Shown here in pieces: positions 1-32,000 of a DNA stretch of 32,000 nt (position 1 is its first letter; each line of letters begins with the position of its first letter). A program made the position numbers and the translations under genes. The stretch comes from Candidatus Electrothrix yaqonensis (GTDB taxonomy: Bacteria > Desulfobacterota > Desulfobulbia > Desulfobulbales > Desulfobulbaceae). The notes under the pieces are model-generated. The model did no database searches, had not been told where the DNA came from, and worked only from the letters and a program-made list of their open reading frames with translations. Location: assembly GCA_047651235.1 (NCBI GenBank), contig CP178758.1, positions 1,740,001 through 1,772,000 of the forward strand, written 5' to 3'.

Positions 1-2847
1 ACCGGCAGTAAGAATTGGCCGACCTGCATTTTCTCGCCCGGAGAAAAACCGCTGCATAATTTAGCTTGGGCTGTTATCAGCGACAAGACTCCGGACGAAT
101 TGGAACGCGCCCGAGTTCTGCTGGAGAAGCAGGGCGGTATAGGGTTGGAGCAGTTGCTCCGCGATGAGGAGGGAAGCAGTAACCGGGTGGTGCTGGCAGT
201 TGATCAGTTTGAGGAGATCTTTACGCTTTGCACAGATAAAGGACATCGGCAGCAGTTTCTGGCCTGTCTGCTTGATGCTGTCAGGATGCCTGACAGCCGG
301 ATATGTCTGGTGCTCACCATGCGGGCGGATTTCCTGGGCCGCTGCGCTGAACAGGAATATTCCGGTCTGAGCTGCATGATCCAGGAGCATCTGGCAACCA
401 TCACGCCGATGAACGAAGAGGAACTTCGCGAGGCCATTGTCAGGCCAGCAGAATGCACCGGTCTTGGGGTGGAACCGGAATTGGTCAAGAAGCTTGTTGA
501 GGAGGTGAAGGATTTGCCCGGCAGTCTGCCTTTGGTTCAGGATATACTGACCGAGCTGTGGCATCGCAATCACGGACAGAAAACAGCCTTGACTCTGAGC
601 GGATATATTCATCTTGGCGGTATCAGTAAGTTTTTGGGCAGGAGGGCGGACAAGGTGTATGAAGCACTCAAGCCGGAAGAGCAGGTTATAGCCCGGAGGC
701 TGTTTATTGCGCTGACCCAATTAGGCGAAGGAGCAGAGGATACACGCCGTCAGGTGAGCAAGGAAAAACTGCTGAACAGGCAGGATGTACAAGAAGCAAA
801 GTCGGTTGATGAAGTTCTTGATAAAATGACCAATGCCCGGCTGATAGTCACTGATGAAGTGCGGGCCAAAGGGGAAGATGCGGGTAGGGCGGTCATTGAT
901 GTGGCGCATGAAACCTTGATCCGACACTGGAGGAAGCTGCGCACTTGGCTGGATGAAAATCGGGACAATATTCGTTTTCAACGGAGGCTGGAGACAGCAG
1001 CGACGTATTGGAAGGACAGTAACCGACCAAAAGGGCTGCTTTGGCGTTCACCTGATTTGGATCAACTCAAAAAATTTGCTGCAACTGATAGGGAAGAAAT
1101 GGATGCAGTACAGCAGGATTTTTTTGCTGCCAGCCTAAGATCACAACGTAGAGAAAAACTATTTCGTGTTGGTGCGGTGGTGTTCATGATTATGGCTCTC
1201 GCAATCGCTGTTCTCTTTTTTCAGCGAGATGCTGCCCGGCAGAGAAAATTCTTTGAGCAAGAAAAAAAATTTGCTGACGAGCAAACAATATTGATGAAGA
1301 GAGCTGAGAAAAATGAGCAGAAAGCACTTGTTAATCTGACTCGAGCATATGAGGAAAAAGCAAGAAGTTCCTTGCAGGACTCATTTAACGGTGAAAATTC
1401 ATTAGTGAATTTTCAGAAAGCTTGGTTGTATACAATAGAATCTCTAAATCAGAAAATCTCGATTGAAAAGAGTCCGTATAACTCCCTGAACCGGCTAGTT
1501 ACATACAATTTTATCCCGACCCCGAAAGATTATCTCCAAACCAACCCAAGCAGCAAGCAGCTAACCTTGGCCTCTCATCCAGATGCCAAGAATATGGGAT
1601 GGTTTGATCTGCTCAATATCTATCTGAAAGAAGGCCGTGAAAGCCAGCTGTTTAGGGAACTGTATGCGCTTTCCTGGATGGCCTTACCCTATACAAAGGA
1701 AAAAGAAGGCATTGTCCTGAAAATCGACAGAGATGACGACCCGGAATTATGGTCGGAGGGCTATCCCATGTCCGATCCTGCAGAATGGATTGAACAGAGC
1801 TTGGCCAAGGCGTACAATGAAGGCCGGATAGACTTGGAGATTCTCAGGCAAGATAACAAGATAACCGAAAGCAAGTCGGCTGAAATTAAAATCCGAAGTC
1901 TGCTTCTTAAAAGTGAAAAACAAGCCCGTCAGGGAGATTATGCTGAGGCCAGAAAGCTGTTTGAGCAGGCCTTGGCCATAGACGGAGATGGAATGCAGAA
2001 AGTTGACGTGCAAGGTCATCATGCTCGTATACTGGAGCCGTTTACCAATAAATTGGACATGACCTTTGTTTATATCCCGCCAGGAACGTTTTTGATGGGC
2101 AGTCCAGGAATAGAGCCTCACCGGAACAGAAATGAAACCAGGCACAAGGTTTCTATAACTAAAGGATTTTATATCCAAACAACAGAAGTATCTGTTGGAC
2201 AGTGGCGAGAGTTCGTCCGTGAAACCGGGTATCAGAGCCAGGCAGAAACAGAGGGTGGATGCACCTATTATGATAAGGCGTTTATAAAAGACGAGAATCG
2301 CAGCTGGAAAAAACCAAGTTATGAGCAGGATGACGATTATCCTGTCGCTTGTATTTCTTGGAATGACACTCAGAAATTTATTGAATGGCTCCGGAAAAAG
2401 GACGGAGAGAACTATCGGCTACCGAGTGAAGCTCAGTGGGAGTATGCTGCACGAGCTGGTACATTAACTCCTTTTTATTTCGGAGAATGTCAAGATTCTG
2501 ACAAAGCGAATTTTCGAGGTGATAAGATGCACGGCGATTGTCCGGAAAGTGCTTTGTATCAAAGGAATCAGGCCGTATCTGTCAATCGGCTAGGCAGAAA
2601 TGGATGGGGCCTATACCACATGCACGGCAATGTCTTCGAGTGGTGTCAGGACTGGTACAGCGAGGAATATCCTGTCGGACATATAAAAGACCCATCCGGG
2701 CCGGACAAGGGAAAACATCGAGTTTTTCGTAGTGGCAGCTGGGCGAATCCTCCGTGGTACAGTCGCTCGGCACAACGTGGCGATGCTCCTCCTGATTATA
2801 CCAATTACGTGATTGGATTCCGCCTTGTAATGCTATCTGAAAAATAA
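1..2847 (+). CDS. 5'-truncated STAND-type signalling NTPase (C-terminal part of the NTPase and helical module), followed by one TM helix, a charged coiled-coil/TPR-like spacer and a C-terminal FGE-sulfatase (SUMF1/EgtB/PvdO-like) domain
   Basis: Frame 1 is open from nt 1, with no stop before the listed Met at nt 100, so the N-terminus lies outside the window. A Walker-B-like VVLAVDQFEEIFTLC sits at nt ~187-230, typical of nSTAND/NACHT-like NTPases. A hydrophobic helix LFRVGAVVFMIMALAIAVLFF sits at nt ~1159-1221. The FGE-like domain spans nt ~2041-2835 (FVYIPPGTFLMGSP, WEYAARAG, GLYHMHGNVFEWCQDWY, RVFRSGSW, IGFRLV). Confidence 0.75.
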   Translation, partial: TGSKNWPTCIFSPGEKPLHNLAWAVISDKTPDELERARVLLEKQGGIGLEQLLRDEEGSSNRVVLAVDQFEEIFTLCTDKGHRQQFLACLLDAVRMPDSRICLVLTMRADFLGRCAEQEYSGLSCMIQEHLATITPMNEEELREAIVRPAECTGLGVEPELVKKLVEEVKDLPGSLPLVQDILTELWHRNHGQKTALTLSGYIHLGGISKFLGRRADKVYEALKPEEQVIARRLFIALTQLGEGAEDTRRQVSKEKLLNRQDVQEAKSVDEVLDKMTNARLIVTDEVRAKGEDAGRAVIDVAHETLIRHWRKLRTWLDENRDNIRFQRRLETAATYWKDSNRPKGLLWRSPDLDQLKKFAATDREEMDAVQQDFFAASLRSQRREKLFRVGAVVFMIMALAIAVLFFQRDAARQRKFFEQEKKFADEQTILMKRAEKNEQKALVNLTRAYEEKARSSLQDSFNGENSLVNFQKAWLYTIESLNQKISIEKSPYNSLNRLVTYNFIPTPKDYLQTNPSSKQLTLASHPDAKNMGWFDLLNIYLKEGRESQLFRELYALSWMALPYTKEKEGIVLKIDRDDDPELWSEGYPMSDPAEWIEQSLAKAYNEGRIDLEILRQDNKITESKSAEIKIRSLLLKSEKQARQGDYAEARKLFEQALAIDGDGMQKVDVQGHHARILEPFTNKLDMTFVYIPPGTFLMGSPGIEPHRNRNETRHKVSITKGFYIQTTEVSVGQWREFVRETGYQSQAETEGGCTYYDKAFIKDENRSWKKPSYEQDDDYPVACISWNDTQKFIEWLRKKDGENYRLPSEAQWEYAARAGTLTPFYFGECQDSDKANFRGDKMHGDCPESALYQRNQAVSVNRLGRNGWGLYHMHGNVFEWCQDWYSEEYPVGHIKDPSGPDKGKHRVFRSGSWANPPWYSRSAQRGDAPPDYTNYVIGFRLVMLSEK

Positions 2848-3025
2848 CGAATTGTTTTCTTGAGGAATCTGTAACTGGAACAAGCTTTCTTCCGAACATC
2901 TGCCTCTGTTGGTGGAAGTAGCCACCGGAGCCATGATCACCGTGATGAACGACTTCGGCAATGTCAACGTCTTAACAGCGGAAGAACGGAAAACTAAATA
3001 CATCCGCATCAATGAGGGTTAGTTT

Positions 3026-5713
3026 TTATTGGTCTTTCATCACCTCCATCAGCTCATACAGCACCTCCTGCGCCTGCCTCGGGGTCAGTTCATCCGGATT
3101 AATCTCTTTTAACCTGTTACGCACCGGATCTTCCTTGGGTGGGAAAAGAGTCATCTGGCAGGGATGCTGCGGCGGCCGTTTCTTCGGGGATACCGCAATA
3201 GTCGGTTCTCCGGTGGCCGTGAACTCGCCCTGTTCAATATTGGTGAGGATCTCCTGGGCCCGCTGTACGACCTGATCGGGAACGCCAGCCAAGGCCGCGA
3301 CCTGAATTCCGTAGCTGCGGCTAGCTGCGCCCTTGACCAGCTTGTGCAGGAAGAGCACCCGGTTGTCGCGCTCCCGCACGGCAATGGAGTAATTCTGAAT
3401 CCGCTCGTGAGTGGTGGCGAGGTCGGTCAGCTCATGGTAATGGGTGGCGAACATGGTCTTGACTCCGCGACCGTTCTTATCGGCCAGCTCCTCAGCAACG
3501 GCCCAGGCAATGGCCAGGCCGTCATAAGTGGAGGTGCCGCGCCCGATTTCATCCAGAATCACCAAACTATGCTCAGTGGCATTATTGAGAATATTGGCGG
3601 TCTCGTTCATCTCCACCATAAAGGTGGACTGCCCCCGCCGCAGGTCGTCCATGGCCCCGACCCGGGTGAAGATGCGGTCCACAATGCCAATTTCTGCCTT
3701 ATCTGCTGGCACAAAGCTGCCGATATGGGCCATAAGGGTAATCAGGGCGGTCTGGCGGAGCACCGTGGACTTGCCTGCCATGTTCGGGCCGGTGATGATG
3801 AGCAGTTCGTTTTCCTCCTGATCCAGCGAAACATCGTTGGGCACAAAACTGCCCGGATCAAGCGAGCGTTCGATCACCGGGTGACGACCCTCAACAATGC
3901 TGATGGTGCGCTTGTCCGTGATGACCGGTCGGGTATACTGATAGCGGTCCGCTGCTCTGGCCTGACTGACCAGAAAGTCGGTGCGGGCGATGCTGTGCGC
4001 CGCTGCTAGCAGGCGGTCACTTTGGGAGGCGATCTTTTCCCGAATTTCAAGAAAGAGGCTGTATTCCAGGGTCAGCCGCTTTTCCTGGGCCGTGCTGATC
4101 TTATTTTCCAGCTCCTTGAGTTCCGGGCTGATAAAGCGCTCCGCATTGACTAGGGTCTGCTTGCGGATAAAATCCTCAGGCAGCTCGGCCTTCTGGGCCC
4201 GGCTGACCTCAAAATAATAACCGAACACCTTGTTGAAGCCCACCTTGAGCTTGGCAATGCCGGTGCGTTCCCGCTCCTTGGCCTCAAGGTTGAGGATCAG
4301 CTGTTTGCCGTCCCGGAGCAGGTGAATCAGCTCGTCCAGCTCCTCATGAAAGCCCTCCCGGATCAGGCGGCCCTCACGCAGGGTCACCGGCGCATCATCA
4401 CGAATGGCCTTGTAGATCAGCTCGTGAAGGTCGAACAGCGGATCAAGCTCCATGCCGATTTCCTGCAGCAGGCCGCCGGGCGTGTTCATGAGCAGCTTTT
4501 TCAGCTCCGGCAACTGCCCCAGAGAGACCTTCAGGGCGGCCATGTCCCGGGCATTGCCGTGGCCCAGCACCAGCCGACTGCACAGGCGTTCCATATCATA
4601 GATACCGGCAAGCAGATCCTGCACCTCCCGGCGCAGCAGGGCATCATTGAGCAGGATCTCCACTGCACTGAGCCGCTGTTCTATTTTTTCTGCATCCTGC
4701 AGGGGAAAGAGGAGCCGTTGCCGCAGGAGCCTCGCCCCCATAGGCGTAGAAGTCAGGTCAAGGACCGAGAGCAGTGAGCCTTTGCGCTTGCCGCCGATAA
4801 TGGTCTCGGTGAGTTCCAGGTTGCGGCGCGAGGATTCATCGATGATCAAGAAACCTGAGCGGGTGAGCAGGCGCAGCTGCCGGATAAAGGAAAGCTCGGT
4901 CTTCTGGGTCTCCTGGATATAGGTCAGCAGGGCACCGGCCGCGCAGATGCCGGTTTCCATATCCTGACAGCCGAAGCCTGCCAGACTGCCGGTGTTGAAG
5001 TGCTCGTTCAGGGTGGTCAGGGCGATGTTGTATACAAAACCGAAACCCTGCCGTTCTGTGCAGCAGAGACCGGGCAGCAGGGTACTCAGGAGGTCGGTGA
5101 GCGGGGCCAGCGCTTCCAGTTCCTCCTCGTTCAACAGCAACTCGGCCGGCTGCATCCGGGTGATTTCGTCGATCACCGGATCAAGGTTGCTGTCCTGGAG
5201 CGGGATTTCGCTGATCAGAAAGTTACCGGTGGAGACATCAAGAAAACTCAGGCCCACGCTAAGCAGTTTCTGCCCTTTGCGGGCCGCAGTCAGGGCGCAG
5301 ACGAATGTGTTGCTCTTCTCATCCAGCAGCTGTTCGTCCGTAGTTACTCCCGGACTGACCACCCGCACCACCTCCCGCTTCACAATCCCCTTGGCTTCTT
5401 TCGGATCTTCAGCCTGCTCGCAGATAGCCACCCGGTAACCGGCCCTGACCATCTTGCTCAGATAGCCGGAAACCGCATGATAGGGCACCCCGCACATGGG
5501 CACCTGATTTTCATCGCCCTTGTTGCGGGAGGTCAGGGTGATACCCAGCACCCGCGAGGCGGTCTCGGCATCCTCAAAGAACATCTCGTAAAAGTCGCCC
5601 ATCCGGTAAAACAGGATGGTGCCGGGATGCTGCTCCTTGATCTCCAGGTACTGGCGGAGCATAGGGGTCATCTTGGGGGTGCCGGATGCGGCTGTGTTGA
5701 TCTTGGCGGACAC
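3026..5713 (-). CDS. mutS: DNA mismatch repair protein MutS
   Basis: The 895-aa ORF starts with a GTG. N-terminal TPMLRQYLEIKEQHPGTILFYRMGDFYEMFFEDA matches the mismatch-binding domain. Walker A is ITGPNMAGKST, followed by LVILDEIGRGTSTYDG and FATHYHEL. Confidence 0.97.
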   Translation of the reverse strand: MSAKINTAASGTPKMTPMLRQYLEIKEQHPGTILFYRMGDFYEMFFEDAETASRVLGITLTSRNKGDENQVPMCGVPYHAVSGYLSKMVRAGYRVAICEQAEDPKEAKGIVKREVVRVVSPGVTTDEQLLDEKSNTFVCALTAARKGQKLLSVGLSFLDVSTGNFLISEIPLQDSNLDPVIDEITRMQPAELLLNEEELEALAPLTDLLSTLLPGLCCTERQGFGFVYNIALTTLNEHFNTGSLAGFGCQDMETGICAAGALLTYIQETQKTELSFIRQLRLLTRSGFLIIDESSRRNLELTETIIGGKRKGSLLSVLDLTSTPMGARLLRQRLLFPLQDAEKIEQRLSAVEILLNDALLRREVQDLLAGIYDMERLCSRLVLGHGNARDMAALKVSLGQLPELKKLLMNTPGGLLQEIGMELDPLFDLHELIYKAIRDDAPVTLREGRLIREGFHEELDELIHLLRDGKQLILNLEAKERERTGIAKLKVGFNKVFGYYFEVSRAQKAELPEDFIRKQTLVNAERFISPELKELENKISTAQEKRLTLEYSLFLEIREKIASQSDRLLAAAHSIARTDFLVSQARAADRYQYTRPVITDKRTISIVEGRHPVIERSLDPGSFVPNDVSLDQEENELLIITGPNMAGKSTVLRQTALITLMAHIGSFVPADKAEIGIVDRIFTRVGAMDDLRRGQSTFMVEMNETANILNNATEHSLVILDEIGRGTSTYDGLAIAWAVAEELADKNGRGVKTMFATHYHELTDLATTHERIQNYSIAVRERDNRVLFLHKLVKGAASRSYGIQVAALAGVPDQVVQRAQEILTNIEQGEFTATGEPTIAVSPKKRPPQHPCQMTLFPPKEDPVRNRLKEINPDELTPRQAQEVLYELMEVMKDQ

Positions 5714-5775
5714 GATACTGGGACTCTTCGGTTGTAATTAACTGGGTGAAACAGGACTAAACGATTTGATCCGAA

Positions 5776-5804
5776 AGAGTAGAGGGCGGATTTGCTTTTG
5801 TCAA
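5776..5804 (-). promoter_or_regulatory. Candidate sigma70-type promoter for mutS
   Basis: On the minus strand, TTGACA (5804-5799) is followed by a 17-nt spacer and TACTCT (5781-5776), about 60 nt upstream of the mutS GTG. This rests on a motif match only. Confidence 0.3.
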
Positions 5805-5843
5805 GAAGATGAAGCTCACCGGTGCGTTTCATCTTTTCTGCCT

Positions 5844-8111
5844 TCACTTCTGCTTCTGCCGAGCCAGCAGTTCCTTGAAGAAACCGTGCAGATTGAAGGT
5901 GATGCCGAGGAGGCTGGGTTTCAGTTCAACAAGATCATTAAGCATCTCCAGCCAGGATGCCTGATCGGCAGGCTTCGGGGCGGTCTTGTCCTTAAGTCGG
6001 ACCAGCTCGTTTTTATCCTTGGGCTGCACCAGGCCGAGCAGCTCATGCACGCTGTATTTCTTGCTGGTTCCCTCTGGTATATAATAGGGGATGTCTTCCT
6101 TGGCATAGTTCAGCAGGGTCTCGTAGTCGGCAGTACGCTGCGGGTCATCCGGCATGGGCACCCGCTCGCTGACCGTGAGCTTCTCAAAGCTGGAGTTGAT
6201 GTCGGTGAGCAGGTAGCGGAGATAATGCAGATACTCCCTTGGGGTATCGCCCTGGACCCAGATATTGATCCGCCGGGCCTCTGTATCCACCTTGACCACG
6301 GCCTGTGCCCCGCTCCGCTTGTCCGCCAGCAGCACCCCGGTACGCCAGCAGGTGCTTTCATGGATATCCTTATGCACCTTGACCATGAAGCGGGGAAAGA
6401 CCGAGGGCGGCAGGAAGTCGGGATAATGGAGGGCGAAGCGCAGTGAACCGTCCTTGTTGAAGGCAAGCTCCGGCTCCGGTACGGGCAGGAGCTGGGGGAT
6501 GAGCACGGCATCCCTGCCAAGGTCATAGCACAGCTCGAAATTCTGCATCAGGCGCATAATATAAGCGTGCGTCTCCTGCGGGCAGCAGAGTTTGTCCCCG
6601 CAACCCTGCGGCAGGAGTTTGCCTACGTCCTTCAGGGCCAGGAAGCCCTTGCTGTCCGCCATCTGCTCGGAAGTGATGATCGTATAGACCGCATTGGTGA
6701 CCCAGACCGGGTTGAGCACGCTCATGGCATCAAGAATGAAGTCCCGGAAATGCACGGCCACGCCCAGATCATGGAGGAAGTCGGCCAGTATCTCCCGGCT
6801 CTCCTCGCCAGTGATGCCTGCCTCGGCACAATAGCCCGTGTATTCCTCCTGGCTGATGTAGGGCTTGTCCATCTCCTCCAGCTTGCCCTTGACCGTAAAC
6901 CAGCTTGTTGGCCAGATGATACTGAGCATGTTCATCCTGGCCAGCTCGGTCAGCAGGGCCTCTTTGAACTCCGGCATCCCCTTGCCGCTCTTGCAGGAGA
7001 GAGGAAAGAACCCGCAGATGCCGGGATACTTTTCCCGCAGGAACGGTCGGTTGACATCAAAGGAGGGGTTGCTGTCTATCTTGTTGAGCACAATCAGCAC
7101 CGGCGAGTCCCCGCCAAAGGTCTCCACATGCCGCAGCCAGTATTCCGTGCTGTCGTCCTTGCGGCTGTCGAGCACCAGGACATGTCGCAGCAGGTTATAA
7201 AATATTTTTCTGAGATGTGTGCTGTCGTCCTTGCGGCTGTCGAGCACCAAGACATAGAGGCTCCGCTTGGAGAGGAAGAACTGATGAGTGGCGTGCTGTA
7301 TCTCCTGGCCGCCGAAGTCCCAGGCATTGACCCTGATCTGCTTGCCCGCGCATTCCGGCTCCCAGCCCTGGATGCTGATGCCGTGGGTGGTGTCCTCGTG
7401 CTCGTCAAAAGGCTGGCCGAGCAGCTGCTTGACCAGGGAGGTCTTGCCTGCGGCCCCGTCACCGATGAGGAGCACCTTGACCTCGTTCAGTGCCTGCTGT
7501 CCTTTCTCCAGTTCAGCGAAATACTCCTGCATCACCTTTCTTCCCTTGACGGCAATCTCAAGCGGCGGGCAGAGGAGAGGGTTGCCGTCGAGCCAAAGCG
7601 CAGTCAGGTTGGTGAGCTGGCAGATCTCCGGTGGCAGGGTGGTGAGTTGGTTGTCGCTGAGGCCAAGCGCAGTTAGGTTGGTGAGCTGGCAGATCTCCGG
7701 CGGCAGGCTGGTGAGTTGGTTGTCGCTAAGGTCAAGCACCGTTAGATTCGTGAGCTGGCTGATTTCCAGCGGCAGGTTGGTGAGCTGGTTATTGCCGAGG
7801 CCAAGCACCGTCAGCTTGGTGAGCTGTCCGATTTCCTGCGGCAGGCCGGTGAGCTGGTTGCCGTCAAGGTAAAGTTTTGTCAGGTTGGTGAGCTGGCCGA
7901 TCTCCGGCGGCAGGCTGGTGAGTTGGTTGTAGTCGAGGTCAAGCCTCGTCAGATTCATGAGCTGGCAGATTTCCGGCGGCAGACTAGTGAGCTGGTTCAT
8001 GCTGAGTTCAAGCTCAGTTGTCCCACTTGGCTTTGCCTCCTCTATCTCCTGCAACACTTCTTCATTCATCATCGCCTGCCCTCCTGTGGTGTTGGTTAAG
8101 TTATCCGGCAT
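5844..8111 (-). CDS. ROCO-family protein: LRR (7 repeats), Roc (Ras-of-complex GTPase) and COR domains
   Basis: Seven 23-aa LRRs follow the pattern NQLTSLPPEIxQLTNLTxLxLxx. The G1 P-loop is LLIGDGAAGKTSL, G3 is WDFGGQE and G4 is LNKID, followed by a ~350-aa COR-like C-terminus. A good SD (AGGAGGG, 6 nt spacer) precedes Met14, so the true start is probably 8072 rather than 8111. Confidence 0.85.
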   Translation of the reverse strand: MPDNLTNTTGGQAMMNEEVLQEIEEAKPSGTTELELSMNQLTSLPPEICQLMNLTRLDLDYNQLTSLPPEIGQLTNLTKLYLDGNQLTGLPQEIGQLTKLTVLGLGNNQLTNLPLEISQLTNLTVLDLSDNQLTSLPPEICQLTNLTALGLSDNQLTTLPPEICQLTNLTALWLDGNPLLCPPLEIAVKGRKVMQEYFAELEKGQQALNEVKVLLIGDGAAGKTSLVKQLLGQPFDEHEDTTHGISIQGWEPECAGKQIRVNAWDFGGQEIQHATHQFFLSKRSLYVLVLDSRKDDSTHLRKIFYNLLRHVLVLDSRKDDSTEYWLRHVETFGGDSPVLIVLNKIDSNPSFDVNRPFLREKYPGICGFFPLSCKSGKGMPEFKEALLTELARMNMLSIIWPTSWFTVKGKLEEMDKPYISQEEYTGYCAEAGITGEESREILADFLHDLGVAVHFRDFILDAMSVLNPVWVTNAVYTIITSEQMADSKGFLALKDVGKLLPQGCGDKLCCPQETHAYIMRLMQNFELCYDLGRDAVLIPQLLPVPEPELAFNKDGSLRFALHYPDFLPPSVFPRFMVKVHKDIHESTCWRTGVLLADKRSGAQAVVKVDTEARRINIWVQGDTPREYLHYLRYLLTDINSSFEKLTVSERVPMPDDPQRTADYETLLNYAKEDIPYYIPEGTSKKYSVHELLGLVQPKDKNELVRLKDKTAPKPADQASWLEMLNDLVELKPSLLGITFNLHGFFKELLARQKQK
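7147..7255 (-). repeat. In-frame 72-bp partial tandem duplication inside the Roc G-domain coding sequence
   Basis: gtgctgtcgtccttgcggctgtcgagcaccaRgacat occurs at 7147-7183 and again at 7219-7255, with one mismatch and a 72-nt offset. In the protein, VLVLDSRKDDST appears twice, separated by HLRKIFYNLLRH. Confidence 0.9.
7530..8015 (-). repeat. 69-bp tandem coding repeats (LRR units) with high DNA identity
   Basis: For example, 7611-7679 and 7680-7748 differ at about 7 of 69 positions by my hand alignment. The ggtgagctgg...cagatctccggcggcagg motif recurs every 69 nt. Confidence 0.85.
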
Positions 8112-8114
8112 TCG

Positions 8115-8344
8115 GAGTCAGCATGGTCACTCGGCAAGTATCAGCATGCTGGTAAGCCGGGAGTCAGCATGGTGGTAAGACAGGTACCAGCCTGCTGACT
8201 CGGTCGGAGCCATACTGTTGGTAAGGAGCGAGTCATACTGCTGACTCGGTCGGAGTCATACTGATGGTAAGGAGCGAGTCATACTGATGCAACCGAGAGT
8301 CCCATTAGTATGCGACCGGAAGTTTCATTGGAATGCACGTCCGG
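8115..8344. repeat. Ten contiguous, strictly in-phase 23-bp degenerate direct repeats (non-coding minisatellite-like array)
   Basis: Units start at 8115, 8138, 8161, 8184, 8207, 8230, 8253, 8276, 8299 and 8322. The core is G-x-x-Y-C-A-x6-T-G, with col 1 G, col 5 C, col 6 A and col 13 T in 10/10 units. Units 5+6 and 7+8 form a near-perfect 46-bp tandem (8195-8240 vs 8241-8286, 2 mismatches). Units 9-10 are decayed. Confidence 0.85.
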
Positions 8345-8542
8345 CAGATCTTTACAGATAAAGACGGAAGCACCGGCATTCTGTATCTCGCCTGCACCCG
8401 GTTGACAGCGGATCGGAACACGATCACGGCAATCTATACAAAACGATGGAACGTCGAGGTGTACCATAAATCATTGAAGTCGAACGCAGCATTAGCCAAA
8501 TCTCCTGCATATAACAGGTATTGTCAGAAAAGAAAACGATAA
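8333..8542 (+). pseudogene. Remnant of an IS4-type DDE transposase (internal ~60-aa fragment containing the YREK signature)
   Basis: IYTKRWNVEVYHKSLK fits Y-(2)-R-(3)-E-(6)-K exactly. The upstream GILYLACTRLTADRNTITAIY resembles the region before the catalytic E. No N-terminal DD region is present, a stop lies at 8306 in frame, and the C-terminus ends prematurely. Confidence 0.6.
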
Positions 8543-8549
8543 TACCGAA

Positions 8550-9260
8550 TCAGGCGGCATCGGATATATCGAGTCCGGTCAGTTCCTGAAGCAGAGCAGC
8601 CCAGTCTGCCCAGTGATAAAAAGGAAAGTGCGGAAGGGGGAGGAAGGTGCAGGCCTGTCTTTTCCAGGACCGCTGCTGATTACGGGCCGGGACGATGCGG
8701 TCACGGCCGGTGATGATCCGGTGAGTAAAAATATCCGGCACGTCCTGTTGCTCTCTGCAGGCTGCACGCAGGACAATCAGCTCCTGCCTGAGCTCTTCGT
8801 CAGGGCGTTGCGCTGTACGCAGACCATCCAGAAAACGCTTCACCTCCTGTTTCTGATCAAACATGGAACGATAAAATGCATTCAGCAGGATTGGGGAGAA
8901 ACCGCGAATCATCCAGTCAAAGGCCTGGTTCGGAATCCCGAACTGATCGTGAATTGCCTGACAGGTACCGCCGACAGCAACGGCTGAGGTCAGCAGAGTG
9001 CGGTCCTGTTCGTGCTCCGCCAGCAGCATGGCTGCTGTCCGCACCCCCATAGACCATGCCAGCAGATGCACTCTATGATACGTATTTTCCTGCAGAAAAG
9101 AAACGATATTCCAATCGTCCACAGTGCGGTAATCGTAGACCATCAGGATATCCACCGGCCCGGCAGGAATATCCATAAACGGGTCCGGTGTCATGCCCCA
9201 ACCGGCCATGAACAGAATGCAGTCCTGATGATTTTGTCGATGCAGCCAGCAGGTCTTCAT
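8550..9260 (-). CDS. bioG: DUF452/BioG-type pimeloyl-ACP methyl ester esterase (alpha/beta hydrolase)
   Basis: ILFMAGWGMTPDPF...MVYDYR...VHLLAWSMGV matches the DUF452 pattern with an A-W-S-M-G nucleophile elbow. The start overlaps the bioF stop by 4 nt (9257-9260). Confidence 0.65.
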   Translation of the reverse strand: MKTCWLHRQNHQDCILFMAGWGMTPDPFMDIPAGPVDILMVYDYRTVDDWNIVSFLQENTYHRVHLLAWSMGVRTAAMLLAEHEQDRTLLTSAVAVGGTCQAIHDQFGIPNQAFDWMIRGFSPILLNAFYRSMFDQKQEVKRFLDGLRTAQRPDEELRQELIVLRAACREQQDVPDIFTHRIITGRDRIVPARNQQRSWKRQACTFLPLPHFPFYHWADWAALLQELTGLDISDAA

Positions 9261-10462
9261 ACGGATAGAGCTTGAGCAATGCAGCGGGGCAGGGAATCCA
9301 GCTGTTCCTGTGCCATAGCTGCAGTTACGGAAAGGCGCAGACGGGCTGTGCCGTGAGGAACAGTGGGCGGGCGCACTGCCTGCACCCGGAAGCCCTGTTG
9401 CTGTAGCTGGTCGGCAACCCGGACGGCTTTCCCGTCATCCCCGATAATAACCGGAACGATCTGGCTTTCTCCGCCGGTGGCAAGCCCGGCTTGCCGCAGC
9501 CGGTTCCGCAACCTGTCCGCCAGTGCAGCAAGCTGCCAGCGTTCCGCCGACATCTTCCGAATCATGGGCAGAAGAAAATTCAGCCAATGGATGCTGACCG
9601 GCGGCAAACCGGTGGTGAAGATCAAGGAGCGGGCCGTATTGACCAGGTACTCATATATGATCCGGCTGCAGGCAACAAAGGCCCCCTGCCCTGCCCAGGC
9701 CTTGCCGAAGGTGCCGATCAGCAGCTCAATCCGGTCGATTACCCCCTGCTCCTCAGCCAGACCCAGCCCCTCTTTGCCGCGAACCCCGACAGCATGGGCC
9801 TCATCCACGTACAGGACAGCGCCGTACTCTTCCTTCAGGCGGATAAGGGTCGGCAGGTCCGCACAGTCGCCGTCCATGGAGAAAAGAGATTCGGTCACGA
9901 TAAAAATTGTTTTTTTTCCGTCCGTTGTCTGCCCGGCAGAGTATTTTTCAAGAAGCTGCTCAAGACGGTCATAATCAAGATGCGGATAGCGCAGCACCCT
10001 AGCGCGGGTGAGACGCATCCCGTCGATCAGGCTGGCGTGACAGAGCTTGTCTGCCAGGATCAGATCCCCCTTCTGCGCAAGCGCAGGCAGGATGCCGATG
10101 TTGATCTGGTAACCGGAATTGAACACCAATGCCTTGTCTTTTTTGTACAGCAGAGCAAGCTGTTCCTCCAGCCGATGATACTGGGCATGACTGCCGGTCA
10201 TCAGGCGGGAGGCGCCGCTGCCGAGGCCGTACAGCCCATACAGCTCAAAGCAGGTAGCAGGGGTCAGATCGGCATAAAATTTTCTGAGCAGCTCCCGGCT
10301 CCCGCCTAAGCCGAGATAGTCATTTCCTGCCAGATTCAGATACCGTTTACCTGAGCACTGAATATATCCGTCCGCAAGCTGCACCGGCCTCAGTACACGC
10401 TGCAGACCCTGCCGGTGCAGCTGATCCAACCGTTCCTGCAGATTGTGCTCAAATTGTTCCAC
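9257..10462 (-). CDS. bioF: 8-amino-7-oxononanoate synthase (PLP-dependent)
   Basis: The sequence carries NDYLGL, SGYQINIGILPAL, YVDEAHAVGVRG and the PLP lysine in GTFGKAWA. At 401 aa the length is typical. Confidence 0.88.
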   Translation of the reverse strand: MEQFEHNLQERLDQLHRQGLQRVLRPVQLADGYIQCSGKRYLNLAGNDYLGLGGSRELLRKFYADLTPATCFELYGLYGLGSGASRLMTGSHAQYHRLEEQLALLYKKDKALVFNSGYQINIGILPALAQKGDLILADKLCHASLIDGMRLTRARVLRYPHLDYDRLEQLLEKYSAGQTTDGKKTIFIVTESLFSMDGDCADLPTLIRLKEEYGAVLYVDEAHAVGVRGKEGLGLAEEQGVIDRIELLIGTFGKAWAGQGAFVACSRIIYEYLVNTARSLIFTTGLPPVSIHWLNFLLPMIRKMSAERWQLAALADRLRNRLRQAGLATGGESQIVPVIIGDDGKAVRVADQLQQQGFRVQAVRPPTVPHGTARLRLSVTAAMAQEQLDSLPRCIAQALSV

Positions 10463-10509
10463 AATGGCACCGTTGACTGCTCACAAATAAACCTGAAGAA
10501 TCTGCAAAA

Positions 10510-11520
10510 CTACCGGTCCCTACTCAGAATATACCCGGCGAGCAGCTCCAGAACTGTTAGGCTTTCAGCATGCTGCTCCCTGTCAAAACAGGACAGCGCA
10601 GCCAGCCCCTCCTGGATTGCCTGTTCCGCTCTCTGGCGGGAAAAGGTGAAACTGCCCAGTTTCTGCATAAGCTGCCGGGCATAGTCACAGCCTGCCTTGT
10701 CTCTGGTCCTGCGCTGGATATGCCCAAGCAGTTCCCGGCGATCTGACTCTTCAGCACGGGCAAGGGCGTGAATCAGGGGCAGGGTCATTTTCCCCTCAAT
10801 AAAGTCATTCCCCACCTGCTTGCCCGTGACCTGTTCATCGCCCAGATAGTCCAGCAGGTCATCAGCAATCTGAAAGGCCATGCCGATTTTTTCACCATAG
10901 GTAGCCAGAGCCTTTCTTTTCTCTGCAGAGCCGTTGCCGTACAGGGCGCCTATTTCGCAGGTGGCGCTGATCAGCAGGGCGGTCTTGCGTTGGACAACAG
11001 CAGCATACTGTGCCTCGGTTGCGCCAGGGTCCGCTGTATGGCGGAGCTGGAGAAATTCGCCGTCCACCATAGCCTGAGTGGCGTGACAGACTGTATCCAA
11101 TCCCTGCTGCCCGGCCAAAGTGCCGACAAGGTGCATACAGCGGGCATGGAGCCAGTCCCCGGCAAGGATGGCTGCTGCAGGGCCGTATTTTTGCACCACA
11201 GCCTGTCTGCCGCGCCGGTTTTCCGCGTGATCAATCACGTCGTCGTGAATCAGGGAGCCTGCATGGAGGTATTCAAAGGTGGCGGCCAGCAGATACAGCT
11301 TGGCATCGTCCCGCCCGCAGAGCCGGGAACTGATAATCGCTAGCACAGGCCGCAGCCGTTTGCCGCCTTTGAGCAGGGCGTATTGGAGCACCTCCAGGAG
11401 CAGCGGATCATGATCCGACAGGGCATTCTCCAAGTCCGACCGCATGGCCTCTTCTGTCCGTGCCGCGTTCTGCCGCATGAACTCAAGGAGGAAGGCTGTC
11501 TTATTTTCTTTCTCGTTCAC
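10510..11520 (-). CDS. Polyprenyl diphosphate synthase (trans-IPPS, IspB/HepT-like; chain length not determinable)
   Basis: The first Asp-rich motif is LIHDDVIDHAENRRG and the second is FQIADDLLDY. The ORF is 336 aa. Confidence 0.9.
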   Translation of the reverse strand: MNEKENKTAFLLEFMRQNAARTEEAMRSDLENALSDHDPLLLEVLQYALLKGGKRLRPVLAIISSRLCGRDDAKLYLLAATFEYLHAGSLIHDDVIDHAENRRGRQAVVQKYGPAAAILAGDWLHARCMHLVGTLAGQQGLDTVCHATQAMVDGEFLQLRHTADPGATEAQYAAVVQRKTALLISATCEIGALYGNGSAEKRKALATYGEKIGMAFQIADDLLDYLGDEQVTGKQVGNDFIEGKMTLPLIHALARAEESDRRELLGHIQRRTRDKAGCDYARQLMQKLGSFTFSRQRAEQAIQEGLAALSCFDREQHAESLTVLELLAGYILSRDR

Positions 11521-11598
11521 AACGATTACTTGTTCACTGGCTCATTCATTGGCGTTGGGTACAGGCAGCTGCAGGATATAACAATTTATAGCGCTTCT

Positions 11599-13638
11599 TC
11601 ATCGGGCTTCTCCGTCAGCAAAGAAACGCTGCACCTCCTGCATTTTTCTGCTCACTGGTGACGGCGGCAGACTCGCGAGGAACCGCCGTCCATAGAACTT
11701 GCTGAACAGACGGACATCAAGGATTGCTATCACGCCCCTGTCCTCTGCCCGGCGCATGAGCCGTCCGGCACCCTGACGCAGGGTGAGCACAGCCCTGGGC
11801 AGCTGAAATTCCATAAACGGATTGCCTCCGGCGCTCTTAATTTTATCCATCCGTGCCATAATAACAGGATCGCTGGGGACTTCAAACGGCAATTTGTCCA
11901 TAATGACCAGACTCAGGGAATCGCCGGGGATATCAACGCCTTCCCAGAAGCTGGCCACGGCAAACAGGACGGACTCCTTTTCCTCGGCAAAACGGGTCAG
12001 CAGATGGTAGCGGGAGCCGCTTCCCTGACGCAGCATGGGATAAGGGCTGTCATCCCGCAGGCTGTGCCAGGCCAGTTCCATTGCCCGGAACGAGGTGAAT
12101 AGTACCAAGGCACGGCCACGGGAACAGGTGATCAGCTGCCGAATTTCTTGATGCAGGGCATTGCTGCAGGCCGGGTTATTGGGTTCCGGAAACTCGTCAC
12201 CAGGGACATAGAGTAGAGTGCGCTCCGGGTAATTAAAGGGCGAGGAAAAAGCACAGGTTGCTGTTTCCTCCGGCAGGCCGAGCCGTTTGCTGAAATAACT
12301 GAACCCGGCATCGGTCTGCAGAGTGGCTGAGGCGAACACGCAGTGCTCCACATTGGCAAACAGGGTGGTTCTCAGGTCATCGGCAATATCAACAGGGGTG
12401 GCGGACAGGGTAAGATTTTTTTCCGTCCGTTCAAGCCAGCGGACATACTGCGGCTCCTCCGGGCCGGTTTTCTCTGCCGCCTCTGCTGCATCAGGCGGCT
12501 GGCCGGTAATCTGCTCAAGGCGGCCTGCCAAGTCCAGGCAACGCTGCCGGAAATTTCCCCAGGGTTCATCCTGTCCTGTTGCCCGGTCAAGCTGGTCCGC
12601 CAGGGCGCACAGCCCGGCCAGCAGCGCCTCCTTTGCCTTATCCAGCTCAGGGTTCTCTTCTAAAAGACCGGCAAGGGGAAACCGCCCTTTCTGCATTGGA
12701 AACAGGGCAGCAAAATGCTCGTTCAAGCCGGACAGAGTCCCGGCGGCAGAGAGTATCTTTGCCGTCTGTTTATTTCCCGCCCCTTTCTCCCGCGCACTCT
12801 GATCAATATCAGCAATCAGGTCGATCACCTGATATCTGGAAAACGAAAAACCGAAGAAGTTGCTGGCCACGTTTTCCACATGATGGGCTTCATCAAAGAT
12901 AACCGACTGATACCGGGGAAGCACCTCGCCGAAACCGCTCTTCCGGACGGCAAGATCGGAAAACAGCAGATGATGATTGACCACCAGCAGCTGACAGGAG
13001 GCCGCAGCCCGACGAAGCCGGGTCAGGTAGCAGTTGCCGCCGTCCGGGCATTCGCTGCCGAGACAGAAATGCGGCAGACAGCAGACCTTCTGCCATAAGG
13101 CGGAGTTGCCTGCCAGGCCGGGCAGTTCGGCCCGGTCGGCAAATGCGGTTTTCTTCAGCCAGCTATTGAGGTCATTGAAGCGGACAGGATTTTTTTTCTT
13201 CTTTTGCCCGTCCGCATCAGCACCAGCAAAAATATTCTGCTGGCCGTGCGCGGTCAACTGGTGCCAGCGGTACAGACAAAGATAATTCTGCCGTCCTTTG
13301 ACGCACATCGCGGTCAGATCCGGGGCAATATGCTGCCGGATAAAGGGAATTTCTTTTTGAAGAATCTGATCCTGCAGATGACGGGTATTGGTGGAAACCA
13401 CGACCTTGCGGTCGCTGAGCACGGCAGGGATCAGATAGGCCAGTGTCTTGCCCAGCCCTGTGCCCGCCTCCACGAGCAGGCAATGCGCGCGGGGCTGATC
13501 CTGGTCAGAATCCTCATACCCTCCTTCTTCGGCCAGCAGTGCAGCAACGGCATGCGCCATTTCCTGCTGTCCTTGCCGGACTTCATATTCCGGAAGATTC
13601 GCGGCAAGGATGCCGGAGGCGGTGAAAATATCGTTCAT
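11599..13638 (-). CDS. dinG: DinG/XPD-family ATP-dependent DNA helicase with Fe-S cluster cysteines
   Basis: Walker A is EAGTGLGKTLAYLIP and the DEAH box is FDEAHHVEN. The Cys cluster is VCCLPHFCLGSECPDGGNCY, with C-terminal helicase motifs FTSF and QGAGRLMR. The listed ORF starts at 13677, but the ATG at 13638 forms an ATGA overlap with the upstream stop, so 13638 is preferred. Confidence 0.85.
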   Translation of the reverse strand: MNDIFTASGILAANLPEYEVRQGQQEMAHAVAALLAEEGGYEDSDQDQPRAHCLLVEAGTGLGKTLAYLIPAVLSDRKVVVSTNTRHLQDQILQKEIPFIRQHIAPDLTAMCVKGRQNYLCLYRWHQLTAHGQQNIFAGADADGQKKKKNPVRFNDLNSWLKKTAFADRAELPGLAGNSALWQKVCCLPHFCLGSECPDGGNCYLTRLRRAAASCQLLVVNHHLLFSDLAVRKSGFGEVLPRYQSVIFDEAHHVENVASNFFGFSFSRYQVIDLIADIDQSAREKGAGNKQTAKILSAAGTLSGLNEHFAALFPMQKGRFPLAGLLEENPELDKAKEALLAGLCALADQLDRATGQDEPWGNFRQRCLDLAGRLEQITGQPPDAAEAAEKTGPEEPQYVRWLERTEKNLTLSATPVDIADDLRTTLFANVEHCVFASATLQTDAGFSYFSKRLGLPEETATCAFSSPFNYPERTLLYVPGDEFPEPNNPACSNALHQEIRQLITCSRGRALVLFTSFRAMELAWHSLRDDSPYPMLRQGSGSRYHLLTRFAEEKESVLFAVASFWEGVDIPGDSLSLVIMDKLPFEVPSDPVIMARMDKIKSAGGNPFMEFQLPRAVLTLRQGAGRLMRRAEDRGVIAILDVRLFSKFYGRRFLASLPPSPVSRKMQEVQRFFADGEAR

Positions 13639-14255
13639 GCACCTGCCCGTGCCGGTTCCTGGGCCTCCTCTTTCCATCTGCCGAACATCTTTTTCTCGAC
13701 AATCTCACAGGCCATATGTTCAATCCAGAGATGAACCTCCTGAATGCGGGCAGTGTAATTGGACGGCACATTGAGCACCAGATCGCTGTAGGGAGCCACC
13801 CCGTGTTCCGGGGTAACAGTCCCGCCGGTCAGGGCAACCGTGGTCATCCCGATTTCCCGGGCAGCAGCAAGCGCTTTGACCACATTGGGCGAGGTGCCGG
13901 ACGTGGTGATCCCTATAGCCATATCTTCGGGTTTCCCCAGGGCCTGAACCTGTTTGACAAAAATTACCTCATAGGAAAAATCATTGCCGATGGCGGTCAG
14001 GGTCGAGGAGTCCGTGGTCAGGGCGATGGCTGGCAGGGGGGCTCGGTTGAGCAGAAAGCGGTTGATAAATTCCGCTGCCAGATGCTGGGCATCGGCAGCA
14101 CTGCCGCCGTTGCCGAAAATAAGCAGCTTGCCGCCGTTGTGAAAAACCTCGACGATCCGGTCCGCCAGTGTAATAATTTTGTCTGCAGACTCCTCGACAA
14201 AGGCCTGCTTGGCCGCATTGGACTGCTCCAGACGGGTCAGAATAAATTCATTCAT
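13635..14255 (-). CDS. gmhA: SIS-domain protein of the GmhA/DiaA family (phosphoheptose isomerase or DnaA-initiator-associating type)
   Basis: The sequence carries FGNGGSAADAQHLAAEFINRF, LPAIALTTDSSTLTAIGNDFSYEVIF, GITTSGTSPNVVKAL and ARIQEVH. I cannot separate GmhA from DiaA by eye. Confidence 0.75.
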   Translation of the reverse strand: MNEFILTRLEQSNAAKQAFVEESADKIITLADRIVEVFHNGGKLLIFGNGGSAADAQHLAAEFINRFLLNRAPLPAIALTTDSSTLTAIGNDFSYEVIFVKQVQALGKPEDMAIGITTSGTSPNVVKALAAAREIGMTTVALTGGTVTPEHGVAPYSDLVLNVPSNYTARIQEVHLWIEHMACEIVEKKMFGRWKEEAQEPARAGA

Positions 14256-14366
14256 GCTGTTTGGGCTTGTTTGGGCTATTGTGATGCCGGAAGGGAAAAC
14301 GAAAAGCGCCTCCGCACGGAAGCACGAAAACGCTTTTGGACGAAACGGGGCGTAATTGAGCTGATC

Positions 14367-15041
14367 TCAGGCCAGCTGGCTCAGAAGCTCCTCGGAGATC
14401 TCTTTGATCCCCTTGGATCCATCCACAGAAACCACCTTGACCGCGCCGCTGTTCTTGAAGTAGTTGACCGCAGCCATAGTGCCGGTGTTGTCGTCGTAGT
14501 AGATATCATGACGCTTGCCGATAGCCGTCTCATCCTGGTCGTCATCTCTGGCGCTCAGCTCACCGCCGCAGACCCGGCAGACCAGCTTGCCGTCCTTTTC
14601 CACCGGTTTGATAGCCTCAAAGGCAATGTGGTTGGGATGATTATTGTCGTTGGCGCAGAGCCGGCGCCCCATGATCCGTTCCTTGGCGATCTGGCGGTCC
14701 AGCTGAATCTCGATTACCTCATCCAGAGCCATGCCGGACTCGGTCAGGGCTTTGTCCAGGGCCTCGGCCTGAGCCAGAGAGCGCGGAAAACCGTCCAGCA
14801 GCCAACCCCTTTCCTTGGATTTCTGCAGGGTCTCCAGCACCATAGGGATGGTGATATCATCCGGCACCAAATCACCCTTATCGATATATTCCTTGGCCTT
14901 TTTGCCCAGCTCAGTACCGCCCTTGATATGCTCACGGAAGATAGCGCCGGACTCGATATGATCCAGGCCGTATTTCTCTTTAACAATGGCGCCTTGGGTG
15001 CCCTTGCCGCTGCCGTTCGGTCCGAAGGTAAGAATGTTCAT
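14367..15041 (-). CDS. adk: Adenylate kinase (long-lid type)
   Basis: MNILTFGPNGSGKGTQ is the P-loop. The lid CRVCGGELSARDDD is present and an AAGGAG SD lies 6 nt upstream of the ATG at 15041. The listed ORF start at 15209 is an upstream extension without homology. Confidence 0.95.
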   Translation of the reverse strand: MNILTFGPNGSGKGTQGAIVKEKYGLDHIESGAIFREHIKGGTELGKKAKEYIDKGDLVPDDITIPMVLETLQKSKERGWLLDGFPRSLAQAEALDKALTESGMALDEVIEIQLDRQIAKERIMGRRLCANDNNHPNHIAFEAIKPVEKDGKLVCRVCGGELSARDDDQDETAIGKRHDIYYDDNTGTMAAVNYFKNSGAVKVVSVDGSKGIKEISEELLSQLA

Positions 15042-15352
15042 AGCTGACTCCTTGAAACGTAAACAAAAAAACGAAATAGATAGAAAGAACAGAGCTGTTT
15101 CCTGTTCAGTTGTACACAGTTTTGTACACAGACTACACAGAGGATAACTGGCCGGAAAGCTGTCCCGGTCAGGGGCAATCCGACCCGCTGAGCAACGACT
15201 ATACCGCAACCGACCTGCTTATGCCATGAAAAATATGGCGCATCCTCTGGCAAGCCTTTTGACAACTGCGGCTAAAGAGGGTAAGAAGAGCGAACTTCAT
15301 GCTTTTATGCGGCAGGTAAATATTTTCTAAAATTATCAATAATCATCTTGCT

Positions 15353-16657
15353 ATGAACACAATAAATGTAGGGCTTATCGGCTTCGGCACAGTGGGCAGC
15401 GGTTTGGCCGAAGTGCTGCTTGCCCAGCAGCAGCGGCTTATGCAGCGCAGCGGCCTGGCCATCCGGCTGGCCAAGGTGGCGGATATCTCCACCTCCGAAC
15501 TGCCGTCCCATTTTGCAGAGACCACCCTGGCCAACGATGCCGACGAGCTGATCAACGATCCGGAGATCGATATTATTGTCGAGCTGATCGGGGGGATTGA
15601 GCCTGCCAAAACCTTTGTCATGAACGCCATTGCTGCAGGCAAACATGTGGTAACCGCGAATAAAGCCCTGCTTTCCCAGGAGGGCAAGGAGATCTTTGCC
15701 GCTGCCGCAGCAAAAGGGGTTGAAGTAGGCTTCGAGGCCAGTGTGGGAGGCGGTATCCCGGTGATCAAGGCGCTTAAGGAAGGGCTGGTTGCTAACAACA
15801 TCCTCTCCATCATGGGCATCCTCAACGGCACGGCCAACTATATCCTCACCCGGATGACCGATGAGGGCAGCGCCTTTGCCGAGGTGCTCAAGGACGCCCA
15901 GGACTTAGGCTTTGCCGAGGCCGACCCCACCTATGACGTGGAGGGCATTGACACGGCCCATAAGCTGGCTATCCTGATGACTATGGCCTTCGGCATGAAC
16001 ATTACCCACAACGAGATCGTTACCGAAGGTATCAGCGGCATTGAGCCTGTCGATATCGACTTTGCCCGTGAGTTCGGCTGCCGGATCAAGCTGCTGGCCA
16101 TCAGCCGCAACCACGGCGAGCATGTGGAGGCCAGAGTGCATCCGACGATGGTGCCGGAGTCCCACCTGCTGGCCTCTATCAGCGGGGCCTATAATGCCGT
16201 GCATTTCAACGGTGATATGGTGGGCAACGTTCTGCTCTACGGCCAGGGCGCAGGCAAGATGCCCACCGGCTCGGCTGTTGCTGCCGATGTAATGGACATT
16301 GCCCGTGACATCGCTGCCGATTCCGTGGGCCGGGTGCCCTCGCTCTCCTACCTGCCGGAGAATATCAGGGACCGGGCCATCACCCCGCTGGATCAGCTCG
16401 CCTGCCCCTATTACTTCCGCATCACGGCCTTGGATCAGCCCGGCGTACTGGCAGCGGTATCCAGTATTCTAAGTCAGCATGATATCAGTATCGAGTCCGT
16501 CATCCAGAAGGGTCGCAAGAAGAATGAGCCGGTCTCCATCGTCATGCAGACCCACACCGCCACCGAATCAGCAGTTGCCGCTGCCTTGGCTGAGATCGAT
16601 GCTCTGGAGGCGATTACCGCGCCTACGGTGCGGATAAGAATGCTGAAGGAGGAGTAG
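15353..16657 (+). CDS. hom: Homoserine dehydrogenase with C-terminal ACT domain
   Basis: The NAD-binding motif is VGLIGFGTVGSG. Also present are GILNGTANYILT, EADPTYDVEGIDTAHKL and the C-terminal ACT-like YYFRITALDQPGVLA. Confidence 0.95.
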   Translation: MNTINVGLIGFGTVGSGLAEVLLAQQQRLMQRSGLAIRLAKVADISTSELPSHFAETTLANDADELINDPEIDIIVELIGGIEPAKTFVMNAIAAGKHVVTANKALLSQEGKEIFAAAAAKGVEVGFEASVGGGIPVIKALKEGLVANNILSIMGILNGTANYILTRMTDEGSAFAEVLKDAQDLGFAEADPTYDVEGIDTAHKLAILMTMAFGMNITHNEIVTEGISGIEPVDIDFAREFGCRIKLLAISRNHGEHVEARVHPTMVPESHLLASISGAYNAVHFNGDMVGNVLLYGQGAGKMPTGSAVAADVMDIARDIAADSVGRVPSLSYLPENIRDRAITPLDQLACPYYFRITALDQPGVLAAVSSILSQHDISIESVIQKGRKKNEPVSIVMQTHTATESAVAAALAEIDALEAITAPTVRIRMLKEE

Positions 16658-16816
16658 GGAGCAGGGACACGGCAGACGGACATGAAACAGATACCCGAAA
16701 AAACCCTCTGACGGCCTCTGTTTAAAAAAAACAGGGGCAGGGGAAGGAAAAGAGGCCGGAAAAGGACATTTCCGACCGGAGAGTCATAGAGGTTGACACC
16801 GGATTACGGTCAGATT

Positions 16817-18088
16817 CTACTTGAGAAGCAACAACAGAAGGATCGGAACTAAAACTATTTTCTTCCTTGTACCGAAAACATATGCCGAGCCGGAACGTGA
16901 GGCCTTGTCGTCGTTTTCTTTAGCACCGATTACTACCGTGTCGCCGGATACGGAGACGCTTCCGCCAAAAAGGTCACCGGCTGCGCCGTCTTCCGCAATA
17001 AGTTTATCCTGCCACGTCCAGGTATCTCCGCTGCGGACAAAGATGTATGCAGAGCCGGGATATTCGTCCTCTCTGCCCTCTCCATAAGCTCCGATTACTG
17101 CCGTGTCGCCGGATACGGAGACGCTACAACCAAAATTGTCGTCAGCTGCACCGTCTTCCGCGACAAGTTTATTCTGCTGCGTCCAGGTATCTCCGGTGCG
17201 AACAAAGACGTATGCCGAGCCGGATCTTGAGCCGTTATCGTCGTCATAGGGAGCACTGATTACTGCCGTATCGCCGGATACGGAGACGCTTCTGCCGAAA
17301 ATGTTGAAGGCTGCGCCGTCTTCCGCGACAAGTTTATTCTGCTGCGTCCAGGTATCTCCGCTGCGGACAAAGACATATGCCGAACCGGAGGATGAGCCCT
17401 TATCATCGTCATAGGGAGCACCGATTACTGCCGTGTCGCCGGATACGGAGACGCTACAACCAAAATTGTCGTCAGCTGCACCGTCTTCCGCGACAAATTT
17501 ATTCTGCTGCGTCCAGGTATCTCCGCTGCGGACGAAGACATATGCCGAACCGGAGGATGAGCCTTTGTCATCGTCATAGTAAGCTCCGATTACTGCCGTA
17601 TCGCCGGATACGGAGACGCTATAGCCGAAAAAGTCGGAGGCTGCGCCGTCTTCCGCGACAAGTTTATCCTGCTGCGTCCAGGTATCTCCGCTGCGAACAA
17701 AGACGTATGCCGAACCGGAGGATGAGCCTTTGTCATCGTCATAGTAAGCTCCGATTACTGCCGTATCGCCGGATACGGAAACGCTATAGCCGAAAATGTC
17801 GGAGGCTGCGCCGTCTTCCGCGACAAGTTTATCCTGCTGCGTCCAGGTATCTCCGCTGCGGACAAAGACATATGCCGAACCGGAGAATGAGCCCTTGTCA
17901 TCGTCTCCGTGAGCACTGATTACTGCCGTGTCGCCGGATACGGAAACGCTATAGCCGAAAAAGTCGGAGGCTGCGCCGTCTTCCGCGACAAGTTTCTGTA
18001 CAGTATCGGGGTCAATGGCGGCCCGAGCCGGACTGATGGCTGCTATAAGCACTGCGATGATAAAGAAAAATCTCAGTTGTGTTTTCAT
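16817..18088 (-). CDS. Secreted seven-bladed FG-GAP (integrin-alpha-like) beta-propeller repeat protein, paralog A
   Basis: The signal peptide is MKTQLRFFFIIAVLIAAISPARA|A. Seven 55-aa units follow the pattern KLVAEDGAAxDxFGxSVSVSGDTAVIGAxxDDDKGSSSGSAYVFVRSGDTWTQQ. The C-terminal tail is IVLVPILLLLLLK and a GGAAGGAGG SD lies upstream. Confidence 0.8.
   Translation of the reverse strand: MKTQLRFFFIIAVLIAAISPARAAIDPDTVQKLVAEDGAASDFFGYSVSVSGDTAVISAHGDDDKGSFSGSAYVFVRSGDTWTQQDKLVAEDGAASDIFGYSVSVSGDTAVIGAYYDDDKGSSSGSAYVFVRSGDTWTQQDKLVAEDGAASDFFGYSVSVSGDTAVIGAYYDDDKGSSSGSAYVFVRSGDTWTQQNKFVAEDGAADDNFGCSVSVSGDTAVIGAPYDDDKGSSSGSAYVFVRSGDTWTQQNKLVAEDGAAFNIFGRSVSVSGDTAVISAPYDDDNGSRSGSAYVFVRTGDTWTQQNKLVAEDGAADDNFGCSVSVSGDTAVIGAYGEGREDEYPGSAYIFVRSGDTWTWQDKLIAEDGAAGDLFGGSVSVSGDTVVIGAKENDDKASRSGSAYVFGTRKKIVLVPILLLLLLK
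16860..17995 (-). repeat. 165-bp tandem coding repeat x7 (FG-GAP blades), up to ~97% DNA identity between neighbours
   Basis: Hand alignment of 17560-17724 against 17725-17889 gives 4 differences in 165 nt. A block gacgctacaaccaaaattgtcgtcagctgcaccgtcttccgcgaca recurs exactly 330 nt apart (~17110 and ~17440). Confidence 0.9.
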
Positions 18089-18303
18089 CCTGTCCTCCTT
18101 CCAGGATTGCAGCGGCAGGGCCGGGGAGGCGGCTGCCGCAAGGTAATCTGTTCAAACAGCACTATGCCTCCTTCAGACCGAAAAAACAAGAGTTTTTATG
18201 GAACACCTCTCCCGGCTCATACTCTCTCCACCCGGCTGCCCACATCTTCAGTGCGCAGCCTCCTTCTCCGGCAGTCCCAAGGTATCCTTGCTGTTCAGCG
18301 GCC

Positions 18304-18395
18304 GGGATCGATGCCCTGGAGGCCATTACTGCTCCCACAGTGAAGATCAGGATGCTGGCGGAGGGGTAAGAGTTTGAAAGAGGGGACGCGGCACT
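18304..18395 (+). pseudogene. Ghost copy of the hom 3' end (last ~21 codons, the stop and ~25 nt downstream)
   Basis: 18305-18369 translates as IDALEAITAPTVKIRMLAEG*, against hom IDALEAITAPTVRIRMLKEE* (16594-16657). DNA identity is about 78% by hand alignment with the same stop position. No hom-like sequence lies upstream of ~18303. Confidence 0.8.
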
Positions 18396-18446
18396 GCCGT
18401 ATCCCCGGTCGAATGATGTTCGAGCCGAATCAGCCCTGCCCCTGCA

Positions 18447-19739
18447 TCACTTGTTGAGCAAAAGGAGGAGATAGATGGCCGGAAGGAAGCCGGGATTGAT
18501 ACTGATGCTGCTGCCAGTACCATAAATATAGGCCGAACCGGCATCGGGAGCGCCATCGTCATCTCCGTACGCCCCGATCAGGACGGTATCACCGTCCACA
18601 GAGACGCTCGCTCCGAAGTAGTCCGCAGCAGCAGGAGAATGAGCAGGCAGTTTGACCTGCTCGTTCCAGGCGGAGCCGCTGCGGGTGAATATATAGGCTG
18701 AGCCGGCATCAGTGTCGCTGCCCGTTCCTATGACGGCGGTATCGCCGTCTACAGCCACACTCAGGCCGAACCGGTCTCCGGCATCAACATCAAAGGCGGT
18801 GAACTTGTCCTGTTCGCTCCAGGCGGAGCCGCTGCGGGTAAAGACATAGACTGAACCGGAATTGGCGCCGTCATCATCGGTCTCAGGTGCCCCGATCAGA
18901 ATCGTCTCACCGTCTACGGAGACGGCAGAGCCGAACTTGTCCCCATGTGCTGTATCTGAGGCGGTCAGCTCCTGCATACTCCAGCTTGAGTCGGTACGGG
19001 TGAATACATAGGCTGAACCGCAGTTTTTACTTGGAGCAGTACAATTGCGGTACGGCACCCCGATCAGGGCTGTATTATCGGACAGGGAAAGGGTAACACC
19101 GAAGCGCTCGTTATCATTGGGGGACGGATTGGCAAGTTCGTCCTGTTCGGTCCACTCCGAGCCGGTACGGGTGAACACATACGCTGATCCCTGGTTCGTG
19201 TGACCGGCGTCATCATCCTTCGGAACGCCGATCAGAGCAGTGCTGCCGGACAAGGATACGCTCTTCCCGAAGTGGTCATTGGCGGAAGGGTCCGGATGAT
19301 AGATTTTGTCCTGCTGAGTCCAGGTACCGTCTGCAGCACGGACAAACACATAGGCAGCACCGGCATCAGTCGTACCGCTGTCTTCTCCATAGGCCCCGAT
19401 CAGGGCAGTATTGCCGTCTACAGATACGCTGAAGCCGAAATAGTCTTCCTCGTCAGGCTGCGGATTGAGGATCTTGGCCTGCCTGATCCACCTCGAGCCG
19501 AAACGGACAAACACATAGGCAGCACCGGCATCAGGGGCGCCTGTGTCGTCTCCATAAGCCCCGATCAGGGCAGTATTCCCGTCCACCGAGACAGAATACC
19601 CTAAGTGGTCCTCTGCAGCTCCGTGATCGGCCAGCAGCTTCTGCACCTTGTCCGGATCAATATCCGCCCGCGCCGGTCCAGTGGTTGCCGTAACTGTGAG
19701 CAACATTAGTGAAAAGAAGAGTCTCGCTTGTATTTTCAT
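18447..19739 (-). CDS. Secreted seven-bladed FG-GAP beta-propeller repeat protein, paralog B (diverged blades)
   Basis: The signal peptide MKIQARLFFSLMLLTVTATTGPARA|D starts at Met24 of the listed ORF (ATG 19739, AAGGA SD). There are seven FGxSVSxxGxTALIGA...GSAYVF...W units. The C-terminal tail is GFLPAIYLLLLLNK. Confidence 0.8.
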   Translation of the reverse strand: MKIQARLFFSLMLLTVTATTGPARADIDPDKVQKLLADHGAAEDHLGYSVSVDGNTALIGAYGDDTGAPDAGAAYVFVRFGSRWIRQAKILNPQPDEEDYFGFSVSVDGNTALIGAYGEDSGTTDAGAAYVFVRAADGTWTQQDKIYHPDPSANDHFGKSVSLSGSTALIGVPKDDDAGHTNQGSAYVFTRTGSEWTEQDELANPSPNDNERFGVTLSLSDNTALIGVPYRNCTAPSKNCGSAYVFTRTDSSWSMQELTASDTAHGDKFGSAVSVDGETILIGAPETDDDGANSGSVYVFTRSGSAWSEQDKFTAFDVDAGDRFGLSVAVDGDTAVIGTGSDTDAGSAYIFTRSGSAWNEQVKLPAHSPAAADYFGASVSVDGDTVLIGAYGDDDGAPDAGSAYIYGTGSSISINPGFLPAIYLLLLLNK

Positions 19740-19770
19740 CCTGTTTTCCTTACAGGTCTGCTGCTGCGGA

Positions 19771-20517
19771 TTAATGGTCCGCAGATTCAATATCCCCTGC
19801 TCCGTCAATCTTCTTTATCACTTCGGAAGGAGTGCCGAAGTAAACAATATCCCCTGCCCCGTCTATTTCGGCATTGAGTACACCGGTAACATGCACTTCG
19901 GCATCCCCTGCCCCGTCGATCCGCACAGTGCATTGCTCAGCAACAAGACCGCTTAATTTCAGATCGCCGCTGCCTGTAAGAACTGCCTCAAGCTCGGCAA
20001 CCTTCCCGGCTGCAGTAATCGAGCCGGAGCCGTCCAGCTGCAGATGAAGCCGGTCTGCGACAACATCCTCCATGACCACATCCGAAACACCGTCAATCTG
20101 CAGGGAAGAGATGTCTTCCGCATTCAGAAAGATCTGCAGCGGCATCTGTGTCGTGATGCTTTTTGTCAGACCGATAAACAGGGTGCTGTTCTCCACCGCT
20201 GTCCGTATTGCCGGAAGTACAGCCTGATCAGCCGTGACAGCCGCATTGCTTTGTCCGTTGCAACGCACTGTCACTTTGCCGGGAAAGTTGTCGATGGCAA
20301 TCGAACGATAAGCAGGAAATTTCCTTGTTTCTGTTTTTGTGACGCCTGTATCCTGTGTCATCTCCCCGGCGCCTCCGTTGACCGAGATAAGAGATACTCC
20401 GCCGGTTGCTGTGTAACTAACTGATCCGGCTTCTAAACATGTACAGGTAAAGAACAGCCCGAACACCATAAGCAGCATAAGCAGCTCTGTCGCCCCAAAG
20501 AACATTCTTTTCTTCAT
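19771..20517 (-). CDS. DUF2807 / head GIN-domain protein (putative adhesin-head-like beta-helix), N-terminal signal or anchor
   Basis: Repeated GSG/GAG-D-hydrophobic rungs are present: LDGSGSITAAG, LTGSGDLKLSG, IDGAGDAEVH, IDGAGDIVYFG and IDGAGDIE. The N-terminus MKKRMFFGATELLMLLMVFGLFF is hydrophobic. Confidence 0.7.
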   Translation of the reverse strand: MKKRMFFGATELLMLLMVFGLFFTCTCLEAGSVSYTATGGVSLISVNGGAGEMTQDTGVTKTETRKFPAYRSIAIDNFPGKVTVRCNGQSNAAVTADQAVLPAIRTAVENSTLFIGLTKSITTQMPLQIFLNAEDISSLQIDGVSDVVMEDVVADRLHLQLDGSGSITAAGKVAELEAVLTGSGDLKLSGLVAEQCTVRIDGAGDAEVHVTGVLNAEIDGAGDIVYFGTPSEVIKKIDGAGDIESADH

Positions 20518-20811
20518 CTTATCGCGCTCCCTTCTTTAAATCCACAATTTATAGAATATATAGAATCCTGACTGATGGGTACCATAGAGCGCCGTCCGGT
20601 GCAATTATTTCCTGCCTCTTTTTATAGTTACAGAATTGTCCGGACTGAAATCATCATCTCAGGACTGGCTGCATTGGGCTATATTGCGATTTGAGATAAT
20701 GACCAATTTTTCTGTTGACCTGATCTGCCGATTAAGGTACTGATGGGCAGTCTGCTGTTTTTGTAGTAAAATATTTTCATACTGTCCGCCCGTACAAACA
20801 GGAGGTCTCTG

Positions 20812-21258
20812 ATGAATCTGATGTGCCCGGTTTCCTTTAAACAGGTCAATGAAAACTGTGTCCGGCTCAACGCTGCTCTCGCTTTTTTCTCCATTCTTCT
20901 TTTTCTTTGCACGTCCTGGAAGTGGATCATCCTGATTACTGCTGCAGATTTTTTCGTCCGTGGTTTCCTTAATCCCCAGTACAGCCTGTTTTCTACAATC
21001 AGCAAAAATATTCTTTCCCTGTTCAAAGCCAAGCCCGTTATGGTCGATGCCTGTCCGAAAATTTTTGCCGCCAAAATCGGTTTTCTGTTTTGCTGTATCC
21101 TGACCGTCTCCTGGCTCTTCCATCTTAACGGTACCGCGCTGATTGCCGGAGTAATCTTTATGACCTGCGCCGCCTTGGAGGCATTGTTCAGGTTCTGCGT
21201 GGCCTGCAGGATATACCCGTTGATTTACAGCGCAAAAGCTGCAAAAGCCGGGCAGTAA
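20812..21258 (+). CDS. DUF4395-family small membrane protein
   Basis: VNENCVRLNAAL is followed by 3-4 hydrophobic segments and a C-terminal FRFCVACRIY motif, which fits the DUF4395 pattern as I remember it. ACAGGAGG is the SD. Confidence 0.6.
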   Translation: MNLMCPVSFKQVNENCVRLNAALAFFSILLFLCTSWKWIILITAADFFVRGFLNPQYSLFSTISKNILSLFKAKPVMVDACPKIFAAKIGFLFCCILTVSWLFHLNGTALIAGVIFMTCAALEALFRFCVACRIYPLIYSAKAAKAGQ

Positions 21259-21341
21259 ATCAAATATACGTACCCGCCCTATACCCGATTATCCGGTTCA
21301 ACCGTTGATCACCAACTCTCTCAGAGCCCAAAGAAGGAACT

Positions 21342-22238
21342 ATGCCTGAAACTACGCCTGCAGTATCTGAAGCCGCAACCCCTTGGATTTTCGGCGAAGT
21401 CCTGTTTGATACCTTTCCCGACGGCACCGCTGTCCTGGGAGGAGCGCCCTTTAATGTGGCTTGGAATTTGGCCGCTTTTCAGGCTGCCCCCAAAATAATT
21501 ACTGCGGTGGGCGATGATGCTCAGGGGCGGATAATTCAGGAGCGGATGGACGACTGGCAGATGAGCCGGGAACACCTTGCTGTTCTCCCGGAATATCCCA
21601 CCGGGAAAGTGACTGTCTGCTTGACCGACGACGAGCCGTCCTATACTATTGAGGAGAATCAGGCCTACGACAATATTCCCCTGACCTGCCTGCCGGAACG
21701 CACAGAGGGTTTTCTTTATTTCGGCTCGCTGGCTCTGCGCACCGCCCATAATCAGGAAGTACTGGCTGCGCTGCGAAAACGGCATCAGGGCAAAATTTTT
21801 GTCGATATCAATCTCAGGCCGCCGTTCTGGGACAAAGACAGCGCCCTTGCTCTTGTGCAGGATGTACACTGGCTCAAGCTGAATGAAGCGGAACTCGCCA
21901 TGATTGCTGAGGGAACGGATATGGAGGAGCGTGCCCGGCAGCTCAGGGCCGCCTGCGGTTTAGAGGGCATCGTGGTGACCTGCGGCAGCAGAGGCGCCTT
22001 TGCCCTTGGTCCGGATAACGCGCCCATGCAGGTCAGACCGGAGCATGTACAGGAGGTGAAGGATACAGTGGGCGCAGGTGATGCCTTTACTTCGGTTCTC
22101 CTGCTCGGCCTGCTGCACTCTTGGACATTACAGGACACATTGGCCCGCGCCCAGCAGTTTGCCTCCGCCGTGGTCGGCCTCCGGGGTGCGGTGAGCACGG
22201 ACAGCAGGTTTTATCAGCAGCATCTTCAATCCTGGTAA
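21342..22238 (+). CDS. PfkB-family sugar kinase, fructokinase-like
   Basis: The N-terminal motif is FGEVLFD...GGAPFNVAWNL and the C-terminal motif is DTVGAGDAFTSVLLLGL. AAGGAA is the SD. Confidence 0.85.
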   Translation: MPETTPAVSEAATPWIFGEVLFDTFPDGTAVLGGAPFNVAWNLAAFQAAPKIITAVGDDAQGRIIQERMDDWQMSREHLAVLPEYPTGKVTVCLTDDEPSYTIEENQAYDNIPLTCLPERTEGFLYFGSLALRTAHNQEVLAALRKRHQGKIFVDINLRPPFWDKDSALALVQDVHWLKLNEAELAMIAEGTDMEERARQLRAACGLEGIVVTCGSRGAFALGPDNAPMQVRPEHVQEVKDTVGAGDAFTSVLLLGLLHSWTLQDTLARAQQFASAVVGLRGAVSTDSRFYQQHLQSW

Positions 22239-22271
22239 CAGGGAACATATTTTATCCGCCTTATTTGCCTT

Positions 22272-24239
22272 ATGTACGAGCAGGTTGCCCACTCTCTTCT
22301 GAACCGGATCCTTGACGGCATGAAGCCCGACTTTCACAAGAGGGATCTGCGGCATTTCTATACCCGGCTGGGGGCCAACTTTTATGCGATCCATACCCTG
22401 TTTGACAAACTCTACGGCAGGCTCCCGGACTTCGAGGACTACATGCTGCGCCTTGTCGAAGTGCTGGCCAGAAATTACCTAGACCGCCCGGCTGAACTGC
22501 AGGAAATCGATGTCGCCCGCGAAGAGGACCATAACTGGTTTCTCCATCAGCAATGGGTGGGCATGGCCCTCTACCTGGACGGATTTGCAGGCAATCTGCA
22601 GGGATTGAAAGAGAGAATCCCCTACCTCCAGGAACTGGGGATCAATCTGGTGCATATCATGCCCATTCTCAAAAGCCCTGCCGGAAAAAGCGATGGCGGT
22701 TATGCAGTGAGCGATTTCCGGGAAATCAATACAAAAGCAGGGACGCTGGAAGACGTCCGCGAGCTGGCCGCCGCCTTCCGGGAGCACGGCATTCTCCTGA
22801 CCTTGGATGTGGTCCTGAATCATACCTCCAATCAGCATGAATGGGCTGAAAAAACCCGGCAAGGCGACCTGCTCTACCAAGATTATTTCTTTATTTTTGA
22901 AGACCGTAATCTCCCGGATATGTTTGAGCAGACCATGCCCGAAGTCTTCCCGGATACCGACCCAGGCAACTTCACCTGGGATGAAGCCATGCAGAAGTGG
23001 GTCATGACGGTCTTTCATGATTACCAGTGGGACCTGAATTACTCCAATCCTATGGTCTTTCTGGAAATGCTGGATATTATCCTCTTCTGGACCAACCAAG
23101 GGGCTGATATTGTCCGGCTGGATGCAGTGGCCTTTCTCTGGAAAGAGCTGGGCACGAGCTGTCAGAACCGCCCGGAAGCGCATCTGCTTCTCCAGCTGTT
23201 CAAAGACTGCTGTCAGGTCACGGCACCGGGTCTGCTCTTTATTGCCGAAGCCATTGTTGCGCCGCTGGAGGTAATCAAATACTTCGGCGAAGATGCCGTC
23301 GTGGCCAAGGAATGCGAAATCGCCTATAATGCTACCTTCATGGCCCTACTCTGGGAAGCAACCTCGACCCATAACAGCAAACTGCTTGCCCATGCCATCA
23401 AGAGTCTGCCTGATAAACTGGAGCGGGCAACCTGGCTCAACTATGTCCGCTGTCACGATGACATCGGATTCGGGTTCGATGATGAGGATATCAGAAAAGC
23501 AGGTTATGCTCCTTCTGAGCACCGCAGATTTCTGATGCAATACCTGACAGGGGAATTTGAAGGTTCCTATTCTGCGGGTCGGCTTTTCGCCTTTAACGAA
23601 AAAACCGGGGATGCCCGTGTGTCCGGTACCCTGGCTTCACTGGCCGGGCTGGAGTACGCTGTGGAGCAGCAGGATGCGCAGGAGATAGACTTTGCAGTCA
23701 GGCGTATTCTGCTGCTTCACAGTCTGATTCTTTCTTTCGGCGGTATCCCCATGCTCTATTATGGCGATGAGGTCGGTACATTCAATGATTTCAGCTATAC
23801 GGAAGATGAGAACAAAGCTGACGACAGTCGTTGGATGCACCGCCCGAAGTTGAACTGGGATACCTTGACCCGCAGAGATGAACCGAGCACTCCGGAATAC
23901 ACTATCTTTCAGGAACTGCGTAAAATGATCGCGGTCCGCAAAGAGATCACTGCTTTTGCCGATTTCAATAACCGGAGGCTGATTGACCTGGATAATGAGC
24001 ATCTGTTCGCCTTTATCCGCTCAGACCATCCGCGTTATTATCGACGTTCTGCCGAGTCAATTTTTGTTCTTGCCAATTTTGACCGCCACCCCCAGGCTGC
24101 GGATCTGAATGCTCTGAATGAATACGGTTTCGGCGATTCCGAATCATTGTTCGACCTCTTCACCGGACGTCCGCCGCATTGCTTCCGTAATGAGCTGATC
24201 CTTTCTCCGTATCAGTTTTACTGGCTCAGAAACGGCTGA
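22272..24239 (+). CDS. Amylosucrase-type GH13 alpha-glucanotransferase
   Basis: The sequence carries INLVHIMPIL, SDGGYAVSDFREI and LDVVLNHTSNQHEWA. The nucleophile region is VRLDAVAFLWKELGTSCQN, the acid/base is FIAEAIV, and YVRCHDDIGFGF and FQWDLNYSNP are also present. These are characteristic of amylosucrases. Confidence 0.88.
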   Translation: MYEQVAHSLLNRILDGMKPDFHKRDLRHFYTRLGANFYAIHTLFDKLYGRLPDFEDYMLRLVEVLARNYLDRPAELQEIDVAREEDHNWFLHQQWVGMALYLDGFAGNLQGLKERIPYLQELGINLVHIMPILKSPAGKSDGGYAVSDFREINTKAGTLEDVRELAAAFREHGILLTLDVVLNHTSNQHEWAEKTRQGDLLYQDYFFIFEDRNLPDMFEQTMPEVFPDTDPGNFTWDEAMQKWVMTVFHDYQWDLNYSNPMVFLEMLDIILFWTNQGADIVRLDAVAFLWKELGTSCQNRPEAHLLLQLFKDCCQVTAPGLLFIAEAIVAPLEVIKYFGEDAVVAKECEIAYNATFMALLWEATSTHNSKLLAHAIKSLPDKLERATWLNYVRCHDDIGFGFDDEDIRKAGYAPSEHRRFLMQYLTGEFEGSYSAGRLFAFNEKTGDARVSGTLASLAGLEYAVEQQDAQEIDFAVRRILLLHSLILSFGGIPMLYYGDEVGTFNDFSYTEDENKADDSRWMHRPKLNWDTLTRRDEPSTPEYTIFQELRKMIAVRKEITAFADFNNRRLIDLDNEHLFAFIRSDHPRYYRRSAESIFVLANFDRHPQAADLNALNEYGFGDSESLFDLFTGRPPHCFRNELILSPYQFYWLRNG

Positions 24240-24403
24240 TCTTTTTCGGATTGAGTCTGAAAAAAGCGGAAAAAAGCGTTGAGTTCAGCTGCCGGTAATG
24301 GTCTATTAAAAGTCTTATTGAACGACTGCGTAAAAATATCAGAGGAGACTCCGATTTTCGATCGATCCTCGATTAACAAGAATACTCCCAAAGGAGCAAA
24401 AAA

Positions 24404-24868
24404 ATGGCAGAACAAAAAGGCACGCAGCAGGATCTTCCTGTTTTTCGTATGCAGAAAATGTACATCAAAGATCTCTCTTTTGAGAATCCCAATGCCCCGC
24501 AAATTTTTCTGCCCCAGGGGCAGGAACCCAAGGTTGACTTCAACCTGCGGCTCGGCAATAAAAAAGCAGATGATGACCATTATGAAGTTTCGATCTCCAT
24601 TACAGCCAAAGTGATGGATCAGAAAGCTGACGATACAGTCATGTTTATCCTGGAACTGGAACATGCTGCAATCTTTCTGCTGAAAAATATCCCGGCCGAA
24701 CACATCCCGCGTGTGCTGGCAGTGGATTGCCCTCTGATGCTCTTTCCTTTTACCCGGCAGGTTTCCTCCCAGATTTCCGTAGATGGGGGATTCATGCCGT
24801 TCCTTATGGAACCTATTAATTTTGTTGCTCTGTACGAAAAAGCACAGCAGCAGCAAAAAGACGCATAA
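24404..24868 (+). CDS. secB: Protein-export chaperone SecB
   Basis: FRMQKMYIKDLSFENPNAPQIF resembles the SecB N-terminus. The ORF is 154 aa and AAAGGAG is the SD. Confidence 0.9.
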   Translation: MAEQKGTQQDLPVFRMQKMYIKDLSFENPNAPQIFLPQGQEPKVDFNLRLGNKKADDDHYEVSISITAKVMDQKADDTVMFILELEHAAIFLLKNIPAEHIPRVLAVDCPLMLFPFTRQVSSQISVDGGFMPFLMEPINFVALYEKAQQQQKDA

Positions 24869-24900
24869 TCATAGCTCATCGATTCAGGTTCAAAAGAAAA

Positions 24901-24945
24901 AGCCCGGACAGCTTAAAACGTAAAGTTTGTCCGGGCTTCAGTTTT
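24901..24945. terminator. Bidirectional rho-independent terminator between convergent secB and the lipoprotein gene
   Basis: A perfect 10-bp GC-rich stem pairs agcccggaca (24901-24910) with tgtccgggct (24928-24937) around a 17-nt loop. It is flanked by aaaagaaaa on the left and tcagtttt on the right, which gives a U-tract on either strand. Confidence 0.7.
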
Positions 24946-24977
24946 CCGCAGTAACGGATTTTTTTTGAACTTCTTTC

Positions 24978-26012
24978 TCAGGGAAGACCGTACATAACAA
25001 AATTATTCATCAGAGCGGTCGTCGCTTTCCTGATCGCCTGTTCAAACAGAGTATCATATTTGCTCTCGGCCAGTACTGATTCCGGCGCAACCCGGACATC
25101 AACCCGGTTTGTCCAGACGACGCTAGCATCATAGGCACTCTGTACCCAGATACGCATCTGCACAACCGCCTGATCTACCCGACCGCCATGTGCGGCTGCA
25201 CTGCCAAAAGCAGCACCTGCTAATGACCAAGTAATAGCATTAGCACCCTGTCCGCCGCTTATCCCCAAAAAATCGGTTGAGCTGTCCGGATCCCAAGGGC
25301 CTCCGGCATTATTGCCGATAACAGCTCCCCATGTTCCGCCAGCCAGAATATTATCCCAGTTGTCATAGCTGTCAGAAGCTGCAAAACCGAACATCATTCG
25401 GTTTGCCGAACCGATAGCAAAGGGCAGCATTCCCCGTTTCCATGGTGCCCACGTATGTTCCTGTCTGGCCCTGAACTCAAGAATTCGTCCCCGAATAATA
25501 TAGTCAGCGCCGAACTTACGACCGAGCTTCACCACCTCCTGAGAAGTCAGACCGTGTGTGCCGGGACTGTCCGGTGTCGCTGTACTTTGGCTTTCCGTGT
25601 TCAGGTGCTTCATATAGCTCTGCAGCTTGCCCTTCATGGTATCAGACCAGTCAGGATCCTGCAGTTCATAGGCAAGCGAAGCCGAGCCTTCCTTCTCATA
25701 CCGGGAAACGGTGATAATTTTCTGCTCGACCAGATATGCAAAAACGTCTTCCTGAATAGACAGCCCGAAGCCGTTGCTGGTCAGATTATCTGTCAATGAT
25801 TCAGTCACCAGCAAATTACGCCGGTAGGCTGAAGCAATATTATCCCCGTTACTGTAATCGGCAAAAGGAAGAATGACTGCCGTCATACCTTTCCCGCGCG
25901 CCTTGGGATTCACATCGCCAGGAATCATCAGGGTTTCAATACTGGTTTGACCGCAGCCGGCCAGCATACCGATCAATACAATCCCCGTAGACACGTATTT
26001 CAGCAGGTTCAT
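24978..26012 (-). CDS. Outer-membrane lipoprotein with CsgG/HfaB-like architecture and a large Gly/Trp/Ala-rich insert
   Basis: The lipobox is canonical (GMLAG|C, Cys20). AVILPFADYSNG, LVTESLTDNLTSNGF, VFAYLVEQKII, GADYIIRGRILEF and VDQAVVQMRIWV occur in the same order as the conserved CsgG blocks I recall (VSVYNIQDETG, LVTALKDSRWF, NERKII, MVEGSIIGYE, LDQIAVNLRVV). AGGAG is the SD. Confidence 0.5.
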   Translation of the reverse strand: MNLLKYVSTGIVLIGMLAGCGQTSIETLMIPGDVNPKARGKGMTAVILPFADYSNGDNIASAYRRNLLVTESLTDNLTSNGFGLSIQEDVFAYLVEQKIITVSRYEKEGSASLAYELQDPDWSDTMKGKLQSYMKHLNTESQSTATPDSPGTHGLTSQEVVKLGRKFGADYIIRGRILEFRARQEHTWAPWKRGMLPFAIGSANRMMFGFAASDSYDNWDNILAGGTWGAVIGNNAGGPWDPDSSTDFLGISGGQGANAITWSLAGAAFGSAAAHGGRVDQAVVQMRIWVQSAYDASVVWTNRVDVRVAPESVLAESKYDTLFEQAIRKATTALMNNFVMYGLP

Positions 26013-26053
26013 AGGTACTCCTAAACTTTAATAGAATATAAATAACCTGTTAA

Positions 26054-28087
26054 TTAAATAACCCGAGGCCGCAGTAAAATAATCAGCTCACGCTTTATAG
26101 TCCGCTTTTCCTCGTATCCGAAAAGATACTTCAGAAAGGGAATATCCTTGGTCCCGGGGACAAAATTTTCTCCTTCCTTAACTTCTATCTCACTGATAAG
26201 ACCGCCGACCACAAGCATTGAGCCGTCCTTGATTTTAACCGTTGTACTCATTTCCCGCATATTCACTACAGGCAGACCTACAGTACCAAGTCCAAAGTCT
26301 CTATATTCGATAGGTTCGCTAAGTTCAGAAGTTATCGGCACCAAGTTCATGACTATCTCGTTATCCCTTTTCACCACAGCTGACAGAGCAAGTCCGACAC
26401 CAGACAATACCTGATCGGTATTGATCGTATAGGCGATCTGGCCGGTATCACTGACTTTTGCTTCTACACTGTCAATATAGGTTACATTCTTCCCTACTGA
26501 AATCAGGGCGGGCTGCCCATTCATCACGCTGAGTTTTGGATTGGAAAGAATGGACGTATGCCCCTGCGTCTGCAGCGCCTTAATAAAATCAGGAAAGCTG
26601 AAACTCGTCAACAAAGAGGCTCCTACGGAAAGAGTTTCCGAGATACCGGTTCCACTGGTAATGATTGTGGCGGCGCTGGTTGCCATATTCAAGGTATCAT
26701 GAAGAAATCCAACTCTTTCATTCAGAATGGTATCACTATCGTAATCAATATTCCTGGGTGAAGTGTACTCGGATTCAAAAGTTCTCTCTATACCGGACGA
26801 TGGGGAAGCTGCTGGAAATGTACCGGACATCTCGTTTTCTATCGTGCCACCTAATTTACCACTATAGGTGTTGCCATCTAATGTATCTGTTGATGATGAC
26901 TCCAGCCCCTCAATTACACCAGTAGTATCATTTCTTAAGCTTGTCTTATCACGTCCAATACTGTTGCGATCTGTATAGGTTGTTCCTACACCTATCTCAC
27001 TCCTGTCGTTGATATCCCTCGTGTACGTTTTCGTTCTGCCGAAGTCGGAATCAGAACGGAACTTCAAGTTATCAAGTATCTGATGCCAATTAACCCCCAG
27101 CGAGGAAGTATCATCCAGCTGCACCTCAATAATCTTCGCTTCAATAACAATCTGCTTGTAGAGTTCCTTCTCAAGAGCAGCAAGATAGTTCTCAATTCTT
27201 TTCTGTAAAGATTTAGGGGCATTAACGGTTATCAGCCCTATGGGTTTATCAATGGTATAAGTAGAGTCAGTAGAAGAAACCCGACGTGATAACTGCGCCG
27301 GAGATGCAGCCTTCTCCTCCCCAGTATCATCTTTCTGGTCTGCCTTCTCCTTGTCTTCGTCTGTTCCGGTTTCAGATGTATCGGGTGTGGTAACACTCGC
27401 ACTCCACGTTGCTATAATACTGTCAATATTTTTTTGAATATTCTCCCAAATATCAAACGTATTACCATCACTGTCGAGCTTTATAATACTCTTAAGTGCT
27501 CCCATCTCATTGTTTGATGAATAATTCTGCTTGATAAAGGGCATGGCAATATGGTACTGCTTGGTCTCCCGGTACTTGATCACCATTGTTGACCCTTCCA
27601 TTTCATGAAAGTAATCCAGCTGCCGAAGAATATTATCAACCGCTTTATAAAAATTATCGTCAGCTGTCACACTTATATCCACAAGAAGATCCTGATCCAC
27701 ATCGCTGGCCCAGCTTAGGCTCATATCCTTATTTCTGACCAGGGCCTTCATCGCCTCTCGGAGCGTAATCGGTTTACGGGTGGTAATATCAGCACCGACT
27801 TTCAGCTCAAACTCATCCGACGACTCGCTGTCCAGCTGAGCATTCATCGCATCATCGTTGATCAGATATCCGGCCTGCCGAAAACGCTTGGGCAGCAGGG
27901 ACGGCTCGATAACCGTGCGCTGATGTCTCTGATCAGCAGCGGAAAGGCGGGCAGGGCGTTCCTGTTTTTCAGTTTTTTTTCCTATACATGAGCAGAGCAG
28001 CAGTGCTGCAACTGCTGCCGTAACCACTCCATGCAACAAACGTATATTGCCTTTCATCATGTCGTCCTTAAAGATTCTCATTGACAC
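26054..28087 (-). CDS. Secretin (PilQ/MshL/GspD superfamily) with a lipoprotein-type signal peptide
   Basis: The N3/secretin junction is IVIEAKIIEVQLDDTSSLGVNW. The secretin core runs FIKALQTQGHTSILSNPKLSVMNGQPALISVG...GLPVVNMREMSTTVKIKDGSMLVVGGLI...IPFLKYLFG...ELIILLRPRVI. The signal is MMKGNIRLLHGVVTAAVAALLLCS|C. The likely start is the ATG at 28060 (AAGGA SD) rather than the GTG at 28087. Confidence 0.85.
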   Translation of the reverse strand: MSMRIFKDDMMKGNIRLLHGVVTAAVAALLLCSCIGKKTEKQERPARLSAADQRHQRTVIEPSLLPKRFRQAGYLINDDAMNAQLDSESSDEFELKVGADITTRKPITLREAMKALVRNKDMSLSWASDVDQDLLVDISVTADDNFYKAVDNILRQLDYFHEMEGSTMVIKYRETKQYHIAMPFIKQNYSSNNEMGALKSIIKLDSDGNTFDIWENIQKNIDSIIATWSASVTTPDTSETGTDEDKEKADQKDDTGEEKAASPAQLSRRVSSTDSTYTIDKPIGLITVNAPKSLQKRIENYLAALEKELYKQIVIEAKIIEVQLDDTSSLGVNWHQILDNLKFRSDSDFGRTKTYTRDINDRSEIGVGTTYTDRNSIGRDKTSLRNDTTGVIEGLESSSTDTLDGNTYSGKLGGTIENEMSGTFPAASPSSGIERTFESEYTSPRNIDYDSDTILNERVGFLHDTLNMATSAATIITSGTGISETLSVGASLLTSFSFPDFIKALQTQGHTSILSNPKLSVMNGQPALISVGKNVTYIDSVEAKVSDTGQIAYTINTDQVLSGVGLALSAVVKRDNEIVMNLVPITSELSEPIEYRDFGLGTVGLPVVNMREMSTTVKIKDGSMLVVGGLISEIEVKEGENFVPGTKDIPFLKYLFGYEEKRTIKRELIILLRPRVI

Positions 28088-28117
28088 CTGTTCTTTTTTA
28101 TTCCTTCAACGGTCGGC

Positions 28118-29782
28118 CTATCTGCCCTGCCCTCTCCCGACTTTTGCCATGATAAATTTTCTTAAATCCGGCGGAACCCGAAATCCGGAATACAGAATCG
28201 CCTTGTAGAGCTTTCGTGCTGCACTATAGTTCCCCTGAGCATCCAGAATACGGGCCTGGGCAATCATGGAATTCAGCGTCTGTCCATACAGCTCCTCAAA
28301 CTTTGCCAGCAGACGCAGGGCCGCATCATACTGTCGCTGCCGCTCACTGAACGCAGCATAGCTGATCAGTGCCTCCTGACTCGGTCTTTCACCGATATTG
28401 ACACTTTGATCAAAATACTGCTGTGCCTGACGGTATTCCTCCATATTGGCATAGCCGACAGCGGCGTTCAGAGCAGCACTGCTGTTTTTCTTATCTGCAG
28501 CAAGTGCCTTTTTCGCAAAAAAGACAGCCTTGGCATTCTGATTAAGTTGTGCAAGATAGATCGATGAAATTTTATTGGCCAATTTACTGTTTTCAGGCCA
28601 GCGGGCAAGGGCTTTTTCATAGAACTGGACAGCGTTTTCCAGTTCGCCTTTTTTTTCCGCTGCTCTTCCGTTGGCGATCAGTTTCTTGGCTTCAAGCTGC
28701 TCCGGCGGGGTATTCTTTTCCTGATCAATAATAATGGCTGTAGTATTTTTTATCTCAACATTCTCCTCAATCTCAAGATCGTCCGGTTTCGGCCAGACAA
28801 ACTCCTGGTCTTTCGGATAGATCACGATAGTATTGTCCCGCTCCATCTTCTTCAGGTCCTTGAGATTTAAAATAATATCAAGAGCAAAATCCCAGGGAAC
28901 ATCATTCAGGGCAAGAGTCAGACTGCCGGAAACCCCCTCAGCCACTACAATATTTTTTCCGGTGATTTCCCGCAGCATCCGAAATACATTATGGAGATCG
29001 ATCTTATAGAAATCTACACTGATCAGCTCACTTTCTCCCGCATTAAGCGTCCGATCTCCGGTGCCGCCGTCTGAACTCCCGCCTGCATCGGCCGAGTTCC
29101 CGGCAACAGCATTCATCGGATCAATCGCCACCACGTGATCATCAATAGAGTTTTTTTCTGAAAACTGCGTGCCGTTGTCCTCCTCGGTCCGGGCAGCATC
29201 AGTTGAATCAGTTGGTTCTGCCGGTTTGCTCACGCCAGTGTCCTCGGAAGTCGGTTCAACTTCAGGGGATTCTTCAACCCTGTCCTCTTCAGCGGATTCC
29301 TGCATTCCTTCCGGGTAAAATTTTTCAACCGTAAGAACAATATCATTCCCTTCCGCTGTTGAACTCCACTGATATTTTTCGGAAAAAGCGAACTCAATAC
29401 TTACCATCTCCGATGTGACATCCTTTATCGCCACCTCAACGCCTCCAACGTCCTTGGGCAGCATGAAACGGTTCCGGTTTTCAATTTCAGCATTACTTAT
29501 ATCTACAGCAATCTTCAGGGGGTCAACCAACCGTTCCACAGAAAAAAAACTTTCCGGCTTTGCAGCGCAAGAAATCGTTATTTTCAGATCTGTTCCGACC
29601 GCTTTTGCACCGAGCCCAGTAACCGCAATTTTCTCCGAAGATGTTTCCTTGTCCGCAGCAGAGACAGATACACTATCTAACTGAAGACCGATGAAAGCGA
29701 GAAGAAAAAATGGAATTAGAAGGAAAGAACCAAAGTTCCCCGGTGTATTATTTCGGCAACTGGAAGAAAAGAAATACAGCAT
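28118..29782 (-). CDS. Signal-peptide protein with AMIN domain, acidic linker, secretin-type N0 (STN-like) domain and C-terminal TPR repeats
   Basis: The AMIN-like block spans aa ~50-155 (LKITISC...PLKIAVDISNAEI...DIVLTVEKF). The D/E/S/T/G-rich linker spans aa ~156-250. The N0-like block is ISVDFYKIDLHNVFRMLREITGKNIVVAEGVSGSLTLALNDVPWDFALDIILNLKDLKKMERDNTIVIYP. The TPR-like region spans aa ~362-535 (AVQFYEKALARWPEN, YRQAQQYFDQS, YSAARKLYKAIL). Confidence 0.7.
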   Translation of the reverse strand: MLYFFSSSCRNNTPGNFGSFLLIPFFLLAFIGLQLDSVSVSAADKETSSEKIAVTGLGAKAVGTDLKITISCAAKPESFFSVERLVDPLKIAVDISNAEIENRNRFMLPKDVGGVEVAIKDVTSEMVSIEFAFSEKYQWSSTAEGNDIVLTVEKFYPEGMQESAEEDRVEESPEVEPTSEDTGVSKPAEPTDSTDAARTEEDNGTQFSEKNSIDDHVVAIDPMNAVAGNSADAGGSSDGGTGDRTLNAGESELISVDFYKIDLHNVFRMLREITGKNIVVAEGVSGSLTLALNDVPWDFALDIILNLKDLKKMERDNTIVIYPKDQEFVWPKPDDLEIEENVEIKNTTAIIIDQEKNTPPEQLEAKKLIANGRAAEKKGELENAVQFYEKALARWPENSKLANKISSIYLAQLNQNAKAVFFAKKALAADKKNSSAALNAAVGYANMEEYRQAQQYFDQSVNIGERPSQEALISYAAFSERQRQYDAALRLLAKFEELYGQTLNSMIAQARILDAQGNYSAARKLYKAILYSGFRVPPDLRKFIMAKVGRGQGR

Positions 29783-29783
29783 G

Positions 29784-30269
29784 TTATTTATCTCCCTCTG
29801 TTCTTAAGCGCATTATTCTCTCTTTGGTAACGATTCTGCCTGATTTTGTCCTGTACGTGTCCGTGAGTTCCACCTGCTTCTCTCTGATCCGCTTGATGAC
29901 CCCATTTCCTATCCGCATCCCTTCGCTCAGATAGTACCCTTTTCCGGTTGCGTCCTCGACCATTGCGATCTTCCTGTTTCCGACACATATCACCCCGACT
30001 AATGTCAAATCTATAGACGCTGCAGGCTGGGGAGGTTCCGGACCGGGAGTTAGGCCCGGCCCACCATTATCTTTAATAAATGGGAGGAAGGGGTCAGGCT
30101 TGTTTTCTTCTATTGTATAGTGAAATGTATCTATGTTCTGCAGCTCCTGTTTTCTTTCTGCTTCCCCGTTCAGTTCTGCCGATCTTGCTTCATCGGCAAA
30201 TCCGATTCCATAACTGAGCAGGATCAGCATAGAGACTGTCTTGCGTAGATTGCAAAAAGAAGATTTCAC
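29784..30269 (-). CDS. pilP: PilP-like periplasmic protein, paralog 2
   Basis: A signal peptide is followed by PDPFLPFIK and a C-terminal beta-sandwich pattern LTLVGVICVGNRKIAMVEDATGKGYYLSEGMRIGNGVIKRIREKQVEL. The start is a GTG with an AAGGAG SD 6 nt upstream. Confidence 0.7.
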   Translation of the reverse strand: MKSSFCNLRKTVSMLILLSYGIGFADEARSAELNGEAERKQELQNIDTFHYTIEENKPDPFLPFIKDNGGPGLTPGPEPPQPAASIDLTLVGVICVGNRKIAMVEDATGKGYYLSEGMRIGNGVIKRIREKQVELTDTYRTKSGRIVTKERIMRLRTEGDK

Positions 30270-30285
30270 TGAAGGCTCCTTTTTA

Positions 30286-30813
30286 TTATTTATTATCGCC
30301 CTCTTTCTTTAAACGCATGACAATCTCTTTTGTCATTGTCCTGCCTGTTTTCGTCTTATACGTTTCCGTAATTTCAACCTGTCCGCCTTCGATCCGTCTG
30401 ATCTTCCCGTGCCTTCCTATCAGCATATTTTCATTCAGACGATACCCTTTTCCGGTAACATCCTCTGCCAAGGCTATTTTTTCGTTCCCTACAGACATTA
30501 TCGCAACTAATTTCAGCTGTCCCGGTTCAAACAGCTGCATCCCCCGTAACGGTCTGTTGTTATCATCAACAATTTCATCGCCCTTCTCTACCTGTTGCGT
30601 TGCATCTTTTTTAATAAACGGCAGAAAAGGATCAGGTCTGTTGGCAAACTGATACTCAAACGCCTCGATCTCGCCCGCTACCTGATCATTCCCTATTTCC
30701 ATGCTGTCGTCGGCTTGGTTTTCCGTTGCCTGTACCAGTACCGATACACACAGCAATGCTGCTGCAAACAGAATTGACAGCAAGATTATCTTTTTTTTCG
30801 CTCCGAACTCCAT
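30286..30813 (-). CDS. pilP: PilP-like periplasmic protein, paralog 1
   Basis: A signal peptide is followed by RPDPFLPFIK and LKLVAIMSVGNEKIALAEDVTGKGYRLNENMLIGRHGKIRRIEGGQVEI. Confidence 0.7.
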   Translation of the reverse strand: MEFGAKKKIILLSILFAAALLCVSVLVQATENQADDSMEIGNDQVAGEIEAFEYQFANRPDPFLPFIKKDATQQVEKGDEIVDDNNRPLRGMQLFEPGQLKLVAIMSVGNEKIALAEDVTGKGYRLNENMLIGRHGKIRRIEGGQVEITETYKTKTGRTMTKEIVMRLKKEGDNK

Positions 30814-30938
30814 TGCACAGTTCCTGTATCTTTACTGTCTTTTTCAGCTGTTGTAACACAACAATATTTTCTCAATACCCATCTCAGCCACCCTCGGTCC
30901 CCATTCTCCCCTGTCAGGCGCAGCCGACCTTTTTCTAA

Positions 30939-31586
30939 CTATTTCTTCTTCTTTTTCTCTTTTTTATCGGGTGAAGCTGCCTGTTCACCAGTAAAACGGT
31001 AGGTCAGCATATTGCAGGAGGAACTCAGCAGCATTTCTCCTTCCTCTTCCTTGGGAGAACTCATTTTGATATTATCTACCGTGACAATTCTCTCCAGTTT
31101 ACTGACCTGATCCAGAAAGTACCCTACATTATGATACGGTCCGCGAATCTGGATGCTGATCGGAATTTCGGCATAAAAGTCCTTGGGTGTTTCATTTCCG
31201 GGTTTAAAGGTATCGAAGTCAAGACCTGCACTTGTGCCGCGATCCGAAATACTGCTAAGCAGATCAGGAATTTCTTTTTCTTCGGGAAGAACCTTCCTGA
31301 TTTTTTTAAATTTTTCTTCTGTCTCAGCAAGCTCCGCCTTGATTTTCGTTATATTCTTTGCTGCCTTTTCGGCCTTATTCACCTCAACCTGCAGATCGTT
31401 CTCTTTTCTCTCCAACTCTTCAATTTTTTTCATTTTCGGGGAAAAAAACGAAAAATAAAATGCAACAATCAACACGATAAGTATCACTGCAGCGATGGCA
31501 AGTTTGATCTTATCATCAAGCGGGATATACTTTTCCTCAATAAAGGTATCAAATTTTGATGCCGGTTTTTCTTTACCTTTAGCCAT
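30939..31586 (-). CDS. pilO: Type IV pilus inner-membrane alignment protein PilO
   Basis: An N-terminal TM helix (LAIAAVILIVLIVAFYFSFF) is followed by a coiled coil. The sequence also carries IPDLLSSISDRGTSAGLDFDTFKP, IQIRGPYHNVGYFLDQVSKLERIVTV and a Lys-rich tail. Confidence 0.85.
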   Translation of the reverse strand: MAKGKEKPASKFDTFIEEKYIPLDDKIKLAIAAVILIVLIVAFYFSFFSPKMKKIEELERKENDLQVEVNKAEKAAKNITKIKAELAETEEKFKKIRKVLPEEKEIPDLLSSISDRGTSAGLDFDTFKPGNETPKDFYAEIPISIQIRGPYHNVGYFLDQVSKLERIVTVDNIKMSSPKEEEGEMLLSSSCNMLTYRFTGEQAASPDKKEKKKKK

Positions 31587-31588
31587 AG

Positions 31589-32000
31589 TTACTTGCCAGT
31601 TTCCTTGGAAGACTCTTCTTCAGCCGATCCGGGCAGACCGACCGAACAGGACAGGCTGAAGCTTTTAAGCTTTCTTCCCGCATAGTTGGTCTGTGAAGAG
31701 GATGCCAAAGTCACATCAGAAATATATTCCGACTCCTTCAGTTCCTCAAGATATTTTGCGATTGTCCGGTTGTCGAGAGCTATACCGTTCAGTTTCAAAT
31801 CGCTGCCCCCCTGATCAAGACTGGTCAGCCACATCCGTTCGTGAGGAGTAATGCTGGCGACCTCGTCAAGGAGACGCACAGTCAGCACGGATTCTTTTTT
31901 CAGCTTCTTGACGATGGCGATCTGTTTTTCAACAAGTGCCTTCTTTTCTTCCAGTTTTTTGATGTCCTTCAGCACATCCTCCAGTTCGTTTTTTCGTACG
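31589..32000 (-). CDS. pilN: PilN-like protein, 5'-truncated by the window edge (C-terminal ~135 aa)
   Basis: The frame stays open to nt 32000. A coiled coil is followed by LLDEVASITPHERMWLTSLDQGGSDLKLNGIALDNRTIAKYLEELKESEYISDVTL, typical of the PilN C-terminal domain. The stop lies 2 nt before the pilO ATG. Confidence 0.75.
   Translation of the reverse strand, partial: VRKNELEDVLKDIKKLEEKKALVEKQIAIVKKLKKESVLTVRLLDEVASITPHERMWLTSLDQGGSDLKLNGIALDNRTIAKYLEELKESEYISDVTLASSSQTNYAGRKLKSFSLSCSVGLPGSAEEESSKETGK

Follow-up and report, generated by a model that had tools for sequence, protein, structure and literature searches.

What does a type IV pilus operon do with a protein that carries the N-terminal modules of PilQ, when a complete secretin gene follows it? 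The question arose in a window of 32,000 nucleotides from Candidatus Electrothrix yaqonensis (the whole stretch of DNA that we analysed), where a gene that we refer to as X lies in such an operon. Type IV pili are the suspected motor of gliding in cable bacteria, and the machinery has not been dissected. We find that X is genuine and conserved: cable bacteria and their relatives encode this periplasmic protein in their type IV pilus operon, where it is co-transcribed with pilP on one side and, on the other, an MshL-type lipoprotein secretin in which an AMIN domain and a PilQ-type N0 domain are both missing. The features of the locus are collected in Table 1.

Table 1. Features of the X locus, in window positions, with the evidence for each.
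Feature	Position	Strand	Evidence
Conserved 344-aa lipoprotein, last gene of the module	24978..26012	(-)	Gene order
Partner secretin, 677-aa MshL-type lipoprotein, lipobox L-C-S-C	26054..28087	(-)	Pfam Secretin 2.6e-32
N0-type domain of the secretin itself, aa 95-180	27548..27805	(-)	AF2 pLDDT 86-91, Foldseek
Gene X, secreted AMIN-N0-TPR protein, 554 aa	28118..29782	(-)	ORF and domain searches
TPR domain of X, aa 358-549, 11 helices, about 5 TPRs and a cap	28136..28711	(-)	Pfam TPR models, AF2
PilQ-type N0/STN domain of X, aa 251-326	28805..29032	(-)	Pfam STN, TIGR02515, PDB matches
Acidic, disordered Ser/Thr/Gly-rich linker of X, aa 156-250	29033..29317	(-)	pLDDT, composition
Divergent AMIN domain of X, aa 50-155	29318..29635	(-)	AF2 and family profile
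Predicted signal peptide of X, aa 1-42, signal-peptidase-I type (...SVSVSA/AD), without lipobox	29657..29782	(-)	Sequence features
pilP paralogue 2, directly upstream of X	29784..30269	(-)	Pfam PilP 2e-6
pilP paralogue 1	30286..30813	(-)	Pfam PilP 1e-12
pilO	30939..31586	(-)	Pfam PilO 1.3e-46
pilN, cut by the window end, frame open to the edge	31589..32000	(-)	Pfam PilN 3.6e-20

X is 100% identical to a database protein (P0001) of Ca. Electrothrix sp. YB6. Its ATG start codon lies 1 nt past the stop of the second pilP paralogue and is served by the ribosome-binding site GAGGGAGA. Read from the sequence, its N-terminus has an n-region, a hydrophobic stretch (F20-L33, with a helix predicted by AF2 at aa 23-33) and an ...SVSA/AD cleavage motif. 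A lipobox cysteine is absent, the sole N-terminal cysteine (C9) preceding the hydrophobic region, and no cysteine is conserved in the family alignment of X.

The order of signal peptide, AMIN, linker, N0 and TPR proposed in a sequence-only reading of this DNA was borne out by Pfam, TIGR02515 and AF2, with coordinates right to within a few residues. The AMIN-like domain, which that reading had placed at nt 29318-29635 (aa 50-155), corresponds to an all-beta domain in the AF2 prediction (aa 52-152, pLDDT about 80-90) and is recovered by the family profile. The Pfam AMIN model (PF11741) gave no match at E<0.1 to the X of the window by itself, whereas 18 of 30 aligned family members matched it in the same alignment columns (best 1.7e-17). 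Against the PDB, the family profile found AMIN1 of Myxococcus xanthus PilQ (domain E 1.1e-9) and, weakly, AmiC (E 0.0098). Membership of X in the AMIN family thus rests on the family profile and not on the single sequence. The linker that follows has 25 acidic and 5 basic residues, is made up of S/T/G/P/A/N at 49 of its 95 positions, and falls below a pLDDT of 50.

For the N0/STN domain (given earlier as nt 28808-29032, aa 251-325) the support is direct: Pfam STN (PF07660) scores 29.4 bits against a cut-off of 28.4 and matches all 30 family members examined, the first part of the TIGR02515 PilQ model aligns with it (E 1.2e-18), AF2 predicts an alpha/beta domain at aa 253-323, and the family profile matches the N0 of Neisseria meningitidis PilQ (PDB 4ar0) with E 1.2e-17. 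The TPR repeats called at nt 28178-28699 are present, although the domain extends slightly beyond those limits; its helices, at aa 360-549, are predicted with pLDDT about 95.

Beyond N0, the resemblance of X to a secretin stops. X shows no Pfam Secretin (PF00263) match and, although it has N0, no match to PF03958 (Secretin_N, N3), TPR helices coming next instead. The PilQ model TIGR02515 covers only its positions 2-76 of 428, at 67.3 bits against a cut-off of 284.35, in agreement with the earlier view that the secretin core is missing. X cannot form a pore.

A protein without a pore, sitting where canonical operons have pilQ and labelled 'type IV pilus assembly protein PilQ' in JGI annotations of family members, might be a decaying pilQ remnant, or an assembly or frameshift artefact without a function of its own. 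The locus makes this exceedingly improbable. As the sequence-only reading had maintained, X is no frameshifted pilQ: it ends on a TAG stop at 28118, a 30-nt gap follows, and a complete secretin gene lies downstream in another frame, the two being separate genes in 80/80 loci. Intact homologues occur at 401 loci of species-representative genomes (tblastn), with N0 and TPR strongly conserved and with the C-terminus and stop position identical across the family. Frameshift, fusion and pseudogene readings were accordingly rejected, on the stop codon, the frame and the conservation across related loci. The JGI 'PilQ' labels, and a truncated start in the NCBI record, need correcting.

X is homologous to the N-terminal half of PilQ (the last AMIN, the linker and N0), and its TPRs take the place of N3 and the secretin parts. 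In the PilQs of M. xanthus (3jc8), Pseudomonas aeruginosa (6ve2) and N. meningitidis (4av2), AMIN, linker and N0 are homologous to and colinear with those of X, and the X family profile matched these three with E values from 1.6e-35 to 6.5e-18 (M. xanthus 1.6e-35, P. aeruginosa 5.6e-20). Full-length PilQs match the profile over AMIN and N0 in one stretch, as in P0234, whose order is AMIN-STN-Secretin_N-Secretin; the clusters of the closest ones carry only the MAG labels Nitrospirota, 'Deltaproteobacteria' and Thermodesulfobacteriota. Like PilQ, X is encoded right after pilP in a pilMNOP operon; unlike PilQ, it is without N3 (Secretin_N) and the secretin core, and has TPRs instead.

To our knowledge, the AMIN, STN and TPR architecture, catalogued in 2008, has never been studied experimentally. 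The earlier belief that it was undescribed was wrong: de Souza et al. 2008 list, in section 2.2 item (v), proteins with "one or more AMIN domains... STN domain and TPR repeats" (PMC2572700). X fits that class in its domain order (AMIN or AMINs, STN, C-terminal TPRs) and in being secreted. The architecture figure of that paper includes the delta-proteobacterium MLMS-1 and Geobacter sp. FRC-32, and the text covers the class in a single sentence, with the generic prediction of an outer-membrane shell formed by the TPRs (PMC2572700). Missing from that account are the operon context, the MshL-type partner, the AMIN-less N0 and TPR core family, and the idea of docking to PilP. No paper on X came out of our literature searches that paired cable bacteria or Electrothrix with type IV pili, PilQ or secretin; those on MshL with PilQ and Desulfobulbaceae, and on N0 with tetratricopeptide, PilP and Desulfobacterota, found nothing relevant.

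The secretin encoded after X belongs to another subfamily. On the MshL model TIGR02519, the secretin of the window scored 242.8 bits, just below the cut-off of 250.2. MshL was the top model for 31/31 secretin orthologues (best E 7.8e-84), the distant partner secretins scored 244-265 bits on it, and NCBI names the non-cable orthologues MshL. A lipobox was found in every orthologue whose N-terminus was read, and none of the partner secretins tested matched Pfam STN, AMIN or Secretin_N. As had been claimed for it, the secretin has a signal peptide of its own, which proves to be a lipoprotein signal, and separate N-domains as well: one of N0 type at aa 95-180 and, after it, N3. In an AF2 prediction that covered aa 1-345, the top structural match of aa 95-180 was BfpB (3.8e-7), followed by N0-N1 of GspD, PilQ and InvG, and the target TM-score against GspD N0 (4jtm) was 0.72 (Foldseek). 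With a weak Pfam TcpQ match and no STN match, this N0-type domain is TcpQ/BfpB-like and not PilQ/STN-like by sequence. X and the secretin family showed no similarity in BLASTP or hhalign, so the N0 of X is not a recent copy of the N0 of the secretin.

The gene order pilN-pilO-pilP-X-secretin-lipoprotein was kept, as far as contigs reach, in 80/80 Desulfobulbales loci, and in four loci (L002, L081, L082 and L084) pilM was seen upstream of pilN, beginning the operon. Where the contig is long enough, the 344-aa lipoprotein comes after the secretin in almost every one of the 80 loci (it is absent from L059), and it is found again in the distant locus L084 (27% identity, E 2e-13); it had no match in Pfam, NCBIfam or the PDB. 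Because the secretin is MshL/GspD-like and not PilQ-like, and because the cable-bacteria secretins bear a clade-specific expansion, the operon might build no pilus at all, X then working in an MSHA- or T2SS-like secretion device (for slime or envelope fibres) in which N0 and TPR would have a system-specific role. We consider this very unlikely, since Pfam identifies pilM, pilN, pilO and pilP as standard genes of the T4aP type, a PilY1 gene adjoins one distant locus, and the module occurs in unicellular Desulfobulbales too; this reading, moreover, concerns the product of the machine more than the role of X.

More than 1,300 homologues of X are present in databases, under the names 'AMIN domain-containing protein', 'tetratricopeptide repeat protein' or, wrongly, 'PilQ'. 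N0 is the best conserved part (mean 80% identity between X and 29 family members), followed by TPR (65%), whereas AMIN (32%) and the linker (13%) vary widely, a pattern in keeping with N0 and TPR having conserved protein partners. Judged by protein length and by two-domain alignments, lineages differ in their number of AMIN copies, between 0 and about 3. Relatives at a greater distance, in Dissulfuribacterales and elsewhere in Thermodesulfobacteriota, keep N0 and TPR and have no AMIN, with pilP upstream and an MshL-type secretin downstream where contigs reach. Since AMIN is missing from this large subfamily as a whole, the conserved core is N0 plus TPR, and wall anchoring cannot be the core function.

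One candidate role for such a core is that of a pilotin or assembly chaperone, in which the TPR domain would bind the secretin monomer and promote its outer-membrane targeting or oligomerization, AMIN and N0 serving only to position X. TPR proteins are recurrent secretin assembly factors: PilF, PilW, Tgl, TadD and MshN are all-TPR domains encoded with secretins, MshN accompanying MshL-type and TadD RcpA-type secretins (PMC10499894). X lies directly upstream of the secretin in all loci and shows a weak similarity to the PilW model (E 1.3e-8). That similarity is far below the cut-off, however, with 34.7 bits against 154 for PilW (TIGR02521), as is that to Tgl (NF033762; 15.4 against 225), and no pilotin appeared among the PDB profile matches at E<=0.01 or in the Foldseek top 50. 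Those 50 PDB matches to the full X model were generic TPR superhelices only (consensus TPR, OGT, APC/C and MamA), and the search was uninformative on AMIN, N0 or any relation to pilotins. PilF, PilW, Tgl and TadD are lipoproteins of the outer membrane that have neither N0 nor AMIN, whereas X has no lipobox; the secretin, a lipoprotein wherever its N-terminus was read, as are self-piloting liposecretins, may well act as its own pilot. Nor would a pilotin role explain why N0 is so highly conserved. With X unlipidated, the secretin itself a lipoprotein and the TPR similarity generic, the pilotin-like function suggested earlier for the TPRs is weakened, and we regard it as unlikely.

The reading that we favour, and to which we give about an even chance, is that X, exported by Sec and not lipidated, serves the type IV pilus machine as a periplasmic accessory subunit and provides the wall-anchoring and PilP-coupling functions of PilQ in trans. 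The PilP C-domain binds the N0 of PilQ (PMC3441751), and the N0 of X would dock the PilP C-terminal domain in the same way, linking the inner-membrane PilMNOP alignment complex to the outer-membrane pore. AMIN, on its flexible acidic linker, would anchor the assembly in the peptidoglycan and may direct it to certain places in the wall, and the TPR domain would attach X to the secretin or else to the 344-aa lipoprotein encoded alongside. Every physical interaction in this scheme is one that we infer. PilQ monomers of P. aeruginosa use their AMIN domains, along with PilP, to bring PilMNOP to the peptidoglycan of the septum, and they do so before secretin oligomerization and independently of it (PMC5285504), which shows that the AMIN and N0 half can act alone. 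Against a function in trans, the N0-type domain of the secretin itself could bind PilP directly, which would make the N0 of X redundant.

The same P. aeruginosa results suit a second reading, in which X is a localization or pre-installation factor that, independently of the pore, targets PilMNOP through N0 and PilP to certain sites in the peptidoglycan (septa, poles or junctions between cells, for instance), its TPRs binding another hub or the 344-aa lipoprotein. There, AMIN domains of PilQ monomers and PilP suffice for midcell recruitment of PilO before secretin assembly (PMC5285504); the variable AMIN copy number suggests a tunable targeting module, and a conserved lipoprotein is co-encoded. 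The AMIN-less members, however, keep both the gene position and the MshL-type partner, which argues that the core function needs no wall targeting. We judge localization as the main role to be quite unlikely, with the reservation that it overlaps with the trans-acting model and that nothing separates the two.

How far does the trans-acting subunit have precedents? TcpQ, BfpG and DotD are small stand-alone periplasmic partners of TcpC, BfpB and DotH. They show that a lipoprotein secretin can have an accessory polypeptide beside it, one that resembles N0 in the cases of TcpQ and DotD, and at its N-terminus the secretin of the present locus is nearest to those systems, by structure to BfpB and by its weak Pfam match to TcpQ. 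They differ in that they are not known to have AMIN or TPR and serve type IVb pili or type IVB secretion, whereas the N0 of X is PilQ-type. The rhizobial type III pair RhcC1/RhcC2 is a simple fission of one secretin. It belongs to a different secretion system, and here the pore is a secretin of a different subfamily with its own N-domains. The TPR protein Y4yS of that system is a precedent for a TPR protein that affects RhcC2 (PMC4311626). TsaP, FimV, GspA/GspB (ExeAB) and OutB rely on LysM or different folds for wall binding and on an HR domain as the ligand of N0, whereas X has AMIN and is itself the N0. They resemble X in that a separate protein ties the secretin to the cell wall, the inner membrane or both (PMC9239104).

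Taken further, the trans-acting model would make the outer conduit of the T4aP machine a two-component one in Desulfobulbales and related Thermodesulfobacteriota: an MshL/T4b-like liposecretin would form the pore, and a soluble N0-TPR protein, attached through its TPRs, would bear the PilP docking and, in most lineages, the AMIN-based targeting to peptidoglycan. We put this forward tentatively, as a possibility that is on balance doubtful.

The finding of X opens no long-standing question; its architecture has been on record since 2008. It does bring to light a conserved, uncharacterized three-gene module (the N0-TPR protein, the MshL-type liposecretin and the 344-aa lipoprotein) within the pilus operon of an order of environmental importance, the one to which cable bacteria belong. 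If the trans-acting model is right, evolution can split PilQ pore formation from the coupling to PilP and the cell wall into separate polypeptides, and the module would allow the coupling and targeting half to be studied in a natural setting, with the pore undisturbed. A two-component conduit, if true, would be the first case of that half of PilQ as an independent subunit, and in the filamentous cable bacteria X could place machines at particular sites of the wall.

The gene for the AMIN-N0-TPR protein sits on the minus strand of the window, in a type IV pilus operon that extends past the right edge. Its ATG at 29782 lies 1 nt past the pilP2 stop, with GAGGGAGA as Shine-Dalgarno sequence. The closest database match was a 100% identical protein from the cable bacterium Candidatus Electrothrix sp. 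YB6. The NCBI model there (P0001) has 473 aa, 81 aa fewer than the ORF (85% query coverage); from the length difference it would start at V82, without a signal peptide and without AMIN's first third. The longer start is backed by the family alignment and by P0002, a 563-aa, 79% identical homologue aligned over the full length.

Features of the window, with their positions, strands and lengths.
Feature	Position	Strand	Length	Remark
pilN	31589-32000	-		cut by window edge
pilO	30939-31586	-
pilP paralogue 1	30286-30813	-	175 aa
pilP paralogue 2 (pilP2)	29784-30269	-	161 aa
AMIN-N0-TPR protein	28118-29782	-	554 aa
Region presumably left out of short NCBI model	29540-29782	-
Secretin	26054-28087	-	677 aa
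Thr/Ser/Gly/Asp-rich stretch of secretin (aa 340-500)	26588-27070	-
Lipoprotein	24978-26012	-	344 aa	lipobox LAGC
secB	24404-24868	+		convergent to pilus operon end
FG-GAP pair and DUF2807 protein	16817-20517	-
Putative ORF	13716-15047	+	443 aa	overlaps minus-strand ORFs

Profile models and AF2 predictions upheld every domain call of the sequence-only reading. A signal peptide of signal-peptidase-I type (...SVSVSA|AD, read from the sequence, as was the absence of a lipobox), with a predicted helix at aa 23-33, is followed by a confidently modelled all-beta domain (aa 52-152). Pfam AMIN did not match the window protein itself; of 30 family members, 18 matched PF11741 over the same alignment columns (best 1.7e-17), and the family profile matched M. 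xanthus PilQ AMIN1 (domain E 1.1e-9) and, weakly, AmiC. Judged by this family profile, on which it rests, the AMIN assignment is right. A disordered, acidic linker (aa 156-250; 25 D/E vs 5 K/R) leads to an N0/STN domain (aa 251-326) that exceeds the Pfam STN gathering score and covers positions 2-76 of the PilQ model TIGR02515 at E 1.2e-18, the GspD model scoring far more poorly (E 0.0075). Eleven helices forming ~5 TPRs (aa 358-549; pLDDT ~95 in AF2, and Pfam) precede a C-terminus, ...PDLxKFI..., common to the family alignment. No secretin domain was matched by Pfam or NCBIfam models, as the earlier reading had stated; identity as a PilQ was rejected, N3 and the secretin core both having been tested and found absent.

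A broken pilQ could also be rejected, in agreement with the earlier claim that the ORF is not a frameshifted one. Its TAG stop lies 30 nt upstream of the secretin start, which is in another frame, and the C-terminus is conserved across the family. A scan of species-representative genomes gave 401 tblastn-confirmed loci encoding relatives. The order pilN-pilO-pilP, AMIN-N0-TPR protein, secretin, lipoprotein, with the protein and the secretin as separate genes, was found in 80/80 fetched Desulfobulbales loci as far as contigs reach, with pilM at the head of the operon, and no similarity between the two proteins was detectable.

Judged by its sequence, the partner secretin is not a PilQ: MshL (TIGR02519) was the top model for 31/31 orthologues, none of which matched Pfam STN, AMIN or Secretin_N, and non-cable orthologues are named MshL by NCBI and JGI. 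As had been proposed, it has its own signal and N-domains, here a lipoprotein signal (all orthologues inspected at the N-terminus have a lipobox) and an N0-type domain followed by N3. In the AF2 model of aa 1-345, residues 95-180 form an alpha/beta domain predicted with confidence; the closest structures to the model were BfpB (BfpBG complex) and then N0-N1 of GspD, PilQ, EscC and InvG, with GspD N0 alone reaching a target TM-score of 0.72. A weak TcpQ-like signal was also seen in this domain. In cable bacteria (the clade of Electrothrix, Electronema and near relatives), N3 is separated from the secretin core by 120-180 Thr/Ser/Gly/Asp-rich residues, against 37-69 in most other Desulfobulbales orthologues and 104-120 in L066 and L079.

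For the 344-aa lipoprotein, Pfam, NCBIfam and PDB sequence searches gave no match. Of the 80 loci, nearly all with a long enough contig carry it behind the secretin (L059 does not), and the distant locus L084 keeps a homologue (27% identity, E 2e-13). A third partner might be this lipoprotein, either as a pilotin or as an outer-membrane anchor for the TPRs.

Most Desulfobulbales loci have a single pilP; the tandem paralogues of the window recur in Electronema and related loci (L006, L008, L010, L012, L077), and one PilP per N0 is conceivable in a machine with two N0-type domains. Among the 80 related loci, nearly all that extend far enough retain the secB neighbourhood, which may be plain synteny or a tie to export of the operon's secreted products. 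G+C is 0.55-0.59 at 4-20 kb but falls to 0.44-0.49 across the pilus operon (24-32 kb), where GC skew is strongly negative; despite this drop, recent transfer is unlikely because the operon is conserved order-wide. Elsewhere, a pair of neighbouring FG-GAP-repeat proteins (423 and 453 aa, each with seven repeats), followed by a DUF2807 'adhesin head GIN domain' protein that has a signal peptide, may form a surface or adhesion cluster, and the 443-aa ORF had no Pfam match at E<1e-5.

An exhaustive family profile search gave 184 clusters (50% identity) at E<1e-30. About 77 are full-length (485 to 839 aa, with one to roughly three AMIN domains by alignment and protein length), while several dozen of ~320-470 aa matched only the N0+TPR part; those of the latter that were read lack AMIN and retain N0+TPR. 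Canonical PilQs (800-1000 aa) rank below, matching AMIN+N0 only, in one colinear stretch. AMIN-less members come from Dissulfuribacter thermophilus, Dissulfuribacterales, Dissulfurimicrobium and other Thermodesulfobacteriota, and their genes occupy the same position (after pilM-N-O-P and before the secretin in L081; on short contigs, after pilP in L083 and before the secretin in L086), as do those of distant AMIN-bearing members (L082, L084/L085). MshL was again the top model for all distant partner secretins (244-265 bits). In the Desulfobulbales set, N0 averaged 80% identity to the window protein and TPR 65%, against 32% in AMIN and 13% in the linker. This very uneven conservation and the AMIN-less relatives mark N0+TPR, together with an MshL-type liposecretin behind pilMNOP, as the conserved unit, AMIN being an optional add-on.

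The >1,300 database homologues are named 'AMIN domain-containing protein', 'Secretin/TonB short N-terminal domain-containing protein', 'tetratricopeptide repeat protein' or 'hypothetical protein', and some, wrongly, 'type IV pilus assembly protein PilQ'. Detached N0 modules seem to form a wider pattern: secretin-less variants include P0239 (N-terminal TPR and 4-5 STN repeats), P0231 (three N0 domains and FecR_C), P0200 (several N0 domains and DUF2135) and P0233, a minimal 328-aa N0+TPR protein adjoining a 502-aa MshL-type secretin in L086.

TPR lipoproteins are known as secretin pilotins, and the sequence-only reading inferred that the TPRs may have a pilotin-like role. MshL- and RcpA-type secretins are accompanied by the TPR proteins MshN and TadD (PMC10499894), which would suit a pilotin; yet we consider this role unlikely here, as the protein lacks a lipobox, the secretin is itself a lipoprotein and membership of the PilF/PilW/Tgl class was rejected on the missing lipobox and on family scores (PilW 34.7 bits vs cut-off 154; Tgl 15.4 vs 225), the TPR similarity being generic. 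The top 50 structure-search hits were only of the kind of designed consensus TPRs, OGT, APC/C and MamA, and no pilotin was among the PDB profile matches of the family (E<=0.01). A transient assembly role is conceivable, but it leaves unexplained why N0 is the most constrained part.

The PilP C-terminal domain binds PilQ N0 (PMC3441751), and work on P. aeruginosa (PMC5285504) showed that PilMNOP is brought to septal peptidoglycan by PilP and the AMIN domains of PilQ monomers; the secretin oligomerises later, and this recruitment does not depend on it. Because the protein contains exactly PilQ's AMIN+N0 half, is encoded right after pilP and has a partner pore without PilQ-type N0 and AMIN, we propose that it supplies these PilQ functions in trans. 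Its N0 would dock PilP, AMIN, where present, would bind the wall via the flexible acidic tether, and the TPR domain would hold the protein on either the secretin or the lipoprotein encoded alongside; each of these contacts is inferred. This trans model is weakest where PilP is concerned, which might instead be bound directly by the N0-type domain of the secretin.

Functionally, the protein would resemble the N-terminal half of PilQ, the stand-alone secretin partners TcpQ, BfpG and DotD and the peptidoglycan-anchoring accessories TsaP, FimV and GspAB/OutB. The AMIN+STN+TPR architecture, of which the sequence-only reading knew no description, is already in de Souza et al. 2008 (PMC2572700), whose architecture figure includes delta-proteobacterium MLMS-1 and Geobacter sp. 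[quoted passage not shown] In the searchable literature, the family turned up in no experimental and no comparative study. The feature is real, well conserved and was correctly described; its interpretation was partly right, the claim of a new architecture was wrong, and it is not a categorically new system. Four things are added here: an operon context that is strictly kept, a partnership with an MshL-type liposecretin and a conserved lipoprotein, N0+TPR recognised as the core with AMIN optional, and a trans-PilQ model that can be tested. The finding is a curiosity for specialists in type IV pilus architecture and has some bearing on how cable bacteria move.
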